NCBI RefSeq assembly: GCF_030013205.1 | Contig: NZ_CP122648.1 | DNA from: Escherichia coli | GTDB lineage: Bacteria; Pseudomonadota; Gammaproteobacteria; Enterobacterales; Enterobacteriaceae | Length of the DNA stretch: 64,000 nucleotides | Direction: 5' to 3' (one strand) | In this document: positions 1 to 64,000 of the stretch, piece by piece | How the letters are laid out: the number at the start of each line of letters is the position of its first letter | How positions within the stretch are numbered: position 1 is the stretch's first letter | Notes under the pieces: model-generated | Told to the model about the DNA's origin: nothing | Database searches by the model: none | What the model saw: only the letters and a program-made list of their open reading frames with translations | Program-made: the position numbers and the translations under genes

Positions 1-490
1 AGTTTTTGCGCCAAAATACCGAAGACAAGTGTTCTACAGAGAGAAGCGTAGAGCAATAGGCAGTATTTTGAGAAAGCTGTGTGAGTGGAAAAGCGTACGG
101 ATTCTTGAAGCTGAATGCTGTGCAGATCATATCCATATGCTTGTGGAGATCCCGCCCAAAATGAGCGTATCCGGCTTTATGGGATATCTGAAAGGGAAAA
201 GCAGTCTGATGCTTTACGAGCAGTTTGGTGATTTGAAATTCAAATACAGGAACAGAGAGTTCTGGTGCAGAGGGTACTACGTCGATACGGTGGGTAAGAA
301 CACGGCGAAGATACAGGATTACATAAAGCACCAGCTTGAAGAGGATAAAATGGGAGAGCAGTTATCGATTCCCTATCCGGGCAGCCCGTTTACGGGCCGT
401 AAGTAACGAAGTTGGATGCAAATGTCAGATCGTGTGCGCCTGTTAGGGCGCGGCTGGTAAGAGAGCCTTATAGGCGCATTTGAAAAACCT
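1..490 (+). mobile_element. IS200 copy, partial (left part lies off the window); right boundary approximate
   Basis: Contains 5'-truncated IS200 tnpA; right end placed before hairpin at 488-506 from recalled IS200 length, not seen directly. Confidence 0.6.
2..406 (+). CDS. tnpA: IS200 transposase TnpA (Y1 HuH family), 5' end truncated by window edge
   Basis: Frame open to window start (VFAPKYRRQVFYREKRRAIGS...); HuH motif HIHMLVEIPP and catalytic-Tyr region RGYYVDTVG; near-identical to recalled IS200 TnpA. Confidence 0.85.
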   Translation, partial: VFAPKYRRQVFYREKRRAIGSILRKLCEWKSVRILEAECCADHIHMLVEIPPKMSVSGFMGYLKGKSSLMLYEQFGDLKFKYRNREFWCRGYYVDTVGKNTAKIQDYIKHQLEEDKMGEQLSIPYPGSPFTGRK

Positions 491-543
491 CCGGCTATGC
501 CGGAGGATATTTATTTCAGTTTCGCGGCGGGTGGCATCAGCAA

Positions 544-570
544 TAAAGTTTCCCCCTTCCTTGCCGATAA
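544..570 (+). promoter_or_regulatory. Sigma-28 (FliA) promoter of the tar-tap-cheRBYZ operon
   Basis: TAAAGTTT (544-551), 11-nt spacer, GCCGATAA (563-570); matches the sigma-28 consensus, about 30 nt upstream of tar. Confidence 0.8.
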
Positions 571-601
571 CGAGATCAACTTGTTTTCAGGAAGGTGCCT
601 T

Positions 602-2263
602 ATGATTAACCGTATCCGCGTAGTCACGCTGTTGGTAATGGTGCTGGGGGTATTCGCACTGTTACAGCTTATTTCCGGCAGTCTGTTTTTTTCTTCCCTT
701 CACCATAGCCAGAAGAGCTTTGTGGTTTCCAATCAATTACGGGAACAGCAGGGCGAGCTGACGTCAACCTGGGATTTAATGCTGCAAACGCGCATTAACC
801 TGAGTCGTTCAGCGGTGCGGATGATGATGGATTCCTCCAATCAACAAAGTAACGCCAAAGTTGAATTGCTCGATAGCGCCAGGAAAACATTGGCCCAGGC
901 CGCGACGCATTATAAAAAATTCAAAAGCATGGCACCGTTACCTGAAATGGTCGCTACCAGTCGTAATATTGATGAAAAATATAAAAACTATCACACAGCG
1001 TTAACTGAACTGATTGATTATCTTGATTATGGCAATACTGGAGCTTATTTCGCTCAGCCAACCCAGGGAATGCAAAATGCAATGGGCGAAGCGTTTGCTC
1101 AGTACGCCCTCAGCAGTGAAAAACTGTATCGCGATATCGTCACTGACAACGCAGATGATTACCGATTTGCCCAGTGGCAACTGGCGGTTATCGCGCTGGT
1201 GGTGGTATTGATTCTGCTGGTGGCGTGGTACGGCATTCGCCGTATGTTGCTTACACCGCTGGCAAAAATTATTGCTCACATTCGCGAAATCGCCAGTGGT
1301 AACCTGGCGAATACCCTGACCATTGACGGGCGCAGTGAAATGGGCGACCTGGCGCAGAGCGTTTCACATATGCAACGCTCTTTGACTGACACCGTCACTC
1401 ATGTGCGTGAAGGTTCAGATGCCATCTATGCCGGTACCCGTGAAATTGCGGCGGGCAACACCGATCTTTCCTCCCGTACTGAACAGCAGGCATCTGCGCT
1501 GGAAGAAACTGCCGCCAGCATGGAGCAGCTCACCGCGACAGTGAAGCAAAACGCCGATAACGCCCGCCAGGCCTCGCAACTGGCGCAAAGTGCCTCCGAT
1601 ACTGCCCAGCACGGCGGAAAAGTAGTGGATGGTGTAGTGAAAACGATGCATGAGATCGCCGATAGTTCGAAGAAAATTGCCGACATTATCAGCGTTATCG
1701 ATGGTATTGCCTTCCAGACTAATATCCTCGCGTTGAATGCCGCTGTTGAAGCCGCGCGTGCGGGTGAACAGGGCCGTGGTTTTGCCGTGGTGGCGGGCGA
1801 AGTGCGTAATCTTGCCAGTCGCAGCGCCCAGGCGGCAAAAGAGATCAAAGCCCTCATTGAAGACTCCGTCTCGCGCGTTGATACCGGTTCGGTGCTGGTC
1901 GAAAGCGCCGGGGAAACAATGAACAATATCGTCAATGCTGTCACTCGCGTGACTGACATTATGGGCGAGATTGCATCGGCATCGGATGAACAGAGCCGTG
2001 GCATCGATCAAGTCGCATTGGCGGTTTCGGAAATGGATCGCGTCACGCAACAGAACGCATCGCTGGTGCAGGAATCAGCTGCCGCCGCAGCTGCGCTGGA
2101 AGAACAGGCCAGTCGTTTAACGCAAGCGGTTTCCGCGTTTCGTCTGGCAGCCAGCCCACTCACCAATAAACCGCAAACACCATCCCGTCCTGCCAGTGAG
2201 CAACCACCGGCACAGCCACGACTGCGAATTACTGAACAAGATCCAAACTGGGAAACATTTTGA
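602..2263 (+). CDS. tar: Methyl-accepting chemotaxis protein II (aspartate/maltose chemoreceptor Tar)
   Basis: 553 aa from ATG 602 (MINRIRVV) with RBS AGGAAGG; matches recalled K-12 Tar; six-frame ORF starts earlier at 497. Confidence 0.95.
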
Positions 2264-2308
2264 CGAGTTTTTACTAACGCGGTCATTGCCGCCTGATGGG
2301 GAGCGTTG

Positions 2309-3910
2309 ATGTTTAATCGTATTCGAATTTCGACCACGCTGTTTTTAATTTTGATTCTCTGCGGGATCTTGCAGATTGGCAGTAACGGCATGTCTTTTTG
2401 GGCATTTCGCGACGATTTGCAACGACTGAATCAGGTCGAGCAGAGCAATCAGCAACGTGCGGCATTAGCGCAAACTCGGGCGGTAATGTTACAGGCCAGT
2501 ACCGCGCTGAACAAAGCGGGCACTCTGACGGCGCTTAGCTATCCGGCGGATGACATTAAAACGTTGATGACGACGGCGCGCGCCAGTCTGACGCAATCCA
2601 CCACGCTGTTTAAAAGTTTTATGGCGATGACTGCGGGCAATGAGCACGTCAGGGCGTTGCAAAAAGAGACGGAGAAAAGTTTTGCCCGCTGGCACAACGA
2701 TCTCGAACATCAGGCGACCTGGCTTGAAAGTAATCAACTTTCGGATTTCCTCACTGCGCCGGTGCAGGAATCACAGAATGCGTTTGACGTTAACTTTGAG
2801 GCCTGGCAGCAGGAGATCAACCATGTGCTGGAAGCTGCCAGTGCGCAAAGCCAGCGTAACTATCAGATTTCGGCGCTGGTGTTTATCAGCATGATTATTG
2901 TTGCGGCGATCTACATCAGCAGTGCGCTGTGGTGGACGCGCAAGATGATTGTTCAACCACTGGCCATTATCGGTAGCCATTTTGACAGCATTGCTGCGGG
3001 TAATCTGGCGCGTCCGATTGCGGTATATGGTCGCAATGAGATCACCGCCATTTTTGCCAGTCTGAAGACCATGCAGCAGGCTTTGCGTGGGACGGTAAGT
3101 GATGTGCGTAAGGGAAGCCAGGAGATGCACATTGGTATCGCGGAGATTGTCGCAGGCAATAACGATCTCTCAAGTCGTACCGAACAGCAGGCGGCATCGC
3201 TGGCACAAACGGCCGCCAGTATGGAGCAATTAACCGCCACGGTAGGGCAAAACGCCGATAACGCGCGCCAGGCGTCGGAACTGGCAAAAAATGCCGCGAC
3301 AACGGCGCAGGCGGGCGGTGTTCAGGTCAGTACCATGACTCACACCATGCAGGAGATCGCCACCAGCTCGCAAAAAATTGGCGACATTATCAGCGTTATC
3401 GACGGCATTGCTTTCCAGACCAATATTCTGGCCCTGAATGCGGCAGTGGAAGCGGCTCGCGCCGGAGAGCAGGGGCGTGGTTTTGCGGTAGTGGCAGGTG
3501 AAGTGCGCAATCTTGCCAGCCGTAGCGCGCAGGCAGCAAAAGAGATCAAAGGGCTGATCGAAGAGTCAGTCAATCGTGTCCAGCAGGGGGCGAAACTGGT
3601 GAATAACGCCGCCGCGACCATGACTGATATTGTCAGTTCGGTGACCCGCGTGAACGACATTATGGGAGAAATTGCTTCGGCCTCGGAAGAACAACGGCGG
3701 GGGATTGAGCAGGTTGCACAGGCTGTCAGCCAGATGGATCAGGTGACTCAGCAGAACGCCTCCCTGGTAGAAGAAGCGGCGACGGCAACGGAACAACTGG
3801 CGAACCAGGCTGACCATCTTTCGTCGCGTGTGGCGGTATTTACCCTTGAAGAACATGAAGTAGCACGACATGAGTCGGCGCAATTACAAATTGCGCCAGT
3901 GGTATCCTGA
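2309..3910 (+). CDS. tap: Methyl-accepting chemotaxis protein IV (dipeptide/pyrimidine chemoreceptor Tap)
   Basis: 533 aa from ATG 2309 (MFNRIRIS); Tar paralogue with conserved signalling domain. Confidence 0.93.
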
Positions 3911-3928
3911 AGTGATTGAGAAGGCGCT

Positions 3929-4789
3929 ATGACTTCATCTCTGCCCTGTGGGCAAACGTCTTTATTGTTACAGATGACCGAGCGCCTGGCGCTTTCCGAC
4001 GCGCATTTTCGGCGGATAAGTCAATTGATCTATCAACGAGCCGGGATCGTTCTGGCTGACCATAAACGCGACATGGTTTACAACCGACTGGTTCGTCGTT
4101 TGCGTTCGCTGGGGCTGACGGATTTCGGCCATTACTTGAACTTGCTTGAATCTAATCAGCACAGCGGTGAGTGGCAGGCGTTTATCAATTCGCTGACCAC
4201 GAATCTGACGGCTTTTTTCCGTGAGGCGCATCATTTTCCTCTGCTCGCGGATCACGCCCGGCGTCGTTCTGGCGAGTATCGCGTATGGAGCGCGGCGGCT
4301 TCGACCGGCGAAGAGCCGTACAGCATTGCGATGACGCTGGCTGACACATTGGGCACCGTGCCCGGACGCTGGAAAGTGTTTGCCAGTGATATCGACTCCG
4401 AAGTGCTGGAAAAAGCCAGAAGCGGTATTTATCGCCATGAAGAGTTGAAAAACCTGACGCCGCAGCAACTGCAACGGTATTTCATGCGAGGGACGGGACC
4501 GCATGAAGGGCTGGTACGCGTGCGTCAGGAGCTGGCGAACTATGTTGATTTTGCCCCGCTGAATTTACTGGCGAAACAGTACACCGTGCCGGGGCCGTTT
4601 GATGCGATCTTCTGTCGTAACGTCATGATCTACTTCGATCAAACTACCCAGCAGGAGATTTTGCGCCGCTTTGTTCCGCTCCTTAAACCCGACGGATTGC
4701 TGTTTGCGGGTCACTCTGAAAACTTTAGCCACCTTGAGCGCCGCTTCACGCTGCGTGGTCAGACGGTGTATGCGCTAAGTAAGGATTAA
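3929..4789 (+). CDS. cheR: Chemotaxis protein methyltransferase CheR
   Basis: 286 aa; SAM-dependent MCP methyltransferase; operon position. Confidence 0.95.
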
Positions 4790-4791
4790 CG

Positions 4792-6245
<1,454 letters not shown>

Positions 6246-6255
6246 GGATGCGACT

Positions 6256-6900
6256 ATGATGCAACCATCAATCAAACCTGCTGACGAGCATTCAGCTGGC
6301 GATATCATTGCGCGCATCGGCAGCCTGACGCGTATGCTGCGCGACAGTTTGCGGGAGCTGGGGCTGGATCAGGCCATTGCCGAAGCGGCGGAAGCCATCC
6401 CCGATGCGCGCGATCGTTTGTACTATGTTGTGCAGATGACCGCCCAGGCTGCGGAGCGGGCGCTGAACAGTGTTGAGGCGTCACAACCGCATCAGGATCA
6501 AATGGAGAAATCAGCAAAAGCGTTAACCCAACGTTGGGATGACTGGTTTGCCGATCCGATTGACCTTGCCGATGCCCGAGAACTGGTAACAGATACGCGG
6601 CAATTTCTGGCAGATGTCCCCGCGCATACCTGCTTTACTAACGCGCAACTGCTGGAAATCATGATGGCGCAGGATTTTCAGGATCTCACCGGGCAGGTCA
6701 TTAAGCGGATGATGGATGTCATTCAGGAGATCGAACGTCAGTTGCTGATGGTGCTGTTGGAAAACATCCCGGAACAGGAGTCGCGTCCAAAACGTGAAAA
6801 CCAGAGTTTGCTTAATGGACCTCAGGTCGATACCAGCAAAGCCGGTGTGGTAGCCAGTCAGGATCAGGTGGACGATTTGTTGGATAGTCTTGGATTTTGA
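6256..6900 (+). CDS. cheZ: CheY-P phosphatase CheZ
   Basis: 214 aa from ATG 6256 ([11 protein letters not shown]); six-frame ORF starts 10 codons earlier. Confidence 0.93.
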
Positions 6901-6908
6901 TTTGTATT

Positions 6909-6971
6909 GCCTGATGTGGCGTGACTACGTCATATCAGGCGGTCGGATAACGCGATGACGCCGCATCCGAC
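6909..6971. repeat. REP/BIME element (two REP units) between cheZ and flhB
   Basis: Imperfect palindromes gcctgatgtggcgtgactacgtcatatcaggc and cggataacgcgatgacgccgcatccga. Confidence 0.7.
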
Positions 6972-7101
6972 AAACGCATACTATGCTTGATGTGTGGCAG
7001 CAAAAGCCCTAAATCCCGCCTGTTTTGCCCCTTACTCAAACCATTGAACGCTTTGCGCTCTGGCATCATTTACGCTTAATACTCTTTCCAGGATTGGCGA
7101 C

Positions 7102-8250
7102 GTGTCTGACGAGAGCGACGACAAAACAGAAGCCCCCACACCTCACCGACTAGAAAAAGCGCGGGAAGAGGGGCAAATCCCGCGTTCCCGTGAACTGACT
7201 TCACTGCTGATTTTGCTGGTGGGCGTTAGTGTTATCTGGTTTGGCGGTGTGTCGCTGGCCCGTCGATTGTCGGGCATGCTCTCCGCTGGGCTGCATTTTG
7301 ATCACAGTATTATCAATGACCCGAATCTGATCCTCGGGCAAATTATTCTGCTGATCAGAGAAGCCATGCTGGCGCTGCTGCCACTGATTAGCGGCGTGGT
7401 GCTGGTGGCGCTCATTTCTCCGGTCATGCTGGGAGGGCTGGTATTTAGCGGCAAATCCTTGCAGCCGAAGTTTTCCAAACTCAACCCGCTACCGGGCATT
7501 AAACGGATGTTCTCGGCACAGACTGGCGCGGAGTTGCTTAAAGCAATTTTGAAAACCATCCTGGTTGGCAGCGTGACGGGATTTTTTCTCTGGCATCACT
7601 GGCCGCAGATGATGCGCTTAATGGCCGAGTCTCCGATTACCGCCATGGGTAATGCGATGGATCTGGTAGGGCTGTGCGCGCTGCTGGTGGTACTTGGTGT
7701 TATTCCGATGGTGGGATTTGACGTCTTTTTCCAAATCTTCAGCCACCTGAAAAAGCTGCGTATGTCGCGGCAGGATATTCGTGATGAGTTCAAACAAAGC
7801 GAAGGCGACCCCCATGTTAAAGGGCGGATCCGTCAGATGCAGCGAGCGGCTGCACGGCGTCGGATGATGGCCGATGTGCCGAAAGCGGATGTCATTGTCA
7901 ATAACCCGACCCACTATTCGGTAGCGTTGCAGTATGACGAAAACAAAATGAGCGCACCGAAAGTGGTCGCTAAAGGTGCAGGGCTGGTCGCGCTGCGCAT
8001 TCGTGAAATTGGCGCTGAAAATAACGTCCCTACGCTTGAAGCGCCGCCGCTGGCGCGAGCGCTGTATCGACATGCGGAGATCGGTCAACAAATCCCGGGT
8101 CAACTGTACGCCGCAGTGGCGGAAGTGCTGGCCTGGGTCTGGCAACTGAAACGCTGGCGTCTGGCTGGTGGACAGCGCCCTGTACAACCTACTCATCTTC
8201 CGGTGCCGGAAGCCCTGGATTTTATTAACGAGAAACCGACCCATGAGTAA
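7102..8250 (+). CDS. flhB: Flagellar export apparatus protein FlhB
   Basis: 382 aa, GTG start; (M)SDESDDKTEAPTPHRLEKAREEGQIPRSRE... Confidence 0.95.
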   Translation: MSDESDDKTEAPTPHRLEKAREEGQIPRSRELTSLLILLVGVSVIWFGGVSLARRLSGMLSAGLHFDHSIINDPNLILGQIILLIREAMLALLPLISGVVLVALISPVMLGGLVFSGKSLQPKFSKLNPLPGIKRMFSAQTGAELLKAILKTILVGSVTGFFLWHHWPQMMRLMAESPITAMGNAMDLVGLCALLVVLGVIPMVGFDVFFQIFSHLKKLRMSRQDIRDEFKQSEGDPHVKGRIRQMQRAAARRRMMADVPKADVIVNNPTHYSVALQYDENKMSAPKVVAKGAGLVALRIREIGAENNVPTLEAPPLARALYRHAEIGQQIPGQLYAAVAEVLAWVWQLKRWRLAGGQRPVQPTHLPVPEALDFINEKPTHE

Positions 8251-10321
8251 TCTGGCCGCGATGCTGCGCCTGCCCGCAAACCTGAAATCGACACAATGGC
8301 AGATCCTTGCCGGACCGATTTTGATCTTGCTGATTTTGTCGATGATGGTGCTGCCATTGCCTGCATTCATTCTCGACCTGCTGTTTACCTTTAATATCGC
8401 CTTGTCGATCATGGTGTTGCTGGTGGCGATGTTTACCCAGCGCACGCTTGAGTTTGCTGCGTTTCCGACGATTCTGTTGTTTACCACGTTGTTGCGTCTG
8501 GCACTTAATGTGGCTTCAACCCGTATCATTTTGATGGAAGGGCATACCGGCGCGGCGGCGGCTGGGAAGGTGGTCGAAGCGTTCGGTCACTTCCTCGTTG
8601 GTGGCAATTTCGCTATCGGTATCGTGGTGTTCGTCATTCTCGTGATCATCAACTTTATGGTCATTACCAAAGGTGCCGGGCGTATTGCGGAAGTGGGCGC
8701 GCGCTTTGTTCTCGATGGTATGCCGGGTAAGCAGATGGCGATTGACGCCGACCTTAACGCCGGATTGATTGGTGAAGATGAGGCGAAAAAACGCCGCTCC
8801 GAAGTGACTCAGGAAGCCGATTTTTACGGTTCAATGGACGGGGCAAGTAAGTTTGTTCGCGGCGATGCCATCGCCGGGATCCTCATCATGGTCATAAACG
8901 TTGTCGGTGGGTTGCTGGTCGGCGTGCTGCAACATGGCATGAGCATGGGACACGCCGCGGAAAGTTATACGCTATTGACCATTGGCGACGGTCTGGTGGC
9001 ACAAATTCCGGCGTTGGTGATTTCTACCGCCGCGGGGGTCATCGTTACGCGTGTCAGCACCGATCAGGATGTTGGCGAGCAGATGGTGAATCAGCTTTTC
9101 AGTAACCCAAGCGTTATGTTGTTAAGCGCCGCCGTGCTCGGTTTACTCGGCCTGGTGCCTGGAATGCCGAACCTGGTATTTTTGCTGTTCACTGCCGGAT
9201 TGCTGGGACTGGCCTGGTGGATCCGCGGACGTGAACAAAAAGCGCCTGCCGAACCAAAACCAGTAAAAATGGCAGAGAATAATACCGTTGTCGAAGCGAC
9301 GTGGAACGATGTACAACTGGAAGATTCTCTGGGAATGGAAGTGGGTTATCGACTGATCCCGATGGTCGATTTCCAGCAGGATGGTGAGTTGTTGGGCCGT
9401 ATACGCAGTATCCGCAAGAAATTTGCCCAGGAGATGGGGTTTCTGCCGCCGGTGGTGCACATTCGTGACAATATGGATCTGCAACCTGCCCGCTATCGCA
9501 TTTTGATGAAAGGCGTAGAGATTGGCACTGGCGATGCCTATCCGGGGCGCTGGCTGGCAATTAACCCAGGTACCGCTGCCGGGACGTTACCTGGTGAGGC
9601 GACCGTCGATCCGGCATTTGGCCTGAATGCTATCTGGATTGAAAGTGCGCTTAAAGAACAGGCGCAGATTCAGGGGTACACCGTGGTTGAGGCCAGCACG
9701 GTGGTGGCAACGCATCTTAACCACCTCATTAGCCAGCATGCCGCAGAGCTGTTTGGTCGTCAGGAGGCGCAACAGCTGTTGGATCGCGTCGCCCAGGAGA
9801 TGCCAAAGCTGACGGAAGATCTCGTTCCTGGCGTCGTCACGCTCACCACACTGCATAAAGTGCTGCAAAATCTCCTCGATGAAAAAGTACCGATTCGCGA
9901 TATGCGCACCATTCTCGAAACGCTGGCGGAACATGCGCCCATCCAAAGCGATCCACATGAATTAACCGCCGTCGTGCGCGTGGCGTTGGGACGGGCGATT
10001 ACCCAGCAGTGGTTTCCTGGCAAAGATGAAGTCCATGTTATTGGCCTTGATACGCCGCTGGAACGTTTGTTACTACAGGCGTTGCAGGGTGGGGGCGGAC
10101 TGGAGCCAGGGCTGGCGGATCGTTTGCTGGCGCAAACTCAGGAAGCGCTATCCCGTCAGGAGATGTTGGGTGCGCCGCCTGTATTGTTGGTGAACCACGC
10201 GCTGCGACCATTATTGTCTCGTTTCCTGCGCCGCAGCCTGCCGCAGTTAGTGGTGCTGTCGAATCTGGAACTATCTGATAACCGACATATCCGCATGACG
10301 GCGACAATTGGCGGTAAATGA
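8243..10321 (+). CDS. flhA: Flagellar export apparatus protein FlhA
   Basis: 692 aa from ATG 8243 (MSNLAAMLRL); overlaps flhB end by 8 nt; six-frame ORF starts at 8168. Confidence 0.95.
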   Translation: MSNLAAMLRLPANLKSTQWQILAGPILILLILSMMVLPLPAFILDLLFTFNIALSIMVLLVAMFTQRTLEFAAFPTILLFTTLLRLALNVASTRIILMEGHTGAAAAGKVVEAFGHFLVGGNFAIGIVVFVILVIINFMVITKGAGRIAEVGARFVLDGMPGKQMAIDADLNAGLIGEDEAKKRRSEVTQEADFYGSMDGASKFVRGDAIAGILIMVINVVGGLLVGVLQHGMSMGHAAESYTLLTIGDGLVAQIPALVISTAAGVIVTRVSTDQDVGEQMVNQLFSNPSVMLLSAAVLGLLGLVPGMPNLVFLLFTAGLLGLAWWIRGREQKAPAEPKPVKMAENNTVVEATWNDVQLEDSLGMEVGYRLIPMVDFQQDGELLGRIRSIRKKFAQEMGFLPPVVHIRDNMDLQPARYRILMKGVEIGTGDAYPGRWLAINPGTAAGTLPGEATVDPAFGLNAIWIESALKEQAQIQGYTVVEASTVVATHLNHLISQHAAELFGRQEAQQLLDRVAQEMPKLTEDLVPGVVTLTTLHKVLQNLLDEKVPIRDMRTILETLAEHAPIQSDPHELTAVVRVALGRAITQQWFPGKDEVHVIGLDTPLERLLLQALQGGGGLEPGLADRLLAQTQEALSRQEMLGAPPVLLVNHALRPLLSRFLRRSLPQLVVLSNLELSDNRHIRMTATIGGK

Positions 10322-10713
10322 TGAGAACCTTATTAGCAATATTATTGTTTCCGCTGCTGGTGCAAGCCGCCGGGGAGGGGATGTGGCAGGCGAGTAGTGT
10401 GGGCGTTACGCTGAATCACCGTGGTGAGTCGATGTCGTCAGCGCCTCTTTCTACTCGACAACCTGCTGCAGGATTGATGACGCTGGTGGCGTGGCGTTAT
10501 CAGCTTATCGGCCCGACACCTGCAGGACTGCGGGTTCGCTTGTGTTCGCAATCTCGTTGTGTCGAATTAGAAGGGCAAAGTGGAACCACCGTGGCCTTTT
10601 CCGGTATACCGGCGATAGAACCGTTGCGATTTATCTGGGAAGTACCTGGCGGTGGGCGGTTAATTCCGCCGCTAAAGGTACAACGGAATGAAGTGATTGT
10701 GAATTATCGTTAA
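10321..10713 (+). CDS. flhE: Flagellar protein FlhE
   Basis: 130 aa from second ATG (MRTLLAILLF); ATG at 10318 is an alternative start; signal peptide. Confidence 0.9.
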   Translation: MRTLLAILLFPLLVQAAGEGMWQASSVGVTLNHRGESMSSAPLSTRQPAAGLMTLVAWRYQLIGPTPAGLRVRLCSQSRCVELEGQSGTTVAFSGIPAIEPLRFIWEVPGGGRLIPPLKVQRNEVIVNYR

Positions 10714-10718
10714 TGATA

Positions 10719-10752
10719 AAAAAGCCGATGTCTGCCATGACATCGGCTTTTG
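10719..10752. terminator. Bidirectional rho-independent terminator between convergent flhE and argS
   Basis: aaaagccgatgtc-tgccat-gacatcggctttt hairpin flanked by A and T runs. Confidence 0.8.
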
Positions 10753-10765
10753 CCGTATAACGCGA

Positions 10766-12499
10766 TTACATACGCTCTACTGTCTCAATACCCAGCGTAT
10801 CCAGACCCAGTTTCAGCGTCTTCGCCGTCAGTTGTGCCAGTTTCAGACGGCTGTTACGCACTTCTTCGTTTTCTGCGCTGAGGATCGGGCAGTGCTCGTA
10901 GAAGCCAGAGAACAGACCAGCCAGATCGTACAGGTAAGCACACATCACATGCGGCGTGCCTTCACGGGCAACCACGGTGAGGGTTTCTTCAAACTGCAGC
11001 AGGCGAGCTGCCAGTTGCGCTTCACGATCTTCACGGATGATAACCGGAGCTGCAGCCAGTTGCTCTTCGTCAATTTCTGCTTTACGGAACACGGACAATA
11101 CACGCGTGTATGCATACTGCATGTATGGCGCGGTATTACCCTCAAACGCCAGCATGTTGTCCCAGTCGAAGATGTAGTCCGTGGTGCGGTTTTTGGAGAG
11201 ATCCGCATATTTCACCGCACCAATACCAACCGCGTTAGCCAGTTTTTCCAGCTCGTCGGCTGGCATATCCGGGTTCTTTTCTGCCACCAGACGACGTGCA
11301 CGCTCCAGGGCTTCATCCAGCAGATCGGCCAGTTTCACTGTACCACCCGCGCGGGTTTTGAACGGTTTGCCGTCTTTGCCCAGCATCATGCCGAACATGT
11401 GGTGTTCCAGCGGTACGGATTCCGGTACATAGCCTGCTTTACGGACGATAGCCCACGCCTGCATCAGGTGTTGATGCTGACGGGAGTCGATGTAATACAG
11501 CACGCGATCGGCATGCAGTGTTTCATAACGATATTTCGCACAGGCGATATCAGTGGTGGTGTAGAGATAGCCACCATCTTTCTTCTGAATGATCACGCCC
11601 ATCGGTTCGCCTTCCTTGTTTTTGAACTCATCAAGGAATACGACGGTCGCGCCTTCACTTTCTACTGCCAGACCTTTGGCTTTCAGGTCCGCCACGATAC
11701 CCGGCAGCATTGGGTTGTAGAGACTTTCACCCATGACGTCATCGCGGGTCAACGTCACGTTCAGACGATCGTAGGTGATCTGGTTCTGCGTCATGGTGAT
11801 GTCGACCAGTTTGCGCCACATCTCGCGGAAATATTCGTCACCGCTTTGCAGTTTGACTACGTAGTTACGTGCACGCTCGGCAAACTCTTCATCTTCGTCG
11901 TAATGCTTTTTCGCATCGCGGTAGAAACCTTCAAGGTCAGCCAGCTCCATTTCACCGGCGTTTTCTTGCTGCTGCTTTTCCAACCACGCAATCAGCATAC
12001 CGAACTGAGTACCCCAGTCGCCGACGTGGTTCGCGCGAATCACTTTGTGACCGAGGAACTCCAGAGTACGCACTGCCGCGTCACCAATAATGGTAGAGCG
12101 CAGGTGACCGACGTGCATCTCTTTCGCCACGTTCGGAGCGGAGTAGTCAACCACAATGGTCTGTTTTTCTGGCGTAGCAACACCGAGACGATCGGACGCC
12201 AGCGCCTGCTGAACATGATCAGCCAGGAAGGCTGGATCAAGAAAAATGTTGATAAAGCCTGGACCGGCGATCTCAACTTTGCTGGCGATACCGTTAAGAT
12301 CCAGATGAGTCAGCACCTGCTCTGCTAATTGTCGCGGTGCCATACCCAGTTTTTTAGCAACTGCCATCATGCCGTTAGCCTGATAGTCGCCGAACTGAAC
12401 TTTTGCTGACTGACGAACCTGCGGTTCGCAATCCGCAGGCGCGCCTGCCGCAATCATGGCCTGACGGACTTTTTCTGAGAGAAGAGCCTGAATATTCAC
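10766..12499 (-). CDS. argS: Arginine--tRNA ligase
   Basis: 577 aa; class I aaRS with HVGH motif ([14 protein letters not shown]). Confidence 0.97.
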
Positions 12500-12714
12500 C
12501 GGAATACCTTACATTGATGAAGCGAGCAAAAATTGCCCGCACCAGTTAAAGAAATTAGGGCGGGAGTATACTGCAAATGGCTGTTTTCGTCAGCAACGTG
12601 CGCGTGGCGTATTGCCGTTTTCACTATTGCATCAGAAGCGGCGTGAAATCAGCGGTTGGTTGGCGCAGGGCAACAGGGTAAATTAACGCTTTTACTGAAA
12701 GACGAAGAGTGATT

Positions 12715-13281
12715 ATGGCGAACTGGCAATCTATCGACGAGTTGCAGGATATTGCATCGGATTTACCGCGATTTACCCACGCATTAGATGAACTTTCCCG
12801 CCGTCTGGGGTTGGATATCACTCCGCTGACTGCCGATCACATTTCCTTGCGTTGCCATCAAAACGTCACCGCTGAACGCTGGCGTCGCGGGTTTGAACAG
12901 TGCGGCGAGCTTTTGTCAGAAAATATGATCAATGGCAGACCGATTTGTCTGTTTAAATTGCATGAACCGGTACAGGTTGCGCACTGGCAGTTTTCCATTG
13001 TGGAGCTACCGTGGCCCGGGGAAAAACGTTACCCGCACGAAGGTTGGGAACATATTGAAATCGTTCTGCCGGGCGATCCAGAAACGCTGAATGCCCGTGC
13101 GCTGGCATTGCTTTCTGATGAAGGACTCAGCCTGCCGGGGATCTCAGTTAAAACCAGTTCGCCAAAAGGTGAGCATGAGCGATTACCGAACCCGACGCTG
13201 GCGGTCACCGATGGCAAAACGACCATTAAATTTCATCCGTGGTCCATTGAAGAGATCGTTGCCAGCGAGCAGTCAGCGTAA
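12715..13281 (+). CDS. yecM: Uncharacterized protein YecM (VOC/glyoxalase-like fold)
   Basis: 188 aa from ATG 12715 (MANWQSIDELQ); six-frame ORF starts at GTG 12709. Confidence 0.9.
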   Translation: MANWQSIDELQDIASDLPRFTHALDELSRRLGLDITPLTADHISLRCHQNVTAERWRRGFEQCGELLSENMINGRPICLFKLHEPVQVAHWQFSIVELPWPGEKRYPHEGWEHIEIVLPGDPETLNARALALLSDEGLSLPGISVKTSSPKGEHERLPNPTLAVTDGKTTIKFHPWSIEEIVASEQSA

Positions 13282-13285
13282 TTAA

Positions 13286-14041
<756 letters not shown>

Positions 14042-14087
14042 TTTTTACCGTTGCATCATGTCGCCCAATATGATGCTTGCTCGTACC

Positions 14088-14120
14088 AGGCCCCTGCAAT
14101 TTCAACAGGGGCCTTTTTTT
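14088..14120 (+). terminator. Rho-independent terminator downstream of cutC
   Basis: aggcccctg-caatttcaa-caggggcc followed by a T7 run. Confidence 0.8.
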
Positions 14121-14426
14121 ATCCCTGAATAGTATAAAAAATGAACGATTACCGCGATCTGTTGAGCGGGTGACAGTGCACATAGCGTTGTGCTAAAAAT
14201 TTTTATATATTCATATTAATTATGTAATTTAAATTACTAAAACTGACAAATATGTATTCTAAATAACAACTGGGTTATTCCTTAGCAATTAATGATTACA
14301 TTGTAATAAATCATATTCTTTATCGATTATTTCAGGCAGTGTTGTGCCGAATTATGCAAGCGGTCAATTCGTTGTATATTTAATTATACAATGATTTCGG
14401 TGTTCTGGAATTAATTAGAGGAATCT

Positions 14427-15527
14427 ATGCGAGGGAAAAAACGCATTGGGTTAATGTTTTTGCTGATAGCGGTTGTGGTTGGTGGCGGCGGGTTATTGCT
14501 GGCGCAAAAAGCCTTACATAAAACGTCGGATACAGCATTTTGCCTTTCCTGCCACTCGATGAGTAAACCTTTTGAGGAATATCAGGGAACTGTCCACTTT
14601 TCGAACCAGAAAGGGATACGTGCGGAATGTGCCGATTGCCATATTCCAAAGTCAGGGATGGATTATTTATTTGCTAAATTAAAAGCATCTAAAGATATTT
14701 ATCATGAATTTGTTAGCGGCAAAATAGACAGTGACGATAAGTTCGAAGCGCATCGTCAGGAAATGGCCGAAACAGTATGGAAAGAATTAAAAGCCACTGA
14801 CTCTGCAACGTGCCGTAGTTGCCATTCTTTTGATGCCATGGATATTGCCTCGCAAAGTGAATCTGCGCAGAAAATGCATAACAAAGCACAAAAGGGCGGC
14901 GAAACCTGTATCGATTGTCATAAAGGCATTGCTCATTTTCCGCCAGAAATAAAAATGGATGACAACGCGGCGCATGAGCTGGAAAGTCAGGCCGCTACTT
15001 CAGTGACTAATGGCGTACATATTTATCCTTTCAAAACTTCTCGCATAGGCGAGCTGGCTACCGTGAATCCTGGTACCGATCTCATCGTCGTTGATGCCAG
15101 TGGCAAACAGCCGATCGTTCTGTTGCAGGGTTATCAAATGCAGGGCAGTGAAAACACGCTCTACCTGGCGGCAGGTCAACGGCTGGCACTAGCCACATTA
15201 AGTGAAGAAGGTATCAAGGCGCTCACGGTAAACGGGGAATGGCAGGCTGACGAATACGGCAATCAATGGCGTCAGGCGTCTTTACAGGGTGCGCTTACCG
15301 ATCCCGCATTAGCGGACCGTAAACCGCTATGGCAATACGCTGAAAAACTTGACGATACCTATTGCGCTGGTTGCCATGCCCCTATTGCCTCCGACCATTA
15401 CACCGTCAATGCATGGCCGTCCATTGCCAAAGGAATGGGGGCGCGAACCAGCATGAGCGAAAACGAACTGGACATTTTGACGCGGTACTTCCAGTACAAC
15501 GCCAAAGATATTACCGAGAAACAGTGA
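14427..15527 (+). CDS. torY: Pentahaem c-type cytochrome TorY (NapC/NirT family)
   Basis: 366 aa; several CxxCH haem motifs; N-terminal membrane anchor. Confidence 0.93.
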
Positions 15528-15551
15528 TCCTCGTTGATCAGGGAGGAAGTT

Positions 15552-17981
15552 ATGACATTAACAAGACGTGAATTTATTAAACACAGCGGTATTGCCGCTG
15601 GGGCGCTGGTGGTGACATCGGCTGCACCGCTACCCGCATGGGCAGAAGAGAAGGGTGGCAAAATCCTCACCGCGGGCCGTTGGGGAGCGATGAACGTAGA
15701 AGTGAAGGACGGCAAGATTGTTTCTTCAACAGGCGCGCTGGCGAAAACTATACCGAACTCCTTACAGTCTACGGAGGTGGATCAGGTACACACCACGGCG
15801 CGTATTCAGCATCCGATGGTGAGAAAAAGCTATCTCGATAATCCACTGCAACCGGCGAAAGGTCGTGGCGAAGATACCTATGTACAGGTGAGCTGGGAAC
15901 AAGCATTAAAACTGATTCATGAGCAACACGATCGTATTCGTAAAGCTAACGGACCATCGGCCATTTTTGCCGGATCTTACGGCTGGCGATCTTCTGGCGT
16001 GTTGCATAAAGCGCAAACCTTACTGCAACGTTATATGAACCTTGCGGGCGGTTATTCCGGGCATAGCGGCGATTATTCAACCGGTGCGGCACAGGTGATC
16101 ATGCCGCATGTGGTGGGTTCCGTGGAGGTGTATGAACAGCAGACCTCCTGGCCGCTGATTCTGGAAAACAGCCAGGTTGTGGTGCTGTGGGGGATGAACC
16201 CGCTGAATACCTTGAAAATTGCCTGGAGCAGTACCGATGAGCAAGGGCTGGAATACTTCCATCAGCTGAAAAAATCTGGCAAACCCGTGATTGCCATTGA
16301 TCCTATCCGCTCCGAAACCATCGAGTTCTTTGGCGATAACGCGACCTGGATCGCGCCGAATATGGGGACCGACGTGGCGCTGATGTTAGGGATTGCGCAC
16401 ACCTTGATGGTACAAGGTAAGCACGATAAGGCCTTCCTGGAAAAATACACCACCGGCTACCCGCAGTTTGAAGAGTATCTGGCAGGCAAGAGCGATAATA
16501 CGCCGAAGAGCGCGGCCTGGGCGGCGGAAATTTCTGGCGTACCGGAAGCGCAGATAGTCAAACTCGCTGAACTGATGGCGGCGAATCGCACAATGCTGAT
16601 GGCAGGCTGGGGAATTCAGCGCCAGCAATATGGTGAACAGAAACACTGGATGCTGGTGACGCTGGCGGCAATGTTAGGGCAGATTGGTACACCGGGCGGC
16701 GGTTTTGGTTTCTCTTATCATTACTCCAACGGTGGCAACCCGACGCGTGTTGGCGGCGTGCTGCCGGAAATGTCTGCGGCGATTGCCGGACAGGCCAGCG
16801 AGGCCGCTGATGATGGCGGAATGACGGCGATTCCTGTTGCCCGTATCGTCGATGCGCTGGAAAATCCTGGTGGTAAATATCAGCATAACGGTAAAGAACA
16901 AACGTATCCGAATATCAAAATGATCTGGTGGGCGGGTGGCGGTAACTTTACCCATCACCAGGATACTAATCGTCTGATTAAAGCATGGCAGAAACCGGAG
17001 ATGATCGTCGTTTCTGAATGCTACTGGACCGCAGCTGCTAAACATGCAGATATCGTATTACCGATCACCACATCGTTTGAGCGCAATGACTTAACGATGA
17101 CCGGTGATTACAGCAACCAGCATATTGTGCCGATGAAGCAGGCTGTCGCTGCGCAATTTGAAGCGCGTAACGATTTTGACGTGTTTGCCGATCTTGCTGA
17201 ATTACTCAAACCTGGCGGAAAAGAGATCTATACCGAAGGTAAAGATGAGATGGCGTGGCTGAAATTTTTCTATGATGCCGCTCAGAAAGGTGCCCGTGCG
17301 CAACGCGTGACTATGCCGATGTTTAATGCCTTCTGGCAGCAAAATAAACTGATCGAAATGCGCCGCAGCGAGAAGAACGAACAGTACGTTCGTTATGGTG
17401 ATTTCCGCGCCGATCCGGTGAAAAATGCGCTGGGTACGCCAAGCGGCAAAATTGAGATTTACTCCAAAACGCTGGAAAAATTTGGCTATAAGGATTGCCC
17501 GGCACACCCAACCTGGCTTGCGCCTGATGAGTGGAAGGGTACCGCCGACGAGAAGCAGTTGCAGCTTCTGACCGCACATCCGGCACATCGTTTACACAGT
17601 CAGCTTAACTATGCGGAACTGCGCAAAAAATATGCGGTTGCCGATCGTGAACCGATCACTATTCACACCGAAGATGCTGCTCGCTTTGGTATTGCGAATG
17701 GCGATCTGGTGCGTGTCTGGAACAAACGTGGTCAGATTCTGACAGGCGCGGTGGTGACTGACGGGATCAAAAAAGGCGTGGTATGCGTGCATGAAGGTGC
17801 ATGGCCAGATCTGGAAAATGGCTTGTGTAAAAACGGCAGTGCGAACGTGTTAACGGCGGATATCCCCAGCTCTCAGCTGGCAAATGCCTGTGCCGGTAAC
17901 TCTGCGCTGGTGTATATCGAAAAATATACGGGTAACGCACCGAAGTTAACGGCGTTTGATCAGCCAGCTGTTCAGGCATAA
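15552..17981 (+). CDS. torZ: TMAO/biotin sulfoxide reductase TorZ (molybdoenzyme, Tat-exported)
   Basis: 809 aa from ATG 15552; twin-arginine signal [10 protein letters not shown]; six-frame ORF starts 6 codons earlier. Confidence 0.93.
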
Positions 17982-17989
17982 GACGTGAA

Positions 17990-18009
17990 AAGCGCCCGGA
18001 AACGGGCGC
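17990..18009. terminator. Hairpin between convergent torZ and cmoB (probable bidirectional terminator)
   Basis: agcgcccg-gaaa-cgggcgct perfect 8-bp stem. Confidence 0.6.
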
Positions 18010-18015
18010 TAATCT

Positions 18016-20163
<2,148 letters not shown>

Positions 20164-20215
20164 ACAAACTCCCTTTAAAATGGCCGATGGCACCTGTCTA
20201 TGATAGGTGGCAAAT

Positions 20216-21034
20216 TCAGAAAAGAGAAGATTGCTGTGGAATAGCCGGAACTGCTCCGATCTCTGGAAGCGTTTTACGTAAGTCTTCCCACAGGATATGT
20301 ACCAGTTCCGGGGCCTGGGCAATATCTGGCGTATGTAAAAAAAGATAAGGCGTAGTGGTCTGATGCCACTGCGCTAATTTTTGTAACCAGACCTGAAATA
20401 ATTCCCGGTTTTGCGTCATATCATCACTACCGATAAAACGGATCAGCGGATTTGTCGCCGTCAGTACAGCATGTACCGGAACTTTAGGTTTTTTTCGTTG
20501 AGCGTCGCGAATAGCTTCACTGTGTGGACGTGCTGCATGAACCGGGCGGCTGTCTAAAATCACCCGATTAACGCCGCGCTGATGTAAACCGCGATTAAGC
20601 GTTTGTTCCTCTTCCCCTTTGGCGAAAAACTGTGGATGGCGGACTTCCACACCATAATTAAATTCGCCGGGAAGAGAATCGAGAAAATGCCAAAGCGCAG
20701 GCAGATCCCGTGGGCCAAATGTGGCAGGCAGTTGCAGCCAGTATTGCCCAATGCGCGGCGCTAACGGTGACATGCGGGTCAAAAATTCAGTCACTAAATC
20801 ATCGCAATGCCGTAATGCTGCCTGATGCGAAATGGTCGCCGGAAACTTAAAACAGAAGCGAAAATTATCTGTGGGTTGCTCACGCCAGCGCAGGACAACC
20901 TCGGATTTCGGCAGGGCGTAAAGCGTGGTATTGCCCTCCACACAGTTAAAGTGGCGGGCATACTCTTCAAGGCTGGTGATCCCCAACCGCACCCATTTAG
21001 GATGCGACCATTGCGGCAGACCGATGTAAATCAT
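20216..21034 (-). CDS. yecE: Uncharacterized protein YecE (DUF72)
   Basis: 272 aa; [29 protein letters not shown]... Confidence 0.9.
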
Positions 21035-21597
21035 AATGCGTTGAGGATCTCTTCCACACTGCGCACACGGGCGATGCGTGGGTAGATATGGTTGATGCTG
21101 TTATTGTGCTGCTCGGCGCTGGCGGCGCTGCAGGCGTCTTCGGCAATCACCAGATTAAAACCGAGTTCCCAGGCATTGCGGGCGGTGGATTCAACACCGA
21201 TATTGGTCGAGATCCCACATAATACTATTGTATCGATACCCCGGCGGCGTAATTGCAACTCCAGATCCGTACCGTAAAACGCACCCCATTGACGTTTGAT
21301 GATTTCGATATCGCTGTCGGTTGCACCTAATGCAGCAGGATGTTGCCACCAGTTTTCGGGTAACACTTTAGCGGGGGAAGGGGCATCAACCGGCTGTTTT
21401 AATGCTTCGGCGTAATCGGCAGACCAGCCAACGCGCACCAGAAACACGGGCTGACCGCTGGCGCGAAATTTTGCCGCCAGCTTCCCGGCGCGATTAACCA
21501 CCTCATCGGCAGTATGTGGACCACCGGCAAAAGGTAAGATGCCTTCTTGTAAATCGATCACCACCAGCGCAGTGGTTTTAGCATTAAGTTCAAGCAT
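21031..21597 (-). CDS. yecD: Isochorismatase-family hydrolase YecD
   Basis: 188 aa from ATG at 21597 ([17 protein letters not shown]); overlaps yecE by 4 nt. Confidence 0.88.
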
Positions 21598-21906
21598 GCT
21601 GACTCCTGACAAAACAAAATCGTGCCTCACACCTTAATGCGATTAGCCGATGGCGGAACGACAAATTTTGTTAATTTTTATGAGTTCGGGCAACACCTTT
21701 ATAGCAAACTGGCGTAGAGTCTGATTTCAGGCCCGATATAAAGTGGTAACGAGGCGTTCCAGCGCGGGCCAGGCTCTTACGGTGCGGCAGAATTTCCAGT
21801 ATAATAGCCGCCTTTTTTCATTCAGTTGTGACATACAGCTAACGCTGCGACTTGGTCACCTGCGCAGCAGGGGGCATCCGCCGGCAGCTAAGTTAAGGGA
21901 TATCTC

Positions 21907-23679
21907 ATGCGTACAGAATATTGTGGACAGCTCCGTTTGTCCCACGTGGGGCAGCAGGTGACTCTGTGTGGTTGGGTCAACCGTCGTCGTGATCTTGGTA
22001 GCCTGATCTTCATCGATATGCGCGACCGCGAAGGTATCGTGCAGGTATTTTTCGATCCGGATCGTGCGGACGCGTTAAAGCTGGCCTCTGAACTGCGTAA
22101 TGAGTTCTGCATTCAGGTCACGGGCACCGTACGTGCGCGTGACGAAAAAAATATTAACCGCGATATGGCGACCGGCGAAATCGAAGTGCTGGCGTCCTCG
22201 CTGACTATCATCAACCGCGCAGATGTTCTGCCGCTTGACTCTAACCACGTCAACACCGAAGAAGCGCGTCTGAAATACCGCTACCTCGACCTGCGTCGCC
22301 CGGAAATGGCTCAGCGCCTGAAAACCCGCGCTAAAATCACCAGCCTGGTGCGCCGTTTTATGGATGACCACGGTTTCCTCGACATCGAAACTCCGATGCT
22401 GACCAAAGCCACGCCGGAAGGCGCGCGTGACTACCTGGTACCTTCTCGTGTGCACAAAGGTAAATTCTACGCACTGCCGCAATCCCCGCAGTTGTTCAAA
22501 CAGCTGCTGATGATGTCCGGCTTTGACCGTTACTATCAGATCGTTAAATGCTTCCGTGACGAAGACCTGCGCGCTGATCGTCAGCCTGAATTTACTCAGA
22601 TCGATGTGGAAACTTCTTTCATGACCGCCCCGCAAGTGCGTGAAGTGATGGAAGCGCTGGTGCGTCATCTGTGGCTGGAAGTGAAGGGCGTGGATCTGGG
22701 TGATTTCCCGGTAATGACCTTTGCGGAAGCAGAACGCCGTTATGGTTCTGATAAACCGGATCTGCGTAACCCGATGGAACTGACCGACGTTGCCGATCTG
22801 CTGAAATCCGTTGAATTCGCGGTATTTGCGGGGCCGGCGAACGATCCGAAAGGCCGTGTTGCCGCTCTGCGCGTTCCGGGCGGTGCGTCGCTGACCCGTA
22901 AGCAGATCGACGAATACGGTAACTTCGTTAAAATCTACGGCGCGAAAGGTCTGGCTTACATCAAAGTTAACGAACGCGCGAAAGGTCTGGAAGGTATCAA
23001 CAGCCCGGTAGCGAAGTTCCTTAATGCAGAAATCATCGAAGCCATCCTGGATCGTACTGCCGCGCAAGATGGCGATATGATTTTCTTCGGTGCCGACAAC
23101 AAGAAAATTGTTGCCGACGCGATGGGTGCACTGCGCCTGAAAGTGGGTAAAGACCTTGGTCTGACCGACGAAAGCAAATGGGCACCGCTGTGGGTTATCG
23201 ACTTCCCGATGTTTGAAGACGACGGTGAAGGCGGCCTGACGGCAATGCACCATCCGTTCACCTCACCGAAAGACATGACGGCAGCAGAACTGAAAGCTGC
23301 ACCGGAAAATGCGGTGGCGAACGCTTACGATATGGTAATCAATGGTTACGAAGTGGGCGGTGGTTCTGTGCGTATCCATAATGGTGATATGCAGCAGACG
23401 GTGTTTGGTATTCTGGGTATCAACGAAGAGGAACAGCGCGAGAAATTCGGCTTCCTGCTCGACGCCCTGAAATACGGTACTCCGCCGCACGCAGGTCTGG
23501 CATTCGGTCTTGACCGTCTGACGATGCTGCTGACCGGCACCGACAATATCCGTGACGTTATCGCCTTCCCGAAAACCACGGCGGCGGCGTGTCTGATGAC
23601 TGAAGCACCGAGCTTTGCTAACCCGACTGCACTGGCTGAGCTGAGCATTCAGGTTGTGAAGAAGGCAGAGAATAACTGA
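21907..23679 (+). CDS. aspS: Aspartate--tRNA ligase
   Basis: 590 aa; class II aaRS; [31 protein letters not shown]... Confidence 0.97.
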
Positions 23680-23796
23680 TATGACTCAAATACACGAAAT
23701 CATTCGCGTTGCATCGAGGCGGCAACTGAGTGAACTCCCATGAGCATAGATAACTATGTGAATGGGATGAGCGAAGGCAGTCAACGAAGAGGCAGC

Positions 23797-24249
23797 GTGA
23801 AGGATAAAGTGTATAAGCGTCCCGTTTCGATCTTAGTGGTCATCTATGCACAAGATACGAAACGGGTGCTGATGTTGCAGCGGCGTGACGATCCCGATTT
23901 CTGGCAGTCGGTAACCGGCAGCGTGGAAGAGGGGGAAACCGCGCCGCAAGCTGCCATGCGCGAAGTAAAGGAAGAGGTCACCATTGATGTTGTCGCTGAA
24001 CAACTGACCTTAATTGACTGTCAGCGCACGGTAGAGTTTGAAATTTTTTCACATTTACGTCATCGCTATGCGCCGGGCGTGACGCGTAATACGGAATCAT
24101 GGTTCTGTCTTGCGCTTCCGCACGAGCGCCAGATCGTTTTCACTGAACATCTGGCTTACAAGTGGCTTGATGCGTCTGCTGCGGCGGCGCTCACTAAGTC
24201 CTGGAGCAACCGGCAGGCGATTGAACAGTTTGTAATTAACGCTGCCTGA
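23797..24249 (+). CDS. nudB: Dihydroneopterin triphosphate pyrophosphatase NudB (Nudix)
   Basis: 150 aa from GTG 23797 ((M)[10 protein letters not shown]); Nudix box [21 protein letters not shown]. Confidence 0.9.
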
Positions 24250-24277
24250 ACAGGCAGGGCTATCTGGAGATATTTTT

Positions 24278-25018
24278 ATGGCAGGTCATAGTAAATGGGC
24301 CAACACCAGACATCGTAAAGCTGCGCAGGATGCTAAGCGCGGTAAAATCTTCACTAAAATCATTCGTGAGCTGGTAACCGCGGCTAAGCTGGGCGGTGGT
24401 GATCCGGACGCTAACCCGCGTTTGCGTGCAGCAATTGATAAAGCACTGTCTAACAACATGACCCGTGACACTCTGAACCGCGCAATTGCACGAGGTGTGG
24501 GCGGTGATGATGATGCAAACATGGAAACCATCATCTACGAAGGTTACGGTCCTGGCGGCACGGCAATCATGATTGAATGTCTGTCTGACAACCGCAACCG
24601 TACCGTTGCTGAAGTGCGTCATGCATTCAGCAAATGTGGCGGTAACCTCGGTACTGATGGTTCCGTAGCTTATCTGTTCAGCAAAAAAGGCGTGATCTCC
24701 TTCGAGAAAGGCGATGAAGACACCATCATGGAAGCAGCGCTGGAAGCAGGTGCTGAAGACGTTGTGACCTATGATGACGGCGCAATTGATGTCTACACTG
24801 CATGGGAAGAAATGGGTAAAGTGCGCGACGCTCTGGAAGCGGCAGGTCTGAAAGCAGACAGCGCGGAAGTTTCCATGATCCCGTCCACCAAAGCTGATAT
24901 GGATGCAGAAACCGCACCGAAACTGATGCGTCTGATCGATATGCTGGAAGATTGCGACGACGTGCAGGAAGTCTACCATAACGGTGAAATCTCTGATGAG
25001 GTTGCAGCGACTCTCTGA
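24278..25018 (+). CDS. yebC: YebC/PmpR-family transcriptional regulator
   Basis: 246 aa; [27 protein letters not shown]... Confidence 0.95.
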
Positions 25019-25052
25019 TGGGGCCTGCTAAACAGCAAAACGGAGACGCGTG

Positions 25053-25574
25053 ATGGCTATTATTCTCGGCATTGACCCGGGTTCGCGCGTGACCGGCTAT
25101 GGCGTCATCCGCCAGGTAGGCAGGCAACTCTCCTACCTGGGTAGCGGATGCATACGCACCAAAGTGGATGATTTACCGTCTCGTCTGAAGCTCATCTATG
25201 CGGGCGTGACGGAAATCATTACCCAGTTCCAGCCTGATTATTTCGCCATTGAACAAGTCTTTATGGCGAAGAACGCTGACTCAGCCCTGAAACTGGGGCA
25301 GGCACGCGGCGTGGCGATTGTGGCGGCGGTGAATCAGGAATTGCCGGTATTTGAATATGCGGCACGTCAGGTAAAGCAAACGGTGGTAGGTATTGGTAGT
25401 GCTGAAAAAAGCCAGGTGCAGCATATGGTCCGCACCTTGCTGAAACTGCCCGCTAATCCACAAGCGGACGCCGCCGATGCGTTAGCTATCGCGATTACCC
25501 ATTGTCACGTCAGTCAGAATGCGATGCAGATGAGCGAATCGCGGCTGAACCTGGCGAGAGGGCGACTGCGTTAA
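25053..25574 (+). CDS. ruvC: Holliday junction resolvase RuvC
   Basis: 173 aa from ATG 25053 ([17 protein letters not shown]). Confidence 0.95.
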
Positions 25575-25575
25575 G

Positions 25576-26211
25576 TTATACCGCCTCGGTCAGTTCCGGC
25601 TGAGGCGTTTCTACTCCCTCCGCATGAATCAACACCAAACCCGGATGATGCCACAAACTGGCTGGCGTGACGGTTTTACGCTCCCACGGAATAGAACCCA
25701 GGAACCAGAATTTCCAGAAAGTGAGTTTTGCATTCGGATTGCTATTTAACAATTCTCCAAACGTCTCTATTTCACCCACCGGAATACATAGCGCCTCTTT
25801 ATAAATATCAAAAACAAATTTTGAACAGAACTGGCGCGAAGATTCGTATTTAAAACCGGTGTGGTAAAGTTTGCGTAGCCGGGAGGGAACCTGTTCAACA
25901 ATTCGTTGTTTTTGTTGTTCTGTAAGCCCGGCGTCTAATCGCTTTATAGCATAGCGTTGATTAGAAGAACGTTTAATAAAACGAGATAGCGTGGTGATGG
26001 TTGAAAGGGGAACCCGGCTTTCTGCAACCAGGAAGTCTTCACCGTTATGACCGATAATGATCCCGACGTGATTACTCCAGCAATTTGATGCAGCTGATAT
26101 TTGACCAAATAAGGCAGCACCTATACATGTAAAGACGATATCACCAATTTCATATTCAGCAGGATAATTAATATTCACGTTGTCATTCCATTGAAATAGA
26201 TACGAATACAC
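25576..26211 (-). CDS. yebB: Uncharacterized protein YebB
   Basis: Syntenic ORF between ruvC and ruvA; start codon uncertain, longest ORF given (211 aa). Confidence 0.7.
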
Positions 26212-26385
26212 GTAATAGCATAAAAAATTTATTTTTTCAGGAGTCGCAATGTATATTTTTATTACGCATTTCTTCGCTGAATATGTAATATTTAAATATT
26301 TGCTTCCAATATAACCTGTAGAATAAATTATACTGCGCCATTTTTCAGATCATCGGGACGCCTCGCAAGTTTTCTTCATCCTTCG

Positions 26386-26401
26386 CTGGATATCTATCCA
26401 G
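26386..26401. promoter_or_regulatory. LexA (SOS) box upstream of ruvAB
   Basis: CTGGATATCTATCCAG, a perfect CTG-N10-CAG palindrome about 50 nt upstream of the ruvA start. Confidence 0.8.
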
Positions 26402-26452
26402 CATTTTTTTATCATACAGCATTATCTTTGATTCATTACGCAGGAGCGTCAT

Positions 26453-27064
26453 GTGATAGGCAGACTCAGAGGCATCATCATTGAAAAACAACCCCCGCTG
26501 GTGTTAATTGAAGTGGGCGGCGTAGGCTATGAAGTGCATATGCCGATGACCTGTTTTTATGAACTCCCTGAAGCGGGTCAGGAAGCGATCGTTTTCACCC
26601 ACTTTGTGGTGCGTGAAGACGCGCAATTGCTGTACGGTTTTAACAATAAACAAGAGCGCACGTTGTTCAAAGAGTTGATCAAAACCAACGGCGTCGGCCC
26701 GAAGTTGGCGCTGGCGATCCTCTCCGGAATGTCAGCGCAGCAGTTCGTTAATGCCGTTGAGCGTGAAGAAGTGGGGGCGCTGGTGAAACTGCCGGGTATT
26801 GGCAAAAAAACCGCCGAACGCTTGATTGTTGAAATGAAAGACCGATTTAAAGGTTTGCATGGCGATCTCTTTACGCCAGCCGCCGACCTGGTACTCACGT
26901 CTCCTGCCAGCCCGGCGACCGACGATGCTGAACAGGAAGCGGTTGCTGCGCTGGTGGCGCTGGGCTATAAACCACAAGAAGCAAGCCGCATGGTGAGCAA
27001 AATCGCTCGCCCTGACGCCAGCAGTGAAACATTAATTCGCGAAGCCCTACGCGCCGCGTTATGA
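26453..27064 (+). CDS. ruvA: Holliday junction branch-migration protein RuvA
   Basis: 203 aa, GTG start; (M)[20 protein letters not shown]... Confidence 0.96.
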
Positions 27065-27069
27065 GGTAA

Positions 27070-28083
<1,014 letters not shown>

Positions 28084-28212
28084 GTCGGATCGGTCGCTCG
28101 CGGCGCATCCGACACTGGCAGTGTTGCCTGATGCGCCGCCGTTCGCGTCTTATCAGGCCAGCCAGAGATAGCGAACCGTAGGTCGGATAAGGCGCTCGCG
28201 CCGCATCCGACA
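28084..28212. repeat. BIME: cluster of three REP units between ruvB and znuB
   Basis: gtcggatcggtcgctcgcggcgcatccgac; tgcctgatgcgccgccgttcgcgtcttatcaggcc; gtaggtcggataaggcgctcgcgccgcatccgaca. Confidence 0.75.
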
Positions 28213-28230
28213 AATGTGTTCAGCGACAGA

Positions 28231-29016
28231 TTAGCTGGCCTGCTTTTTCATCATACTGATAATAAATAACAGTGCCGCACATAGCACCACCGACGGACCT
28301 GCAGGTGTATCATAAAATGCGGAAAAGGTTAAACCGCCAGTCACTGCCACCATCCCCACCAAAACAGCGATACCAGCCATCTGTTCCGGCGTGCGGGCAA
28401 AGCGACGCGCAGTAGCTGCAGGAATAATTAGCAACGAAGTAATAATCAACGCGCCGACAAATTTCATCGCTACACCAATCGTCAATGCCGTCACCAGCAT
28501 CAACAACAATTTCACGCGCTGTAATTTCACACCATCAACAAACGCCAGATCCGGGCTAATCGTCATCGACAGCAAATTGCGCCATTGCCAGAACAAAATC
28601 GCCACCACGATGACCACGCCAATTGCAATAGAGATGAGATCTTCTGGTGTCACTGCCAGCAAATCACCGAACAGGTAAGCCATCAAATCAACACGAATAT
28701 TAGACATCAGACTAACGACCACCAGGCCCAGCGACAGGGCACTGTGCGCCATAATCCCTAATAACGTGTCGATCGCCAGCTGTGGACGCTTCTCCAGCCA
28801 TACCAGACCGCCCGCCAGCAGCAGCGTAACGGCAATTACCGCATAGAATGGATTCACGTCCAGCAACAAACCAAACGCGACGCCAAGTAATGAGGCATGA
28901 GCCAGCGTATCACCGAAATAAGACATACGACGCCAGACCACAAACGAACCCAGCGGACCCGCGGCACAGGCGAGCATGATCCCGGCTAACCAACCGGGAA
29001 ATAATAATTCAATCAT
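28231..29016 (-). CDS. znuB: Zinc ABC transporter permease ZnuB
   Basis: 261 aa; polytopic membrane protein. Confidence 0.95.
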
Positions 29017-29768
29017 GAGCGATCATTTCCCCGACGCAAAACAATTCGTCCCTGTAAATCGTGACGATGATTATGATGATGGCGATAGATACCCAGTTGT
29101 TCAGCACCACGAGGACCAAACATAGAAATAAACTCCGGATGCAGGGAAACAACTTCCGGTGTACCGGAACAACAAATGTGGTGATTCAGGCAAAGCACTT
29201 CATCGGTTTTTGCCATTACCAGATGCAGATCGTGAGAGACCATTAAAACGCCACAATCCAGTTCGCGACGCAACTGGTCAATAAGGTCATATAACGCCAC
29301 CTGACCATTCACATCAACGCCTTGAGTGGGTTCATCCAGCACTAATAATTGCGGTCGATTTAACAATGCTCGCGCTAACAATACACGCTGTGTTTCGCCA
29401 CCCGAGAGCTTTTGCATCGGTGCGTTAATCAGATGCCCGGCCTGGACACGTTTCAGTGCAGGCAAAATATCTTCTTTATGTGTGCCAGGGCGTAAGCGTA
29501 AAAAACGGTTTACGGTAAGTGGCAACGTGGTGTCGAGATACAGCTTCTGCGGTACATAGCCGATGCGCAGTTTTCCGTTGCGCTTGATAACCCCTTCATC
29601 GGGTGTTACCAGCCCGAGCACTACCCGTACCAGTGTCGACTTACCTGCGCCATTTGGCCCAAGTAAAGTCAAAATTTTTCCAGGTTTAAGTTCCAGCGAC
29701 ACATCAGAGAGGACGCGGCGTTGGCCAAAAGAAACCGAGACATTTTCCAGGGAAACCAGACTTGTCAT
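29013..29768 (-). CDS. znuC: Zinc ABC transporter ATPase ZnuC
   Basis: 251 aa; Walker [13 protein letters not shown] signature LSGGETQR. Confidence 0.95.
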
Positions 29769-29794
29769 GTTAATTTTAGTCTTGCAGTAGTCAT

Positions 29795-29817
29795 GAAATG
29801 TTATAATATCACACTTC
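29795..29817. promoter_or_regulatory. Zur box in the divergent znuA / znuCB promoter region
   Basis: GAAATGTTATAATATCACACTTC centred between the divergent znuC and znuA starts. Confidence 0.7.
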
Positions 29818-29846
29818 TCATATTCATTACGATGATTGGTCGCATT

Positions 29847-30779
29847 ATGTTACATAAAAAAACGCTTCTTTTCGCAGCATTATCCGCCGCTCTCTGGGGC
29901 GGTGCAACACAGGCCGCAGATGCTGCCGTTGTCGCTTCGCTTAAACCCGTTGGGTTCATCGCTTCTGCCATTGCTGATGGGGTAACAGAAACGGAGGTTT
30001 TACTACCTGACGGCGCTTCAGAACATGATTATTCACTGCGTCCATCAGATGTAAAACGCTTACAGAACGCGGACTTAGTCGTTTGGGTTGGCCCGGAGAT
30101 GGAAGCGTTCATGCAAAAACCGGTAAGTAAATTACCTGAAGCGAAACAGGTAACGATTGCGCAGCTAGAGAATGTGAAACCGCTGCTGATGAAAAGTATT
30201 CACGGCGATGATGATGATCACGACCACGCGGAAAAAAGTGACGAAGATCACCATCACGGCGATTTCAACATGCATCTTTGGCTTTCCCCAGAGATAGCGC
30301 GGGCTACAGCGGTTGCAATCCATGGAAAATTAGTGGAACTTATGCCGCAAAGTCGAGCCAAACTTGACGCCAACCTGAAGGATTTTGAGGCACAATTAGC
30401 CTCAACCGAAAAGCAGGTTGGTAACGAGCTCGCGCCGCTCAAGGGGAAAGGTTATTTCGTTTTTCACGATGCTTACGGCTATTTCGAAAAACAGTTCGGA
30501 CTGACACCGCTTGGTCATTTTACCGTTAACCCTGAGATTCAACCTGGCGCGCAGCGTTTACATGAAATAAGAACACAGTTGGTTGAGCAAAAAGCAACCT
30601 GCGTTTTTGCTGAGCCACAGTTCAGGCCAGCGGTCGTTGAGAGCGTCGCACGAGGGACATCCGTTCGTATGGGAACGTTGGATCCCCTGGGGACGAATAT
30701 CAAACTGGGTAAAACAAGCTATTCAGAATTCCTGAGTCAATTAGCCAACCAGTATGCGAGCTGCCTGAAAGGAGATTAA
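29847..30779 (+). CDS. znuA: Periplasmic zinc-binding protein ZnuA
   Basis: 310 aa from ATG 29847 ([15 protein letters not shown]); His/Asp-rich loop [21 protein letters not shown]; six-frame ORF starts at 29721. Confidence 0.93.
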
Positions 30780-30794
30780 TGAGGAAGTGATTAC

Positions 30795-32117
30795 GTGCAA
30801 CAGATAGCCCGCTCTGTCGCCCTGGCGTTTAATAATTTACCGCGACCACACCGCGTTATGTTGGGGTCGCTCACCGTTCTTACTCTGGCCGTCGCTGTCT
30901 GGCGGCCCTATGTTTATCACCGCGATGCCACGCCAATTGTCAAAACCATTGAGCTGGAACAGAACGAAATTCGTTCGCTCTTACCTGAAGCCAGTGAGCC
31001 GATTGATCAAGCTGCACAAGAAGATGAAGCCATTCCCCAGGATGAACTGGATGACAAAATCGCCGGTGAAGCGGGCGTGCATGAATATGTTGTTTCCACT
31101 GGCGATACGCTAAGCAGCATTCTCAATCAGTATGGTATTGATATGGGTGATATCACCCAACTGGCTGCTGCCGACAAAGAATTGCGTAACCTGAAAATCG
31201 GTCAACAACTCTCCTGGACATTAACCGCGGACGGCGAACTGCAGCGCCTCACCTGGGAAGTGTCTCGTCGTGAAACCCGAACCTATGACCGTACTGCCGC
31301 TAACGGTTTTAAAATGACCAGCGAAATGCAGCAAGGAGAGTGGGTCAACAATCTGCTGAAAGGTACCGTCGGGGGAAGCTTTGTTGCCAGCGCCAGAAAC
31401 GCCGGTTTAACCAGCGCCGAAGTGAGCGCAGTGATTAAAGCCATGCAGTGGCAAATGGATTTCCGCAAACTGAAAAAAGGCGATGAATTTGCGGTGTTAA
31501 TGTCACGAGAAATGCTTGATGGTAAACGTGAGCAAAGCCAACTGCTGGGCGTACGTTTGCGTTCAGAAGGTAAAGATTATTACGCAATCCGCGCTGAAGA
31601 TGGCAAATTCTACGATCGTAACGGTACTGGTCTGGCGAAAGGATTCTTGCGATTCCCGACGGCGAAACAGTTCCGTATCTCGTCTAACTTTAACCCACGT
31701 CGTACTAATCCGGTGACCGGCCGCGTTGCGCCACACAGAGGTGTTGATTTCGCCATGCCACAAGGTACGCCAGTGCTTTCAGTGGGTGACGGTGAAGTGG
31801 TGGTTGCCAAACGCAGTGGCGCAGCAGGTTATTATGTGGCTATTCGTCATGGTCGCAGCTACACCACGCGTTATATGCACTTGCGCAAGATTCTGGTGAA
31901 ACCGGGACAGAAGGTGAAACGTGGCGACCGTATCGCGCTTTCCGGTAATACCGGACGTTCAACCGGGCCGCATCTGCACTATGAAGTATGGATAAACCAG
32001 CAGGCCGTAAACCCGCTGACGGCAAAACTGCCGCGTACCGAAGGGCTGACCGGCTCCGATCGTCGCGAATTCCTGGCGCAGGCCAAAGAGATTGTGCCGC
32101 AGCTACGGTTTGATTAA
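30795..32117 (+). CDS. mepM: Murein DD-endopeptidase MepM (YebA), LysM + M23 peptidase
   Basis: 440 aa, GTG start; M23 motifs HRGVDFA and GPHLHYEV. Confidence 0.94.
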
Positions 32118-32236
32118 TTAACATCCATTCGCAGCCGGTACGCAGTCAGTACCGGCTTTTTTTATTTGGTGCGGGGCAAGTTGCGCCGCTACACTATCAC
32201 CAGATTGATTTTTGCCTTATCCGAAACTGGAAAAGC

Positions 32237-33208
32237 ATGGAAACGAAAAAAAATAATAGCGAATACATTCCTGAGTTTGATAAATCCTTTCGCCACCCGC
32301 GCTACTGGGGAGCATGGCTGGGCGTAGCAGCGATGGCGGGTATTGCTTTAACGCCGCCAAAGTTTCGCGACCCCATTCTGGCACGGCTGGGACGTTTTGC
32401 CGGACGCCTGGGAAAAAGCTCACGCCGTCGTGCGTTAATCAATTTGTCGCTCTGCTTTCCAGAACGTAGTGAAGCTGAACGCGAAGCGATTGTTGATGAG
32501 ATGTTTGCCACTGCGCCGCAAGCGATGGCAATGATGGCTGAGTTGGCAATACGCGGGCCGGAGAAAATTCAGCCGCGCGTTGACTGGCAAGGGCTGGAGA
32601 TCATCGAAGAGATGCGGCGTAATAACGAGAAAGTGATCTTTCTGGTGCCGCACGGTTGGGCCGTCGATATTCCTGCCATGCTGATGGCCTCGCAAGGGCA
32701 GAAAATGGCAGCGATGTTCCATAATCAGGGCAACCCGGTTTTTGATTATGTCTGGAACACGGTGCGTCGTCGTTTTGGCGGTCGTCTGCATGCGAGAAAT
32801 GATGGTATTAAACCATTCATCCAGTCGGTACGTCAGGGCTACTGGGGATATTATTTACCCGATCAGGATCATGGCCCAGAGCACAGCGAATTTGTTGATT
32901 TCTTTGCCACCTATAAAGCGACGTTGCCCGCGATTGGTCGTTTGATGAAAGTGTGTCGTGCGCGCGTTGTACCGCTGTTTCCGATTTATGATGGCAAGAC
33001 GCATCGTCTGACGATTCAGGTGCGCCCACCGATGGATGATCTGTTAGAGGCGGATGATCATACAATTGCGCGGCGGATGAATGAAGAAGTCGAGATTTTT
33101 GTTGGTCCGCGACCAGAACAATACACCTGGATATTAAAATTGCTGAAAACTCGCAAACCGGGCGAAATCCAACCGTATAAGCGCAAAGATCTTTATCCCA
33201 TCAAATAA
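32237..33208 (+). CDS. lpxM: Lipid A myristoyltransferase LpxM (MsbB)
   Basis: 323 aa; [25 protein letters not shown]... Confidence 0.94.
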
Positions 33209-33298
33209 AAAAAGCCTCTCGCGAGGAGAGGCTTCCGCCTTGTGATAAGTTCAAGTTTGCTTCAGAAGATTCGAAATCTGTTGAACTATAATTGAACT

Positions 33299-33336
33299 GT
33301 AGGCCGGATGAGGCGTTTTCGCCGCATCCGGCAACG
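33299..33336. repeat. REP element between lpxM and pykA
   Basis: gtaggccggatgaggcgttttcgccgcatccggcaacg. Confidence 0.7.
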
Positions 33337-33339
33337 TAC

Positions 33340-34782
33340 TTACTCTACCGTTAAAATACGCGTGGTATTAGTAGAACCCACGGTACTCATCACGTCGCCC
33401 TGGGTGACAATCACCAGGTCACCAGACATCAAGTAACCTTTATCGCGCAGCAGATTAACCGCTTCGCTGGCAGCTGCTACGCCGTCATTAGCGCTATCGA
33501 AGTGCACCGGCGTAACGCCGCGATAGAGAGCAGTCAGGTTCAGCGTACGTTCATGGCGTGACATGGCGAAAATTGGCAGACCAGAGCTGATACGGGAGGT
33601 CATCAGCGCGGTACGACCCGATTCGGTCATGGTGATGATCGCCGTAACGCCTTTCAGGTGGTTAGCCGCGTACATTGCTGACATGGCAATAGCTTCTTCC
33701 ACATTGTCGAACTGAACGTCCAGACGGTGTTTAGAAACGTTGATGCTCGGGATTTTTTCCGCACCCAGGCAAACGCGCGCCATGGCTGCAACAGTTTCTG
33801 AAGGATACTGACCAGCAGCAGTTTCTGCAGACAGCATCACAGCGTCAGTACCATCCAGAACGGCGTTTGCTACGTCCATGACTTCTGCACGCGTCGGCAT
33901 CGGGTTAGTAATCATTGACTCCATCATCTGGGTCGCCGTGATTACTGCGCGGTTAAGCTGACGCGCACGACGGATCAATGCTTTCTGAATGCCGACCAGT
34001 TCCGGGTCGCCAATTTCCACACCGAGGTCGCCACGTGCAACCATTACCACGTCAGAGGCGAGGATGATGTCATCCATTGCATCCTGGCTGCAAACGGCTT
34101 CCGCACGTTCAACCTTGGCAACAATTTTCGCATCACAGCCTGCATCGCGTGCCAGGCGACGGGCATAGTTCAGATCTTCGCCGCAGCGTGGGAAGGAGAC
34201 AGCCAGGTAATCTACGCCAATTAACGCCGCAGTCTTAATGTCTGCTTTGTCTTTTTCGGTCAGCGCTTCAGCCGACAAACCGCCGCCAAGTTTGTTGATA
34301 CCTTTATTGTTGGAGAGGGGACCACCGACGGTGACTTCGGTGAACACTTTCATGCCCTGAACTTCCAGTACTTTTAACTGGACGCGACCATCGTCCAGCA
34401 GCAGGATGTCACCAGGCACGACGTCAGCAGGCAGGCCTTTGTAGTCGATACCGACTTTTTCTTTGTCGCCTTCACCTTTACCCAGGTTGGCGTCGAGCAG
34501 GAATTTATCCCCAATATTGAGGAAAACTTTGCCTTCTTTAAAGGTGGATACACGAATTTTGGGCCCCTGGAGGTCACCCAGAATAGCCACATGACGCCCC
34601 AGTTTTGCGGCAATTTCACGAACTTTATCCGCGCGCATTTTGTGATCTTCAGGCGAGCCGTGAGAAAAGTTCATACGTACAACGTTGGCACCCGCTGCGA
34701 TAACTTTTTCAAGATTATTATCGCGATCTGTTGCTGGGCCTAACGTGGTAACGATTTTTGTTCTGCGAAGCCTTCTGGACAT
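33340..34782 (-). CDS. pykA: Pyruvate kinase II
   Basis: 480 aa from ATG at 34782 ([19 protein letters not shown]); six-frame ORF has a 55-codon extension. Confidence 0.95.
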
Positions 34783-34909
34783 GTAATACTCCGTTGACTG
34801 AAACAACCAGGTGTTGCTTGAACATGAAATCCGAATGAAATAACGCCGCGATGGCGATAAATTAATCTCATTCGGATGTCGTATAAGATTAGGACAGTGA
34901 CAGTCGTTT

Positions 34910-35779
34910 TTAGCGATCGTCACATAAATTAAGTAACTGCTTATCAAAACGCGATTCCTTCAGCGCTTCCTTGACCCGCTTCAAGTTATCTCTGAATTTT
35001 GCACCGCGTCGCAAAGTAAATCCTGTCGCCAGCACATCTATCACGGTCAGCTGTGCAAGTCGAGAAACCATGGGCATATAAATGTCAGTATCTTCCGGTA
35101 CGTCGAGGGTAATTGCTAGCGTGGCTTCCCGGGCGAGCGGGGTACCTGCAGAGGTGAGGGCAATCACCATGGCGTCGTTTTCGCGTGCCAGCTGCGCCAG
35201 CTCGACCAGATTTTTTGTTCTTCCCGTGTGAGAAATCAGCACCACCACGTCTCCGTCGCTACAATTCATACAACTCATGCGTTGCAGCACAATATCATCG
35301 GAGTACACCACCGGAACATTAAAACGAAAGAACTTATTCATCGCATCGTGGGCAACGGCGGCTGAAGAGCCTAATCCGAAAAAGGCGATTTTTTTTGCCT
35401 GAGTGAGCAAGTCGACGGCGCGGTTGATGGCAGATTTATCCAGTGAATGACGGACATGATCGAGCGTTGCCATTGCGGACTCAAATATTTTCCCCGTGTA
35501 TGATTCAACGCTGTCATCTTCATTGACGTTGCGATTAACATAGGGAGTGCCATTCGCCAGACTTTGTGCCAGATGAAGTTTAAAATCAGGAAAACCGCGC
35601 GTGTCCATGCTGCGACAGAAACGATTCACCGTCGGTTCGCTAACATTGGCTTCCAGCGCCAGAGCAGCAATACTCGAATGGATCGCGTTATCGGGCGAAG
35701 CCAGAATGACCTCGGCAACTTTGCGCTCTGATTTGCTCAAATGTTCCAGCTGAGACTGGATTTTTTCCAGCATATTCAT
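34910..35779 (-). CDS. hexR: RpiR-family transcriptional regulator HexR (HTH + SIS domain)
   Basis: 289 aa; divergent from zwf. Confidence 0.93.
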
Positions 35780-36054
35780 GATGTAAAGAGACTCACGGGT
35801 AATGACGATTTCCGCACTGAAAGAAATCGAAATGCAGTTTTGTCAGATATTACGCCTGTGTGCTGTGTTAATGACAAAAGCAGATAAAAAAGTTGTTATT
35901 TTTTTTCATAACATGATCAGTGTCAGATTTTTACCCAATGGAAAACGATGATTTTTTTATCAGTTTTGCCGCACTTTGCGCGCTTTTACCGTAATCGCAC
36001 GGGTGGATAAGCGTTTACAGTTTTCGCAAGCTCGTAAAAGCAGTACAGTGCACC

Positions 36055-36070
36055 GTAAGAAAATTACAAG
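36055..36070. promoter_or_regulatory. Candidate HexR operator upstream of zwf
   Basis: GTAAGAAAATTACAAG, an imperfect GTAA-N7-TTAC palindrome about 50 nt upstream of the zwf start. Confidence 0.4.
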
Positions 36071-36116
36071 TATACCCTGGCTTAAGTACCGGGATAGTTA
36101 ACTTAAGGAGAATGAC

Positions 36117-37592
36117 ATGGCGGTAACGCAAACAGCCCAGGCCTGTGACCTGGTCATTTTCGGCGCGAAAGGCGACCTTGCGCGTCGTAAATTGCTGCCT
36201 TCCCTGTATCAACTGGAAAAAGCCGGTCAGCTCAACCCGGACACCCGGATTATCGGCGTAGGGCGTGCTGACTGGGATAAAGCGGCTTATACCAAAGTTG
36301 TCCGCGAGGCGCTCGAAACTTTCATGAAAGAAACCATTGATGAAGGTTTATGGGACACCCTGAGTGCACGTCTGGATTTTTGTAATCTCGATGTCAATGA
36401 CACTGCTGCATTCAGCCGTCTCGGCGCGATGCTGGATCAAAAAAATCGTATCACCATTAACTACTTTGCCATGCCGCCCAGCACTTTTGGCGCAATTTGC
36501 AAAGGGCTTGGCGAGGCAAAACTGAATGCTAAACCGGCACGCGTAGTCATGGAGAAACCGCTGGGGACGTCGCTGGCGACCTCGCAGGAAATCAACGATC
36601 AGGTTGGCGAATACTTCGAGGAGTGCCAGGTTTACCGTATCGACCACTATCTTGGTAAAGAAACGGTGCTGAACCTGTTGGCGCTGCGTTTTGCTAACTC
36701 TCTGTTTGTGAACAACTGGGACAATCGCACCATCGATCATGTTGAGATTACCGTGGCAGAAGAAGTGGGGATCGAAGGGCGCTGGGGCTATTTTGATAAA
36801 GCCGGTCAGATGCGCGACATGATCCAGAACCACCTGCTACAAATTCTCTGCATGATTGCGATGTCTCCGCCGTCTGACCTGAGCGCAGACAGCATCCGCG
36901 ATGAAAAAGTGAAAGTACTGAAGTCTCTGCGCCGTATTGACCGCTCCAACGTACGCGAAAAAACCGTACGCGGGCAATATACTGCGGGCTTCGCCCAGGG
37001 CAAAAAAGTGCCGGGATATCTGGAAGAAGAGGGCGCGAACAAGAGCAGCAATACAGAAACCTTCGTGGCGATCCGCGTCGACATTGATAACTGGCGCTGG
37101 GCCGGTGTGCCATTCTACCTGCGTACTGGTAAACGTCTGCCGACCAAATGCTCTGAAGTCGTGGTCTATTTCAAAACACCTGAACTGAATCTGTTTAAAG
37201 AGTCGTGGCAGGATCTACCGCAAAATAAACTGACTATCCGTCTGCAACCTGATGAAGGCGTGGATATCCAGGTACTGAATAAAGTTCCTGGCCTGGACCA
37301 CAAACATAACCTGCAAATCACCAAGCTGGACCTGAGCTATTCAGAAACCTTTAATCAGACGCATCTGGCGGATGCCTATGAACGTCTGCTGCTGGAAACC
37401 ATGCGTGGTATTCAGGCACTGTTTGTTCGTCGTGATGAAGTGGAAGAAGCCTGGAAATGGGTAGACTCCATTACTGAGGCGTGGGCGATGGACAATGATG
37501 CGCCGAAACCGTATCAGGCCGGAACCTGGGGACCTGTTGCCTCAGTGGCGATGATCACCCGTGATGGTCGTTCCTGGAATGAGTTTGAGTAA
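36117..37592 (+). CDS. zwf: Glucose-6-phosphate 1-dehydrogenase
   Basis: 491 aa; motifs [11 protein letters not shown] and RIDHYLGKE. Confidence 0.97.
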
Positions 37593-37670
37593 TATCTGCG
37601 CTCATCCTTTATGGTTATTTTACCGGTAACATGATCTTGCACAGATTGTAGAACAATTTTTACACTTTCA

Positions 37671-37707
37671 GGCCTCGTGCGGATTCACCCACGAGGCTTT
37701 TTTTATT
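37671..37707 (+). terminator. Rho-independent terminator-like hairpin downstream of zwf
   Basis: gcctcgtg-cggattcaccc-acgaggc followed by a T7 run. Confidence 0.7.
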
Positions 37708-37826
37708 ACACTGCCTGAAACGTTTTTGCCCTATGAGCTCCGGTTACAGGCGTTTCAGTCATAAATCCTCTGAATGAAACGCGTTGTGAATCATCCTGCT
37801 CTGACAACTCAATTTCAGGAGCCTTT

Positions 37827-39638
37827 ATGAATCCACAATTGTTACGCGTAACAAATCGAATCATTGAACGTTCGCGCGAGACTCGCTCTGCTTACCTCGC
37901 CCGGATAGAACAAGCGAAAACTTCGACCGTTCATCGTTCGCAGTTGGCATGCGGTAACCTGGCACACGGTTTCGCTGCCTGCCAGCCAGAAGACAAAGCC
38001 TCTTTGAAAAGCATGTTGCGTAACAATATCGCCATCATCACCTCCTATAACGACATGCTCTCCGCGCACCAGCCTTATGAACACTATCCAGAAATCATTC
38101 GTAAAGCCCTGCATGAAGCAAATGCGGTTGGTCAGGTTGCAGGCGGTGTTCCGGCGATGTGTGATGGTGTCACCCAGGGGCAGGATGGAATGGAATTGTC
38201 GCTGTTAAGCCGCGAAGTGATTGCGATGTCTGCGGCGGTGGGGCTGTCCCATAACATGTTTGATGGTGCTCTGTTCCTCGGTGTGTGCGACAAGATTGTC
38301 CCGGGTCTGACGATGGCAGCCCTGTCGTTTGGGCATTTGCCTGCGGTGTTTGTGCCGTCTGGACCGATGGCAAGCGGTTTGCCAAATAAAGAAAAAGTGC
38401 GTATTCGCCAGCTTTATGCCGAAGGTAAAGTGGACCGCATGGCATTACTGGAGTCAGAAGCCGCGTCTTATCATGCGCCGGGAACATGTACTTTCTACGG
38501 TACTGCCAACACCAACCAGATGGTGGTGGAGTTTATGGGGATGCAGTTGCCAGGCTCTTCTTTTGTTCATCCGGATTCTCCGCTGCGCGATGCTTTGACC
38601 GCAGCCGCTGCGCGCCAGGTTACACGCATGACCGGTAATGGTAATGAATGGATGCCGATCGGTAAGATGATAGATGAGAAAGTGGTAGTGAACGGTATCG
38701 TTGCACTGCTGGCGACCGGTGGTTCCACTAACCACACCATGCACCTGGTGGCGATGGCACGCGCGGCCGGTATTCAGATTAACTGGGATGACTTCTCTGA
38801 CCTTTCTGATGTTGTACCGCTGATGGCACGTCTCTACCCGAACGGTCCGGCCGATATTAACCACTTCCAGGCGGCAGGTGGCGTACCGGTTCTGGTGCGT
38901 GAACTGCTCAAAGCAGGCCTGCTGCATGAAGATGTCAATACGGTGGCAGGCTTTGGTCTGTCTCGTTATACCCTTGAACCATGGCTGAATAATGGTGAAC
39001 TGGACTGGCGGGAAGGGGCGGAAAAATCACTCGACAGCAATGTGATCGCTTCCTTCGAACAACCTTTCTCTCATCATGGTGGGACAAAAGTGTTAAGCGG
39101 TAACCTGGGCCGTGCGGTTATGAAAACCTCTGCCGTGCCGGTTGAGAACCAGGTGATTGAAGCGCCTGCGGTTGTTTTTGAAAGCCAGCATGACGTTATG
39201 CCGGCCTTTGAAGCGGGTTTGCTGGACCGCGATTGTGTCGTTGTTGTCCGTCATCAGGGGCCAAAAGCGAACGGAATGCCAGAATTACATAAACTCATGC
39301 CGCCACTTGGTGTATTATTGGACCGGTGTTTCAAAATTGCGTTAGTTACTGATGGACGACTCTCCGGCGCTTCAGGTAAAGTGCCGTCAGCTATCCACGT
39401 AACACCAGAAGCCTACGATGGCGGGCTGCTGGCAAAAGTGCGCGACGGGGACATCATTCGTGTGAATGGACAGACAGGCGAACTGACGCTGCTGGTAGAC
39501 GAAGCGGAACTGGCTGCTCGCGAACCGCACATTCCTGACCTGAGCGCGTCACGCGTGGGAACAGGACGTGAATTATTCAGCGCCTTGCGTGAAAAACTGT
39601 CCGGTGCCGAACAGGGCGCAACCTGTATCACTTTTTAA
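37827..39638 (+). CDS. edd: Phosphogluconate dehydratase (Entner-Doudoroff)
   Basis: 603 aa; IlvD/Edd family. Confidence 0.96.
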
Positions 39639-39674
39639 GACGACAAATTTGTAATCAGGCGAGAGAAAACTCTG

Positions 39675-40316
39675 ATGAAAAACTGGAAAACAAGTGCAGA
39701 ATCAATCCTGACCACCGGCCCGGTTGTACCGGTTATCGTGGTAAAAAAACTGGAACACGCGGTGCCGATGGCAAAAGCGTTGGTTGCTGGTGGGGTGCGC
39801 GTTCTGGAAGTGACTCTGCGTACCGAGTGTGCAGTTGACGCTATCCGTGCTATCGCCAAAGAAGTGCCTGAAGCGATTGTGGGTGCCGGTACGGTGCTGA
39901 ATCCACAGCAGCTGGCAGAAGTCACCGAAGCGGGTGCACAGTTCGCAATTAGCCCGGGGCTGACCGAGCCGCTGCTGAAGGCTGCTACCGAAGGGACTAT
40001 TCCTCTGATTCCGGGGATCAGCACTGTTTCCGAACTGATGCTGGGTATGGACTACGGTTTGAAAGAGTTCAAATTCTTCCCGGCTGAAGCTAACGGCGGT
40101 GTGAAAGCCCTGCAGGCGATCGCGGGTCCGTTCTCCCAGGTCCGTTTCTGCCCGACAGGTGGTATTTCTCCGGCTAACTACCGTGACTACCTGGCGCTGA
40201 AAAGCGTGCTGTGCATCGGTGGTTCCTGGCTGGTTCCGGCAGATGCGCTGGAAGCGGGCGATTACGACCGCATTACTAAGCTGGCGCGTGAAGCTGTAGA
40301 AGGCGCTAAGCTGTAA
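39675..40316 (+). CDS. eda: KDPG / KHG aldolase
   Basis: 213 aa; [23 protein letters not shown]... Confidence 0.96.
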
Positions 40317-40322
40317 AAGTCA

Positions 40323-40350
40323 AAATGCCCGATCCTCGATCGGGCATTTT
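40323..40350. terminator. Bidirectional terminator between convergent eda and purT
   Basis: aaaatgcccgatc-ctc-gatcgggcatttt perfect hairpin. Confidence 0.85.
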
Positions 40351-40370
40351 GGTAGCGTTTTTCGCCGGGG

Positions 40371-41549
40371 CTAAGCTTGTACTTTTATCTGTGCTGCGGC
40401 GTGCTTTGCGCGCTCAATCGCTTCATCAACACTCTCTGCAGTAGCCAGTGCCACCCCCAGACGACGGCTGCCATCAATTTCCGGCTTACCAAATAAACGA
40501 ATCTGCAAACCTGCGCCTACGGCATTCTGCACATTATCAAACGTGACATTCTCACTGGTCAGTTGTGGCAGGATAACGGCAGAAGCTGCAGGACCATACT
40601 GACGGATCCCGCCAACCGGAAGTCCGAGAAAGGCTCGCACATGCAGGGCAAACTCCGAGAGATCCTGAGAAATTAACGTCACCATCCCGGTATCATGTGG
40701 GCGAGGGGAGACCTCACTGAAAATCACCTCATCACCACAGACAAACAGCTCGACACCAAACAGACCATAACCGCCCAGTGCCAGCACCACTTTACGGGCA
40801 ATCTCCTGCGCACGTTCCAAAGCCAGCTGGCTCATTTGCTGTGGTTGCCAGGATTCACGATAGTCGCCATCTTCCTGGCGATGACCTACCGGTGCACAGA
40901 AATGGACGCCATCCACCGCGCTGACGGTTAGCAGGGTAATTTCGAAATCAAACTTAACGACGCCTTCAACAATTACGCGGCCCGCACCGGCGCGACCGCC
41001 TTGCTGAGCGTACTCCCATGCATGAGCAAGTTGCTCTGCAGAACGAATAAACGTCTGCCCCTTGCCGGAGGAACTCATCACCGGTTTAACAATGCAGGGA
41101 TAGCCGATTTCAGCAACCGCCTCGCGGAAAAGGTTTTCGTTATCGGCAAAACGATAAGTGGAAGTGGGCAGCTGCAGCTCTTCTGCCGCCAGGCGACGGA
41201 TACCCTCGCGATTCATCGTTAATTTCGTTGCGCGCGCGCAGGGGACAACATTCAGTCCTTCCTCTTCAAGTTGGATCAGCATATCGGTGGCAATAGCTTC
41301 GATCTCCGGCACGATATAATGTGGTTTTTCCAGTTCAACCACACGGCGTAATGCATCACCATCAAGCATATTAATGACATGGGAGCGATGCGCGACATGC
41401 ATGGCTGGTGCGTCGGCATAGCGATCGACGGCAATCACCTCTACGCCGAGACGCTGACACTCGATTGCCACTTCTTTACCCAGTTCACCGGAGCCTAATA
41501 ACATCACGCGAGTTGCTGCCGGACGCAGCGCAGTGCCTAATAACGTCAT
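40371..41549 (-). CDS. purT: Formate-dependent GAR transformylase PurT
   Basis: 392 aa; ATP-grasp. Confidence 0.96.
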
Positions 41550-41586
41550 AACGAATATCCCCTGATTAATTCCGCGCGCAGTATAA

Positions 41587-41602
41587 ACGAAAACGTTTGC
41601 GC
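41587..41602. promoter_or_regulatory. PurR box upstream of purT
   Basis: ACGAAAACGTTTGCGC matches the recalled PurR operator ACGCAAACGTTTGCGT at 14 of 16; 38-53 nt upstream of purT. Confidence 0.7.
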
Positions 41603-41647
41603 GTGTCTTTATTGCTGATGTTGATTTCCCAACCGAAAAGAAATATA

Positions 41648-41663
41648 CTGTATAAAATCACAG
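41648..41663. promoter_or_regulatory. LexA (SOS) box upstream of yebG
   Basis: CTGTATAAAATCACAG (CTGT-N8-ACAG) 20 nt upstream of the yebG start. Confidence 0.85.
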
Positions 41664-41682
41664 TTATTATGAGAGGCTGCAA

Positions 41683-41973
41683 ATGGCGGTTGAAGTTAAA
41701 TACGTAGTCATTCGTGAGGGCGAAGAGAAAATGTCGTTTACCAGCAAAAAGGAAGCCGATGCTTATGACAAAATGCTTGATACGGCGGATCTGCTTGACA
41801 CCTGGCTGACAAATTCTCCAGTGCAAATGGAAGACGAGCAACGTGAAGCCCTTTCGCTATGGCTGGCAGAACAAAAAGATGTGCTGAGCACCATTCTGAA
41901 AACCGGCAAATTACCGTCCCCACAGGTCGTCGGTGCTGAATCCGAAGAGGAAGATGCCTCACACGCGGCCTGA
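41683..41973 (+). CDS. yebG: SOS-inducible protein YebG
   Basis: 96 aa; MAVEVKYVVIREGEEKMSFTSKKEADAYDKML... Confidence 0.92.
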   Translation: MAVEVKYVVIREGEEKMSFTSKKEADAYDKMLDTADLLDTWLTNSPVQMEDEQREALSLWLAEQKDVLSTILKTGKLPSPQVVGAESEEEDASHAA

Positions 41974-41991
41974 AGCAACTTGCGCTCCTGA

Positions 41992-42396
<405 letters not shown>

Positions 42397-42420
42397 TGGC
42401 CTCTGATAATTCGATTGACC

Positions 42421-42508
42421 GTCGGCGGATGCGGCGCGAATGCCTTGTCCGCCCCACAACGCACCACAATCGTAGGCCTGAGAAGACGCAACAGCGTCGC
42501 ATCGGGCA
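42421..42508. repeat. BIME (two REP units) between yebF and yebE
   Basis: cggcggatgcggcgcgaatgccttgtccgcc and gtaggcctgagaagacgcaacagcgtcgcatcgggca. Confidence 0.6.
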
Positions 42509-42722
42509 ATCAGCGTCAAACAGTGCCACTCAAAACGTCAAACTACTTTCACCTAAAATACCCTTATCACCTGATATACAGTAAACACCTTACCTGGCGC
42601 GAATTTCTTTGAATAACGGTCTACCGCCCCGCTTATTTTCGCATCTTTTGTCTCGATATACATTTTCTGACATCCTCATCCGCTATGCTACAGGCACTAA
42701 AAATGGTTATTGAGGAGCAAAT

Positions 42723-43382
42723 ATGGCTAACTGGTTAAATCAACTGCAATCCCTGCTTGGGCAAAGCAGTTCTTCTGCCTCCTCGTCTGCGGATCAGGGA
42801 TTGGGCAAACTTTTAGTGCCAGGCGCATTAGGCGGACTGGCTGGGCTGCTGGTCGCAAATAAATCAGCACGTAAATTTCTTACGAAATATGGCACCAACG
42901 CGTTACTGGTTGGCGGCGGAGCGGTCGCGGGTACGGTGCTGTGGAATAAATACAAAGATAAAATTCGCGCGGCGCATCAGGACGAACCGCAGTTTGGCGC
43001 GCAAAGTACGCCGCTGGATGAGCGTACGGAACGTTTGATCCTTGCGCTGGTCTTTGCCGCTAAAAGTGATGGTCATATTGATGCCAAAGAACGTGCGGCA
43101 ATCGATCAGCAATTGCGTGAAGCCGGTGTGGAAGAACAGGGGCGTGTACTCATTGAGCAGGCAATCGAACAACCGCTGGATCCACAACGCCTGGCTACCG
43201 GGGTCCGCAATGAAGAAGAGGCGCTGGAAATCTATTTCCTGAGCTGCGCGGCTATTGATATTGACCATTTTATGGAACGCAGTTACCTGAATGCACTGGG
43301 TGACGCGCTGAAAATCCCCCAGGACGTTCGTGAAGGCATTGAACGCGATCTCGAACAACAAAAACGCACTTTGGCGGAATAA
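42723..43382 (+). CDS. yebE: Inner membrane protein YebE (DUF533)
   Basis: 219 aa; [25 protein letters not shown]... Confidence 0.9.
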
Positions 43383-43545
43383 TTCCGCTCTCTGGATAGC
43401 CTGAAGTTGACTATTTCGGGCTATCCAGAACCGCACAGCCATTTGAGCAGGCTGATTTTCTCTGTCTGCATAACATTCGATATCCGCGCCATTACCTGTC
43501 ATCATGTGACTGCTCCCCGCCCTGTCGGGTGAGGCTTCCCACTTC

Positions 43546-44715
43546 TTAAGCCGCAACCGTCTGTGTGACGGATTTACGCTGGCCTCCATGGGCAGAAACG
43601 ACGAGTCCCGCCGCTTGTAATTCCAGTATGCCCTTGCGTTTGATGTTGAGCGCCGCGTTGATATCGCGGTCATGTTCAACTCCACACTCTGGACACTGCC
43701 AGATGCGCTTATGTAATGGCATCTCCGACATTTTGTGACCGCAGCAGTGGCAGGTCTTCGAACTGGCGAACCATTGATCCAGTTTCACCAGATGCACACC
43801 TTTCTCTGTTGCTTTGTATTCCAGTTTTGTGATGAATCCAGACCATCCAGCATCGCCTATCGCACGAGCCAGATGGTGATTTTTCATCATATTTGCCGTT
43901 TTCAATGTCTCGACAATTACCGCTTGGTTTTCGTCAACAATTGCGCGAGATAACTTGTGCTGGAAATCGGCACGGGCACTGGCTACCCGTTCGTGAACGG
44001 CTGCAAGTTGTATTCTGGCTTTGCGCCTGTTTGCGCTCCCTTTTTTCTTACGGGACAGTGCTTTCTGCTTCCGGCGCAGGTTGCGACTTGCATTGATTAG
44101 GTGGCGGGGACTGGCAATTTTATTGCCGTCCGATTTGATGACAAAATGCGCCAGCCCCATATCCAGCCCTGTCACATTTGATATCAGTGCGGGCTTTGCC
44201 GGCGCTTCCATCCCGTCGTCACAGAGTAACGACGCGTAGTATTTCCCGGTTGCGCTGCGGCTCAACGTGATACTTTTCAGCATTCCCGTAATTTCACGAT
44301 GTAAACGCGCCTCAATCGGCAAGATTTTCGGTATTTTTATCGCACCATCAAGGACTTTTATGCCAACACAATGATAGCTCGATTGTCTGCCGTGTTTACT
44401 TTTAAAGGTTGGTTTACCTGCTTTCAGTTTCGGATTGAAAAAGTTAGAAAAAGCCACGTCGAGGTTAATTACCGCCTGCTGCAACGCAATAGAATCATAT
44501 TCTTTAAGCCATCCATACCGGCGGGATTTCTTCGCCACTGCAAGCAGTGGTTTGAGGTCTTTACGCGGGTTTAAATTTACGCGGTGCCGCTGGTAAGAAT
44601 GTTTCTTGATATGCAGAGCTTTGTTGTACGCAAAACGCACTGCACCGAACTGGGCGTTGATAAATTCAGCCTGTTCTGGTGTCGGGTAGATGCGTACTTT
44701 TGTTGCTCTTAACAT
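43546..44715 (-). CDS. tnpB: IS605-family TnpB (RuvC-like RNA-guided endonuclease, OMEGA effector)
   Basis: 389 aa; RuvC-I GLDMGLAHF, RuvC-II AVIVETL, zinc finger CHCC...CPEC, RuvC-III HDRDINAALNI; looks intact. Confidence 0.85.
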   Translation of the reverse strand: MLRATKVRIYPTPEQAEFINAQFGAVRFAYNKALHIKKHSYQRHRVNLNPRKDLKPLLAVAKKSRRYGWLKEYDSIALQQAVINLDVAFSNFFNPKLKAGKPTFKSKHGRQSSYHCVGIKVLDGAIKIPKILPIEARLHREITGMLKSITLSRSATGKYYASLLCDDGMEAPAKPALISNVTGLDMGLAHFVIKSDGNKIASPRHLINASRNLRRKQKALSRKKKGSANRRKARIQLAAVHERVASARADFQHKLSRAIVDENQAVIVETLKTANMMKNHHLARAIGDAGWSGFITKLEYKATEKGVHLVKLDQWFASSKTCHCCGHKMSEMPLHKRIWQCPECGVEHDRDINAALNIKRKGILELQAAGLVVSAHGGQRKSVTQTVAA

Positions 44716-44771
44716 AATCAGCGCTCATTGATATAATGCTTTTATTTTAACACTTTAGGTGAATATATCAA

Positions 44772-45197
44772 TTGAGTAATCATGATGATTTACTGGCGGG
44801 ATTTCTCCGCAAACGACACAGTGTCAGTAAGCTGGTTGTGCACCTTATTTTTACGACAAAGTATCGACGCAAACTATTCGACAGTCAGATGATCGCTCAG
44901 TTGCGTGAGGCTTTTGGCTCCGCTGCGGCAAAGCTTGAATGCGAAATTATTGAGATGGACGGGGAGCCAGACCATGTACACCTGCTGGTTGCCTACCCGC
45001 CAAAACTGGCGGTCAGTGTGATGGTCAATAATTTAAAATCGGTATCATCACGTTTGCTACGCCAGCAGAACGCGCATTTACGTATGCAGAGTAAAACGGG
45101 GCTTTTGTGGTCGAGATCGTACTTTGTCTGTAGCACCGGAGAGGCAACGATTGAAACGCTCAGAGCCTACGTTCAGAGTCAGTCAACACCTGATTGA
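44772..45197 (+). CDS. tnpA: IS200/IS605-family transposase TnpA (Y1 HuH)
   Basis: 141 aa; HuH motif HVHLLV, catalytic-Tyr region WSRSYFVCSTGEA; first in-frame start is TTG, so start uncertain. Confidence 0.8.
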   Translation: MSNHDDLLAGFLRKRHSVSKLVVHLIFTTKYRRKLFDSQMIAQLREAFGSAAAKLECEIIEMDGEPDHVHLLVAYPPKLAVSVMVNNLKSVSSRLLRQQNAHLRMQSKTGLLWSRSYFVCSTGEATIETLRAYVQSQSTPD

Positions 45198-45326
45198 TCT
45201 TTAAAGCCCTGCGGGCTTTTCGCCTTATATCCCCGCCCGCATTGGGCGAGGGTTTACGGCGTTTTTCGCTAAGCAATGACTACCCTGTTTCGCTTGCATC
45301 TCCGGTGAGTTTTGCCACCCTTATAA

Positions 45327-48073
<2,747 letters not shown>

Positions 48074-48096
48074 GGCATGCTCCAGGCCGAAAAAGC

Positions 48097-48753
48097 CTAG
48101 CGTAATGGAATGATATCGCCTTGCCAACCCTGTGATGAACGCTGACCGACTAACAATAATGAACCACGATCGGCGCGAACGATGAGACGACCATGTTCAT
48201 CCCATAGTGCACTGTTACCACGGGCATTTGCCATCAGCACAGCAATCGAGTACTGATGTGAAAAAAATTGTAAGCGACGGGCCGACGCCAGCAGGTCGGG
48301 TTCTCCCAGACATTGCCCTGTCGTAAACAGTGAACAGGTCGGGTCCATATCCATACCTTCCGGTTGTTCATCGACCACCGTGATGGTTCTGGAACGACGG
48401 CCCAGACATGCACCATGACTCTGATGGTAGATCCCTGGTGTTTTTCGCCACGGTGCGAACACCGCAATTCCACGAATAAAGCGATCGTTATATTCAACGG
48501 GAAGGCCGGCAATGATGGTCATTCGCCAGGTCGTTGCAGCATAACAAAGCGGGTCTAACAGCGAGAGATCGGGTGGGGCAGGAAGGGCACGTCGCGAATA
48601 ATCACACCCCAGTAAAGAAAGCGATGGAAAAACTAACAGCTGACATTGTTGCCTGGCGGCGGCCCTCACAAACTCCAGATGATGAGCTACCTGTTCGGTC
48701 AGTGAGGTTTTACGAGGCTCATATTGCGCTGCTGCAACTTTCCAGAACGACAT
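48097..48753 (-). CDS. yobB: C-N hydrolase (nitrilase superfamily) protein YobB
   Basis: 218 aa; syntenic position. Confidence 0.85.
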   Translation of the reverse strand: MSFWKVAAAQYEPRKTSLTEQVAHHLEFVRAAARQQCQLLVFPSLSLLGCDYSRRALPAPPDLSLLDPLCYAATTWRMTIIAGLPVEYNDRFIRGIAVFAPWRKTPGIYHQSHGACLGRRSRTITVVDEQPEGMDMDPTCSLFTTGQCLGEPDLLASARRLQFFSHQYSIAVLMANARGNSALWDEHGRLIVRADRGSLLLVGQRSSQGWQGDIIPLR

Positions 48754-48854
48754 AATGACTTCCTTTTCAAAATGACTGCAAATTATGGGTGCGGTTTAGA
48801 AAATACTCATAATTTAGCAGGCGTTATGTAAGAAAGTGTAACTCTGTATAAGTT

Positions 48855-49085
48855 TTATTTAAGTTTGGGCTCGTAAGGTAAACGTGACAGATTGACCGAA
48901 GCCAAACGGTGGGCGATAAGCCGCTCGCGAAACCAGCTGCGCAAATGTTCAGGCTGTTCACGTTCAACCGCTTCAGCGATCACCGGCATATTGTAGCGTT
49001 CTTTAAATGCCACCCCGGCCGCCGCCAAATCGACATTCACTTTATCCATTTCTGTTTGATCCAGTTTAGCCAGATTCTTCAGCAT
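48855..49085 (-). CDS. holE: DNA polymerase III theta subunit
   Basis: 76 aa from ATG at 49085 ([35 protein letters not shown]). Confidence 0.92.
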
Positions 49086-49223
49086 TCTTAATCTCCTCAT
49101 CATTCGCGGGCAAAAGTTACTAAGAGTGAGCCTGGATGGCAAGCCGGAATTGATGATCCTCGACTCAGACATTAGACAAGGTTATGCTCTGTAAAAAAGT
49201 TATTACAAAAAGGAATAGATAAT

Positions 49224-49598
49224 ATGACTTCAACTGCACGCACCCTTCGCTACGCGCTGGCAATCCTGACCACTTCGTTGGTGACACCTTCCGTCTGGGC
49301 ACATGCGCATTTAACGCATCAGTATCCTGCGGCAAACGCGCAAGTGACAGCTGCCCCGCAGGCAATTACTTTAAACTTCTCGGAAGGCGTTGAAACAGGA
49401 TTCAGTGGTGCAAAAATCACGGGGCCAAAAAACGAAAATATTAAAACATTACCGGCGAAGCGGAATGAGCAGGACCAAAAGCAACTGATTGTTCCACTGG
49501 CCGATTCGCTGAAACCCGGAACCTACACCGTTGACTGGCATGTTGTTTCGGTGGACGGGCATAAAACGAAAGGACACTACACCTTTAGCGTGAAATAA
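49224..49598 (+). CDS. yobA: Periplasmic copper-binding protein YobA (CopC family)
   Basis: 124 aa; signal peptide, then mature N-terminus HAHLTHQYPAANAQV. Confidence 0.9.
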   Translation: MTSTARTLRYALAILTTSLVTPSVWAHAHLTHQYPAANAQVTAAPQAITLNFSEGVETGFSGAKITGPKNENIKTLPAKRNEQDQKQLIVPLADSLKPGTYTVDWHVVSVDGHKTKGHYTFSVK

Positions 49599-49601
49599 AT
49601 C

Positions 49602-50474
49602 ATGCTGGCGTTTACCTGGATCGCGCTGCGATTTATCCATTTCACCTCGCTGATGCTGGTCTTTGGCTTCGCAATGTACGGTGCCTGGCTGGCTCCCTTA
49701 ACGATTCGTCGCTTGCTGACGAAGCGTTTTCTGCGTTTACAACAGCACGCTGCCGTCTGGAGTTTGATCAGTGCCACTGCAATGCTCGCCGTTCAGGGCG
49801 GGTTGATGGGAACGGGATGGACAGATGTATTTTCGCCAAACATTTGGCAGGCTGTTTTGCAAACGCAGTTTGGTGGCGTCTGGTTATGGCAAATTGTTCT
49901 CGCCCTCGTAACGTTGATCGTCGCCCTTATGCAACCGCGGAATATGCCACGTTTGCTGTTTATGCTCACTACCGCGCAATTTATTCTGCTGGCGGGAGTC
50001 GGCCATGCGACGCTGAATGAAGGGGTAACGGCGAAAATCCATCAGACTAATCACGCGATTCACCTGATTTGTGCGGCGGCGTGGTTTGGGGGATTACTGC
50101 CGGTGCTCTGGTGTATGCAACTCATCAAAGGCCGTTGGCGACACCAGGCTATTCAGGCGCTGATGCGTTTTTCCTGGTGCGGGCATTTTGCGGTGATCGG
50201 CGTACTGGCAAGCGGCGTGCTTAATGCATTGTTGATTACCGGATTTCCCCCCACGCTTACGACTTACTGGGGCCAACTCTTATTGCTCAAAGCCATCCTG
50301 GTGATGATTATGGTGGTCATCGCGCTGGCTAATCGTTATGTTCTTGTACCGCGCATGAGGCAGGATGAAGATCGTGCGGCACCCTGGTTTGTGTGGATGA
50401 CTAAACTCGAATGGGCGATAGGTGCGGTAGTGCTGGTGATCATCAGCCTGCTTGCGACTCTCGAACCTTTTTGA
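49602..50474 (+). CDS. yebZ: Inner membrane protein YebZ (CopD family)
   Basis: 290 aa; polytopic; immediately downstream of the copC homologue. Confidence 0.9.
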   Translation: MLAFTWIALRFIHFTSLMLVFGFAMYGAWLAPLTIRRLLTKRFLRLQQHAAVWSLISATAMLAVQGGLMGTGWTDVFSPNIWQAVLQTQFGGVWLWQIVLALVTLIVALMQPRNMPRLLFMLTTAQFILLAGVGHATLNEGVTAKIHQTNHAIHLICAAAWFGGLLPVLWCMQLIKGRWRHQAIQALMRFSWCGHFAVIGVLASGVLNALLITGFPPTLTTYWGQLLLLKAILVMIMVVIALANRYVLVPRMRQDEDRAAPWFVWMTKLEWAIGAVVLVIISLLATLEPF

Positions 50475-50486
50475 TGGATTACGAAA

Positions 50487-50828
50487 ATGATGAAAAAAAG
50501 TATTCTGGCGTTTCTGTTACTCACCAGTTCTGCAGCGGCGCTGGCTGCACCGCAGGTGATTACCGTTAGCCGTTTTGAAGTGGGTAAAGACAAATGGGCG
50601 TTTAATCGCGAAGAGGTGATGCTGACTTGCCGACCGGGTAATGCTTTGTATGTCATCAACCCAAGTACCCTCGTGCAGTATCCTTTAAACGATATCGCAC
50701 AAAAGGAAGTTGCCAGTGGGAAGACTAAAGCCCAACCCATTTCGGTGATTCAGATTGATGATCCTAACAATCCCGGCGAAAAAATGAGTCTGGCACCGTT
50801 TATAGAACGAGCTGAAAAACTCTGTTAA
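50487..50828 (+). CDS. yebY: Uncharacterized periplasmic protein YebY (DUF2511)
   Basis: 113 aa; signal peptide [20 protein letters not shown]. Confidence 0.88.
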
Positions 50829-50863
50829 TTACCTAAAATAGCCTTTTGATTTCCAATAAAAAA

Positions 50864-50899
50864 ACCGCCTCAGTTCTTTCACCAGAACGGGCGGTTTTT
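50864..50899. terminator. Bidirectional terminator (yebY on +, ryeA on -)
   Basis: aaaaaaaccgcctcagttctttcaccagaacgggcggttttt. Confidence 0.7.
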
Positions 50900-51140
50900 A
50901 ACATTTAAGCTGATGGCCACCGCGCTTTTTATTGACCATTTTGCACGCAAACTGGAAAACCTGGCGTCGTCATCTATTCTTAAAGGGCAAGGCAACTAAG
51001 CCTGCATTAATGCCAACTTTTAGCGCACGGCTCTCTCCCAAGAGCCATTTCCCTGGACCGAATACAGGAATCGTGTTCGGTCTCTTTTTATCTGTTAAAA
51101 GCCAGAAGCATTCCCTTCGCTGACTTTATAGTCAACCATA
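50870..51140 (-). ncRNA. ryeA: Antisense small RNA RyeA (SraC) overlapping sdsR; ends approximate
   Basis: Known antisense partner of SdsR at this locus; 3' end assigned to the 50864-50899 terminator read on the minus strand; 5' end not determined. Confidence 0.4.
50987..51089 (+). ncRNA. sdsR: Sigma-S-dependent small RNA SdsR (RyeB)
   Basis: gcaaggcaactaagcctgcattaatgccaac...gaatcgtgttcggtctcttttt matches the SdsR sequence as I recall it; sigma-S-like -10 ctattcttaa just upstream; intrinsic terminator at 3' end. Confidence 0.7.
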
Positions 51141-51223
51141 ACACACACTCTACTGTCTGAGTCCAGCGTTTTTTAACATTCTTGTTAAGATTATGTGATC
51201 TTTAGCGCGGGAGGAAAATATTG

Positions 51224-51880
51224 ATGAAACAGCCTGCGCCCGTTTATCAGAGAATTGCGGGTCATCAATGGCGACATATCTGGCTTTCAGGCGATATACA
51301 CGGTTGTCTTGAGCAGTTGCGCCGCAAATTATGGCATTGTGGTTTTGATCCGTGGCGAGATTTACTTATCTCAGTGGGAGACGTTATCGATCGTGGGCCG
51401 CAAAGTTTACGTTGCCTGCAGTTACTGGAACAACATTGGGTTCGTGCGGTAAGAGGCAATCATGAACAGATGGCGATGGATGCGCTGACATCTCAGCAGA
51501 TGTCTTTGTGGTTGATGAATGGCGGCGACTGGTTTATTGCGCTGGCAGATAATCAACAGAAACAAGCGAAAACGACGCTGGAAAAATGTCAGCATTTGCC
51601 CTTTATTCTTGAAGTACACAGTCGCACCGGCAAACATGTTATTGCTCATGCCGATTATCCAGATGATGTTTATGAATGGCAAAAGGACGTTGATTTGCAT
51701 CAGGTCTTGTGGAGCCGCTCGCGATTAGGTGAACGCCAAAAAGGGCAGGGAATTACAGGTGCTGATCATTTCTGGTTTGGTCATACACCGTTGCGCCATC
51801 GCGTGGATATTGGCAACCTGCATTATATTGATACCGGCGCTGTCTTTGGGGGCGAACTGACTCTTGTGCAACTGCAATAA
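51224..51880 (+). CDS. pphA: Serine/threonine protein phosphatase 1 (PphA/PrpA)
   Basis: 218 aa from ATG 51224 (MKQPAPVYQRIAG); metallophosphatase motifs GDIHG and GDVIDRG, GNHE. Confidence 0.93.
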   Translation: MKQPAPVYQRIAGHQWRHIWLSGDIHGCLEQLRRKLWHCGFDPWRDLLISVGDVIDRGPQSLRCLQLLEQHWVRAVRGNHEQMAMDALTSQQMSLWLMNGGDWFIALADNQQKQAKTTLEKCQHLPFILEVHSRTGKHVIAHADYPDDVYEWQKDVDLHQVLWSRSRLGERQKGQGITGADHFWFGHTPLRHRVDIGNLHYIDTGAVFGGELTLVQLQ

Positions 51881-52072
51881 TTAAAAATCACCATACTCCT
51901 GTGCTGGTCGCCAGAAACCATCTATAAAATCCTCAATCGGAAAACAACCGCCATGGCGGATCCGTTGATCGCTCATAGAATAAAGACACTGCTGTTCCGT
52001 GTTGTAGACATCCACAACAATATCTTCACAACCGCCATCCAGGTAGCAAACAAAAAGTACCAGCGCGAACAT
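51881..52072 (-). CDS. yebW: Uncharacterized protein YebW
   Basis: 63 aa from ATG at 52072 (MFALVLFVCYLDGG); six-frame ORF is longer. Confidence 0.75.
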   Translation of the reverse strand: MFALVLFVCYLDGGCEDIVVDVYNTEQQCLYSMSDQRIRHGGCFPIEDFIDGFWRPAQEYGDF

Positions 52073-52176
52073 TTCATCCCCGAAGTGTGGTGCCGTACCG
52101 TTAAGTTTAGGAGAGATTTTACAACGGGGGAATAACCAGGACAAATAACCCGCCATGCCGACGGGTTCTTTTTGGA

Positions 52177-52413
52177 TTAGGCAAGACGCATAATCCAGGC
52201 ATCAGATTGTTGATCGTAACGGGTACGGTAAAGGACAGAGTGTTCGCCATTTAGCAGGGCAGGAATACTGGTTTCAGCATCCCAGGCATCCAGTTGCATA
52301 CATAAATCGGGGTCTGATTTACAAGGAATGGTTAACGTTCGATCACCCGGCGATTCGCCGTGTAATTCGCCGTCGTCGATTTCAAAAGCGCCTATGCGCA
52401 CACTGGTTTTCAT
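52177..52413 (-). CDS. yebV: Uncharacterized protein YebV
   Basis: 78 aa from ATG at 52413 (MKTSVRIGAFEIDDGELHGESPGD). Confidence 0.85.
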   Translation of the reverse strand: MKTSVRIGAFEIDDGELHGESPGDRTLTIPCKSDPDLCMQLDAWDAETSIPALLNGEHSVLYRTRYDQQSDAWIMRLA

Positions 52414-52530
52414 CTTCGTGCTCTCCATTTAGCTGCCGATTGTGGTACGACCAGTCCGATCGCACCATTTTTCAGCCTAGTTGAGGCAGCCGAATGTGCC
52501 AGTCAAAAAGTGCGCTTTTTTTGTGCGCTG

Positions 52531-53970
52531 TCAGGCGTTACCGGTAAAAAGTTTCCCGTCTCGCACCAGTTCACGCGGGTAGCTGTTTTTCAGTCGCGAA
52601 CCAATTCGTTTGGCTAAACCAATCGGCTGATGCTGGAAAGTAACCAATACATCATCCGCTACTGGCGCGGCTTGCGGGTAAACATCGCGCCCGCGATACC
52701 ACTCTTCCGCTTCCTGCGGTGTCAGTTCAAAAGCGTTCACATTGTCGGGGGAGGCAAGGGCAATAACCGCTTCATGCTGCCAGCGATAACCTTTGTTATG
52801 CGTTTCGGCAAGTTTAATCCCCAGGCGAGAAAATCGGACTTTACCGATCAGGGCTTCAATGCCTACCGGGAACAACCACAGTTCTTTGTCGCGTTGCCAG
52901 AGTCGCAGGTTTCCATCCCAGTTTAAGCCAACACTTGCAGCCGCCTGACGAATTTGACCGGCTTCGCGATCTTTCACCGGGCTAAACGGGAAATTGCCCA
53001 CTTTGTATTTTGGGGCGGGTAAGACGGGGATCGCCTGAGTTTTACGCAGACGAGCAACGAAGAAGCCTTCGCAGTCGTAAATTTGTGGGAAAACATGCAA
53101 AAAGCCGTCTTCGGTCAGCGCCTTATTTGCACCAGGGAAGAGATCGCCAAGCGGTAAAAACTCTACTGCGTCGGGGTAAGTCTCTTTCAGCCACCGGCAG
53201 ACGGCTTCATTTTCTTCCTGGTTTAAGGTACAGGTCGAGTAAACCAGCGTACCGCCAGGGCGTAATGCATGAAAGGCGCTGTCGATCAGTTCCCGTTGGG
53301 TAGCTGCGATTTCCTGATTGCTTTCGGGTGACCAGTTTTTTAGCGCATCGGGATCTTTACGCACCACGCCTTCGCCGGAGCAGGGAGCGTCCAGCAAAAT
53401 GGCATCGAACATTTCTGGCAATGCCGCACCAAACACGCGGCCATCAAAATGTGTGAGCGCAACATTACGGATGCCACAGCGGCTGATATTGGCATGTAAC
53501 ACTTTTACCCGACTGGCGGAAAACTCATTGGCAAGGATAGCCCCTTCGTTATTCATCCGCGCGGCAATTTGCGTCGTTTTGGAGCCTGGCGCAGCAGCGA
53601 CATCCATCACCCGCTGTGGTGCATTACCGTCAGCAAACAAGGCGGCGACGGGCAACATTGAACTGGCTTCCTGAATATAAAACAGGCCACTTAAATGCTC
53701 GGCGGTACTACCCAACGGCAATGCATCTTCATCGTCGCGTTCAATCCAGAAACCTTCTTCACACCACGGAATTGGCGTAAGCGTCCAGCCATAAAAAGCG
53801 GTTAATTGCAGGAAATCAGCAACAGAGATTTTCAGCGTATTAACGCGAATGCTGCGGCGCAACGGGCGCTGACAGGCGGCAAGAAAATCATCAAATGAGA
53901 GCGTCGAAGGCATAGCTTCGCGCATTTGTGTCAGAAAGGCGTCCGGGAAATAAACGGTGTGTTGGGCCAC
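52531..53970 (-). CDS. rsmF: 16S rRNA m5C1407 methyltransferase RsmF
   Basis: 479 aa from GTG at 53970 ((M)[14 protein letters not shown]); ATG at 53976 is an alternative start; SAM-binding motif [10 protein letters not shown]. Confidence 0.92.
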
Positions 53971-54049
53971 GAGCATGTACCACTGGCAAAAAAACAGGCG
54001 CGCAGTTTAGCATAAACGCTCCGGCGCAGGCACGCCGGAGCAGTGGGCA

Positions 54050-56683
54050 TTATTTGGGAAGCGCAGTTCCCCATTCACGCCACTCTTTCGGTTCACTTTC
54101 CTGCAACAGGAAGTGCTTGCCTTCCTGGGCTTTCGGTGCCAGCGGCGTACCCGGAGGCGTAGCGAAGGCGATGCCGCCACGGATAAACTGGTTAAAGGTG
54201 CCGGTTTTCACGACGCCGCCCGTCAGACCAAAGTCCAGACTGTAACCCGATGCCAACCAGAAGACGGAATTGTTACGCACCAGGTGTTGATAGCGTTTAC
54301 TGATGCGCATCGCAATCATCACGCGATCTGACAATGTCCCCAGCGTCATTCCGGTAACCGTACCGACTTCCAGACCACGGAACAGCACAGGCGTACCGAT
54401 GCCTAACGAACCGGCTTCCGGCGCTTCAACAATAATGCTTAAGCCATCCAGGTAACGCGAATCAGTTATGGTGGCCTCTTGTAATTCAAAGTCGCGGCGA
54501 GGGTTGCCCCGTCCTGGTTCGACGTTGATATACGGCTGGAGGATAGTATCAAGATGCTCAACGCCAGCTGCCGAAATTTGCGGTGTGACAACTGAGAAGC
54601 GCGTACCACCGCGAGCAAAGGTCTGGACATATTCCGGATAGAGCACCGCCTTTGCCTGTACTTCATTGCGCGCGGTAATCAGATCCAGCGTCTGGATTTG
54701 CCCGATATCAATACCGAGATAGCGAATTGGCATCCCGACCGCCAGTTTTCCGGCATCGAAAGCGTGAAGCGTAATCTGCCCGCCAACCGCACGGGCTGCT
54801 GTTTCGGAAGCATACAGAATACGCTTATCGCCTTTACGCTGACTGGCGCTGGCACCGCTGAGGTTATCGAAGCTAATAGCCCCCTTTAATGCTCTGGAGA
54901 GCGGGGATGCCTGTACGGTCAGGCCACTACCATTCAGCTGAACTTTCGCCCCACCTTCTGCCCAGAACACGCTGTTGCTGGTCAGAAGGTTGCGATACTC
55001 CGGCTTAATATGCAGATCGATATCAAACGCGTTAGCTCGCGGACGCACGGTAATAACTTCACCAACTTCAAATTTACGGTACAGCACTACCGATCCTGCC
55101 TGCACATCCGGCAGCGTCTCTGCACTCAAACTCACGGTTGTGGTGGGTAAATCGCTAAGGCTGTTCTCCAGCGCTTTTTCCAGATTGGCATACAGTGGAT
55201 AGCTGGCTTTCATCTCGCCTTTATCGCCTGGCAGAATACGTATCCCGCCGTTAATCCATTCTGAGGCGCTGGCACCGAGAAACTCAACGCCATCCAGCCC
55301 CACCTTCACGTCGACACGGCTGTTGACGACAAATTTGCTATCGCCTTTTACCAGTTCGCGATGCTGAGGCTCGATGGCGACGGTAAAGGTGACGCCTTTG
55401 CTGGTGAGTTTACGATCAATAACCTGGCCTACCTGCACGCCGTGAAGAATGAGCGGTTGACCAGCATCAATACCGTAACTTTCCGGCGCGGTCAGGGTCA
55501 GTGTCAGAACATCCGGCTCTTGCAGTAGGGCTTTTTCGCCGGGCACAACAACGAACTCTTTGCGTGGCTCGCCATCGCCGGGCACCAACTCAAAGGTTTT
55601 TCCGGTCAGCAGGGCGCTGAGATTGGCATCGCTAAGGGATAATTTCGGGTTGCGTAATTCGATGCGGGTATTTTCACGAAGCAGGGTGACGACGCTGGGA
55701 TCAACGGTCATTTCCCCAGTGACTTTACCACCAGGATTTAAATCCAGTTTAGTCAGCTGTCCGACTTCCAGCCCCTGATACATTAACGGCGTCGAGTCGG
55801 CGGTTAATCCGGCCCCACTCGGCAGTTCCAGTTTGATTATTACGCCACGCTGGCTGTGGGCGAGATCTTCATACAGACCAAAGGTATCTTCCGCCTCGGC
55901 AGGTTTCGACTCTTCAGGTGAATCGAAGGCAATCGCACCGTTAACCAGTGCCGCCAGACTTTCCAGTTTCACCTTCGCGCCACTGATACTGACGTTGGCA
56001 TCAACGCCGGAAACGTTCCAGAAACGGCTACCTTTTTTCACCAGGTCGGTAAAACGCCGCTCGATCAGGACATCAATCACCACGCCTTGCTTGTTGGGAT
56101 TGATGGCATAGTCGTAGACTTTTCCGACCGGGATCTTGCGGAAATAGACCAATGAACCGCTGTTCAGCGAACCGAGATCGGGGGCTTGCAGGTGGATCAT
56201 CAGATCGCCATTGTCCAGCCGATATTTCGGTTGGGTATCGAGTGCGACAAAGTGATCCTGCTCTTTACCTTTACCCGGCATCATGCCGATATAGTTACCA
56301 CCGACGAGGGCATCCAGCCCGGAGACACCTGCCAGCGAGGCCTTTGGCGTCACCAGCCAGAACTGTGTCTCTTCGCGCAGCGCATCTTTCATATCAGACT
56401 TGATGCTGACCTTGACTTCAATCTTACGAAGATCGTCGCTCAGGCTGATATCCTGCACAGTTCCGACTTCAACGCCCTGATAACGAACAGGGGTGCGGCC
56501 CGGGACAATACCATCCGCCGACATAAAGTCGATGGTGACGGTATTACCCCGGTCCTGATAACTATCCCAAATCAGCCAACCGGCAATCATTAGCGCGATG
56601 AATGGCAGCAGCCAGAAAGGTGAGATACGGCGTTTATTTTTAATCTGCGCTTCAGTCGTCGAAGCGGGCGTTTCCTGACTCAT
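54050..56683 (-). CDS. letB: Lipophilic envelope-spanning tunnel protein LetB (YebT), multi-MCE-domain
   Basis: 877 aa from ATG at 56683 ([28 protein letters not shown]); repeated MCE domains. Confidence 0.93.
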
Positions 56684-57935
56684 GTGCATCCCAAAGTAAG
56701 CGGCTGTCCAGCCATTCCACAGCAAGAATAGTCAAAATTACCGCTGCGCCGAAATAAAACGCAGCCGGTCCCATAGTAAAAGCGAGGATCTGATCGCGAT
56801 TAATCAGCGACATGGTTAAAGATATGACAAACAGGTCGAGCATCGACCAGCGACCAATCCAGGTCACCATCCGCAGTAACAGAATGCGTGTGCGTAAACC
56901 TTGCTGGCATTTAAAATGAATACTCAACAGTAAAGTGAACATGACGATCACTTTAGTAAACGGTACCAGAATACTGGCGATAAACACGATTCCCGCAACG
57001 GCAATGTTGCTACTTGCCAGCGACATAATTCCGGAAAGAATTGTATCTTCCTGCCGTCCTCCGTTCAGATAAATGATAGAAATAGGCAACAGGTTGGCAG
57101 GTAACAACAAAACGATTGACGCTAACAGCGCCGCCCAGCATTTTTGCAGACTATGACGGCGACGCAGGCGTAGCGGGATATGGCAACGCGGGCAGCGACC
57201 ACGCTGATCAGGATAGCCGGTAAAATGGCACCCAAGACAGACACGGAGTTTCTCGTCCCTACGCGTAGCGGGGCGCTGCGGATAAAATCGCTCCCACAGT
57301 TCTTCGACATTGAGATGTGACAACGTCACCGTCGTTAAAATCACCAACGCCACAAAAGAGAACAAGCCGACACCCGTCTGGATATGGGCATAATCCTGCA
57401 CCTTTATAGAAGCAACGCCAATGCCGACCAGGTAGATATCGAGCATTACCCACTCTTTCAGTCGCTCAAGCATCAGCAGTACCGGACGTAGATTCATTCC
57501 CAGTCGGTTACCAAACCATAAATAAGCTATGGAGGTCACCAGAATGAGGGGGGCACCAATAACGCAAAAAAAGACCATTGATCCCGTTATCGCATCGCCC
57601 TGTTTGGTCATTTGCCAGATGCCTTGCATGACGTTGGCGTCAATACGAATGCCTAACAGCCAGATATGCAACAGCGGTTCGCCCCAGGCAAACGGCATCA
57701 GCAACAGCATGGTGAAGGCCATTGCCGCCAGGCGCGTTAGCGACCAGTCGCGCCCGTCACGAATTTTTGCCTGACAGCGCGGACAATAGGCACTTTGATG
57801 AGAATTTATCTCGGGCAGGCTAAACAGCATGTCACATTGCGGGCAACGTTGGTAATCACCACGCGGCAGTTCCTCGCCCATAGCCCTCACTGTTATCTTT
57901 TTTGTCGGCGTAATTTGTGGTGTGTTAAGAGCCAT
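56652..57935 (-). CDS. letA: Inner membrane protein LetA (YebS), PqiA-like
   Basis: 427 aa; zinc-ribbon-like CPQC...CPRC motifs; overlaps letB start by 32 nt. Confidence 0.93.
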
Positions 57936-58064
57936 GACGTGCCAAATGTAATAAGAATTAACATTAATCTTAACCCATGATGGGAATGATCTTGAGCATT
58001 AACGCATTTAATGCTTATTTTAATAGGCTGGCAGTTCCAGGTAAGACAACCAAGTGATTATATA

Positions 58065-58562
58065 ATGAACAAAACAGAATTTTACGCGGATTTAAATCGC
58101 GACTTTAACGCGCTGATGGCAGGAGAAACCAGTTTTCTGGCAACGCTTGCGAACACCAGTGCGTTGTTATATGAGCGTCTCACTGACGTAAACTGGGCAG
58201 GTTTTTATTTGCTTGAGGACGATACACTGGTGCTCGGACCATTTCAGGGCAAAATTGCCTGTGTCCGGATACCCGTCGGGCGCGGCGTGTGCGGCACTGC
58301 GGTTGCCCGCAATCAAGTGCAGCGTATCGAGGATGTTCATGCGTTTGACGGGCATATTGCCTGTGATGCGACGAGTAATTCTGAAATTGTTCTGCCGCTG
58401 GTGGTGAAAAATCAGATTATTGGTGTTCTCGACATCGATAGTACCGTCTTCGGTCGCTTTACAGACGAGGACGAGCAAGGCTTACGTCAGCTTGTGGCAC
58501 AGCTTGAAAAGGTGCTTGCAACGACGGATTACAAAAAATTCTTTGCGAGCGTCGCAGGATAA
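58065..58562 (+). CDS. msrC: Free methionine-(R)-sulfoxide reductase MsrC (GAF domain)
   Basis: 165 aa from ATG 58065 (MNKTEFYADLNRDF); six-frame ORF starts at 58011. Confidence 0.92.
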   Translation: MNKTEFYADLNRDFNALMAGETSFLATLANTSALLYERLTDVNWAGFYLLEDDTLVLGPFQGKIACVRIPVGRGVCGTAVARNQVQRIEDVHAFDGHIACDATSNSEIVLPLVVKNQIIGVLDIDSTVFGRFTDEDEQGLRQLVAQLEKVLATTDYKKFFASVAG

Positions 58563-58658
58563 TCAACGGATAACGTAGCATTTACTGATAGCGTCATTAT
58601 AATGACGCCTGTTCATGCCTGCGCTTGTTGGCTACGTCCGTTGTAATCAGGAAATTTC

Positions 58659-59357
58659 ATGGAAAATCAACCTAAGTTGAATAGCAGTAAAGAAGTAATC
58701 GCGTTTCTGGCCGAACGTTTTCCCCACTGTTTCAGTGCGGAAGGTGAAGCGCGTCCGCTGAAAATCGGTATTTTTCAGGATTTGGTCGATCGTGTTGCCG
58801 GGGAAATGAACCTGAGCAAAACGCAATTACGATCCGCTTTACGTCTCTACACTTCGAGCTGGCGTTATCTTTACGGTGTTAAACCCGGCGCAACGCGTGT
58901 CGATCTTGACGGCAACCCATGCGGTGAGCTGGACGAGCAACATGTAGAGCATGCTCGCAAGCAGCTTGAAGAAGCGAAAGCGCGTGTTCAGGCACAGCGT
59001 GCTGAACAGCAAGCGAAAAAACGCGAAGCTGCCGCAGCTGCTGGTGAGAAAGAAGACGCACCGCGCCGCGAACGCAAGCCACGTCCGACCACGCCACGCC
59101 GCAAAGAAGGCGCTGAACGTAAACCTCGTGCGCAAAAGCCGGTAGAGAAAGCGCCAAAAACAGTAAAAGCACCTCGCGAAGAACAGCACACCCCGGTTTC
59201 TGACATTTCAGCTCTGACTGTCGGACAAGCCCTGAAGGTGAAAGCGGGTCAAAACGCGATGGATGCCACCGTATTAGAAATCACCAAAGACGGCGTCCGC
59301 GTCCAGCTGAATTCGGGTATGTCTTTGATTGTGCGCGCAGAACACCTGGTGTTCTGA
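58659..59357 (+). CDS. proQ: RNA chaperone ProQ
   Basis: 232 aa; [25 protein letters not shown]...; Lys/Arg/Ala-rich linker. Confidence 0.96.
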
Positions 59358-59376
59358 AACGGAGGCCGGGCCAGGC

Positions 59377-61425
59377 ATGAACATGTTTTTTAGGCTTACC
59401 GCGTTAGCTGGCCTGCTTGCAATAGCAGGCCAGACCTTCGCTGTAGAAGATATCACGCGTGCTGATCAAATTCCGGTATTAAAGGAAGAGACGCAGCATG
59501 CGACGGTGAGTGAGCGCGTAACGTCGCGCTTCACCCGTTCTCATTATCGCCAGTTCGACCTCGATCAGGCATTTTCGGCCAAAATCTTTGACCGCTACCT
59601 GAATCTGCTCGATTACAGCCACAACGTGCTGCTGGCAAGCGATGTTGAACAGTTCGCGAAAAAGAAAACCGAGTTAGGTGATGAACTGCGTTCAGGAAAA
59701 CTCGACGTTTTCTACGATCTCTACAATCTGGCGCAAAAGCGCCGTTTTGAGCGTTACCAGTACGCTTTGTCGGTACTGGAAAAGCCGATGGATTTTACCG
59801 GTAACGACACTTATAACCTTGACCGCAGCAAAGCGCCCTGGCCGAAAAACGAGGCTGAGTTGAACGCGCTGTGGGACAGTAAAGTCAAATTCGACGAGTT
59901 AAGCCTGAAGCTGGCAGGAAAAACGGATAAAGAAATTCGTGAAACCCTGACTCGCCGCTACAAATTTGCCATTCGTCGTCTGGCGCAAACCAACAGCGAA
60001 GATGTTTTCTCGCTGGCAATGACGGCGTTTGCACGTGAAATCGACCCGCATACCAACTATCTTTCCCCGCGTAATACCGAACAGTTCAACACTGAAATGA
60101 GTTTGTCGCTGGAAGGTATTGGCGCAGTTCTGCAAATGGATGATGACTACACCGTTATCAATTCGATGGTGGCAGGTGGTCCGGCAGCGAAGAGTAAAGC
60201 TATCAGCGTTGGTGACAAAATTGTCGGTGTTGGTCAAACAGGCAAGCCGATGGTTGACGTGATTGGCTGGCGTCTTGATGATGTGGTTGCCTTAATTAAA
60301 GGGCCGAAGGGCAGTAAAGTTCGTCTGGAAATTTTACCTGCTGGTAAAGGGACCAAGACCCGTACTGTAACGTTGACCCGTGAACGTATTCGCCTCGAAG
60401 ACCGTGCGGTTAAAATGTCGGTGAAGACCGTCGGTAAAGAGAAAGTCGGCGTGCTGGATATTCCAGGTTTCTATGTGGGTTTGACAGACGATGTCAAAGT
60501 GCAGTTGCAGAAACTGGAAAAACAGAATGTCAGCAGTGTCATCATCGACCTGCGTAGCAATGGCGGTGGGGCGTTGACCGAAGCGGTATCGCTCTCCGGT
60601 CTGTTCATTCCATCCGGTCCGATTGTTCAGGTCCGTGATAACAACGGTAAAGTTCGTGAAGACAGCGATACTGATGGGCAGGTTTTCTATAAAGGCCCGC
60701 TGGTGGTGCTGGTTGACCGCTTCAGTGCTTCGGCTTCAGAAATCTTTGCCGCGGCAATGCAGGATTACGGTCGTGCGCTGGTTGTGGGTGAACCGACGTT
60801 TGGTAAAGGCACTGTTCAGCAATACCGTTCATTGAACCGTATCTACGATCAGATGTTACGTCCTGAATGGCCAGCGCTGGGTTCTGTGCAGTACACGATC
60901 CAGAAATTCTATCGCGTTAACGGCGGCAGTACGCAACGTAAAGGCGTAACGCCAGACATCATCATGCCGACGGGTAATGAAGAAACGGAAACGGGTGAGA
61001 AATTCGAAGATAACGCGCTGCCGTGGGATAGCATCGATGCCGCGACCTATGTGAAATCGGGAGATTTGACGGCCTTTGGACCGGAGCTGCTGAAGGAACA
61101 TAATGCGCGTATCGCGAAAGATCCAGAGTTCCAGAACATCATGAAGGATATCGCGCGCTTCAACGCTATGAAGGACAAGCGCAATATCGTTTCTCTGAAT
61201 TACGCTGTGCGTGAGAAAGAGAATAATGAAGATGATGCGACGCGTCTGGCGCGTTTGAACGAACGCTTTAAGCGCGAAGGTAAACCGGAGTTGAAGAAAC
61301 TGGATGATCTACCTAAAGATTACCAGGAGCCGGATCCTTATCTGGATGAGACGGTGAATATCGCACTCGATCTGGCAAAGCTTGAAAAAGCCAGACCCGC
61401 GGAACAACCCGCTCCCGTCAAGTAA
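59377..61425 (+). CDS. prc: Tail-specific protease Prc (Tsp)
   Basis: 682 aa from ATG 59377 (MNMFFRLTALAGLLAIAG, signal peptide); six-frame ORF starts at 59329. Confidence 0.95.
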   Translation: MNMFFRLTALAGLLAIAGQTFAVEDITRADQIPVLKEETQHATVSERVTSRFTRSHYRQFDLDQAFSAKIFDRYLNLLDYSHNVLLASDVEQFAKKKTELGDELRSGKLDVFYDLYNLAQKRRFERYQYALSVLEKPMDFTGNDTYNLDRSKAPWPKNEAELNALWDSKVKFDELSLKLAGKTDKEIRETLTRRYKFAIRRLAQTNSEDVFSLAMTAFAREIDPHTNYLSPRNTEQFNTEMSLSLEGIGAVLQMDDDYTVINSMVAGGPAAKSKAISVGDKIVGVGQTGKPMVDVIGWRLDDVVALIKGPKGSKVRLEILPAGKGTKTRTVTLTRERIRLEDRAVKMSVKTVGKEKVGVLDIPGFYVGLTDDVKVQLQKLEKQNVSSVIIDLRSNGGGALTEAVSLSGLFIPSGPIVQVRDNNGKVREDSDTDGQVFYKGPLVVLVDRFSASASEIFAAAMQDYGRALVVGEPTFGKGTVQQYRSLNRIYDQMLRPEWPALGSVQYTIQKFYRVNGGSTQRKGVTPDIIMPTGNEETETGEKFEDNALPWDSIDAATYVKSGDLTAFGPELLKEHNARIAKDPEFQNIMKDIARFNAMKDKRNIVSLNYAVREKENNEDDATRLARLNERFKREGKPELKKLDDLPKDYQEPDPYLDETVNIALDLAKLEKARPAEQPAPVK

Positions 61426-61433
61426 TATCAATC

Positions 61434-61461
61434 AGGCACAAGAAATTGTGCCTTATTTTTT
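61434..61461 (+). terminator. Rho-independent terminator downstream of prc
   Basis: aggcacaa-gaaa-ttgtgcct followed by a T-run. Confidence 0.8.
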
Positions 61462-61616
61462 AACAGCGGCAAGATGCCGTAAATCAGATGCTACAAAATG
61501 TAAAGTTGTGTCTTTCTGGTGACTTACGCACTATCCAGACTTGAAAATAGTCGCGTAACCCATACGATGTGGGTATCGCATATTGCGTTTTGTTAAACTG
61601 AGGTAAAAAGAAAATT

Positions 61617-62498
61617 ATGATGCGAATCGCGCTCTTCCTGCTAACGAACCTGGCCGTAATGGTCGTTTTCGGGCTGGTACTGAGCCTGACAGGGATACAG
61701 TCGAGCAGCGTTCAGGGGCTGATGATCATGGCCTTGCTGTTCGGTTTTGGTGGTTCCTTCGTTTCGCTTCTGATGTCCAAATGGATGGCATTACGATCTG
61801 TTGGCGGGGAAGTGATCGAGCAACCGCGTAACGAAAGGGAACGTTGGCTGGTCAATACTGTAGCAACCCAGGCTCGTCAGGCGGGGATCGCTATGCCGCA
61901 AGTGGCTATCTACCATGCGCCGGACATCAACGCTTTTGCAACCGGTGCGCGCCGTGATGCCTCTCTGGTTGCTGTCAGCACCGGTTTGCTGCAGAACATG
62001 AGCCCGGATGAAGCCGAGGCGGTAATTGCTCACGAAATCAGCCACATCGCCAATGGTGATATGGTCACCATGACGCTGATTCAGGGCGTGGTGAACACCT
62101 TCGTTATCTTTATTTCCCGTATTCTGGCGCAGCTTGCCGCGGGTTTTATGGGCGGAAATCGTGATGAAGGTGAAGAGAGCAACGGCAACCCGCTGATCTA
62201 CTTTGCGGTTGCAACGGTTCTGGAACTGGTGTTTGGTATTCTGGCGAGCATTATCACCATGTGGTTCTCGCGTCATCGTGAATTCCACGCCGATGCGGGT
62301 TCAGCAAAACTGGTTGGTCGCGAGAAAATGATTGCCGCGCTGCAGCGCCTGAAAACCAGCTATGAACCGCAAGAAGCAACCAGCATGATGGCTTTCTGCA
62401 TTAACGGTAAGTCGAAATCGCTCAGTGAGTTGTTCATGACTCACCCGCCGCTGGATAAACGTATTGAAGCTCTGCGTACGGGTGAATACCTGAAGTAA
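61617..62498 (+). CDS. htpX: Membrane zinc metalloprotease HtpX (M48)
   Basis: 293 aa; HEISH zinc motif ([10 protein letters not shown]); transmembrane segments. Confidence 0.96.
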
Positions 62499-62513
62499 TA
62501 TGAAGTAAATACT

Positions 62514-62546
62514 AAAAAGCGCGTCCTGAACGACGCGCTTTTTTTA
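62514..62546. terminator. Bidirectional terminator between convergent htpX and yebQ
   Basis: aaaaagcgcgtc-ctgaac-gacgcgcttttttt. Confidence 0.85.
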
Positions 62547-63917
62547 TGCCCTGGATCGTGGCTGAGTGATACGTAAACCACTGACACAGGCAGCAATCAC
62601 TGCCAGAATAGCCGCAGCCATCAGCGAGACGTGCGTACCATTATCACCAAACTGATTTAGCATTAGCGCCACCAGCGCCGCGCCACTACTCTGACCCAAT
62701 AGACGAGCCGTCCCTAACATGCCACTGGCCCCACCGCTACGTTCGCGCGGAGCGGAGGTAATAATGGTGTGGTTATTGGGTGACTGAAATAAGCCAAATC
62801 CAGCGCCACATAAGATCATCGGCCAGATAATATTGATATCCGCAGGTGACGCGGGCAGCAGAACCAGGGAAAAAAGCCCCGCAGCCATGATGAATAATCC
62901 TAAAGCACCCAGCAATCCTGCATGTACGCGTTCAATCAAATAGCCTGCCAGCGGAGCCATCACCATCGTTGCTAACGGCCACGGTGTCAGAAGTAAACCT
63001 GTTTCGACTTCACTACGCCCGAGCACGGTTTGCAGGTAAAAGGGCAGGGAAACCATTGCCAGCATTTGTGCGCAGAAAGAGCAAACAGATGTGCAAATAG
63101 AAAGTGAAAACAGCGGGATACGCAGTAAATCCACCGGTAGCAGCGGTACGGGAAGAGAAAGCTGGCGGCGAATAAAGAAAATACCAACGACAACCATTAC
63201 CACCAGTTCCGCACCAATCAACGTCAGCGATTGCCCCTGAGCGAAACCACTCAACGCAGTGATAAGCAGGCCGAAGGTTAACGCGTTCATCACGGCGCTG
63301 GGCAGGTCGAAACGGGGTTTACTGGCGCGAGAACCATTGGGTGGCAGAAAACGCATCGCCAGAAGCAGGGCGATAATACCCAACGGTACGTTGATTAAAA
63401 ATAACCATTTCCAGGATGCGATGGAGAGGATTGCTGCAGCAATTGTCGGCCCGGCAGCAGAAGATACGGCAACAATAAACGAGTTTATGCCCATCCCTCT
63501 ACCCAGAAAACGTTGTGGATAGATCAGGCGGATAAGTGCGGTATTAACGCTCATCAACGCTGCACCGCCGAAACCTTGTATGACACGCGCAAGGGTGAGC
63601 ATTTGCAGCGAATCAGAAAGGGCGCAGAACAGTGAAGACAACAGAAAAACGACCAGACCGCATTTATAAATACGTCGATAGCCAAACATATCGCCCAGAA
63701 ACGAAAATGAGAGCAGGGAGATGACAATGGCGATTTGATAGGCGTTCACTACCCAGATGGAACTGGCTGGCGTGGCATGAAGGTCCGTGGCGATTGTTGG
63801 CAGTGCGACGTTGGCGATTGCGCCGTCAAGGACAGCCATCGAAATACCAATCACAATGGTTAATATCGCACCGTATCGCTGGGGCAATGGCAGGCCGTCG
63901 GCCTGAACTTTTGGCAT
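62544..63917 (-). CDS. yebQ: MFS-family efflux transporter YebQ
   Basis: 457 aa from ATG at 63917 (MPKVQADGLPLPQRYGAIL); six-frame ORF has a 20-codon extension. Confidence 0.9.
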   Translation of the reverse strand: MPKVQADGLPLPQRYGAILTIVIGISMAVLDGAIANVALPTIATDLHATPASSIWVVNAYQIAIVISLLSFSFLGDMFGYRRIYKCGLVVFLLSSLFCALSDSLQMLTLARVIQGFGGAALMSVNTALIRLIYPQRFLGRGMGINSFIVAVSSAAGPTIAAAILSIASWKWLFLINVPLGIIALLLAMRFLPPNGSRASKPRFDLPSAVMNALTFGLLITALSGFAQGQSLTLIGAELVVMVVVGIFFIRRQLSLPVPLLPVDLLRIPLFSLSICTSVCSFCAQMLAMVSLPFYLQTVLGRSEVETGLLLTPWPLATMVMAPLAGYLIERVHAGLLGALGLFIMAAGLFSLVLLPASPADINIIWPMILCGAGFGLFQSPNNHTIITSAPRERSGGASGMLGTARLLGQSSGAALVALMLNQFGDNGTHVSLMAAAILAVIAACVSGLRITQPRSRA

Positions 63918-64000
63918 AGGAATTTTATATCTTTGGTGAATAATCAACAGGGGTATGATTCTAGCACTGATATTCACGGTGGATGTCGCAGAATTGTAAC

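Follow-up and report, generated by a model that had tools for sequence, protein, structure and literature searches.

Does an insertion sequence lying just upstream of tar disturb the chemotaxis genes on either side of it? The question is raised by the first lines of a 64,000-nucleotide stretch of Escherichia coli DNA (assembly GCF_030013205.1, contig NZ_CP122648.1; hereafter the window, numbered from its first base), which opens inside an IS200-type tnpA. The original prediction, made from the window alone, placed the element in or near the cheW-tar junction and its end about 50 bp upstream of the tar promoter. It raised the concern that termination of the motA-motB-cheA-cheW transcript and chemotaxis gene dosage might be altered. 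It also proposed extending the sequence upstream and aligning positions 407-543 with the uninterrupted junction, and named the finding that would speak against it: a hairpin at 488-506 belonging to the IS, with cheW intact and its own terminator elsewhere.

Over its first 1200 bases the window matches the chromosome of E. coli ETEC4079, a strain from pig faeces in Belgium, with 100% identity. In about 5400 other complete E. coli genomes, the match to these 1200 bases begins only at about position 510. The ETEC4079 locus consisting of the 1200 bases plus 4 kb on each side (L001; window position = L001 position - 4000) has the gene order motA-motB-cheA-cheW, a complete 152-aa tnpA and tar-tap-cheR-cheB, which puts the IS inside the cheW-tar junction as predicted. 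The upstream extension located the left end of the IS at window position -195 and showed the 3' end of cheW to be intact. The features at the junction are as follows.

L001 3805-4515 (window -195 to 515), plus strand: complete IS200C, 711 bp, delimited by comparison of filled and empty sites; IS200C is the RefSeq name.
Window 1-515, plus strand: right-hand 515 bp of IS200C, the element starting 195 bp before the window.
Window 1-406, plus strand: 3' part of tnpA (codons 19-152 and the stop), encoding a Y1/HUH transposase (Pfam PF01797).
Window 407-515, plus strand: non-coding right end (RE) of IS200C, missing from empty sites; fold of -44.3 kcal/mol, z=-3.7.
Window 488-506, plus strand: subterminal hairpin of the RE with an 8-bp stem and a 3-nt loop, presumed to be bound by TnpA.
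Window 510-515, plus strand: TTTATT, the final 6 nt of the IS and likewise the final 6 nt of the left flank (the target), from the filled/empty comparison.
L001 3772-3798, 195-240 bp before the window, plus strand: predicted intrinsic terminator hairpin of cheW (terminator scan and fold).
Window 516-543, plus strand: native cheW-tar spacer between the IS and the tar promoter, 28 bp, the same as in the empty-site strain 118UI.
Window 544-570, plus strand: sigma-28 promoter of tar (tar-tap-cheRBYZ operon), TAAAGTTT-N11-GCCGATAA, by consensus match.
Window 602-2263, plus strand: tar, intact, 553 aa, with Pfam TarH, HAMP and MCPsignal domains.

Window 2-406 encodes the final 134 residues of an IS200-type (Y1) transposase (Pfam PF01797, E=7e-33) and ends with a TAA stop at 404-406, in agreement with the prediction of an IS200 tnpA reading toward tar. 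The complete coding sequence (L001 3948-4406) specifies the 152-aa protein WP_000526135.1, annotated in RefSeq as 'IS200C family transposase'. The element is IS200C, a minimal, tnpA-only member of the IS200/IS605 family, as the RefSeq annotation already says, and other E. coli copies have the same length of 711 bp (10-13 copies measured). All characteristics of the IS200 group that can be read from sequence were found: a length in the range of about 707-711 bp, a Y1 TnpA of about 150 aa as the only gene product, no terminal inverted repeats, no target-site duplication, two subterminal hairpins, and a site 3' of a short target at which the IS top strand falls on the presumed lagging-strand template. 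A second IS200/IS605-family element in the window, ISEc46 (43546-45197, between yebE and ptrB), carries tnpB, encoding an InsQ/TnpB RNA-guided endonuclease, on the minus strand and tnpA on the plus strand.

Both boundaries of IS200C were read from the filled and empty sites. In 118UI and K-12 the empty site is ...GAACCCGATGACCTGCGCATCGGGTTTTTTATTTCAGTTTCGCGG..., and the filled site in ETEC4079 is ...CATCGGGTTTTTTATT / GTGCACAGAAAACCCCCAGCTAGGCTGGGGGTTCC ... CCTCCGGCTATGCCGGAGGATATTTATT / TCAGTTTCGCGG, with slashes at the junctions. Comparison of the two revealed no target duplication, and no duplicated bases are needed to derive one from the other. Because the IS end and the target both read TTTATT, the right boundary is ambiguous over 509-515; a junction shifted by 3 bp in strain HCP4S3_I4 (see below) shows that on the left side the shared TTTATT is target sequence and on the right side it is the end of the IS. 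The last IS base is 515, which leaves 28 bp up to the -35 box and not some 50 bp to the promoter. Of the interval proposed for alignment, only 516-543 is native spacer; 407-515 is IS sequence absent from empty sites.

The hairpin at 488-506 is present as described. It consists of CCTCCGGC-TAT-GCCGGAGG, occurs once in the window (0 expected by chance) and folds as RNA with -15.9 kcal/mol (z=-5.0); DNA folds were also computed. The terminator scan found it terminator-like on both strands, followed by ATATTTATTT on the plus and TTTTTCAAAT on the minus strand. Since it is absent from empty sites, it belongs to the IS. We rejected its reading as a displaced cheW terminator: empty sites lack it and cheW has a terminator of its own. 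The left end (LE) carries a GC-rich 10-bp hairpin at IS nucleotides 11-33 (-18.7 kcal/mol as RNA), and the two hairpins are parallel in sequence (CCCCCAGC-TAG-GCTGGGGG vs CCTCCGGC-TAT-GCCGGAGG). The Rfam family STnc490 matches at full length at the left end of the IS (L001 3815-3938, 146.4 bits). In the IS200 of Salmonella, left-end nucleotides 12-34 form a bidirectional rho-independent terminator that blocks impinging transcription, the tnpA promoter is weak, and the Shine-Dalgarno sequence is sequestered in the 5'UTR, opposite the antisense RNA art200; terminator, 5'UTR and weak promoter together keep the element near-dormant (PMC4513863). Salmonella IS200 and E. coli IS200C share a length of 711 bp, a single 152-aa Y1 transposase, the lack of tnpB, inverted repeats and target duplication, the LE hairpin at nucleotides 11-33, the STnc490/art200 region and the RE subterminal hairpin. 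No structural difference separates them; only the cheW-tar location is rare (4/5426 genomes).

What lies to the left of the IS is a host terminator. It begins 22 nt past the cheW stop, consists of GAACCCGATG-ACCTGCG-CATCGGGTT followed by TTTTTTATT, and folds with -16.5 kcal/mol (z=-4.1), features that qualify it as a predicted rho-independent terminator. The same terminator is found in genomes that lack the IS, namely 118UI and K-12, where the cheW-tar spacer measures 144 bp and includes it; contrary to what had been assumed, tar does not follow cheW directly in K-12. The IS adjoins the 3' end of the T-tract (...GGGTTTTTTATT), after its ninth base (TTTTTTATT), and leaves the hairpin and the 9-nt T-tract unaltered. 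The upstream hairpin and T-tract were also considered as part of the IS, a possibility rejected on the grounds that these hairpins differ from site to site and that E. coli empty sites have the hairpin.

To the right of the IS, the promoter at 544-570 proved intact as predicted. It shows 0 mismatches to the sigma-28 consensus (with up to 2 mismatches allowed, 0.03 matches are expected), is separated from the tar ATG by 31 bp, and has both boxes conserved in all five aligned strains (including K-12, 118UI, PT62 and HCP4S3_I4). With this exact match, it has the sequence expected of a sigma-28 (FliA) class 3 flagellar promoter. CheW (WP_000147301.1) and Tar (WP_001306742.1) have the same sequences in ETEC4079 and in 118UI, and the downstream chemotaxis and flh genes are all annotated as intact. 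We also considered an outward or internal sigma-70 promoter driving tar and rejected it, since no sigma-70-like promoter was found in L001 3600-4700 (1.4 expected by chance).

The one host feature that the insertion breaks is C0465, a candidate sRNA (Rfam RF00116) of the cheW-tar spacer, in minus orientation. Strain 118UI has it whole (100.3 bits); ETEC4079 has no contiguous 78-nt minus-strand match, as the IS splits the locus into two parts.

Window 481-554, minus strand: chimeric C0465 match, 65.8 bits; its native half is 516-554, and the IS RE hairpin replaces the cheW terminator hairpin.
L001 3768-3805, minus strand: displaced C0465 fragment, 39.8 bits, 711 bp away.

The Rfam alignment of C0465 places the RE hairpin where the cheW terminator hairpin stood, an independent illustration of the likeness between the two. 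If the RNA is functional, the insertion would not be fully silent.

How, then, would transcription proceed across the junction? The cheW transcripts would still end at their own, unchanged terminator, and any read-through would meet the IS left-end terminator 11 nt further on. The tnpA gene would be weakly expressed and followed by the RE hairpin, and tar would still be driven by its own FliA promoter. Given the unchanged cheW terminator, the LE terminator next to it, the lack of a sigma-70-like promoter and the native state of the tar promoter and the 28 bp before it, no effect on chemotaxis is predicted. It was the reverse that the original prediction had in mind, with 488-506 as a displaced host terminator and with both termination and gene dosage changed. 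That the IS sits between the two operons, lengthens the distance from the cheW terminator to the tar promoter by 711 bp and splits the C0465 locus speaks for such a perturbation. It is nevertheless highly improbable: the hairpin is missing from empty sites and is the IS's own, further upstream cheW retains its terminator hairpin with the TTTTTTATT tract, CheW and Tar equal those of the empty-site strain, and the promoter and the 28 bp preceding it are native. For C0465 itself, overexpression gave no motility or biofilm phenotype (PMC4606813). Disturbed termination of the motA-motB-cheA-cheW transcript finds no support beside the unchanged terminator, nor does an altered gene dosage with cheW intact and provided with a terminator of its own, which is the very finding named beforehand as speaking against the concern. 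The observation behind the prediction is partly confirmed, its features being real and their boundaries corrected; its interpretation is partly supported, right on location and promoter, with the functional concern left unsupported. By its sequence, the insertion looks typical, with little or no predicted effect on chemotaxis.

The position of the IS directly behind a terminator was compared with that of other copies. A species-representative genome collection was scanned with the 21-mer of the left-end hairpin, ACCCCCAGCTAGGCTGGGGGT, which returned 120 loci, many of them in metagenome-assembled genomes, often from the gut, and at contig ends. Among the hosts are Yersinia pestis (IS1541), Citrobacter, Brenneria, Dickeya, Pluralibacter and Vibrio. 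The 60 nt before each left end almost always hold a different GC-rich hairpin and a T-tract that reaches the IS. The test asked for an ungapped hairpin (5 bp or more, of which 3 or more G:C) and a T-rich tail running up to the junction, and 112 of the 123 unique left-end junctions (91%) scored positive. Of 3000 random positions 76 (2.5%) did so, and of 3000 at the end of a T-rich pentamer 311 (10.4%). Most of the 11 junctions that failed show visibly bulged hairpins. The flank consensus, derived from 104 junctions, is T(-6)T(-5)T(-4)N(-3)T(-2)T(-1), that is TTTNTT, and the IS right end is alike. Between the hairpin's final G:C pair and the junction the distance is 6-10 nt, most often 7. Within the IS, the first seven bases vary across the 120-locus set and a GAAAA before the LE hairpin is almost invariant. 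By analogy with the position of the guide in IS608-type elements, this GAAAA is a candidate target guide.

The exact 21-nt LE hairpin ACCCCCAGCTAGGCTGGGGGT also occurs in very distant taxa (L006-L109), including Mailhella/Desulfovibrio, Elusimicrobia, Bacillota, Oxalobacter, Vibrio and Shewanella, many of the occurrences being at metagenome-assembled contig ends, while the adjacent IS sequence varies. Such a distribution may stem from strong conservation or from horizontal spread.

In E. coli, nine further distinct IS200C sites encode the identical transposase, and each of them is right behind the terminator of an upstream gene in the same orientation; Pfam domains suggest that these upstream genes include guaA, galU and fabF. 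Two more sites obey the pattern, giving eleven further E. coli sites in all. One copy, in the ompC-rcsD spacer of E. coli 21AR0807 (L137 1195-1230), directly follows the hairpin AACCGGATGCCTCGCATCCGGTTTTTTTT, which we take to be the terminator of the micF sRNA, micF lying in this spacer in K-12. If so, sRNA terminators also serve as sites. At further loci (H35-H40), partial matches reach 20-30 nt into the cheW terminator, and transduced flank was considered as their origin. This was rejected for the two loci fetched, because they have unrelated terminators of similar shape, one of them in the ompC-rcsD spacer. In Y. pestis NCTC5923, IS1541 copies occur in tandem (L111, L112 and L114), the LE of one abutting the RE of another (...GCCGGAGGATATTTATT/GTGCCCAG and also ...GCCGGAGGATATTTATT/GTGCCCAGAAA). 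The right end of the IS, a hairpin and 9 nt ending in TTTATT, is therefore itself a target.

These features suggest how the element would have arrived. The plus strand of the window has a positive GC skew over the first 28 kb and holds the IS top strand, and the K-12 operon, on the minus strand at 1.97 Mb, is co-directional with replication. From the skew and the K-12 position we infer that the lagging-strand template here is the sense strand, which bears both the T-tract and the top strand of the IS. Insertion into this template is reported for the IS200/IS605 family (PMC5027513). Arrival would have been by single-strand 'peel-and-paste' transposition on this template, and the Y1 transposase would cleave and join 3' of a short T-rich target, TTTNTT. 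Intrinsic terminators would offer this motif beside a DNA hairpin, much like the IS right end with its hairpin and 9 nt ending in TTTATT. Taken as a whole, a complete IS200C 3' of the cheW terminator T-tract, inserted by a single-strand route and near-neutral to the host, is the best explanation of the locus, and we hold it with high confidence.

Two readings of the terminator pattern were weighed. According to one, recognition is active, and IS200-group transposases read intrinsic terminators as structures in DNA: where the lagging-strand template is single-stranded, a terminator hairpin with TTTNTT 6-10 nt on would mimic the IS right end. According to the other, no structure is targeted; any exposed T-rich pentamer or hexamer can receive the IS on its 3' side, and survival is limited to copies behind terminators, where the host would take no harm and tnpA would be protected from read-through. 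The latter gains from TTTNTT being the sole visible sequence requirement. Most E. coli copies lie between convergent genes and are harmless there. Insertion of IS1541 into coding sequence under selection has been reported (Cornelius 2009, cited in PMC4513863 and PMC2806898), and a preprint of 2025-26 reads the pattern as a persistence niche. The data less easily accommodated by survival are the hairpin at 91% of junctions against 10% of T-rich controls, the narrow hairpin-junction distance of 6-10 nt and the use of the IS right end, with its hairpin and TTTATT, as a target in tandem copies. The sampled IS1541 junctions of Y. pestis obey the pattern too. Many genes of Y. pestis have been disrupted by other IS families, which would argue against strong purifying selection there. 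Insertion without structural targeting is possible, if clearly short of an even chance. Active recognition, for its part, is a tentative proposal, which we would put only a little below even. It is favoured, without being proven, by the 9-fold excess over T-rich controls, the narrow spacing and the Y. pestis pattern.

The cheW terminator itself has been hit more than once. Queries with the right and the left junction agreed in finding the cheW-tar insertion in 4 of 5426 complete E. coli genomes: ETEC4079, PT62, LP5-1 and HCP4S3_I4. PT62 and LP5-1 were counted as one strain because both are pigeon isolates with the same record length and the same match coordinates, so that the four genomes represent three strains. 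In PT62 and LP5-1, with genomes of 4.58 Mb (L003), the copy at the cheW terminator is the only IS200. In HCP4S3_I4 the IS follows GGGTTTTTT and the flank resumes with ATTTCAATTT; the junction lies 3 bp to the left, which marks a separate event. ETEC4079 and PT62 have the same junction, with flanks differing by 1.3-1.6% and IS copies by 0.4%; across carriers the IS copies differ by 0.4-0.7% and the flanks by 1.3-1.9%. Flank SNPs reach up to the IS, in the terminator loop and 4 nt after the element.

A single ancient insertion, spread by descent or recombination, would account for the exactly shared junction of ETEC4079 and PT62, and precise excision of IS200/IS605 elements could have led to losses without a scar. 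We consider it improbable. The HCP4S3_I4 junction, 3 bp off, cannot be the same event, the flanks diverge right up to the IS and about three times more than the IS copies do, and the filled site is confined to 4 of 5426 genomes. Independent strikes on the cheW terminator number at least two and, to judge from the flanking divergence, probably three; three independent hits are the most economical reading. Recurrence at one terminator needs no special explanation, since by a rough estimate IS200 copies in E. coli genomes number in the thousands and suitable terminators only in the hundreds.

Among related elements, IS1541 of Y. pestis has the same LE hairpin 21-mer and the same right end (...CCTCCGGCTATGCCGGAGGATATTTATT) as IS200C and also sits behind a hairpin and T-tract. 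It has been reported between pheL and pheA (PMC3082878). IS1541 differs in its host, its higher copy number (PMC4513863) and its tandem copies. One base among the first 11 left-end nucleotides (GTGCCCAGAAA) also differs. The pheL-pheA position is just past the pheL attenuator terminator. IS608 and ISDra2, the family members dissected by experiment, resemble IS200C in their Y1 transposase and subterminal hairpins, in inserting next to the 3' end of a 4-5 nt target that is not duplicated, and in a preference for the lagging-strand template (PMC5027513). They differ in carrying tnpB and in their targets, TTAC and TTGAT. The target of IS200C is T-rich (TTTNTT), a host hairpin almost always precedes it, and its sequence is also that of the right-end cleavage site. 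A niche of the same kind is occupied by group IIC (bacterial class C) introns, which, in work by Robart, Seo and Zimmerly of 2007, were reportedly found to insert just downstream of terminator stem-loops by recognising the DNA hairpin. These are retroelements with wholly different chemistry, and the analogy is one of niche and not of relationship.

The general terminator pattern is not a new discovery, because the preprint of 2025-26 already reports it. It shows statistically that terminator-like sequences lie just upstream of IS200/IS605 elements; as we read its supplementary table, in 40% of 20,314 copies such a sequence precedes the ORF and falls beyond the element itself. Its authors regard the pattern as limiting transposase expression. 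In the searchable literature, this preprint was the only explicit account of terminator targeting by IS200/IS1541 that we found. The same literature, which does not take in the 1998 paper on IS1541 insertion sites (Odaert et al.), yielded no explicit statement of the TTTNTT-after-hairpin rule, the likeness of right end and target, or tandem targeting of the right end. Priority for these three points is not claimed, as Odaert et al. 1998 may already describe the rule.

For the window, these results mean that an ordinary, annotated IS200C copy occupies its habitual niche, is probably silent and matters little. More generally, IS200-type elements very clearly sit right behind intrinsic terminators, and their right end resembles their target. 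If active structural targeting is at work, it would constitute a natural safe-harbour insertion rule, with each co-directional terminator serving as a built-in attachment site. Such a rule, combining structure and motif, would differ from that of IS608 and ISDra2, which consists of a tetra- or pentanucleotide only. It would also explain a long-standing paradox, how a near-dormant, multi-copy IS persists across phyla with almost no gene disruption.

Follow-up and report, generated by a model that had tools for sequence, protein, structure and literature searches.

In Escherichia coli K-12, the convergent genes argS and flhE are separated by two small genes. The order in MG1655 is argS (b1876), yecV (b4778), yecT (b1877) and flhE (b1878), and the stop codons of argS and flhE lie 784 bp apart. 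The first of the intervening genes, yecV, has only 14 codons (14 aa) and lies on the opposite strand; the second, yecT, encodes a protein of 162 aa that matches the Pfam family LprI/DUF1311 (PF07007, E=1e-17). The GC content of this cassette is 38–40% (about 39% in the MG1655 spacer), compared with 51–57% in its flanks. For argS, the K-12 spacer has a terminator stem of its own, GCCTGATC...GATCAGGC; another long hairpin lies between yecT and flhE. In K-12, BglJ-RcsB activates yecT, whose expression is also moderately de-repressed when hns and stpA are mutated (PMC3950696). This regulation is the subject of the sole substantive paper that our literature search on yecT returned; none of the titles and abstracts listed deals with a presence/absence polymorphism.

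A second class of described systems concerns how transcription ends between genes that face each other. Passages of a preprint that draw on Ju et al. 2019 (bioRxiv 10.1101/2022.10.23.513370) state that convergent gene pairs of E. coli often share a bidirectional termination site, and that collisions between RNA polymerases may help termination at such convergent sites (same preprint). The bidirectional terminators described there are single stem-loops flanked by an A-tract and, on the opposite side, a T-tract. Here we compare both systems with the flhE-argS junction of a 64-kb stretch of E. coli DNA, which we refer to as the window (Table 1).

A 52-bp junction in place of the K-12 cassette

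The original prediction held that flhE and argS converge in the window across 52 bp with no yecT-like gene between them, and stated that K-12 carries yecT (b1877) at this place. The ORF list and Pfam confirm the gap exactly as given in Table 1, and a tblastn search of YecT over the 64-kb window returns only noise. The statement on K-12 was also correct: the MG1655 interval is 784 bp rather than about 50 bp, and it holds yecV in addition to yecT. Coding capacity for either protein is likewise absent elsewhere in the 64-kb window, where the best tblastn hits of YecT and YecV (E = 7.1 and 1.7, respectively) are at the level of noise.

Table 1. Positions of the features discussed in the text; cargo positions are numbered within the named locus.
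Feature	Position	Strand	Remarks
IS200C transposase gene, 3' part	1-509		Pfam Y1_Tnp; inserted between cheW and tar
Rfam C0465 sRNA match	481-554	-	adjoins the IS200C end
flhE	10321..10713	+	last gene of the flhBAE flagellar operon; Pfam FlhE PF06366, E=3e-41
flhE-argS spacer, short (empty) allele	10714..10765	convergent	52 bp; without yecV and yecT
Hairpin, predicted intrinsic terminator	10720..10751	-	consensus terminator scan and fold
argS, arginine--tRNA ligase	10766..12499	-	577 aa; Pfam tRNA-synt_1d, DALR_1, Arg_tRNA_synt_N
MicL sRNA, within cutC	13813-14120	+	at its expected place
torZ-cmoB junction	18011-18013	convergent	without the REP-like palindromes of K-12
IS200/IS605-type element	43506-45268		1,763 bp; in the yebE-ptrB spacer; K-12 without it
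tnpB	43546-44715	-	OrfB_IS605 and Cas12f1-like TNB domains
tnpA, Y1 transposase	44772-45197	+	
RyeA/SdsR sRNA pair	50949-51093		at its expected place
flhE-argS cargo, locus L008	4394-7920		
flhE-argS cargo, locus L010	4394-7473		
flhE-argS cargo, locus L020	4394-6466		
flhE-argS cargo, locus L022	4394-7424		

The ends of the two genes fix the limits of the spacer. The flhE stop codon, TAA, occupies 10711-10713 and the argS stop codon 10766-10768. At the other end of flhE, the mechanical ORF (10318..10713) begins one codon before the second ATG, at 10321, which is the start annotated in identical RefSeq sequence (130 aa), where the gene bears the name flhE; argS is likewise annotated in matching genomes. 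The last codons of flhE read CGT TAA TGA (10708-10716) in the window and CGC TGA in K-12. In E. albertii they read CGG CAG TGA, and in a diverged Escherichia lineage deposited as E. coli SCPM-O-B-8794 (hereafter L002) they read CGC CAA TGA, which gives one extra residue in each. The FlhE terminus thus varies by one codon among alleles and species.

The window and K-12 arrangements have in common the flanking genes, their convergent layout and an identity of 97–98% in the flanks, and they differ in everything that lies between: 784 bp with yecV, yecT and two hairpins in K-12, against 52 bp with one unrelated hairpin in the window. Homology ends at the flhE stop codon and restarts three bases ahead of the argS stop codon, leaving 39 bp of the window and 770 bp of K-12 unaligned at the junction. 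These limits were defined by the ends of BLAST segments and by direct reading; a MAFFT alignment of the spacers misplaced part of flhE. Because the 39 bases do not form a part of the K-12 spacer and the argS stem is a different one (GCCGATGTC in the window and GCCTGATC in K-12), the difference is one of replacement of the whole spacer and not of an internal deletion.

This comparison bears directly on an alternative account, in which a K-12-like ancestor recently lost yecV-yecT by a deletion in one lineage, leaving the short spacer. Two points speak for a deletion: K-12-like long alleles form the majority of complete genomes (see below), and AT-rich genes that are small and have no known function tend to disappear easily. 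However, the 39 bases are no subset of the long spacer and the stem is a different one, the tblastn search detects no remnant of yecT in the window, and E. albertii shares this short sequence, as does a lineage whose argS is only about 93% identical, which makes the sequence older than E. coli itself. We therefore regard the recent deletion as largely refuted and as very unlikely to explain the junction.

At the scale of the whole window, the sequence is collinear with K-12 at 97.2–98.2% identity with four structural differences, and its first 13,600 bases show 0 mismatches to E. coli ETEC4079, an isolate from pig faeces in Belgium. The further statement of the original prediction, that the window does not come from K-12, is borne out by the identity values, the structural differences and the match to ETEC4079 over 13.6 kb.

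The survey of the window also brought up several features that are separate from the flhE-argS junction (Table 1). The IS200C insertion at the cheW-tar junction is present in 4 of the 5,426 complete E. coli genomes, the exact match being ETEC4079. The element between yebE and ptrB carries its transposase gene and tnpB on opposite strands. In K-12, two REP-like palindromes that together span 133 bp (1954416-1954548) lie between the convergent genes torZ and cmoB; at this place the window has one short hairpin only and thereby presents a second minimal convergent spacer of the flhE-argS kind.

The hairpin of the short spacer

Folding and the terminator scan agree that the 52-bp spacer contains one hairpin only, as had been proposed. 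It begins 7 nt past the flhE stop codon and finishes 15 nt short of the argS stop codon. The core stem, GCCGATGTC paired with GACATCGGC (10724-10732 and 10739-10747), comprises 9 bp, including 6 G-C pairs, and closes a loop of 6 nt; with a four-pair A-T (A/U) extension the stem reaches 13 pairs. The + strand folds with a minimum free energy of -25.4 kcal/mol (z = -6.0) and the - strand with one of -24.1 kcal/mol (z = -4.5), and 0 of 200 shuffled sequences fold as well. On the - strand, in the direction of argS, the stem is followed directly on its 3' side by TTTTTT, and it is on this strand only that the terminator scan makes a call. Judged by its form, the hairpin with its T6 tract would be a textbook intrinsic terminator of argS. 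On the + strand, in the direction of flhE, the tail is TTTT followed by G and the scan makes no call.

How does this hairpin compare with the bidirectional terminators described for other convergent genes of E. coli? Like them, it is a single stem-loop flanked by an A-tract and a T-tract. Unlike them, it has a T-tract on the flhE side that is short and unconserved: the window and E. albertii have the tail TTTT, L002 has CTTT, and TGTT is found in E2348/69, an ST648 strain and FDAARGOS_1255, the three other aligned short alleles of E. coli. Because the + strand tail is short (T4), and mostly TGTT in the other short alleles, a role in the flhE direction is less certain; the hairpin may still stop flhBAE transcription, although the case for it as an flhE terminator is the weaker one. 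This weakens the description of the hairpin as a bidirectional terminator: the T6 tract and the scan call agree on the argS direction, and the flhE direction offers a T4 tract that the scan leaves uncalled.

Comparison among short alleles shows which parts of the structure are kept. All six aligned short alleles have the A6/T6 run unchanged, and the core stem is kept in five of the six, FDAARGOS_1255 having one substitution in the right arm. The loop, on the other hand, is variable among other E. coli strains, L002 and E. albertii. Stems are conserved and loops vary in the terminators of both the short and the long allele, which is the pattern to be expected of functional hairpins. We also considered a dispersed repeat of the REP/BIME type and rejected it: the 24-nt core of the hairpin is single-copy in the 64-kb window, even with 3 mismatches allowed.

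The loop is also where another possibility has to be weighed, namely that a small gene or sRNA lies hidden in the 52-bp spacer and functionally replaces yecV or yecT. The idea draws on a mechanical ORF of 35 codons (10631..10738, - strand) and on the precedent of yecV, which in K-12 is a very small ORF at the same site. But the ATG of the 35-codon ORF sits in the hairpin loop and its frame runs antisense through flhE; nor is the ATG conserved, as the loop TGCAAT in E2348/69 and FDAARGOS_1255 turns it into ATT. With a threshold of E<=1, an Rfam search returns no family within the spacer or next to it, and no promoter-like site was found in 10300-11100. We consider a hidden replacement gene extremely improbable.

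Distribution and age of the two alleles

The prediction suggested that presence or absence of yecT be followed through the pangenome. In the complete E. coli genomes, the short junction is found in 1,782 of 5,426 (33%) at a coverage of at least 80%, and a match to the K-12 spacer in 3,642 (67%), 3,554 of which have at least 80% coverage. The two sets add up to 5,424 of the 5,426 genomes, which makes this a clean two-allele site in a collection that, like complete-genome collections in general, carries a heavy sampling bias. The difference had been described as strain-specific; it is indeed one of presence and absence, but rather than being specific to a strain it is an old, lineage-wide polymorphism of two alleles at 33% and 67%, both of which also occur in other Escherichia species (see below). 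In a few long alleles, the cassette contains an IS1. Separately, about 150 complete genomes match the flhE-argS query only in part, for example over argS alone, a pattern suggestive of deletions that removed flhE or the flh region.

Named carriers of the short allele include Nissle 1917, Ecol_AZ159 (which we take to be an ST131 strain), E2348/69, an ST648 strain and an ST69 strain; named carriers of the long allele include K-12 derivatives, E24377A, O157:H7, a B-strain derivative and O55:H7. By the phylogroups established for these few strains, the short carriers fall into B2, D and F, whereas A, B1 and E comprise the long carriers. Judging from this handful of named strains, the alleles would appear to be split by phylogroup. 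Within E. coli, the short junction is 96.7–100% identical over 121 bp. The presumed B2/D/F strains (Nissle 1917, E2348/69, ST131, ST69 and ST648) share with the window the empty site, the stem and the flanks, and they differ from it in loop bases; the three other short-allele strains aligned have TGTT where the window has TTTT.

One genome per species was surveyed with an FlhE scan followed by tblastn, and both alleles were found outside E. coli. E. albertii and L002 have the short spacer, and both share with the window the pattern TGATAAAAAAGCCGATGTC...GACATCGGC...CATAACG(C/T)GATTACAT. Their junctions differ from that of the window in a loop that is 3 nt longer and in the extra flhE codon (CAG or CAA) before TGA. 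The argS gene of L002 is 93.1% identical to both the window and K-12, and its flhA-flhE region is about 90.5% identical to E. coli. With a distance like that of the cryptic Escherichia lineages, L002 is probably a separate species-level lineage and not E. coli sensu stricto. The presence of the same short sequence in E. albertii and in this lineage with an argS of about 93% identity implies that the short allele predates E. coli.

The long allele is found in Escherichia sp. E1V33 and in E. whittamii, with YecT proteins 98% and 96% identical, respectively, to that of K-12. Compared with K-12 at the DNA level, the identities in E1V33 are 94.5% for the cassette, 93.8% for argS and 93.6% for flhA-flhE; in E. 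whittamii they are 91.8%, 93.9% and 91.7%. Because divergence is about the same in the cassette as in its flanks, the cassette has been resident for about as long as those lineages have been separate. On these sequence comparisons, both alleles are old.

Could two alleles of this age have been maintained by selection, balanced or niche-dependent, instead of being sorted neutrally among lineages? An LprI-type periplasmic YecT may, for example, bring a benefit in some host niches and carry a cost in others. Each allele is found in at least three species-level lineages, the divergence of the cassette matches that of its flanks, and both alleles stand at intermediate frequency in E. coli, all of which would fit such a scheme. 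However, one old insertion followed by vertical descent along deep phylogroup branches predicts this pattern equally well, the frequencies come from collections with strong sampling bias, and yecT has no known phenotype in the literature we found, where substantive work deals with its regulation only. Selection is thus an unlikely explanation for the persistence of the two alleles.

Proposed origin of the cassette and apparent recurrent use of the junction

We consider it highly probable that flhE and argS of Escherichia flank an old two-allele site, that the window has the empty allele, and that the long allele is an ancient cassette that took the place of the whole spacer. According to this explanation, the single GC-rich hairpin of the short allele would end argS transcription and probably, with less efficiency, flhBAE transcription as well. 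In the long allele, a 784-bp AT-rich cassette would have been swapped in for the entire spacer, bringing with it its own argS terminator, the 14-codon yecV, yecT as a periplasmic member of the LprI/DUF1311 family, and the hairpin between yecT and flhE. The cassette would be horizontally acquired DNA that was in the genus before E. coli diversified; old DNA of this origin fits the low GC content together with repression by H-NS/StpA and activation by BglJ-RcsB. The lineages of E. coli would then have inherited one or the other allele, or swapped alleles when the conserved genes on either side underwent homologous recombination.

The direction of the change is a matter of the ancestral state. 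The FlhE scan returned no identifiable loci of E. fergusonii, E. marmotae or E. ruysiae, and distant Enterobacteriaceae are unusable as an outgroup because the content of their site is unrelated; for these reasons we infer, rather than observe, that the empty site is original and that the cassette is an ancient insertion into it. A plasmid-borne yecT was considered and rejected, the close matches in the plasmid collection being chromosome-size or large replicons or a doubtful 5-kb Klebsiella oxytoca record. The other matches to YecT in that collection are LprI proteins of about 32% identity, in Variovorax and Sinorhizobium only.

The same convergent junction hosts accessory genes in other Enterobacteriaceae, with a content unrelated to yecV-yecT (cargo loci in Table 1). 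Citrobacter, Enterobacter and their relatives have an MFS_2 transporter and a GH88 glycosyl hydrolase in the flhE-argS spacer, Salmonella has a GH88 protein and a class B penicillin-binding protein paralogue, and one Citrobacter has that paralogue alone; some Enterobacter and Lelliottia have a spacer of about 60 bp with a different hairpin. The literature equates PBP2SAL with STM1910. The Salmonella paralogue is probably this PBP2SAL/STM1910, which would place that protein at the flhE-argS site. The range of contents suggests that the junction is a recurrent insertion site for accessory genes. A stronger reading would join this recurrence to selection: a selected trans-species polymorphism, older than E. 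coli, at a junction that repeatedly captures envelope-related cargo across the Enterobacteriaceae (yecT in Escherichia, the PBP2 paralogue in Salmonella, GH88 with a transporter elsewhere). We find this reading unlikely, at about the same level as selection on the Escherichia alleles. The difference at the flhE-argS site is an ordinary accessory-gene polymorphism, and one that is already visible in public annotation.

In practice, the short junction is a quick marker that the window is neither K-12 nor one of the named long-allele strains (B, E24377A, O157:H7, O55:H7), and beyond typing its importance is small. For those who seek to assign roles to yecT and yecV, it is useful to know that much of the species can dispense with both genes. 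The flhE-argS site also provides a tidy case of whole-spacer replacement between conserved convergent genes.

Follow-up and report, generated by a model that had tools for sequence, protein, structure and literature searches.

The A+T-rich upstream region of torYZ in Escherichia coli, a probable target of H-NS/StpA silencing at the left end of an Escherichia-specific insert

Xenogeneic silencing by H-NS is known from several loci in Escherichia coli and Salmonella, such as bgl with its upstream silencer, hlyE, and proU with its upstream and downstream elements. A second relevant system is torCAD, which encodes the main TMAO reductase of E. coli and is paralogous to torYZ, with genes for a pentahaem cytochrome and a molybdoenzyme and an upstream control region. 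The torCAD operon is induced by TMAO via the TorS/TorR tor boxes. The expression of torYZ is constant and low according to a passage in Ravcheev 2007 that cites Gon 2000. The literature also describes torYZ as modestly inducible by stress (HOCl, copper, and paraquat) and TorZ as able to reduce TMAO, biotin sulfoxide, or methionine sulfoxide. Here, the DNA upstream of torY was analyzed. It is very probably the upstream regulatory region of torYZ, silenced by H-NS/StpA on account of its A+T-richness and located within a 3.9-kb Escherichia insert.

The stretch of 64,000 nucleotides analyzed here (the window) carries argS (minus strand), yecM, cutC, torY, torZ, cmoB (minus strand), and cmoA (minus strand) in this order and reads opposite to the K-12 orientation. 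In this region, it was 100% identical to E. coli strain W13-16. The 3' end of cutC contains MicL, a sigmaE-dependent sRNA that is also annotated at the equivalent K-12 position, and the MicL segment was 100% conserved across Escherichia species. The A+T-rich block starts at the first base past the Rfam match to MicL and ends at the last base before the torY ATG (Table 1). The MicL terminator, which an earlier note on this DNA had called the cutC terminator, forms the left boundary and is not part of the block. At the other side of the operon, a G+C-rich hairpin, AGCGCCCGGAAACGGGCGCT, was found at 17991-18010 between the convergent torZ and cmoB stop codons and is probably a bidirectional terminator.

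Table 1. Positions of features at the torYZ locus, in window coordinates
Feature	Position	Strand	Remarks
H-NS ChIP-chip region, aerobic, mapped to the window	about 12373-15639		Myers 2013
H-NS ChIP-chip region, anaerobic, mapped to the window	13792-15467		Myers 2013
MicL sRNA	13813-14120	+	cutC 3' end; Rfam RF02654, 368 bits, E 3e-112
MicL terminator hairpin and T-run	about 14087-14121		left boundary, outside the A+T-rich block
A+T-rich block, torYZ upstream control region (very probable)	14121-14426	+	29.7% G+C
Escherichia-specific insert	14124-18015	+	3.9 kb: block, torY, torZ, terminator hairpin
Predicted sigma70 promoter GTGACA-18-TAAAAA	14170-14199	+	Shimada 2014, Table 2, bioinformatic; located here in the sequence
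Extreme A+T core	14194-14293		17% G+C; lowest 100-bp window in 64 kb
H-NS high-affinity motif TCGATAAATT, two 8/10 matches that overlap	14317-14332		
Conserved promoter-proximal segment	14331-14426	+	blocks 14331-14355 and 14366-14426
Shine-Dalgarno AGAGGAA of torY	14417-14423	+	
torY (pentahaem cytochrome c)	14427-15527	+	annotation
torZ (S-/N-oxide reductase)	15552-17981	+	annotation

The earlier note had described about 300 bp of markedly A+T-rich DNA between this terminator and torY and had proposed a G+C profile as a check. The description was confirmed with exact coordinates. Positions 14121-14426 contained 29.7% G+C, compared with a window mean of 51.2% (standard deviation of 4.0 for 306-bp windows over the 64 kb). 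Only 0.03% of the 306-bp windows were equally low, every one of them overlapping 14121-14426, and the block was the most A+T-rich 306-bp stretch within 64 kb. The 64-kb minima at 100, 150, and 200 bp (17%, 20%, and 23.5% G+C, respectively) were all found here, from about 14194, and the run quoted in the earlier note was located inside the core at 14203-14242. In addition, TpA accounted for 12% of the dinucleotides in the block versus 4.2% in the window, an approximately threefold difference. The composition of torZ was host-like, and within the insert only the beginning of torY and the control region before it still looked foreign.

For such a comparison, intergenic spacers are a fairer null than coding DNA, and the block was therefore also set against the window's 36 annotated spacers (mean of 44.0% G+C, standard deviation of 8.0). 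The whole cutC-torY spacer, with 33.2% G+C, was the fifth lowest of the 36 and the lowest among the 11 spacers of at least 150 bp, which had a mean of 44.6% and a standard deviation of 5.8. Four short spacers were as A+T-rich or more so (27-33% G+C), and the intergenic DNA of the window is already low, at about 44% G+C. Both observations would suit an ordinary A+T-rich intergenic promoter with a composition inside the normal intergenic range. However, the spacer is the lowest of the long ones, the core is the lowest 100- to 200-bp window in 64 kb, and the binding and expression data described below indicate real silencing, so that this explanation is barely credible. The composition of the block is extreme even among the local spacers, beyond the mere contrast between coding and noncoding DNA.

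Comparison with related genera placed the block at the left end of an insert. The homology of Salmonella and Citrobacter to the window stopped at 14123 and restarted at 18016-18018, and that of Trabulsiella stopped within 14120-14123 and restarted only from 18089. The insert therefore begins 3 bp past the MicL terminator. A scan for CutC with one genome per species yielded 56 loci. In every non-Escherichia locus with enough flanking sequence (>40 loci), cutC was followed directly by the convergent cmoB, as in Citrobacter, Salmonella, Trabulsiella, Pseudocitrobacter, Lelliottia, Kluyvera, Leclercia, Edwardsiella, Morganella, and others; torY-torZ lay between the two genes in Escherichia loci only. 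Direct adjacency of cutC and cmoB thus holds for Citrobacter, Salmonella, and about 20 further species of Enterobacterales. In 22 species outside Escherichia, the ancestral spacer between cutC and cmoB had 44-57% G+C, whereas the blocks upstream of torY in three other Escherichia species had 26-31%, indicating that the A+T-richness belongs to the insert and not to the site. Thus, the view that torYZ stands apart from the neighbouring core genes, which the earlier note had put forward from composition, is borne out by synteny, yet torYZ was present in 5425 of 5426 complete E. coli genomes and is therefore itself core within the species.

Losses at the locus were also observed. Escherichia sp. 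MOD1-EC7003 is without torYZ, but torZ 3' fragments and REP-like sequence remain, and the region of the hairpin AGCGCCCGGAAACGGGCGCT is present there in two copies. The retained torZ fragments identify this loss, as read from the sequence, as a secondary deletion starting near 14151. In strain EcPNK006, IS5 is found where cutC is missing together with the spacer and the first half of torY, and torZ contains an internal stop codon. The torYZ locus has thus decayed independently in two lineages. An intact copy of the spacer was missing in about 25 of 5424 genomes.

Given that the insert starts 3 bp past the MicL terminator and that neither an integrase nor a repeat was found at its ends, the block might hide an sRNA, a gene for a small protein, or what is left of the mobile element by which torYZ arrived. 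Several searches argued against this. An Rfam scan of 12000-16000 with E values up to 1 gave MicL alone, no open reading frame of at least 20 amino acids was present inside 14197-14424, and a repeat search returned nothing beyond the short, imperfect repeats, direct or inverted, that A+T-rich DNA is expected to contain. No match was found in the phage collection, and the full-length matches in the plasmid collection were limited to E. coli records of very large size (0.39-4.9 Mb) that were taken to be chromosomal sequence. A hidden element of this kind is therefore highly unlikely. The nearest foreign torYZ-like DNA, from Aeromonas and Klebsiella, was about 70% identical.

Published binding data place H-NS on the block. 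The torY-cutC spacer of K-12 is an H-NS site in genomic SELEX in vitro (Shimada 2014, PMC3946193, Table 2). In ChIP-chip experiments, H-NS regions were reported at K-12 U00096.2 1955116-1956791 under anaerobic conditions and at 1954944-1958210 under aerobic conditions (Myers 2013, PMC3688515, Table S3). These coordinates were placed by an offset of +1976 to U00096.3 together with the K-12 annotation, and the offset was checked with the sigma70 peaks of aspS/yecD and yecM/argS, which landed in the correct spacers. Both mapped regions span the entire block and torY. Thus, the comparison with H-NS ChIP data that the earlier note had suggested showed coverage of the block in K-12 with and without oxygen, and the spacer ranking and the ChIP-chip regions together contradict a normal intergenic composition lacking H-NS enrichment. 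By ChAP-seq, torY and the torYZ transcription unit were H-NS bound (Higashi 2016, PMC4720273, S2 Table), and H-NS on cutC was limited to the extreme 3' end (Higashi 2016, PMC4720273). In the same study, two predictors flagged torY as horizontally transferred.

The binding and expression data used here come from K-12, with ChAP-seq data also from SE11 and SE15, all strains other than that of the window. Between K-12 and the window, the block was 93.5% identical, while the flanking genes reached 96.6-98.1% and the MicL terminator 100%. This divergence above that of the flanks agrees with reports that DNA bound by H-NS diversifies faster. The strain of the window would be expected to behave like K-12 at torYZ.

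The main H-NS signal in the block is its composition and TpA content, and the motif and curvature signals are weak. For the high-affinity motif TCGATAAATT, the block contained no strong match, the best being two 8/10 matches. In the window, 78 matches of 8/10 were observed versus 64 ± 8 expected, a number reached by 4 of 100 shuffles and thus only marginally above chance. In a wedge model, the predicted curvature was moderately raised. The mean bend of the block was at the 96th percentile with an ordinary end-to-end ratio, and the predicted bend peaked at 22.7 degrees at 14193, compared with 23.4 degrees for the 99th percentile of the window. The A+T core at 14194-14293 is likely the H-NS nucleation zone.

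Similar features were seen elsewhere in the window. The highest predicted curvature was that of the hexR-zwf divergent spacer (35780-36116), with a peak near 35960 and a core of 25% G+C. The yebB-yobI-ruvA spacers at 26179-26452 were the second most A+T-rich site, with 23% G+C per 100 bp, and lie wholly inside a ChIP-chip region of H-NS from Myers 2013 (about window 25201-27116). For these spacers, ruvA-yobI (26315-26452) is flagged "HNS" and yobI-yebB is listed with no flag (Shimada 2014, PMC3946193).

The expression data agree with silencing. In RNA sequencing of the wild type versus delta-hns delta-stpA, the logFC was -6.19 for torY (p 6e-75; Srinivasan 2015, PMC4288151, sheet "hs-wt") and -3.54 for torZ (p 1e-27), whereas the flanking genes were unchanged (cutC, -0.05; cmoB, -0.37; neither significant) (Srinivasan 2015, PMC4288151). 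Derepression in the double mutant thus amounted to about 73-fold for torY and about 12-fold for torZ and was confined to the insert. With binding from SELEX, ChIP-chip, and ChAP-seq and a rise of 2^6.19 for torY and 2^3.54 for torZ, the H-NS-silenced promoter that the earlier note had surmised from composition is well supported. When hns-stpA was compared with rpoS-hns-stpA, the value for torY was -0.12 and not significant (Srinivasan 2015, PMC4288151), and derepressed transcription therefore needs no RpoS. As reported previously, torZ is among the genes with FNR binding and regulation only if H-NS/StpA is absent, and the expression of these genes goes up with temperature (Myers 2013, PMC3688515).

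Derepression might also be indirect, for example via an H-NS-repressed activator, with H-NS on the block being of no consequence. The double mutant is pleiotropic, with hundreds of genes changed, and an FNR peak within torZ appears in the mutant only (Myers 2013, PMC3688515), which would be in line with such an effect. However, the response was strictly local, torY rising 73-fold next to flat cutC and cmoB, and three independent binding datasets place H-NS directly on the derepressed locus. An indirect effect is accordingly improbable. Another possibility is that silencing is exerted mainly by H-NS inside torY, at a downstream element as in proU, with the upstream block as a passive A+T-rich spacer. 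The ChIP-chip regions run across all of torY, and its 5' third has only 40-42% G+C, with one 100-bp window (14641-14740) at 29%. On the other hand, the A+T content of the upstream block, with its 17% G+C core, is far higher, and the in vitro SELEX site was assigned to the spacer. Moreover, such an element would be compatible with upstream silencing, because the two kinds of site usually act together through bridging. As the main site, an element inside torY is unlikely, though somewhat less so than an indirect effect. Both explanations are less likely than silencing through the upstream block because the SELEX site is assigned to the spacer and derepression is strictly local.

For silencing through the block, the following course of events may be proposed. 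In an ancestor of Escherichia, a segment of 3.9 kb was inserted after cutC/micL and before cmoB, and the block arrived or evolved as part of this segment. Its extreme A+T content and dense TpA steps would lead H-NS, with the paralogue StpA, to bind and nucleate there preferentially. From the A+T core, an H-NS filament would spread or bridge over the promoter and into torY, whose 5' third is A+T-rich, and RNA polymerase would be excluded or trapped, with no productive transcription of torYZ. The low constitutive level of torYZ in the wild type would then result from this block of productive RNA polymerase. Repression would be direct and would act at initiation.

The position of the promoter was considered next to these data. 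The torY-cutC spacer binds the RpoD (sigma70) holoenzyme in genomic SELEX in vitro (Shimada 2014, PMC3946193), and an in vitro SELEX peak of the RpoS (sigmaS) holoenzyme has a coordinate that maps to about 14421, at the torY start (Shimada 2017). In the sigma70 ChIP-seq list, peaks are present in the neighbouring spacers and none in the torY-cutC spacer (Myers 2013, PMC3688515). The predicted promoter GTGACA-18-TAAAAA is a weak consensus match whose -35 element is deleted in E. whittamii; its function is therefore doubtful, and the actual promoter may lie closer to torY. A consensus scan of 13900-14600 gave no plus-strand -35/-10 pair, in an insensitive search that missed the MicL terminator too.

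Conservation was scored as identity to the window per column in five Escherichia sequences. The left 80 bp (14121-14200) were the least conserved part of the block, and the portion of the A+T core at about 14193-14245 was well conserved. The blocks 14331-14355 and 14366-14426 had a mean identity of 94-97%, with 88-90% of the columns fully conserved. The segment 14331-14426 may accordingly be the core promoter or an operator. It contains a perfect palindrome, TTGTATA-N6-TATACAA, at 14372-14391, which is unique in the window. Comparison of the palindrome and other strings by eye with consensus sequences for TyrR, LexA, CRP, Fur, FNR, ArcA, ModE, and TorR gave partial matches, as A+T-rich DNA does, and none of these regulators was adopted as a candidate. 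The tor-box-like strings in the block were likewise only by-eye 8/10 resemblances in A+T-rich DNA. A GalR site predicted in silico is listed at K-12 1958198, corresponding to about window 14361 (PMC5110547). It is possible, though unlikely, that the block, instead of being a decaying relic of foreign DNA, is a selected silencer that keeps an old, genus-wide S-/N-oxide reductase operon cryptic pending a specific anti-silencing input. Such an input could be a factor on the palindrome at 14372-14391, temperature, or oxidative or copper stress.

In strain YJ3, IS1A was found in the conserved block at 14344-14352, 75-83 bp upstream of torY. In this one complete genome, the element lies between the A+T core and the promoter-proximal region. 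By analogy with the bgl operon, it could be an activating allele, and natural IS insertions could occasionally act as activating alleles of torYZ. Insertion sequences were also seen at other sites in the window. An IS200C copy at 1-529 is inserted between cheW and tar, a junction found in 4 of 5426 complete genomes, with strain ETEC4079 as the best match. This junction sets the window apart from strain W13-16, to which it is nearly identical elsewhere. Between yebE and ptrB, at about 43546-45197, lies ISEc46 (IS200/IS605 family) with tnpA and a TnpB/InsQ RNA-guided endonuclease gene.

In published data from anaerobic growth, a sigma70 ChIP-seq peak is located inside the 3' end of torY, at window about 15464 (K-12 U00096.2 1955119), about 88 bp before the torZ ATG. 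Together with the 12-fold derepression of torZ versus the 73-fold derepression of torY, this peak suggests an internal, H-NS-independent torZ promoter near 15464. A simple consensus scan gave no promoter at about 15464.

Silencing, as derived from existing data, explains both the "constitutively low" expression of torYZ and its elusive physiological role. In K-12, torYZ belongs to the strongly H-NS/StpA-silenced loci. Studies on the function of TorZ should therefore consider hns backgrounds or promoter-swapped constructs. In addition, the boundary of an old Escherichia-specific insert is now fixed at 3 bp past the MicL terminator.

In general, the torYZ locus resembles the xenogeneic-silenced loci bgl, hlyE, and proU of E. 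coli and Salmonella in that an A+T- and TpA-rich sequence forms the 5' end of a lineage-specific insert. As at such loci, H-NS occupies the DNA on a kilobase scale, from the promoter into the first gene, wild-type expression is very low, and derepression is tens-fold when H-NS and StpA are lacking. Naked DNA of the region binds RNA polymerase in vitro, and its sequence diverges faster than the flanks, again as at silenced loci. Unlike at typical xenogeneic-silenced loci, the insert is old and fixed, being present in other Escherichia and in all but one of the E. coli genomes scanned, and torZ, unlike bgl-, hlyE-, and proU-type loci, is host-like in composition. The torYZ operon is a typical H-NS-silenced, anciently acquired locus, and its silencing is already recorded in genome-scale datasets.

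Follow-up and report, generated by a model that had tools for sequence, protein, structure and literature searches.

Between zwf and edd in Escherichia coli lies a near-palindrome that resembles a binding site of the gluconate-responsive repressor GntR, and it is followed by a terminator-like hairpin, which raises the question of how an operator for edd-eda could work from a place upstream of a terminator. A sequence-only reading of this DNA had called the arrangement odd and offered three ways out: action of the operator from a distance, an attenuator role for the hairpin, or a palindrome that is not the edd operator. We consider it likely that the palindrome (O1) is the distal GntR operator, that the edd promoter P1 is built into the zwf terminator, and that O1 and a second operator inside edd (O2) together repress P1, probably by looping.

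The window, which is the whole 64-kb stretch of DNA that was analysed, carries on its plus strand zwf (glucose-6-phosphate dehydrogenase, 36117-37592, with the stop codon TAA at 37590-37592), edd (37827-39638), and eda (39675-40316). These were taken from the ORF list, and their identities were confirmed with NCBIfam equivalog models (TIGR00871 with an E value of 2.5e-205, TIGR01196, and TIGR01182/NF004325, respectively); zwf is also so annotated by RefSeq in identical E. coli DNA. The edd start codon ATG (37827-37829, plus strand) and its Shine-Dalgarno sequence AGGAG (37817-37821) lie in a block that is invariant in the alignment described below (37817-37829), and the small ORFs in the zwf-edd spacer are short and overlap known genes. 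The 401 bases around the palindrome match several sequenced strains with 100% identity, and of 5426 complete E. coli genomes 5425 contain them, annotated as zwf and edd. The spacer measures 234 bp and differs from that of K-12 MG1655 at three positions, none of which falls in O1, the hairpin, the -35 or -10 hexamer, or O2. This is the same locus as in K-12, where edd-eda P1 has reportedly been placed under GntR control, in work by Egan et al. in 1992 and by Murray and Conway in 2005. That GntR represses edd-eda from P1 belongs to the textbook knowledge on E. coli, and the finding as such is already known; GntR is documented as a repressor of edd-eda (PMC9648032).

For comparison we used 80 edd loci, one genome per species. 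Sixty are from Enterobacteriaceae in which edd follows zwf, and together with the window they make up a set of 61 sequences; the remaining 20 loci are from other Enterobacterales, in which zwf does not precede edd (Serratia, Yersinia, Rahnella, Proteus, Xenorhabdus, and Erwinia). The conservation profile of the aligned sequences has conserved blocks at 37616-37644, 37655-37661, 37668-37712, 37713-37731, 37817-37829, and 37839-37854.

The near-palindrome is a 20-mer, ttattttaccggtaacatga, at 37615-37634, which begins 23 nt past the zwf stop and has the perfect core TTACCGGTAA at 37620-37629, exactly as it had first been described. The operator proper, O1 (ATTTTACCGGTAACAT, 37617-37632, centre 37624.5), is a palindrome and has no strand. 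The E. coli GntR operator consensus is ATGTTACCCGTAACAT, and one natural operator is ATGTTACCGATAACAG (PMC10450161). O1 has a single mismatch in the 15 specified positions of the consensus ATGTTACCNGTAACAT. When the 64-kb window was searched with the consensus at up to three mismatches, three places were found, equal to six strand-wise matches versus 1.14 expected, and 0 of 100 shuffles reached six; by our own arithmetic, about 0.005 matches with at most one mismatch are expected in 64 kb. TTAC-GGTAACAT of O1 is invariant in the alignment of the 61 Enterobacteriaceae. O1 is a 16-bp palindrome near the consensus, it stands in the control region of a member of the gluconate regulon, and it is conserved together with the gene.

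The distances around O1 show to which gene it belongs. In Enterobacteriaceae with the zwf-edd order, O1 and the edd ATG are 197-220 bp apart, also in spacers enlarged to 379 bp, and the distance of O1 to the -10 hexamer of P1 (see below) is 81.5-83.5 bp in 61 of 61 sequences. The enlarged spacers are those of Buttiauxella (L040, L043, and L044), with 379-380 bp versus about 234 bp and a zwf stop that is about 145 bp farther off. There, the added DNA is located between the zwf stop and O1, and O1 (at -210), the terminator-promoter, and O2 are unmoved relative to edd. The distance of O1 is thus fixed to edd and not to the zwf stop, which argues that O1 belongs to edd and against the proposal that the palindrome is not the edd operator. 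That it might be a chance match, or an element of zwf unrelated to edd (for example an RNA element of the 3' untranslated region), is suggested by its location in the zwf 3' untranslated region, where it could form a small RNA hairpin. We regard this as extremely improbable, given the roughly 0.005 such matches expected per 64 kb, the Buttiauxella distances, the match of O1 to the gntT and gntK operators, and the presence of GntR sites upstream of edd also in relatives in which edd is not beside zwf. The palindrome is the edd-eda GntR operator as judged by sequence and conservation, predicted to bind GntR and to act at a distance, as one of the three proposals had it.

The sequence-only reading had spoken of a GntR-type operator, which holds for the E. 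coli GntR protein, whose consensus O1 matches with one mismatch, but not as a family label. K-12 GntR has the Pfam domains LacI helix-turn-helix and Peripla_BP_1, which place it in the LacI/GalR family, and these LacI-type domains rule out O1 as an operator of the winged-helix GntR family (FadR/HutC type). Caution is needed here, as GntR is the name of a protein and not a family label.

Several features in and around O1 are not accounted for by GntR. The right flank of O1 (GATCTtgCACAG, 37633-37644, no strand assigned) is invariant or nearly so in the conservation profile of the 61 Enterobacteriaceae (GATCT, then aACACAG); GATCT is invariant and holds a GATC (Dam) site. This GATCT..CACAG flank lies outside the symmetric GntR site and is not accounted for by GntR symmetry or binding. 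When the flank was compared by hand with the GntR and CRP motifs, an additional, overlapping GntR site fitted at only 7 of 15 positions and a CRP site at only 6 of 10, and both candidates were rejected as weak. The left half-site of O1 reads ATTTTAC versus ATGTTAC in the consensus, with T for G at 37619; this departure is kept in more than 90% of the species and is not explained by GntR binding. An antisense promoter in O1 was considered for the minus-strand TAAAAT, which is -10-like, and was rejected for want of a -35 hexamer. The third GntR-like sequence of the window, ATTTTACCGGTAACGA at 59792-59807, lies inside the coding sequence of prc (tail-specific protease), has three mismatches and 14 nt in common with O1, and is probably a chance match.

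The hairpin downstream of O1 has the properties of an intrinsic terminator. Its perfect 8-bp stem (GCCTCGTG at 37672-37679 and CACGAGGC at 37690-37697) and the run of seven T at 37698-37704 were correctly placed by the sequence-only reading. The stem extends to 12 pairs, so that the terminator as a whole (37670-37704, plus strand) comprises a 12-pair stem-loop at 37670-37699 and a U-tract at 37698-37704; the hairpin lies 78 nt past the zwf stop. It folds with -18.9 kcal/mol (z = -6.3), and 0 of 200 shuffles fold as well. Across the 61 sequences, 92.9% of the cells of the stem are paired, six of the 12 pairs have compensatory (both-side) changes, and the covariation score of the stem was reached by 0 of 500 shuffles. 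A stable GC-rich stem-loop followed by a U-tract, 3' of a stop codon and with compensatory changes, is thus present, and the hairpin is, as far as such features predict termination, a real zwf terminator that would end zwf transcripts. A scan for consensus terminators did not report it, probably because the perfect arms are separated by 10 nt and the scan allows loops of up to 8 nt, a limit of the tool that does not speak against the hairpin. The table of 3' ends mapped by Adams (2021), which is possibly incomplete, has no entry at the position of the U-tract. The GC-rich stem and the U7 are like those of other intrinsic terminators, and the conserved loop is unlike them: in the 61 sequences, every position of the loop GGATTCACC is invariant or conserved to at least 90% and the T-run and the following TTAcACT barely vary, while the stem covaries. 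A conserved loop is unexpected for a terminator and is explained if the loop doubles as a promoter element.

A promoter in this place is what the scan of the spacers with a position weight matrix (PWM) identified. Across the 61 spacers a single promoter-like position is conserved, TTCACC-17-TACACT, with a mean of 9.37 bits and a minimum of 7.03 bits, compared to 2.6 bits for the next best position; in the window alone it is the top candidate with 9.5 bits and 8 of 12 consensus positions. The putative -35 hexamer of P1, TTCACC (37684-37689, plus strand), lies in the loop and the inner pairs of the hairpin, and the -10 hexamer, TACACT (37707-37712, plus strand), follows after 17 bp, within the 16-18 bp spacing of conserved sigma-70 hexamers. 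In the -10 hexamer T1, A2, A4, C5, and T6 are invariant, and the few variants (TATACT and TAAACT) are closer to the consensus. We infer a start near A37719, which corresponds to position 1934712 (minus strand) of K-12 U00096.3, is invariant in the alignment, and would give a leader of 108 nt. The mapped P1 start is reported to lie about 109 bp upstream of edd, in agreement with this position. A conserved A/T-rich stretch (AATTTTT ... CTTT, 37655-37669, plus strand; 80-90% conserved at 37655-37661 and 37667-37668) lies at about -64 to -50 of P1 and is possibly a UP-element-like or bent segment.

A scan for consensus promoters did not report P1, which has 8 of 12 positions where nine are needed. 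In the start-site tables of Kim et al. (2012), made from glucose or rich-medium cultures, P1 has no entry, the starts listed are weak and lie inside zwf, and none is given for Klebsiella edd; the Cappable-seq tables of Ettwiller (2016), which are possibly incomplete, have no entry in the P1 range; P1 is expected to be repressed in the growth conditions of the start-site tables. The weak starts of Kim et al. (2012) are three positions with 3-6 reads in the 3' part of zwf, at about 37232, 37421, and 37476 of the window, which are assigned there to edd. They correspond to U00096.2 positions 1933223, 1933034, and 1932979, a coordinate conversion that was confirmed by the printed flanking sequence, and transcripts from them would run into the zwf terminator.

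Immediately downstream of the -10 hexamer the block gCTGAAgCGATTTTGCC is conserved at 37713-37731. It includes a sequence that looks like a Cra/FruR box, gCCTGAAACGTTTTTG (37713-37728, no strand assigned), which overlaps the putative start, forms the left arm of the second inverted repeat, and corresponds to the conserved block GCTGAAGCGATTTTGC in relatives; binding of Cra is predicted. The Cra motif is gcTGAAtCGaTTCAgc (PMC5888115), and the window agrees with it at 11 of 16 positions and the majority sequence of the relatives at 13 of 16, the pattern alone being weak and nonspecific (at two mismatches). A review places the Cra sites of edd-eda on or after the site bound by RNA polymerase (PMC4393010); the position of the Cra-like box agrees with this and lends indirect support to the placement of P1. 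Compared with other Cra operators (pfkA, pykF, and edd-eda), the TGAAnCG box at the start site is alike, and the right half-site is poor here (TTTTTG versus TTCAGC).

The second inverted repeat, which had been placed at about 37732-37772 and regarded as a further candidate operator or structure, does exist, with other coordinates: its arms are at 37712-37722 and 37751-37761 (11 nt, 91% complementary). A third copy of TGAAACG is found at 37775-37781, and the leader repeats of this type (GCGTTTCAGTCA at 37750-37761 and TGAATGAAACGC at 37771-37782; together 37750-37782, plus strand) are inverted repeats that form a hairpin in the minimum-free-energy fold of the E. coli sequence. The left arm alone is widely conserved and is the Cra/FruR-like box; the right arm and the third TGAAACG copy are conserved in close relatives only. 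The fold of the whole leader is unremarkable (z = -1.4), a consensus RNA structure was not found in the edd leader of 46 sequences, the second inverted repeat included, and an Rfam search gave no match at E values up to 1.

These results bear on the proposal that the hairpin is an attenuator of edd. With a conserved -35 hexamer inside the loop and a putative start about 15 nt past the T-run, the edd transcript would start after the T-run, so that the hairpin would lie outside it and not be an edd attenuator. An attenuator would have a terminator between promoter and gene, as well as a conserved antiterminator or a known leader RNA, and neither was found. The spacer of the window has a further promoter-like sequence, TTGCAC-18-TACACT (37637-37666, 7.63 bits), which is specific to Escherichia, reads TTGCGC in place of TTGCAC in K-12, and would start transcription inside the 5' stem arm. 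If edd were transcribed from this site, the hairpin would be a leader terminator and O1 an adjacent operator. Only two sites in the spacer of the window score higher, and its -35 hexamer adjoins O1. The site is not conserved, its mean falling short of each of the eight best-conserved positions listed, seven of which average at most 2.6 bits; the key A at position 2 of its -10 hexamer varies among genera, the leader has no conserved structure of the antiterminator type and no Rfam match, and the conserved loop would be left without a role. We therefore consider transcription of edd from this site very unlikely. With P1 superimposed on the zwf terminator, as we prefer, an operator that precedes this terminator is no longer odd, because the terminator and the promoter overlap.

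The sequence-only reading had missed a partner operator within edd. O2 (TTGTTACGCGTAACAA, 37839-37854, centre 37846.5) is a perfect palindrome that covers codons 5-9 of edd, with both TGTTAC/GTAACA half-sites and three mismatches to the GntR consensus, and its centre is 222 bp from that of O1. Both sites occur in 61 of 61 Enterobacteriaceae with the zwf-edd order. O2 is found in 0 of 20 relatives without O1, in which the RVT residues are kept, the codons vary, and there is no palindrome. We calculated the codon entropy of 76 conserved four- or sixfold degenerate codons among the first 150 codons of edd, and the lowest three are codons 6 (TTA), 8 (GTA), and 9 (ACA), with 0, 0, and 0.21 bits, respectively, versus a median of 1.52 bits. 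The chance that the three lowest values fall among the four degenerate codons of O2 is about 4 in 70,300 (our own arithmetic). Codon 7, at the centre of the palindrome, is CGC or CGG only, and residue 5 is Leu (TTG) or Met (ATG), both of which keep the xTGTTAC half-site. By this pattern of codon use, O2 is a DNA element and not merely coding sequence, and it is predicted to be a GntR-type operator.

Codon 5 is ATG in edd of Klebsiella and Raoultella (L017, L021, L022, L024, and L056), which gives a better operator match (ATGTTAC). The edd gene of K. pneumoniae is annotated 12 nt shorter than that of E. coli (1800 versus 1812 nt), as if the codon-5 ATG had been taken as the start. About half of the 20 loci in which edd is not beside zwf have GntR-type sites at most 200 bp upstream of edd, most of them as pairs 14-15 bp apart. 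Site pairs in Serratia, Rahnella, Proteus, and a metagenome-assembled genome (L062, L066, L068, L074, L076, L078, L080, and L081) lie either between -78 and -197 relative to edd or about 610-635 bp away on the upstream side, where they probably stand before another gene.

With the distance between O1 and the -10 hexamer fixed, O1 would lie near -94.5 and O2 near +127.5 relative to the P1 start, so that the two operators flank P1 and neither touches the core promoter. The O1-O2 distance is more variable, with 209-214 bp in 12 sequences, 218-223 bp in 48, and 232 bp in one, and no sequence has 215-217 or 224-231 bp. Length changes were counted by parsimony on a neighbour-joining tree, which yielded 17 events of 1 bp, five of 2 bp, one of 3 bp, two of 6 bp, one of 9 bp, and three of 10 bp; among the last is an insertion of exactly 10 bp that sets one species apart from its sister. 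The 10-bp events hint at a possible constraint of the leader length to whole helical turns. Helical phase is kept only loosely, with 5 bp covered by the main cluster, two 6-bp changes, and a tolerance of about ±3 bp, alongside four independent changes of 9-10 bp. In a Rayleigh test of the O1-O2 distances for helical periodicity the period was unresolvable, the distances spanning just 23 bp.

Two operators could also act independently of each other, without a loop. O2 would then be the site that effectively represses, as an elongation roadblock at about +127, and GntR on O1 would mainly stop polymerase coming from zwf, as a backup to the terminator that keeps edd from being expressed by read-through when gluconate is absent, or would contact the alpha subunit of the polymerase at P1. 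That O1 is part of the zwf 3' untranslated region and precedes the terminator by about 40 nt fits with this, as do the loosely kept O1-O2 phasing and the fact that O1 is held far more rigidly at its distance from the promoter than at that from O2. Set against these are the strict co-occurrence of the operators (both in 61 of 61 sequences, and O2 in 0 of 20 without O1), the preference of the larger promoter-O2 length changes for 9-10 bp in four independent events, and the strong terminator that already lies 3' of O1, where a roadblock would add little. We judge independent action of the operators to be unlikely.

Repression by O1 and O2 acting together is the reading we favour, and the mechanism that we infer, including the exact start site, the binding of GntR and Cra, and the looping, would be as follows. 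P1 would be superimposed on the zwf terminator, with its -35 hexamer in the loop, the 3' stem arm and the T-run as the 17-bp spacer, and the -10 hexamer directly after. Without gluconate, GntR on O1 and O2 would repress P1, most likely by enclosing the promoter in a loop of about 222 bp, and O2 may also serve as an elongation block; gluconate would release GntR. The Cra/FruR-like box at the start site would provide a second, independent layer of repression. Some LacI-family members loop DNA, and the mechanisms of LacI and GalR differ (PMC3877293). GntR is 331 aa long and has, by length, no obvious LacI-type tetramerisation tail.

The TGTTAC-N4-GTAACA palindrome is common to gntT, gntKU, and edd. 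K-12 gntT has two GntR-type sites 141 bp apart, the downstream one just before the ATG, and two-operator control of this gene is said to have been described by Peekhaus and Conway in 1998. K-12 gntK has two overlapping GntR-type sites 13 bp apart, and overlapping GntR sites of gntK have been reported (PMC4052901). Unlike gntT and gntK, edd has neither site on the core promoter, the widest spacing (222 bp), and one site within coding sequence. The same repressor family includes GalR, with the gal operators OE and OI, and LacI, with the lac operators O3 and O1; as in gal, the operators of edd are up- and downstream of the promoter and none is on the core promoter. The lac O3 operator lies at -82 and the gal loop measures 113 bp. 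The position of edd O1, near -90, is comparable with that of lac O3, and the putative edd loop would be longer than that of gal, at about 222 bp.

This is an ordinary, largely known control region, and some residual novelty lies only in the operator at codons 5-9, the use of the terminator loop as a -35 element, and the pattern of leader length changes. Only tentatively, and with more doubt than confidence, do we propose a wider reading: the control region would be a compact composite in which one 35-nt element acts in RNA as the zwf terminator and in DNA provides the -35 hexamer and spacer of P1, combined with a GntR loop of about 222 bp from the zwf 3' untranslated region to edd codons, such that codon choice and partly the residues (Leu/Met 5 and Leu 6) would be fixed across Enterobacteriaceae and the leader would change in length mainly by about one helical turn at a time. 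What the analysis offers is mainly a correct annotation, in which an operator upstream of a terminator is explained without an attenuation mechanism. In published engineering, the edd spacer alone has been replaced (PMC4172795). Recoding the 5' end of edd, or swapping only the spacer, leaves or destroys a repressor site unnoticed, and deletion of the zwf terminator would remove the edd promoter too, which matters for the engineering of Entner-Doudoroff flux.

Follow-up and report, generated by a model that had tools for sequence, protein, structure and literature searches.

Can a short region between two divergent genes carry the operators of two unrelated regulons and still leave each promoter under its own regulator, or does binding at one operator influence the other promoter as well? 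The question is raised by the purT/yebG region of the Escherichia coli chromosome, in which a PurR operator of the purine regulon and a LexA operator (SOS box) lie close together. yebG is a classic SOS gene. We analyzed the region within a 64-kb window, the whole stretch of 64,000 nucleotides under study, which extends from cheW to yebQ. The identity of the two operators, the promoters in which they lie, and their fate in other species are described in this order, since all of them bear on whether the two regulatory systems are coupled.

Organization of the purT/yebG intergenic region

The annotation was taken from the strain K_EC180 (RefSeq), to which the window is 99.995% identical from position 510 onward. 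An 801-bp segment around the gap matches 5,425 of the 5,426 complete E. coli genomes, with purT and yebG annotated there. The divergent gap comprises 41550–41682 and is 133 bp in length, bounded by the end of the minus-strand purT start codon (41549) and by the ATG of yebG (41683). The first-pass annotation had placed a PurR operator facing purT and an SOS box facing yebG in this gap at a distance of 45 bp, and all of its coordinates are correct. The distance was recomputed between the 16-mers as 45 bp edge to edge, which corresponds to 61 bp from center to center. The distances to the start codons are 37 nt from the PurR box to the purT ATG and 17 nt from the LexA 20-mer to the yebG ATG. A promoter scan of the region gives one σ70-like promoter per strand. 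A sequence scan of 41450–41800 detected no terminator-like sites, and Rfam gave no match within or close to the intergenic region.

For comparison with other species, 30 diverse YebG proteins were aligned, and the alignment was used to fetch 80 species-level loci. In 63 of the 80 loci, purT is the divergent neighbor of yebG. The counts out of 63 species in Table 1 and below refer to these loci.

Table 1. Features of the purT/yebG locus in window coordinates
Feature	Position	Strand	Basis and remarks
purT CDS, formate-dependent GAR transformylase	40371–41549	minus	ORF list and RefSeq annotation of the near-identical strain
Likely purT ribosome-binding site, AGGGGA	41558–41563	minus	Reading of the sequence only; 8 nt before the ATG
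purT −10, TATACT	41580–41585	minus	Promoter scan; TATACT or TATAAT 1 nt from the PurR box in 61/63 species
PurR operator (pur box), ACGAAAACGTTTGCGC	41587–41602	unstranded	Motif search and matrix; ChIP-chip and Sort-Seq in K-12
purT −35, AAGACA	41604–41609	minus	Promoter scan; in 40/63 species, not conserved in more distant genera
Central spacer between the back-to-back −35 hexamers, 11 bp, unconstrained	41610–41620	unstranded	Alignment, SNPs, insertions
yebG −35, TTGATT	41621–41626	plus	Promoter scan; TTG exactly 17 bp from the −10 in 48/63 species
yebG −10, TATACT	41644–41649	plus	Promoter scan; overlaps the left arm of the LexA box
LexA operator (SOS box) 20-mer, TACTGTATAAAATCACAGTT	41646–41665 (16-bp core 41648–41663)	unstranded	Motif search and matrix
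Likely yebG ribosome-binding site, GAGAGG	41671–41676	plus	Reading of the sequence; GAGG/GGGG block conserved in the alignment
yebG CDS, DNA damage-inducible protein, PF07130	41683–41973	plus	ORF list and annotation
yebF, downstream of yebG	42040–42396		Reported to be co-regulated with yebG

Several features elsewhere in the window were also observed. The window starts within a copy of IS200C, which is inserted directly upstream of tar (1–530). This IS200C/tar junction is common to four of the 5,426 complete E. coli genomes, with ETEC4079 as the best match (100%), and an Rfam match, C0465, is found at 481–554, at the edge of IS200C. ISEc46, an element of the IS200/IS605 family with TnpB and TnpA genes, is situated between yebE and ptrB (43546–45197 and 45387–47412 for the element and the ptrB area), and ptrB carries a frameshift in the annotation of the near-identical K_EC180. 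Rfam also matches the MicL sRNA, which lies within and beyond cutC, and the antisense overlapping pair RyeA(SraC)/SdsR(RyeB) (13813–14120 and 50949–51093).

The PurR operator in the purT promoter

The PurR box ACGAAAACGTTTGCGC has two mismatches to the consensus ACGCAAACGTTTGCGT and is the sole match with three or fewer mismatches in the 64-kb window. It is self-complementary at 12 of the 16 positions and is thus an imperfect palindrome of the PurR (LacI/GalR-family) type, for which the consensus has a central CG. We scored the sites with symmetric weight matrices made from 13 PurR sites (Cho 2011) and 16 LexA sites (Thomassen 2010), from which the purT and yebG sites themselves were left out. 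The PurR box scores 19.8 bits, which is above the median training site. The box occupies 16 of the 18 bp between the −35 and −10 hexamers assigned here to purT, and thus lies inside the promoter in the manner of a PurR operator.

PurR binding and repression at purT, as well as the position of the site, are known from published experiments. Cho et al. 2011 (NAR) observed a ChIP-chip peak of PurR at purT, with the motif ACGAAAACGTTTGCGT, both with and without adenine, and derepression of purT in ΔpurR. In Belliveau et al. 2018 (PNAS), Sort-Seq was performed on both promoters of the purT/yebG intergenic region. There, the purT promoter gives −35 and −10 features with a repressor site between them that is seen only with adenine and is lost in ΔpurR, and mass spectrometry detects PurR pulled down on purT DNA only with hypoxanthine. 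The claim that this operator serves purT is therefore borne out by the matrix score, by conservation (described later), and by the published ChIP-chip and Sort-Seq data.

The base at position 16 of the box (41602) should be noted. The K-12 purT promoter used in these studies (Cho 2011; Belliveau 2018) is the same locus with the operator at the same place, and the flanks are identical save for a few SNPs. However, the window has C at position 16 (GCGC), whereas K-12 has T (GCGT). The C allele is found in 1,536 complete E. coli genomes (28%) and the T allele in 3,856, and both forms recur in other genera. The matrix gives approximately 19.9 bits to the C allele versus 23.0 bits to the T allele. 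The C-form 16-mer is identical to the purHD operator, which is bound by PurR according to Cho 2011. Corepressor-dependent binding and repression by PurR at purT are published for the K-12 allele. In the proposed mechanism, a PurR dimer loaded with hypoxanthine or guanine would sit in the purT spacer to exclude RNA polymerase, and purT expression would then drop together with the remaining pur regulon.

The LexA operator over the yebG promoter

The core of the SOS box, CTGTATAAAATCACAG, is an exact CTGT-N8-ACAG sequence, as in the cores of gammaproteobacterial LexA operators with their 20-bp TACTGT(AT)4ACAGTA-like palindrome, and is the sole one in the window. The box scores 20.7 bits with the matrix of 16 other LexA sites. 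The window is identical to the published yebG SOS box given as a 25-mer, TATACTGTATAAAATCACAGTTATT (Lomba 1997; Courcelle 2001; Thomassen 2010; Leiva 2024). The score and this identity uphold the assignment of the SOS box to yebG. A second strong LexA box, CGCTGGATATCTATCCAGCA, is present in the window at 26384–26403 upstream of ruvA and is the known ruvAB operator. Its score is not independent, since the site is in the training set of the LexA matrix.

The yebG hexamers assigned here are separated by a spacer of 17 bp. The −10 position is occupied by TATACT, TACACT, or TATGCT in 60 of the 63 species, and the TA of the −10 that protrudes from the LexA 20-mer is conserved in the alignment. From the hexamers, we infer a transcription start at approximately 41656. 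The LexA box then covers both the −10 and the start site, so that operator and promoter overlap. An alternative hexamer, TTGCTG at 41612, is located exactly 9 bp upstream of TTGATT at 41621. This distance should be noted, since in Belliveau 2018 the polymerase site of yebG was moved 9 bp downstream of an earlier computational annotation. TTGATT/TATACT is likely to be the yebG promoter, given that the arrangement TTG-N17-TATACT is retained across genera and that the offset of 9 bp fits the published correction. The earlier annotation probably used the upstream hexamer TTGCTG. A −10 inside the LexA spacer (TAAAAT, 41653–41658) was also considered and was rejected on the same two grounds.

LexA-dependent induction of yebG and the position of its site likewise come from published experiments. 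In Belliveau 2018, Sort-Seq of yebG with and without mitomycin C gives a LexA site and an RNA polymerase site and shows induction by mitomycin C. Leiva et al. 2024 list yebG as 4.4-fold up with AZT and 9.7-fold lexA-dependent, with a heterology index of 6.3. Thomassen et al. 2010 describe yebG as UV-induced, with a yebG–yebF transcript and LexA control of yebF. The yebG box of Salmonella is 17 bp from the ATG, as in the window; there, a single SNP in the box alters expression, and nalidixic acid induces the gene 41-fold. On the proposed mechanism, a LexA dimer lying over the −10 and the start site of yebG would block initiation, and DNA damage would lead through RecA-stimulated self-cleavage of LexA to induction of yebG together with yebF.

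Positions of the operators in other species

The 63 loci in which purT and yebG are divergent neighbors belong to Enterobacteriaceae and Erwiniaceae and include Escherichia, Citrobacter, Salmonella, Kosakonia, Phytobacter, Buttiauxella, Klebsiella, Raoultella, Cedecea, Erwinia, and Pantoea. Gap lengths range from 127 to 141 bp, save for two of 163 and 261 bp. Throughout these loci, PurR boxes of 18–23 bits lie 35–44 nt from the purT ATG, and LexA boxes of 16–29 bits lie 12–19 nt from the yebG ATG. In the whole set of 80 loci, the PurR box is conserved in 74. Immediately upstream of yebG, the best match is a LexA-type box in 79 loci, 75 of which are enterobacterial with 16–29 bits, and the remaining four are from Aeromonas with approximately 15 bits. 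The best LexA match just upstream of yebG (at 3001 of locus L065) in Yersinia nurmii reaches only 9.3 bits with the left arm lost, and the box seems to be degenerate in this species, unlike in the other Yersinia loci.

An alignment of the 62 compact gaps indicates which parts of the region are constrained. The purT −10, the PurR box, the TTG of the yebG −35, and the TATACTGT...ACAG block are conserved, whereas the central spacer varies in both sequence and length. The center-to-center distance between the boxes is 58–63 bp in 58 of the 63 species, and is 69, 71, 73, 93, and 188 bp in the other five. In all of these cases the larger distance is due to an insertion in the central spacer. The insertions are an 8-bp tandem duplication in E. 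whittamii, 10–12 bp at two Superficieibacter loci, approximately 32 bp in one Enterobacter species, and an ERIC-like palindromic element of approximately 128 bp in Klebsiella spallanzanii (locus L058, intergenic region 2740–3000). The last element is placed exactly in the spacer and matches each of the ERIC core primer sequences at 17 of 22 positions.

A more drastic separation is found in 11 genomes of Yersinia, Serratia, and Edaphovirga, in which dbpA, encoding an RNA helicase (772 bits versus a cutoff of 524), is located between purT and yebG. dbpA is oriented as yebG, and purT is divergent from dbpA. Though purT and yebG are separated by 1.7–2.1 kb in these genomes, the PurR box (19–23 bits) stays upstream of purT at 56–86 nt from the ATG, and the LexA box stays 24–27 nt upstream of yebG. 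The LexA box is also found where purT is not upstream of yebG at all, as a strong box (26.8 bits) in Pluralibacter and as a weaker LexA-like box with an imperfect right arm in Aeromonas. Each box thus follows its own gene across species, suggesting that each belongs to the promoter of that gene and that the pairing of the two is separable.

Natural variation within E. coli

Within E. coli, several intergenic SNPs fall between the boxes, at or next to the central spacer and the yebG −35. O157:H7 has one A-to-G change in the spacer of the LexA box and one change in the yebG −35. In E. coli MS 21-1, ISEc53 (ISL3-like) is inserted inside the yebG LexA box at the equivalent of window position ~41659, and this insertion parts the promoter and the left half-site from the remaining box and yebG.

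Probable independence of the two promoters

These positions suggest an answer to the question raised above. The region very probably consists of two independent back-to-back promoters under simple repression, in which each repressor acts on its own promoter only. The two boxes would share a short region because purT and yebG are neighbors in Enterobacteriaceae and Erwiniaceae.

One alternative is a cross-effect between the two systems, as the first-pass annotation suggested. PurR bound approximately 61 bp upstream of the yebG start would disturb α-subunit or other upstream contacts of the polymerase at yebG, or yebG transcription would alter purT through crowding or supercoiling; purine status and DNA damage would each modulate the gene of the other regulon. 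The geometry should be considered here. The −35 hexamers are just 11 bp apart, and the upstream footprints of two polymerases placed on the assigned promoters would overlap at approximately 41601–41628. The center of the PurR box would be at approximately −61.5 of the yebG start, and other regulators contact polymerase from such a position. With this overlap and this position, interference or supercoiling coupling is physically possible. The spacing between the boxes is also tighter in most of the species than we expected. In addition, a published genomic SELEX with σ38 RNA polymerase in vitro gave the strongest peak of the genome, 390-fold, in the 5′ part of purT and a further 63-fold peak in the purT/yebG spacer (K-12 coordinates of the peaks, 1,928,846 and 1,928,972). 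Such very strong binding suggests that polymerase traffic in the region may be heavy. PurR is on the region even without added adenine, as described in Cho 2011.

Contrarily, neither operator reaches into core elements of the two promoters at once. There are 18 bp between the end of the PurR box and the yebG −35, and 36 bp between the purT −35 and the start of the LexA box. The center of the LexA box would be approximately 82 bp upstream of the purT start, predicted from the hexamers at approximately 41573, and thus outside normal polymerase contacts. The PurR box would be at the edge of α-subunit reach at yebG, so an effect of PurR on yebG is the more plausible direction for any cross-effect, and supercoiling from divergent transcription is another possible route. 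The published data point away from both. In Belliveau 2018, Sort-Seq gave only polymerase and repressor features of the respective promoter, under a figure title stating that the method "distinguishes directional regulatory features." A literature search of main texts found no paper that assigns yebG to PurR or purT to LexA. In a published multi-stress meta-analysis, purT decreases along with the entire pur regulon, while yebG increases with the DNA-repair genes. Upon AZT treatment, the purine genes collectively tend to drop, and purR itself changes less than 2-fold.

The natural insertions are also against a cross-effect. Insertions of 8 to approximately 128 bp, or a whole gene in Yersiniaceae, separate the boxes, and both boxes are kept. 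This tolerance and the split in Yersiniaceae argue against a required spacing, and a spread of 60–63 bp, a third of a helical turn, argues against strict phasing. The near-constant spacing is mostly accounted for by the tight linkage of each box to its own promoter, which leaves a free spacer of 9–14 bp. We considered the 58–63 bp spacing as a coupling signal and, given the tolerated insertions, judged it to be mostly a by-product of boxes fixed in their own promoters. Taken together, a cross-effect is unlikely, and so is coupling between PurR and LexA in a weak form; if weak cross-talk did occur, it would be a small case in which promoters of metabolism and of the SOS response are coupled, with no new principle. 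The first-pass annotation is right that each operator serves its own gene within a shared 133-bp region, and its suggestion of an influence of one bound site on the opposite promoter found no support.

A more specific form of this alternative is that the spacing of approximately 61 bp is itself functional. PurR at approximately −61.5 would tune basal or induced expression of yebG–yebF, or SOS-induced transcription of yebG would relieve or deepen repression of purT by polymerase crowding or supercoiling. If this were true, one SOS gene would be linked to purine sufficiency. We rate it as slightly less probable still than a cross-effect in general.

A different alternative concerns the adjacency of the two genes, which might be selected because of a functional link between their products; for example, YebG could act after damage in a situation that needs formate-dependent purine synthesis. 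The divergent arrangement persists in 63 of the 80 species loci, as such selection would predict. However, these families share a conserved gene order in this chromosomal region in any case. Moreover, dbpA interrupts the adjacency in Yersiniaceae, Aeromonas and Pluralibacter lack it, and purT and yebG respond oppositely to stress. Selection for adjacency is therefore very improbable, and the reading of two independent promoters in neighboring genes is preferred.

Significance of the two sites

Simple pattern counts are weak evidence that both operators are genuine. At least one consensus match occurs in 37 of 100 shuffles of the 64 kb for PurR and in 49 of 100 for LexA, so that neither search is significant alone. 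A search for the perfect 20-bp LexA palindrome with three or fewer mismatches gave no match in the window, because the yebG 20-mer has five mismatches to the perfect palindrome. The pattern counts were therefore replaced by the weight-matrix scoring described above. The best scores among the shuffles are 18.4 bits for PurR and 19.4 bits for LexA, and none of 200 shuffles reaches the score of either site. Both sites are real and not chance matches, judging from the matrix scores, the conservation across dozens of genera, and the identity of the LexA sequence to the published yebG box. That one or both boxes are functionless chance matches, which the nonsignificant consensus searches and the imperfect LexA palindrome might have suggested, is practically out of the question given scores above all 200 shuffles, fixed promoter positions of both boxes across many genera, and refutation by published data from ChIP-chip, Sort-Seq, mass spectrometry, and lexA mutants.

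That two genuine sites come to lie in one region is a separate matter, and co-location of a PurR box and a LexA box by chance is plausible. With 35 PurR-bound regions and approximately 27 LexA boxes, taken from Cho 2011 and Leiva 2024, respectively, and with 2,000–2,500 promoter-bearing intergenic regions, which is our own estimate, approximately 0.4 shared regions are expected.

Comparison with known systems

Both operators and both promoters are already characterized in E. coli K-12, and the published PurR and LexA data make both sites known and functionally validated. The pair is thus an ordinary known one, of little importance beyond correct annotation. The present analysis adds the comparative argument for separable modules, the likely resolution of the yebG hexamers, and a catalog of natural variants. 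The variants, namely the common C/T polymorphism at the edge of the PurR box, insertions of IS and ERIC-like elements, and dbpA between the two genes in Yersiniaceae, are possible ready-made test cases.

The PurR-regulated cvpA–purF operon, which is outside the window, should be mentioned beside the purT/yebG region. A weak LexA-like motif, ACTGGAGCAAATCACAGC, is found upstream of a UV-responsive transcript at cvpA (Thomassen 2010). This operon may be a second meeting place of the PurR and LexA regulons, in addition to the purT/yebG region.

Among other divergent pairs with repressor sites in their promoters, uvrA and ssb are an example, and they share one LexA box. In Leiva 2024, uvrA and ssb have an identical heterology index. 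The uvrA/ssb region resembles purT/yebG in that a short divergent region carries back-to-back σ70 promoters and a repressor operator. The two regions differ in how the operators are distributed: uvrA/ssb has one operator and belongs to one regulon, whereas purT/yebG, for which no shared control is seen, has two operators of unrelated regulons, each of which overlaps only one promoter.

Follow-up and report, generated by a model that had tools for sequence, protein, structure and literature searches.

What occupies the spacer between yebE and ptrB in this strain, and can it still move or cut DNA? In the 64,000-nucleotide stretch of Escherichia coli DNA that was analysed (contig NZ_CP122648.1, hereafter the window), this spacer is almost entirely filled by a segment carrying two transposon-like genes. 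The reading that we favour, with a probability of about 0.9, is that the segment represents ISEc46, a known IS200/IS605 insertion sequence, at full length, and that it uses the mechanism of its family.

Insertion at the yebE-ptrB junction

The yebE-ptrB spacer (43383-45353) measures 1971 bp in the window, against 208 bp in K-12 MG1655, where it holds no annotated feature. Alignment of the K-12 spacer with the window gave the following layout. The top strand is the tnpB-sense strand, which is the minus strand of the window, and the left end (LE) of the element lies at 45268 and its right end (RE) at 43506.

42723..43382, plus strand: yebE (ORF listing)
43506..45268, minus strand: whole ISEc46 copy, 1763 bp (alignment of the empty K-12 site with the occupied site)
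45269..45272, minus strand: target motif, or TAM, TTAG (extended to CTTAG by 45273), directly 5' of LE and not duplicated (K-12 alignment)
45354..47414, plus strand: ptrB, an intact 686-aa ORF

The empty site reads CATCAT/CTAAGC (the slash marks the junction), and zero target bases are duplicated in the occupied site. The insertion is precise and, read in the tnpB sense, follows TTAG directly. A sequence-only reading of the window had given the same 1971-bp interval (yebE ending at 43382, ptrB starting at 45354), and had assumed a short K-12 spacer at this position and a distance of about 85 bp from the element to the ptrB start. All three hold: the K-12 spacer is an empty site of 208 bp, and 85 bp were measured from the element end at 45268 to the ptrB ATG at 45354. 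The insertion that it had proposed at 43496-45270 is borne out as well, but the lower coordinate was misplaced by 10 bp and the upper one by 2 bp.

The yebE-ptrB interval was also compared by megablast with 5426 complete E. coli genomes. In most of them, K-12 MG1655 included, only the flanks were matched, and these adjoined each other. Next to yebE, a terminator-like inverted repeat was observed at 43391-43429. The only Rfam hit in 42500-46000, to mir-4662 (E = 0.82; 21 bits, gathering score 97), corresponds to this repeat and was rejected as spurious.

Identity and prevalence

The two proteins encoded in the window are 100% identical to WP_000064873.1 and WP_000064874.1 (RefSeq, strain K_EC180), labelled in K_EC180 by RefSeq/PGAP as "IS200/IS605-like element ISEc46 family transposase" and "RNA-guided endonuclease InsQ/TnpB family protein". 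ISEc46 is the ISfinder name used by NCBI PGAP for these two accessions, and the window element is assigned to it indirectly, through the identity of the proteins. Set beside ISEc46, the window copy shows one private base change in the RE hairpin, and otherwise no difference of substance. The element is thus already known and not a new find; it is an ordinary one, labelled by standard pipelines. In the part of the literature that was accessible, no functional study of ISEc46 was found; the name occurs in 23 papers, and among those listed the mentions came mainly from resistance-genomics or isolate-genome reports, with a few stray text matches among them.

A full-length 1763-bp copy, at 99.4-100% identity, is present in 455 of the 5426 complete genomes, with a median of one place per carrier genome and a maximum of 5. 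Occupancy of the yebE-ptrB junction itself was scored with two 100-bp queries, one across the left and one across the right junction. Each was found at full coverage in exactly 400 genomes, and the insertion at this site is therefore common to 7.4% of the complete genomes.

The two proteins

The interval contains two divergent ORFs, of 389 and 141 aa, separated by 56 bp.

43546..44715, minus strand: tnpB, RNA-guided endonuclease family, 389 aa (ORF listing, Pfam, NCBIfam, alignment to ISDra2 TnpB)
44709..44771, both strands: predicted promoter-like sites, divergent, within the 56 bp that separate tnpB and tnpA (consensus scan)
44709-44737, plus strand: predicted promoter towards tnpA, TTAACA-17-TATAAT, 11/12 consensus, with TG before the -10
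44771-44744, minus strand: predicted promoter towards tnpB, TTGATA-16-TAAAAT, 10/12 consensus, with TG before the -10
44772..45197, plus strand: tnpA, Y1 HUH transposase, 141 aa, TTG start (same coordinates in RefSeq)

TnpB matches all three of the Pfam domains HTH_OrfB_IS605, OrfB_IS605 (RuvC) and Cas12f1-like_TNB (zinc ribbon), and scores 342 bits with NCBIfam NF040570 ("RNA-guided endonuclease TnpB family"; curated cut-off 100). The motifs GLDMG (183-187), IVETL (267-271) and HDRDINAALNI (348-358) are present, as are the zinc-finger cysteines, arranged in two CxxC pairs (C322/C325 and C341/C344). Residues 4-380 align to the solved structure of TnpB from ISDra2 of Deinococcus radiodurans (8bf8/8exa, E = 3.6e-74). 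In the 8bf8 alignment, D185/E269/D351 fall on D191/E278/D361, the RuvC triad of ISDra2 TnpB. The window protein thus keeps the D/E/D triad and the zinc finger of the ISDra2 enzyme (8bf8/8exa/8h1j).

The tnpA gene starts with a TTG codon preceded, 9 nt upstream, by a Shine-Dalgarno-like AGGTGA. Its product is matched by Pfam Y1_Tnp over the full length of the model (1-121 of 121, 6e-39) and by NCBIfam NF033573 ("IS200/IS605 family transposase") with 141.8 bits, for a cut-off of 55; it aligns with ISDra2 TnpA (2xm3) over residues 15-138. H68/H70, Y133 and Q137 align with H64/H66, Y127 and Q131 of IS608 TnpA (2a6m). The tyrosine of an "SYF" motif was considered as the catalytic residue and rejected, as the IS608 alignment designates Y133, in "RAYVQSQ". 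Position 124 is E in the window copy and G in three compared copies from other sites. We also rejected the idea that E124 is a damaging private change, because 368 genomes carry this allele and the aligned residue of ISDra2 TnpA is also E.

Three earlier statements are upheld by these data: the presence of two divergent ORFs of 389 and 141 aa, which the ORF listing confirms; their assignment to the IS200/IS605 family, from Y1_Tnp, the three TnpB domains and NCBIfam scores above the curated cut-offs; and a TnpB intact with its catalytic motifs, the ORF being full length, the triad aligning with that of ISDra2 and both CxxC pairs being there.

Element ends and a right-end variant

Read in the tnpB sense, the element starts with CGAAAAACGCCGTAAA-CCCTCGCCC-AATGC-GGGCGGGG (LE) and finishes with CCTCACCC-GACA-GGGCGGGG-AGCAGTCAC (RE). 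The same subterminal imperfect hairpin is found at both ends, in the place of terminal inverted repeats, which is the hallmark of the IS200/IS605 family.

45200..45268, minus strand: left end, holding two hairpins and the GTAAAC motif
45231-45252, minus strand: LE imperfect hairpin, CCCTCGCCC-AATGC-GGGCGGGG (DNA fold -19.4 kcal/mol, z = -3.95)
45252-45257, minus strand: LE motif GTAAAC, just 5' of the LE hairpin, which tracks the target motif (site correlation, see below)
45203-45219: second hairpin of the left end, AAAGCCC-GCA-GGGCTTT, right after the tnpA stop codon
43515-43534, minus strand: RE hairpin, CCTC(G/A)CCC-GACA-GGGCGGGG, one of six predicted omega-RNA helices
43530, minus strand: 5' arm of the RE hairpin, G replaced by A (T on the plus strand), so that a G-C pair becomes an A-C mismatch

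As in IS608 and IS605 of Helicobacter pylori (TnpA structures 2a6m and 2vjv), the hairpins are subterminal and imperfect, and insertion takes place 3' of a tetranucleotide without duplication. IS608 inserts 3' of TTAC, and IS605 has the divergent gene order of the window element. The hairpin, guide and target sequences of the window element differ from those of these two elements.

The change at 43530 sets the window copy apart. Among the 11 aligned relatives, the pair is broken in the window copy only and kept in the 10 others, and the DNA fold of the RE of the window copy is no better than that of shuffled sequences (z = -0.24). A 55-mer centred on 43530, which megablast seeds only if the variant base matches, was found at full length in 7 of the 5426 genomes, namely K_EC180 and six swine ETEC strains. 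The G-to-A change may reduce recognition by TnpA, lower the excision of the window copy, or alter the omega RNA. The description of the element as intact, made from the window alone, is therefore right for the two proteins, both full length with their catalytic residues, but must be qualified for the RE hairpin, which has lost one pair by a lineage-specific change.

A putative omega RNA and its guide

In ISDra2 as in the window element, an omega RNA would be expected from the RE together with the 3' end of tnpB. This region was analysed with RNAalifold, on an alignment covering the final 230 nt of 11 relatives, with TnpB identities to the window protein of 65-100%.

43509..43627, minus strand: predicted omega-RNA scaffold of six helices, overlapping the tnpB 3' end and the RE (RNAalifold, 11 relatives)
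43486..43505, minus strand: flank just 3' of the RE, ATGATGACAGGTAATGGCGC, outside the element, putative omega-RNA guide (by analogy with ISDra2 and ISGst work)

A single-sequence RNA fold of the last 235 nt was not distinct from shuffles (z = -1.57), and the comparative analysis was therefore relied upon. Nucleotide identity of the relatives to the window is 85-93% in the final ~130 nt, versus 50-80% in the middle of the gene. In the predicted structure, 98.6% of the cells are paired over the 11 relatives, and 3 compensatory pairs fall on it; the shuffles gave 0.5, with 0 of 500 attaining the observed figure, and controls with slid partners gave 0-1. The sample consists of 11 close relatives with a mean column identity of 92%, and yields only 3-4 compensatory pairs; because it is small and closely related, we consider the evidence supportive rather than conclusive that the last ~120 nt before the RE form a conserved, covarying structure fitting an omega RNA. 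An Rfam scan of 42500-46000 at E <= 1 returned no omega-RNA family match.

The K-12 empty site reads GCTTAG/ATGATGACAGG..., that is, the TAM followed by the RE flank ATGATGACAGGTAATGGCGC, with 0 mismatches in 20 nt. Judged from these sequences, the K-12 empty allele is exactly the donor joint that the TnpB homing, or retention, model would need.

Target motif and copies at other sites

Copies of the 1763-bp unit, at 99.4-100% identity, were found on five or more different flanks, each of them after YTTAG. One copy interrupts an IclR-family gene after CTTAG in another E. coli genome, and another interrupts an integrase gene adjoining tRNA-Arg, after TTTAG (99.4-99.5% identity in both cases); copies are also present in prophage contigs. 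Such near-identical copies at other sites show that the element type has been mobile recently.

A scan of viral contigs with the 17-nt RE terminus gave 58 loci. Elements with CGTAAAC in the LE are preceded by YTTAG at 11 of 11 independent sites, and those with CGAGAAC by (T/A)TCAG at 8 of 8. This correlation between LE motif and target motif is what would be predicted if the target were chosen by a DNA guide, as in the rest of the family. No single pairing register of the LE guide (GTAAAC versus GAGAAC) with the target (TTAG versus TCAG) explained all variants. Elements inserted after TTAG and elements inserted after TTCAG encode nearly identical TnpB proteins (99.2-99.5%); such a split would need either a relaxed reading of the TAM by TnpB, or a mismatch between the targets of the transposase and of the nuclease.

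Mini-elements of 46 bp were also seen, with two full-length megablast matches; only full-length matches were counted, as the others are confounded by 29 nt that match ordinary right ends exactly.

The target distinguishes the window element from ISDra2. TTAG (YTTAG) serves as target and TAM in the window, and TTGAT in ISDra2; the end sequences also differ, and tnpA and tnpB are divergent in the window element.

Alternative explanations

Is the copy of the window a fossil? It could descend from one ancestral insertion, inherited vertically, that lost the ability to excise through the RE hairpin mutation, its ORFs being open only for lack of time to decay. The same junctions in 400 genomes and the median of one ISEc46 copy per genome are in keeping with this, as is the G-to-A change, which breaks a pair kept in all 10 other relatives and leaves an RE fold no better than shuffles. 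However, the RE change is limited to 7 genomes, so that the consensus end is kept by the other ~393 copies at the site. The two ORFs are undamaged and retain their catalytic residues, near-identical copies elsewhere point to recent mobility of the element type, and TnpA binding may survive one further mismatch, given that the 8-bp stem already accommodates a T-G one. We consider immobilisation unlikely, and plausible for this lineage only. Single copies in most genomes, with 400 of them at one site, also fit a largely quiescent, vertically inherited element.

Two other explanations concern the nature of the segment. TnpB might be a domesticated, nuclease-dead protein of the TldR type, an RNA-guided regulator of neighbours such as ptrB, which begins only 85 bp away; domestication of TnpB into transcription factors is documented (PMC10705468). 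TldR-like proteins are recognised by the loss of RuvC residues and of the transposon context. Here, D185/E269/D351 and the zinc finger are preserved, and the gene is part of a complete transposon that has tnpA and its two ends and is also found at unrelated loci; domestication is thus very improbable. That the 1763 bp are ancestral, and were deleted from K-12 and most other strains, has in its favour the presence/absence polymorphism itself and nothing more. The segment is absent from the junction in 5026 of the 5426 genomes, its boundaries are the exact ends of a transposon beside TTAG, the empty site bears no scar, and the same sequence interrupts the IclR-family and integrase genes elsewhere. 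We give an ancestral origin practically no weight.

Proposed mechanism and possible consequences

Peel-and-paste transposition, cleavage of the donor joint and the resulting retention of the transposon were tested experimentally for ISGst of Geobacillus stearothermophilus, whose TAMs are TTTAT and TTCAT, and for ISDra2 (Meers et al., 10.1101/2023.03.14.532601). TnpB is reported to process its own mRNA into omega RNA (PMC10278001). For ISEc46 the same model is inferred. The top strand would be excised by TnpA in the form of a single-stranded circle and re-inserted 3' of TTAG, the site being picked by pairing with the short DNA guide adjoining the LE hairpin. The leftward transcript would serve as mRNA for TnpB, and its 3' portion, with 16-20 nt of read-through into the flank, would become the omega RNA. 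TnpB loaded with this RNA would then cut element-less copies of the site (TTAG plus ATGATGACAGG...), after which the element would be restored by recombination with the sister chromosome. The likeness with ISGst lies in the scarless donor joint, made of the TAM and the RE flank, which would then be cut by TnpB and its omega RNA (10.1101/2023.03.14.532601); the K-12 empty site matches such a joint exactly.

A more speculative extension, which we hold to be improbable, is that the TnpB-omega RNA complex of the yebE-ptrB copy would cut the widespread empty allele (TTAG and ATGATGACAGG...), and could in this way behave like a gene drive on the chromosome, or form a recombination barrier upon entry of DNA carrying the empty allele. 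In the swine lineage, the RE change would then lock the element in place while its nuclease stayed active.

As to ptrB, tnpA is oriented towards it and the scan found no terminator between the two genes, the hairpin at 45203-45219 having too few T residues to pass; transcription read-through into ptrB is therefore possible. No promoter-like site was found by the scan in the 85 bp between the element and ptrB. A polar or promoter effect of the element on ptrB, as suggested in the sequence-only reading, is possible; this suggestion and the ranking of the element there as the most biologically active accessory locus in the window are matters of opinion.

The mechanism proposed here follows from characterised relatives, and the importance of the locus beyond correct annotation is small. 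Being found naturally in E. coli and having a short motif, TTAG, this TnpB is a candidate compact editor. The insertion may also be of use as a marker of strain lineages, since 7.4% of the genomes carry the junction and the RE variant marks a sub-lineage of 7 swine genomes.

TnpB and derivatives lacking tnpA

The TnpB proteins encoded at three of the compared loci, L015, L029 and L034, are 99.2-99.5% identical to that of the window ISEc46 copy (43546-44715). The elements at these loci nevertheless carry CGAGAAC in their left end (LE) and are preceded by TTCAG, not by TTAG. Since near-identical TnpB proteins are thus found in TTCAG-site and in TTAG-site elements, we conclude that these nucleases are paired with two target motifs. 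Derivatives of about 1.33 kb without tnpA, consisting of LE, tnpB and the right end (RE), were observed at the following loci.

L006, L007: E. coli plasmids, with neighbours of the repL/icd/rha type
L015, L029, L034, L019, L028, L061: further derivatives without tnpA

Several of them are located on plasmids, and the adjoining genes are phage-like in appearance. The L006 derivative is a mosaic, whose 3′ half is near-identical to ISEc46 and whose TnpB is 88% identical overall.

Mini-elements and right-end remnants

Still shorter forms, mini-elements of 46-47 bp, are made of the 5′ part of LE, one hairpin and the RE terminus, with the sequence CGAAAAACGCCGTAAACCCTCGCCC-GACA/AATGC-GGGCGGGGAGCAGTCAC.

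L010, 5551-5596: mini-element, IMG/VR contig
L017, L041 (two sites), L053, L060: mini-elements, IMG/VR contigs
NZ_CP065615.1, 2017832-2017877: mini-element

YTTAG precedes every one of them, including both L041 sites. Of the 5426 complete E. coli genomes, just two gave a full-length match, and the window contains none.

A lone RE remnant of 38 bp (L066 1201-1238, plasmid p1 of strain E8) is flanked by IS21 and IS30 copies, and shares with the window ISEc46 copy its A variant (G to A at 43530, in the right-end hairpin). At L013 (7669-7706), a perfect palindrome of 38 bp, GTGACTGCTCCCCGCCCTGAAGGGCGGGGAGCAGTCAC, shows the RE terminus on both strands.

Flanking genes and a second Y1 transposase

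The 1971-bp yebE-ptrB interval is 100% identical between the window and K_EC180 (L002). The ptrB gene of K_EC180 (L002 5005-7030) is annotated as a frameshifted pseudogene, whereas that of the window (45354..47414) is an intact ORF of 686 aa. On the yebE side, one feature closely follows the stop codon.

43391-43429: inverted repeat with 17-bp arms, just 3′ of yebE

This repeat is probably the yebE terminator. An Rfam match to mir-4662 arises from it, and was rejected as spurious.

Another Y1 transposase gene, of the IS200 type, is truncated by the window start.

29..406, +: 3′ part of the gene, product 35% identical to ISEc46 TnpA (tblastn E = 2e-17)

An ORF for a Tar-like methyl-accepting chemotaxis protein (497..2263) lies about 90 bp downstream of this fragment.

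Follow-up and report, generated by a model that had tools for sequence, protein, structure and literature searches.

Ends, insertion target and probable active strand of an ISEc46 copy between yebE and ptrB in Escherichia coli

Results

Gene content of the insertion

The region between yebE and ptrB in the window (the whole 64-kb stretch of E. coli DNA that was analysed) carries an insertion with two divergent genes, tnpA and tnpB, whose coordinates and those of the other features are collected in Table 1. TnpA is recognised by the NCBIfam model for its family with 141.8 bits against a cut-off of 55, and matches the solved structures of IS608 TnpA (2a6m, E 5e-19) and ISDra2 (2xm3). Its HUH motif (H68-V-H70) and C-terminal Y133-x3-Q137 align with these homologues, the IS608 TnpA residues being H64, H66, Y127 and Q131 (PMC5934647). 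TnpB scores 342 bits against a cut-off of 100, and its closest natural solved relative is ISDra2 TnpB (8bf8/8exa/8h1j; E 3.6e-74), with a full-length alignment over residues 4-380. The promoter-like sites between the genes lie at 44709-44737 on the plus strand (tnpA) and 44771-44744 on the minus strand (tnpB), match 11/12 and 10/12 consensus positions, and both carry an extended -10 TG.

The element and its kind are already known. RefSeq labels the insertion as IS200/IS605-like element ISEc46, and the tnpA product in copies of 99-100% identity is called 'IS200/IS605-like element ISEc46 family transposase', a name that follows RefSeq/PGAP naming and not an ISfinder entry. A literature search for ISEc46 returned resistome and mobilome surveys only, none describing the element ends. 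The same insertion is present in 400 of 5,426 E. coli genomes.

Table 1. Features of the ISEc46 copy and its immediate flanks (window coordinates)
Feature	Position	Strand	Basis or remark
ISEc46 copy, 1,763 bp	43506..45268	minus (active, or 'top', strand)	K-12 empty site, RefSeq annotation
Predicted 16-nt omega-RNA guide, ATGATGACAGGTAATG	43490..43505	minus	host flank; TnpB/omega-RNA model (PMC8612924; bioRxiv 10.1101/2023.03.14.532601)
Right-end terminus, AGCAGTCAC	43506..43514	minus	AG directly 3' of IPR; cleavage motif TCAC (43506-43509) at very end
Right imperfect palindrome (IPR), CCTCACCC-GACA-GGGCGGGG	43515..43534	minus	covariation
Right guide (GR), 5'-GAAG-3'	43535..43538	minus	directly 5' of IPR foot; fits IS608 rule
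Omega-RNA-like scaffold helices upstream of right-end hairpin	43535..43616	minus	RNAalifold on 26 relatives
tnpB, predicted RNA-guided endonuclease, RuvC-type, 389 aa	43546..44715	minus	NCBIfam NF040570
Back-to-back divergent promoter-like sites, 56-nt tnpB-tnpA spacer	44709..44771		consensus pattern match only
tnpA, Y1 HUH transposase, 141 aa, TTG start	44772..45197	plus	NCBIfam NF033573
Second left-end stem-loop, AAAGCCC-TGC-GGGCTTT	45203..45219		just after tnpA stop; ssDNA folds
IPL 3' extension, ATATAA then GGCG	45221..45230	minus	GGCG (45221-45224) is outer-helix 3' arm; covariation
Left imperfect palindrome (IPL), CCTCGCCC-AATGC-GGGCGGGG	45231..45251	minus	folds as ssDNA
Left guide (GL), 5'-AAAC-3'	45252..45255	minus	directly 5' of hairpin foot; fits IS608 rule
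Left-end linker, top-strand +1 to +13, CGAAAAACGCCGT	45256..45268	minus	includes CGCC (45258-45261), outer-helix 5' arm
Target and left cleavage motif, 5'-TTAG-3' (CTAA on plus)	45269..45272	minus	host DNA abutting left end; predicted TnpB TAM

Boundaries and paired hairpin motifs

The uninterrupted site in K-12 reads ...CATCAT/CTAAGC..., the slash marking the point of insertion, and this makes the boundaries of the element unambiguous. No target-site duplication is present, and occupied and empty sites at three locations differ by exactly the 1,763-bp element. At the two of these locations other than yebE-ptrB, sequences reconstructed by precise excision match real sequences at 100% identity. 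Terminal inverted repeats are absent, and the ends instead carry related, directly oriented subterminal imperfect palindromes, as in the IS200/IS605 family. Further features of that family found here are a Y1 HUH TnpA, a TnpB, the lack of target duplication and insertion 3' of a specific tetranucleotide.

The original prediction had proposed such a palindrome pair, and both motifs are where it placed them, TCCCCGCCCTGTCGGGTGAGG at 43514-43534 and TCCCCGCCCGCATTGGGCGAGG at 45230-45251; the distances it gave to the stop codons were each one nucleotide too long, the gaps being 11 nt from tnpB and 32 nt from tnpA. The pattern CCCCGCCC-N3-6-GGGYGAGG occurs exactly twice in the window when both strands are searched, with 0.00 occurrences expected from 100 shuffles. 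The two motifs point the same way within the insertion, one 9 nt from its 43506 end and the other 17 nt from its 45268 end. A generic repeat finder did not place the pair among its top families because the loops differ. Every other copy of the element has the same motifs at the same subterminal positions, and the motifs recur at these positions in related elements from dozens of gammaproteobacterial genomes, which bears out their assignment as the subterminal palindromes of an IS200/IS605-family element.

When the ends are folded as single-stranded DNA the energies are almost equal on both strands, so that the strand is not assignable by folding, and the right-end hairpin by itself has a folding energy indistinguishable from that of shuffled sequences (z -0.75 for this copy and -0.96 for a canonical copy). 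On the minus strand a T.G pair is invariant in both hairpins. One-sided stem changes among relatives give about nine wobble pairs and five mismatches on the minus strand, too weak a bias to serve as strand evidence. Base-pair covariation alone separates neither DNA from RNA nor one strand from the other.

Target tetranucleotide and active strand

The flank at the 45268 side is constant. TTAG occurs once in the empty site, 5/5 closely related copies, each inserted at a different site, have its complement CTAA next to the left end, and TTAG is common to all independent E. coli, plasmid, Enterobacter and Serratia copies. Among 72 related loci from Gammaproteobacteria, the 58 distinct left-end flanks include 56 with CTAA at the expected distance, a count that is partly circular because the regular expression used for the tally required CT.A; the weight is therefore carried by the unfiltered listing and the empty sites. 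At the 43506 side no conserved base was found in 29 independent flanks. The three empty-site pairs and the conserved TTAG beside 45268 identify the minus strand as the top strand, which is also the sense strand of tnpB.

This makes 45268 the left end, next to the 3′ end of tnpA, and 43506 the right end, which follows the 3′ end of tnpB. The layout on the minus strand is TTAG, 17 nt, IPL, tnpA (antisense), tnpB (sense), GR-IPR and 9 nt ending in TCAC. The original prediction had left the choice of strand open, having found that a left end next to tnpB would clash with the usual order of tnpB followed by the right end; with the minus strand on top, the conflict as it was stated does not exist. 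The region is very probably a complete ISEc46 copy between yebE and ptrB with the minus strand active.

Left end

The stretch from the cleavage site to the hairpin foot measures 16-18 nt across the clade and 17 nt in ISEc46. GL is kept in nearly all related loci, the degenerate copy L054 being one that differs. A second TTAC, which the original prediction does not mention, lies inside the element (45254-45257) and is complementary to a portion of the left guide region. IPL has an 8-bp stem with the invariant T.G as its third pair, and the stem is kept in 31/31 relatives with a variable loop.

An outer 4-bp helix can be drawn between CGCC at +8 to +11 and GGCG at +45 to +48 (positions in Table 1), which brackets the guide, IPL and the putative triplet-forming bases. 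It covaries across Gammaproteobacteria, with GC<->CG changes in 9 sequences and CG<->GC/UA changes in 13. No mention of such a helix was found in the IS608 papers (PMC3201880, PMC5934647). Its formation in single-stranded DNA, if it occurs, would set up the left end in advance for target capture and add a DNA-structure requirement for this group of elements. Read on the plus strand, the stem-loop that follows the tnpA stop codon resembles a terminator for that gene, and its stems differ among relatives yet stay complementary; a strict terminator scan did not call it.

Right end and omega-RNA-like scaffold

GTGAC on the plus strand opens every related right end, and GR is kept in 25/26 relatives, with GGAG in the remaining one. 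The IPR stem shows a compensatory C-G to A-T change in 7 relatives, and its T.G is invariant in 26/26. At 43530, where the canonical base is C and canonical copies read CCTCGCCC, a rare T in this copy gives rise to an A.C mismatch within the stem. Its junction is matched exactly by only 7 of 469 E. coli records. GC skew indicates that the top strand of this copy is the leading-strand template, an orientation disfavoured for the IS200/IS605 family (PMC5027513), which counts against the reading with an active minus strand. With the mismatch in the right hairpin and this orientation, the copy may be effectively immobilised. The joint reading, in which the left end has an outer-helix requirement and this copy is in addition possibly immobilised, is offered tentatively and is more doubtful than probable.

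Upstream of IPR, RNAalifold on 26 relatives gives helices with arms at 43615-43616/43596-43597, 43610-43614/43598-43602, 43588-43595/43535-43542, 43578-43579/43550-43551 and 43567-43571/43557-43561. There are 28 pairs, 13 of them with compensatory changes, and 97.8% of the scaffold cells are paired, against 39-54% when the partners are slid. The GR bases pair with 43592-43595 in this RNA fold. From the alignment, the right-end hairpin is predicted to be the last stem of this covarying omega-RNA-like scaffold at the tnpB 3′ end. RNAalifold also draws a long-range pairing of GAC (about 43662-43664) with GTC (43508-43510), in which the bases are invariant or change on one side only, with no compensatory change. 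A permissive Rfam scan of 42500-46000 returned no family at the ends or at the tnpB 3′ structure; its sole match, a miRNA-like one to the terminator hairpin of yebE, was due to chance.

Alternative readings of the ends

The original prediction had also likened a TTAC at 43492-43495 to an IS608 target, which would make the plus strand the top strand and put the left end beside the 3′ end of tnpB. The tetranucleotide is indeed there, 18 nt from the first motif, a distance resembling the 19 nt of IS608 (PMC3201880), and one other copy, L004, has TTAC directly at the boundary. This TTAC is, however, native yebE-ptrB DNA that the K-12 empty site also has, on the host side of the boundary at 43505/43506 and 10 nt away from it, it is found at that offset in only 1 of 29 independent right-end flanks, and it is the opposite, 45268 side that is always adjoined by CTAA, the complement of minus-strand TTAG. 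On the plus strand the spacings are reversed (9 nt 'left' and 17 nt 'right'), the tetranucleotides 5′ of the hairpins (TGCT at the 43506 side, ATAT at the 45268 side) fail to pair by the IS608 scheme with the flanking or terminal tetranucleotides, and the invariant T.G turns into a C.A mismatch. The empty-site and multi-copy comparisons refute a plus-strand assignment, which keeps barely any probability. An origin of the motifs in host REP-like intergenic palindromes unrelated to the element is less probable still, almost nil. REPs do resemble IS200/IS605 hairpins (PMC3333891), and TnpA weakly matches the model for REP-associated transposases (39 bits, cut-off 80), but the absence of both motifs from the uninterrupted K-12 intergenic site refutes this origin; moreover, the motifs occur nowhere else in the window and accompany the element on plasmids and in other genera.

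It is also highly unlikely, though less so than either of these, that the hairpins are RNA elements only, the right stem belonging to the omega RNA and the left stems to a 3′-UTR or terminator of tnpA. Such a role would suit the RNA-like scaffold of strong covariation that directly adjoins the right-end hairpin, as well as the terminator-like stem behind tnpA, and pair covariation does not tell RNA from single-stranded DNA. Against it, stem and T.G are identical in the two hairpins although these belong to different transcripts on opposite strands, a pattern to be expected from a single protein that recognises both hairpins on one strand of DNA. In addition, the four nucleotides 5′ of each foot correspond to the cleavage motifs under the IS608 rules, and the left hairpin lies past the terminator-like stem and is retained in tnpA-only and tnpB-less contexts.

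Discussion

Comparison with related elements

In IS608 of Helicobacter pylori, the paradigm for single-strand 'peel and paste' transposition, tnpA and tnpB are co-directional, whereas in ISEc46 they are divergent. The IS605 element of H. pylori has divergent tnpA and tnpB, and its left end adjoins the 3′ end of tnpA, its right end that of tnpB. The gene layout of ISEc46 is of this IS605 type; its end sequences and target are expected to differ from those of IS605.

The organisation of the ends is nevertheless shared with IS608. Both elements combine a Y1 HUH TnpA with direct palindromes and no target duplication, insert 3′ of a tetranucleotide that is retained at the left flank, and have cleavage sites, predicted ones in ISEc46, that stand well away from the left hairpin on its 5′ side and near the right hairpin on its 3′ side. 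In both, each hairpin foot has a 4-nt guide on its 5′ side, and the guides pair in the same register and keep A as their third base. Both also have AT after IPL, AG after IPR and a second stem-loop 3′ of IPL. The IS608 bases that form triplets are A+42 and T+43 at the left and A-10 and G-9 at the right, and its spacings from cleavage site to hairpin are 19 nt left and 10 nt right (PMC3201880), compared with 17 and 9 nt in ISEc46. The hairpin imperfection is a T.G pair in ISEc46 and an extrahelical T in IS608, and the extra covarying 4-bp helix that brackets IPL is a further difference between the two.

The guides and cleavage motifs differ in a correlated way. IS608 uses GL AAAG for its target TTAC (PMC3201880, PMC5934647) and GR GAAT for TCAA (PMC5934647). 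ISEc46 has AAAC for TTAG, a C:G to G:C swap at the last position, and GAAG for TCAC, a last-position swap from A:T to C:G. At the sequence level, AAAC/TTAG and GAAG/TCAC satisfy all three canonical IS608 pairs at each end, and a change in the base adjoining the hairpin foot is matched by one in the final base of the cleavage motif. This coupling of guide and target between ISEc46 and IS608 is a natural example of a retargeting rule earlier shown by engineering.

Proposed mechanism

By analogy with IS608, a TnpA dimer would bind both hairpins on the single-stranded minus strand, and the cleavage sites would be read by DNA-DNA pairing with the four nucleotides 5′ of each hairpin foot. The third guide A would be inserted into the protein, and AT after IPL and AG after IPR would form base triplets. 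TnpA would cut 3′ of TTAG and 3′ of TCAC, releasing a single-stranded circle with the junction TCAC/CGAAAA (...CAGTCAC/CGAAAAAC...) and sealing the donor as TTAG/ATGATG (...GCTTAG/ATGATGAC...). The circle would then reinsert 3′ of another single-stranded TTAG.

For TnpB, the corresponding model is that of ISDra2 from Deinococcus radiodurans, where the guide comes from the right-end flank and the TAM is the transposon target (PMC8612924). ISEc46 resembles ISDra2 in that its predicted structured RNA scaffold extends over both the 3′ end of tnpB and the right end. Under this model, the structured RNA at the tnpB 3′ end, with the right-end hairpin as its last stem, would run into the flank as guide; the guide interval (43490-43505) is native K-12 DNA and contains the TTAC of the original prediction as its complement. 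Guided by the omega RNA, TnpB would cleave the empty site beside TTAG, which would help the element to be retained. The TAM and target of ISDra2 is TTGAT, against the predicted TTAG in ISEc46.

The results amount to a correction at the level of annotation, in that the exact ends, the active strand, the TTAG target and the guide and cleavage tetranucleotides of ISEc46 are fixed and the apparent clash with the standard layout is removed. They are also of modest practical use, since the predicted TAM (TTAG) and scaffold (about 43506-43616, minus strand) are available for testing an ISDra2-like TnpB. The use of one flanking motif by both transposase and nuclease, as predicted for ISEc46, is known from Geobacillus ISGst, where DNA guides co-vary with TAM and TEM (bioRxiv 10.1101/2023.03.14.532601); ISGst differs from ISEc46 in its hosts, sequences and motifs (TTTAT, TTCAT).

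Location and boundaries of the element

The insertion lies within the E. coli gene order purT, yebG, yebF, yebE and ptrB, between the last two genes. RefSeq genomes label the inserted genes 'IS200/IS605-like element ISEc46 family transposase' and 'RNA-guided endonuclease InsQ/TnpB family protein', and ISEc46 and its kind are already known. The tnpA (plus strand) and tnpB (minus strand) reading frames are both full length in the window copy. TnpA matches the NCBIfam model NF033573 (141.8 bits, cut-off 55) and has the solved IS608 and ISDra2 transposases as structural matches; TnpB matches NF040570 (342 bits), and its closest natural solved relative is ISDra2 TnpB (E 3.6e-74). The 56-nt tnpB-tnpA spacer is filled by two divergent promoter-like sites, back to back, each of which has an extended -10 element. 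Directly past the yebE stop is a 15-bp near-perfect hairpin, native in K-12, which is probably the yebE terminator; a miRNA match in Rfam at this hairpin is a chance match.

The original prediction took two related motifs to be IS200/IS605 end hairpins and a nearby TTAC to be a possible IS608-like target. All three are present at the predicted positions, and the pattern shared by the motifs, CCCCGCCC-N3-6-GGGYGAGG, occurs exactly twice in the window (0 expected by chance). Aligned with the yebE-ptrB intergenic region of K-12, which is uninterrupted and whose empty site reads ...CCATTACCTGTCATCAT / CTAAGCAATGACT..., the window shows an insertion of exactly 1,763 bp with zero duplicated bases and unambiguous boundaries. 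Both motifs fall within the element and are missing from K-12, and thus are not native REP-like sequence. They are kept in relatives, and the reading of them as IS200/IS605 end hairpins is upheld. Removal of the same 1,763 bp from two further copies, in the chromosomal yfaX gene and on an IncHI1B plasmid, reconstructed empty sites for which identical (100%) sequences exist, numbering thousands of genomes and hundreds of plasmids, so that, with the K-12 comparison, the boundaries are confirmed at three independent sites.

Positions of the features of the ISEc46 copy and its surroundings (a slash marks the element boundary)
Feature	Position	Strand	Sequence or composition
yebE hairpin	43391-43429
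Predicted TnpB guide	43505-43490	minus	ATGATGACAGGTAATG
Native TTAC	43492-43495		TTAC
ISEc46 element	43506-45268
Right end	43506	minus	...GAAG - CCTC(A)CCC GACA GGGCGGGG - AGCAGTCAC /
Motif containing the right hairpin (IPR)	43514-43534
Variant base	43530		T
Promoter-like sites	44709-44771
Second left-end stem-loop	45203-45219
Four-base-pair helix	45258-45261 : 45221-45224		CGCC : GGCG
Motif containing the left hairpin (IPL)	45230-45251
Left end	45268	minus	TTAG / CGAAAAACGCCGT-AAAC - CCTCGCCC AATGC GGGCGGGG - ATATAAGGCG - second stem-loop - tnpA stop

Top strand and target

At five different sites, one of them in the window and the others on an E. coli chromosome and on plasmids of E. coli, Enterobacter and Serratia, the copies have unrelated sequence left of 43506, and all carry CTAA directly right of 45268. 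A TnpA search with one genome per species gave 72 loci across the Gammaproteobacteria, including Photorhabdus, Serratia, Shewanella, Vibrio, Idiomarina, Halomonas, Endozoicomonas and Oceanospirillum. The common order 3′ of tnpA is a hairpin, GTTTAC, a spacer, CTAA and then unrelated sequence, with 16-18 nt from hairpin foot to boundary when GTTTAC is counted in. More than 12 copies within one Oceanospirillum genome share this layout, and their sequences part directly after CTAA. Our tally of 58 flanks used a regular expression that demanded CT.A, and the actual evidence is the unfiltered listing together with the empty sites. At the tnpB side every element examined starts with GTGAC, and no base is conserved among 29 distinct flanks.

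IS200/IS605 elements insert 3′ of a specific short motif, which remains at the left-end flank (PMC3201880); given this rule, the constant CTAA makes the target 5′-TTAG-3′ on the minus strand. By the sequence of the flanks, the top strand is therefore the minus strand, and the right end lies just past the tnpB 3′ end. The original prediction noted that its TTAC would put the left end beside tnpB, in conflict with the usual layout, and did not assign the top strand; that placement fails, since TTAG adjoins the opposite boundary, so that the conflict is removed and the strand question settled. Its TTAC target is likewise discarded, being native DNA 10 nt beyond the element boundary and present at that offset in the window copy only, 1 of the 29 flanks.

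Two Idiomarina loihiensis loci have unusual left ends. L024 carries CTCA in place of CTAA at about 2985, and excision of this copy should be blocked, as its target and cleavage motif is mutated; in L037 (2947-3030) the left end is tandemly duplicated (43 nt), giving hairpin, guide and spacer twice before the TTAG flank.

Anatomy of the ends

In IS608, TTAC lies 19 nt 5′ of IPL and TCAA 10 nt 3′ of IPR, and each hairpin foot has a guide on its 5′ side, AAAG at the left and GAAT at the right (PMC3201880, PMC5934647). Two dinucleotides, AT following IPL and AG following IPR, form base triplets (PMC3201880). Of the four guide bases in IS608, the first pairs with base -3 of the cleavage motif and the second with base -4, while the third, an A, inserts into TnpA. 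Guide base 4 pairs with cleavage-motif base -1 in the IS608 crystal structures. The corresponding spacings in ISEc46 are 17 and 9 nt, and under IS608 rules its left guide AAAC fits TTAG and its right guide GAAG fits TCAC. At both ends the foot-adjacent guide base has altered together with the last cleavage-motif base, from G:C in IS608 to C:G at the left and from T:A to G:C at the right; the third guide A and the AT and AG dinucleotides are kept. At the sequence level, the IS608 mechanism would thus appear to apply to ISEc46.

The IPL and IPR stems are identical (8 bp), with freely variable loops of 3 to about 22 nt. Their third pair, T.G, is invariant (31 of 31 left ends, 26 of 26 right ends) and becomes a C.A mismatch when read on the plus strand; by analogy with the extrahelical T of IS608, this fixed imperfection plausibly discriminates between strands. 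Single-sequence folding energies did not separate the strands, and that of the right hairpin alone was not significant. Seven sequences of a Shewanella/Vibrio subgroup have A-T instead of C-G as the second pair of the right hairpin. In L024 and L042, two related loci, the right-hairpin loop carries an 8-14 nt insertion with the main stem unaltered, and that of L024 folds into its own small hairpin, GCGCTTTAGCGC on the top strand.

The left end also has a 4-bp helix that encloses the guide, left hairpin and AT-rich 3′ extension, with compensatory changes among 31 relatives (GC to CG or the reverse in 9 sequences, CG to GC/UA or the reverse in 13); no mention of it was found in the IS608 papers cited. 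The second stem-loop, past the tnpA stop, sits where IS608 has its second left-end stem-loop, and its stem sequences vary among relatives yet stay complementary; it looks like a tnpA terminator too.

The right end as a probable RNA scaffold

The final 240 nt of the top strand were aligned for 26 relatives, which gave a consensus structure of six helices and 28 pairs, with compensatory changes in 13 pairs. Paired cells amounted to 97.8%, against 39-54% when partners were shifted by 1-3 columns; covariation as high as that observed was reached in no shuffle. The final helix is IPR, the preceding one takes in the GAAG guide bases, and no Rfam family matches the structure. In the established model, the 3′ end of tnpB and the right end of the element overlap with the omega RNA, which runs on into the flank (PMC8612924; bioRxiv 10.1101/2023.03.14.532601); with TnpB so close to that of ISDra2, an omega-RNA scaffold is the most likely reading. 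For the window copy this predicts the guide ATGATGACAGGTAATG and the TAM TTAG, which together would aim at exactly the K-12-type empty site.

The window copy and its relatives

The base at 43530 is C in all other examined copies, and the T of the window copy creates an A.C mismatch in the top-strand right hairpin. Among 5,426 complete E. coli genomes, 400 carry the element at the same yebE-ptrB site, and just 7 out of 469 E. coli records have an exact match to the 90-nt junction of the window copy, which suggests that the window insertion was vertically inherited. The GC skew of the window is +0.037, positive or near zero in every 8-kb bin; this G-rich plus strand places the ISEc46 top strand on the leading-strand template, an orientation disfavoured for excision and against the bias usual in the family (PMC5027513).

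A tnpB-only derivative (element positions 1-1248) that keeps the right end, without tnpA or the left end, is carried by hundreds of plasmids (locus L003, 1503-2756; plasmid matches H46-H80). Many of these copies are just about 80% identical to ISEc46, and where annotation is visible their neighbours are P1-phage-like genes (in L003, Late promoter-activating protein and terminase). Two contigs from MAGs that bear the names Collinsella and Paceibacterota (L010 and L015) carry the enterobacterial element; they are probably binning contaminants, given a TnpA identity of 91-99% and the E. coli yebE-ptrB flanks of L010.

Follow-up and report, generated by a model that had tools for sequence, protein, structure and literature searches.

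Between the host genes yebE (42723-43382, plus strand) and ptrB (45354-47414, plus strand), the window, by which we mean the whole 64-kb stretch of Escherichia coli DNA that was analysed, carries two extra genes, tnpB and tnpA. Both are intact and divergently oriented, tnpA on the plus strand and tnpB on the minus strand, and they belong to an insertion sequence whose minus strand is the "top" strand, with the left end at 45268 and the right end at 43506. The first-pass annotation had already recognized the tnpB-side end of a transposon here, with tnpB on the minus strand, and on both points it was right. The features of the element are:

43506-45268, minus strand: IS200/IS605 element (ISEc46 family in RefSeq), 1,763 bp, delimited from the K-12 empty site, RefSeq and the conservation of its ends
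44715-43546, minus strand: tnpB, 389 aa, RNA-guided endonuclease; open reading frame with a match to NCBIfam guided_TnpB at 342 bits (cut-off 100)
44772-45197, plus strand: tnpA, 141-aa Y1 (HUH) transposase; open reading frame, RefSeq label and a match to NF033573 transpos_IS200 at 141.8 bits (cut-off 55)
44744-44771, minus strand: candidate tnpB promoter TTGATA-16-TAAAAT in the tnpA-tnpB spacer, from a consensus scan only

An ISEc46 element between yebE and ptrB

The element shows the hallmarks of the IS200/IS605 family, namely a Y1 HUH transposase, insertion between yebE and ptrB without target duplication (K-12 empty-site alignment), subterminal hairpins instead of inverted repeats, and insertion 3' of a fixed motif. 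At the identical locus of K_EC180, RefSeq labels the two products "IS200/IS605-like element ISEc46 family transposase" and "RNA-guided endonuclease InsQ/TnpB family protein"; proteins alone are annotated there, and an RNA feature is absent. Our literature searches on ISEc46, IS609 with TnpB, TnpB with a TTAG transposon-adjacent motif (TAM), and TnpB with ISEc returned nothing on this element.

TnpB aligns with ISDra2 TnpB (8bf8/8exa/8h1j) over residues 4-380 (E=3.6e-74), keeping the equivalents of ISDra2 D191, E278 and D361 together with a CxxC..CxxC zinc finger, and its RuvC motifs pair with those of 8bf8 as GLDMG/GVDVG, IVE/GTE and HDRD/HDRD. Judged by its RuvC triad (D-E-D) and zinc finger, the protein is predicted to be catalytically intact. 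The promoter-like site at 44771-44744 is the likely source of a precursor transcript; the consensus scan of tnpB gave one weak promoter-like site inside the gene, at 43913-43886, and no strong internal promoter, and the scan for terminators gave none 3' of the right end.

Counting a match when at least 80% of the query region was covered, we found the insertion between yebE and ptrB in 448 complete E. coli genomes out of 5,426; those of the rest that were sampled have the empty site. ISEc46 also occurs at other sites in further E. coli genomes. The leading regions of plasmids hold related copies made up of tnpB alone, placed between psiA and ardA.

Element ends and target motif

The boundaries were set by comparing the window with the K-12 empty site, ...CCTGTCATCAT|CTAAGCAATG..., which reads ...CATCAT|CTAAGC... 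across the junction and leaves 43506-45268 as the inserted DNA. The tnpB-side end at 43506 is reproduced by related copies, all of which stop at ...AGCAGTCAC| and then run into unrelated flank (about 70 independent insertions). The copies compared were ISEc46-like elements at other E. coli chromosomal and plasmid sites, plus about 70 further loci from Photorhabdus, Serratia, Rahnella, Idiomarina, Halomonas/Vreelandella, Shewanella, Vibrio and others, with TnpB identities of 63-99%. The end first placed near 43496 thus moves by 10 nt. The sequences at and just outside the two ends are:

45231-45268, minus strand: left end CGAAAAACGCCGUAAAC with the hairpin CCTCGCCC-AATGC-GGGCGGGG (45251-45231), conserved in other copies
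45269-45272, minus strand: transposon-adjacent motif 5'-TTAG (CTAA on the plus strand), directly 5' of the left end and present in the K-12 empty site
43486-43505, minus strand: guide-equivalent flank AUGAUGACAGGUAAUG(GCGC), directly past the right end, native yebE-ptrB intergenic DNA

Read in the orientation of tnpB, the element starts with CGAAAAACGCCGTAAAC, followed by the left-end hairpin, which is a near-twin of the right-end hairpin on the same strand. The 4 nt outside the left end are TTAG in 38 of 42 independent insertions, TCAG in 3 and TTCG in 1, and positions farther out are unconstrained across the same 42 flanks. The three TCAG flanks form an E. coli plasmid/norW subgroup, and all three copies carry GAAC 5' of the left-end hairpin. 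A strict covariation of TTAG/TCAG with these 4 nt (AAAC/GAAC) was considered and rejected, as one copy combines GAAC with TTAG.

In minus-strand orientation, the empty site of K-12 is TTAG|ATGATGACAGGTAATGGCGC, in which the motif leads straight into the sequence bordering the right end when the site is occupied. Since TTAG lies 5' of the left end, the empty site TTAG|ATGATGACAGGTAATG is the motif joined to a match for the putative guide. The TAM 5' of the left end is at the same time the target of TnpA, and the donor joint, TTAG|ATGATGACAGG by the K-12 empty site, unites TAM and guide match; within the 64-kb window, TTAG followed by the guide target is found nowhere else. The guide-equivalent flank, AUGAUGACAGGUAAUGGCGC, runs on the minus strand from 43505 to 43490 (16 nt) or to 43486 (20 nt), and by analogy with ISDra2 and AmaTnpB (PMC10097598, PMC10278001) it would be used as the guide. 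A guide at 43476-43499 had been proposed earlier; its origin in the native yebE-ptrB flank stands, while its coordinates were off by 6-10 nt.

A covarying structure at the 3' end of tnpB

From an alignment of 71 distinct copies, covering the final 200 nt of each, we derived a consensus fold with RNAalifold; the window copy is numbered along the minus strand with 43506 as -1. The consensus contains five main stems, all within the last 111 nt:

43506-43621, minus strand: putative omega-RNA scaffold; covariance-model match 43621-43506, paired core 43616-43506 (-111 to -1)
43596-43616, minus strand: stem 1, AAGCGGC (43616-43610) with GUCGUUU (43602-43596), alignment columns 106-112/120-129
43538-43592, minus strand: stem 2, CCCAU (43592-43588) with GUGGG (43542-43538), enclosing stems 3a and 3b
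43584-43578 with 43554-43549, minus strand: stem 3a, inside stem 2
43571-43567 with 43561-43557, minus strand: stem 3b, inside stem 2
43515-43534, minus strand: stem 4, the right-end subterminal hairpin CCUCACCC-GACA-GGGCGGGG, 43534-43527 with 43522-43515
43604-43607, minus strand: GACU, the stem-1 loop strand of a candidate pseudoknot, with its partner AGUC at 43511-43508 (-6..-3), beside the putative guide

This region lies on the sense strand of tnpB, overlaps the last 23 codons of the gene (367-389, stop 43548-43546) and the 40 nt of non-coding right end, and has its 3' limit exactly at the right-end boundary of the transposon. Its 5' limit, first put at about 43700, lies some 80 nt farther in: conserved structure begins at about 43616-43621, and the earlier limit was dropped because the consensus fold has no supported structure 5' of 43621, 43622-43700 being ordinary coding sequence. 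The hairpin that had been pointed out just past the tnpB stop is stem 4, at 43534-43515 on the minus strand, 12 nt after the stop codon, and it is followed by a 9-nt tail, AGCAGUCAC.

Compensatory double changes occur in 17 of the 35 predicted pairs and in each of the five stems. Stem 1, whose loop is GGGACUC (43609-43603), has them in 4 of 7 pairs; stems 2, 3a and 3b together in 10 of 16, with 97.9-99.7% paired; and stem 4 in 3 of 7 counted pairs. Standard pairs fill 97.9% of the cells, against 30-50% when the 3' partners are slid by 1-3 columns (32-54% in the same control with the pseudoknot included), and the pairs score 0.338 for covariation, where slid partners score 0.109 at most. None of 500 column shuffles reached the observed value on any of five measures. 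Conserved G·U pairs, for example at columns 108-124, 111-121 and 193-225, would turn into A·C if the opposite strand were read, and the structure therefore belongs to the tnpB-sense strand; such wobble pairs suit RNA better than single-stranded DNA. Covariation in stem 4 is by itself no argument for RNA, because TnpA also needs this stem as single-stranded DNA. Probably it serves both proteins, TnpA as DNA and TnpB as RNA.

Constraint on the nucleotide sequence points the same way. Where tnpB overlaps the scaffold, the entropy of third codon positions falls from 1.21 to 0.80 bits with positions 1 and 2 barely changing, and conservation is highest of all in the 40-nt non-coding tail (0.26-0.39 bits). 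In a marine subgroup of six copies, a 1-nt deletion in the stem-1 loop means that the scaffold is crossed in another reading frame, and the pairs are still kept, which points to selection on nucleic-acid structure and not on the C-terminal peptide.

The contact between the stem-1 loop and the 3' tail is less firmly established. GACU and AGUC are paired in 97.1% of cases across the 71 sequences, with one pair broken in 5 of them, and both sides are nearly invariant, with no compensatory change. This candidate pseudoknot is consistent with the data, not proven, and its position mirrors the pseudoknot of ISDra2 (PMC10097598). RNAalifold offered a different partner for the tail, a long-range helix between its GUC and the GAC of the catalytic Asp codon (columns 51-53); it lacks covariation, its sole varying position tracks a synonymous C/U change, and we rejected it in favour of the stem-1-loop pairing, which fits the ISDra2 structure better.

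Folded as a single sequence, the window copy returns the identical stems at its minimum free energy; the energy itself is not significant, with z=-1.3 to -1.6 (-1.26, and -1.57 for a longer piece), and it is the comparative evidence that is strong. A covariance-model search had been proposed at the outset. Among the 4,227 families of Rfam 15, searched on both strands of 42500-46000 at E<=1, no omega-RNA-like family matched; the lone match, mir-4662 at 43391-43429, falls on the yebE terminator palindrome and is spurious. In turn, a model built from 47 relatives, with E. coli sequences and the window left out, gave one match in the 64-kb window, full length, at 43621-43506 on the minus strand (121.3 bits, E=9e-27). 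A motif search of the window likewise gave a single scaffold copy.

A variant pair in stem 4

The only non-standard pair in the covariance-model match is an A·C at 43530, where the window copy has A for G on the minus strand in place of a stem-4 G-C pair. Of 71 relatives, 69 have a standard pair here; the change lowers the stability of the hairpin from -17.3 to -11.9 kcal/mol, a cost of 5.4. The A is found in 8 of 469 E. coli records with this end; the carriers among the matches listed (7) are K_EC180 and six swine ETEC isolates. As stem 4 is also the right-end hairpin of TnpA, excision and RNP assembly might both be influenced.

A probable omega-RNA of the ISEc46 TnpB

We interpret 43621/43616-43506 on the minus strand as the omega-RNA scaffold of the ISEc46 TnpB, with the flank 43505-43490/43486 as its putative guide, and give this reading a probability of roughly 0.85. 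The original proposal of an omega-RNA at the 3' end of tnpB and the adjacent IS end, taking its guide from the flank, is thereby supported by the element boundary, the covariation, the ISDra2-like architecture, the TTAG motif and a TnpB that appears intact; the scaffold is conserved, and the end at 43506 is not far from 43496.

The covarying stems could also be nothing more than a single-stranded DNA signal for excision and integration by TnpA, with no functional RNA made. The left end contains, on the same strand, a near-twin of stem 4, in keeping with the ends of IS200/IS605 elements, and TCAC, the last 4 nt of the element, together with GAAG, the tetranucleotide 5' of the hairpin, presumably match the cleavage-site/guide scheme of IS608. 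However, a subterminal hairpin and a few flanking bases suffice in IS608-type ends, whereas here four more stems that covary are located in tnpB coding sequence, 45-111 nt into the element, and the left end is without a counterpart of stems 1-3. The inner stems, moreover, correspond position by position to the RNA stems bound by protein in ISDra2 (PMC10097598), and we consider a purely DNA-level role very improbable. Slightly harder still to credit is a structure of the tnpB mRNA 3'-UTR, a terminator or stabilizer with no guide role. The GC-rich hairpin 12 nt past the tnpB stop is what such a structure would look like, but it is not followed by a T-run and the scan matched no terminator, on which grounds its identity as a terminator was rejected; conservation runs 9 nt beyond the hairpin and halts exactly at the transposon boundary, and most of the structure lies within the coding region.

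A further reading, unlikely in our estimate and yet the one to which we give most weight among the alternatives, accepts the omega-RNA gene as genuine by descent and takes the window copy to be weakened or inactive: a fixed, vertically inherited insertion in which the mutation at 43530 impairs excision, RNP formation or both. That the insertion occupies the same site in 448 of 5,426 genomes fits this, as does a G-to-A change seen in just 8 of 469 records that breaks a pair standard in 69 of 71 relatives at a cost of 5.4 kcal/mol. On the other hand, tnpA and tnpB are intact, the other seven pairs of stem 4 still fold (-11.9 kcal/mol) and the covariance model still scores 121 bits, while ISDra2 tolerates trimming of its scaffold (PMC10097598).

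Proposed mechanism

For an omega-RNA that acts with the ISEc46 TnpB, transcription, processing, TnpB binding, cleavage and homing can be sketched by analogy with characterized relatives. From the tnpB promoter or an internal one, a transcript would run through tnpB, past the right end and into the flank. TnpB would then trim the 5' side of its own mRNA, leaving a scaffold of about 111 nt that retains stem 1 and its pseudoknot with the 3' tail, stem 2 around 3a and 3b, and stem 4. In published work on TnpB orthologs, the 5' side of their own mRNA is trimmed, the 3' sequence is left untrimmed, and the proximal 12-16 nt serve as the guide (PMC10278001, PMC10097598). Excision of the element by TnpA as single-stranded DNA would reseal the donor site to TTAG|ATGATGACAGGTAATG, the transposon-adjacent motif with a perfect guide match. 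The TnpB-omega-RNA complex would cleave the site emptied in this way, after which the element would be restored by recombining with a sister copy, as described for the IS605 family, where TnpA excision leaves a scarless donor joint (TAM plus flank) that is cut by TnpB-omega-RNA before recombination restores the element (PMC10690162, PMC11870625). The sequence prerequisites for this mechanism all appear to be present in ISEc46.

The ISEc46 RNA is a well-supported, ordinary case of a known class, and it simply confirms the established TnpB/omega-RNA model. It adds a probable, unannotated non-coding RNA gene to a common E. coli insertion sequence. For a gammaproteobacterial TnpB clade near ISDra2 it provides exact boundaries, a structure backed by covariation, a calibrated covariance model and a likely TAM, TTAG; our literature searches and Rfam 15 yielded neither a publication nor a family for this clade. 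The system is open to testing in its native host, where interference, homing and the effect of the natural stem-4 variant can be followed, and it could give the toolbox a compact TTAG-specific nuclease.

More speculatively, and with the odds well against it, the chromosomal copy of ISEc46 might be both a drive and a barrier within E. coli, specific for one allele: its omega-RNA would be aimed at TTAG+ATGATGACAGGTAATG, the empty yebE-ptrB allele of about 90% of sequenced E. coli. Were this true, empty alleles would be cut and converted on arrival, be it by conjugation, transduction or recombination, and the plasmid tnpB-only copies between psiA and ardA would do likewise in plasmid competition. 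In a lesser variant of this idea, the A·C mutation in stem 4 of swine ETEC would immobilize the element with guide function kept, an early step of domestication.

Comparison with known systems

The closest known counterpart is ISDra2 of Deinococcus radiodurans (8H1J, 8EXA, 8BF8), whose omega-RNA consists of a 116-nt scaffold and a 16-nt guide (Nakagawa et al., PMC10097598). The two share the order of the stems at near-identical positions and a scaffold of about 111-116 nt, as the following positions show (ISDra2 from PMC10097598):

Stem 1: ISDra2 -116..-111/-91..-86; ISEc46 -111..-105/-97..-91
Pseudoknot: ISDra2 -5..-3 with -103..-105, in the stem-1 loop; ISEc46 candidate -6..-3 with -102..-99
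Stem 2: ISDra2 -35..-32/-81..-84; ISEc46 -37..-33/-83..-87
Stem 3a: ISDra2 -77..-71/-42..-48; ISEc46 -79..-73/-49..-44
Stem 3b: ISDra2 -70..-49; ISEc46 -66..-52
Stem-4 tetraloop: ISDra2 -20..-17; ISEc46 -21..-18

As in ISDra2, the RNA would lie on the tnpB strand, with its scaffold ending at the right-end boundary and its guide in the flank, and the ISEc46 scaffold covers only the poorly conserved C-terminal tail of TnpB, whose codons are dispensable in ISDra2. Differences concern the TAM, TTGAT in ISDra2 and TTAG in ISEc46 (TCAG in one E. coli subgroup); the stem-1 loop, of 19 and 7 nt, respectively; and the tnpB stop, at -10 in ISDra2 and at -41 in ISEc46, so that 40 nt of the ISEc46 scaffold are non-coding. 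Unlike in ISDra2, tnpA is divergent in ISEc46, and the ISEc46 RNA is predicted from sequence.

IS605 and IS608 of Helicobacter pylori, which transpose by "peel and paste", resemble ISEc46 in their Y1 HUH TnpA, the absence of inverted repeats and of target duplication, subterminal hairpins on one strand and insertion 3' of a fixed tetranucleotide. In IS605, tnpA and tnpB are divergent, as in ISEc46. The target motif is TTAC in IS608 and TTAG in ISEc46, and the end sequences differ too.

The omega-RNA logic proposed for ISEc46 is shared with AmaTnpB and 59 orthologs (PMC10278001) and with CboIStron/IS605 homing (PMC10690162), which involve an omega-RNA processed from the 3' terminus of tnpB mRNA, a TAM that is also the TnpA target, and an RNP that cleaves the donor joint. 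In the survey of PMC10278001, the orthologs from E. coli and Salmonella are not of the ISEc46 type but of a different TnpB lineage (MKRLQAFKF...), an ortholog with a TTAG TAM has a scaffold sequence unrelated to that of ISEc46, and only 27 of the 59 TnpB orthologs surveyed cleaved double-stranded DNA. Lastly, the Cas12f sgRNA (tracrRNA:crRNA) resembles the ISEc46 scaffold in its equivalent of stem 4 and in a guide-proximal pseudoknot, a candidate feature in ISEc46 (PMC10097598), but it originates from a CRISPR array and functions in immunity, with a spacer that is acquired, whereas the putative guide of ISEc46 is fixed by the insertion site.

Variation across the scaffold and right end

The structured RNA at the tnpB 3' end overlaps the C-terminal codons of the gene, and its pairing persists through changes in reading frame. 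In a Shewanella/Vibrio/Idiomarina subgroup (L054, L057, L058, L060, L063 and L064), a 1-nt deletion falls in the loop of stem 1, the 5'-most scaffold stem, as located in the last ~120 nt of each element, and all RNA pairs are retained although TnpB ends in another reading frame across the scaffold. The C-terminal tail of TnpB carries a premature stop in a further copy, L021.

Within the right-end hairpin (stem 4), a lineage-specific G-to-A change at window position 43530, minus strand, creates an A·C mismatch with a penalty of ~5.4 kcal/mol. Among 469 E. coli records the A variant is present in just 8, seven of which are listed, namely K_EC180 and six swine ETEC isolates. K_EC180 and the window are identical across the IS, despite the annotation of the K_EC180 ptrB (L002:2588-3151) as a frameshifted pseudogene; the window ptrB ORF (45354-47414) is intact and encodes 686 aa.

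Chromosomal flank and doubtful source labels

One further structure lies at the yebE side of the insertion:

43391-43429, plus strand: near-perfect palindrome TCTGGATAGCC...GGCTATCCAGA, immediately 3' of the yebE stop

This palindrome is probably the yebE terminator stem, and an Rfam match to mir-4662 over the same positions is spurious, its 21 bits falling short of the gathering score, which is 97. The enterobacterial IS also turns up in L012 (whole contig) and in L014, two contigs whose labels assign them to Collinsella sp. and Candidatus Paceibacterota MAGs. The flank in L012 is exactly the E. coli yebE-ptrB flank, and both contigs look like binning contamination.

Plasmid-borne derivatives and left ends

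Reduced forms of the element occur on plasmids:

L005:920-2255 and L004:926-2255: tnpB-only derivatives without tnpA, on E. coli plasmids
L011:2001-2038: solo right-end remnant of 38 nt (stem 4 plus tail), on plasmids, close to hok

In both derivatives tnpB lies immediately downstream of the left end and the TAM is TCAG; one is located between psiA and ardA, in a conjugative leading region, and another adjoins MarR/KilAC genes. The flank of the remnant hardly differs from the one beside L004, the intact plasmid copy. Since an annotated IS3-family element lies just upstream of the remnant, the element may have been cut by that insertion.

Left ends vary as well. An Idiomarina loihiensis copy (L085, ~626-690) has two left-end hairpins spaced ~45 nt apart, so its left end appears to be partly duplicated. 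GAAC replaces AAAC directly 5' of the left-end hairpin in all three TCAG-TAM copies (L004-L006), and because the left end of L072 combines GAAC with a TTAG TAM, this association is not strict. The co-occurrence of GAAC with TCAG is as would be expected if TnpA reads its target via IS608-type pairing between guide and cleavage site.
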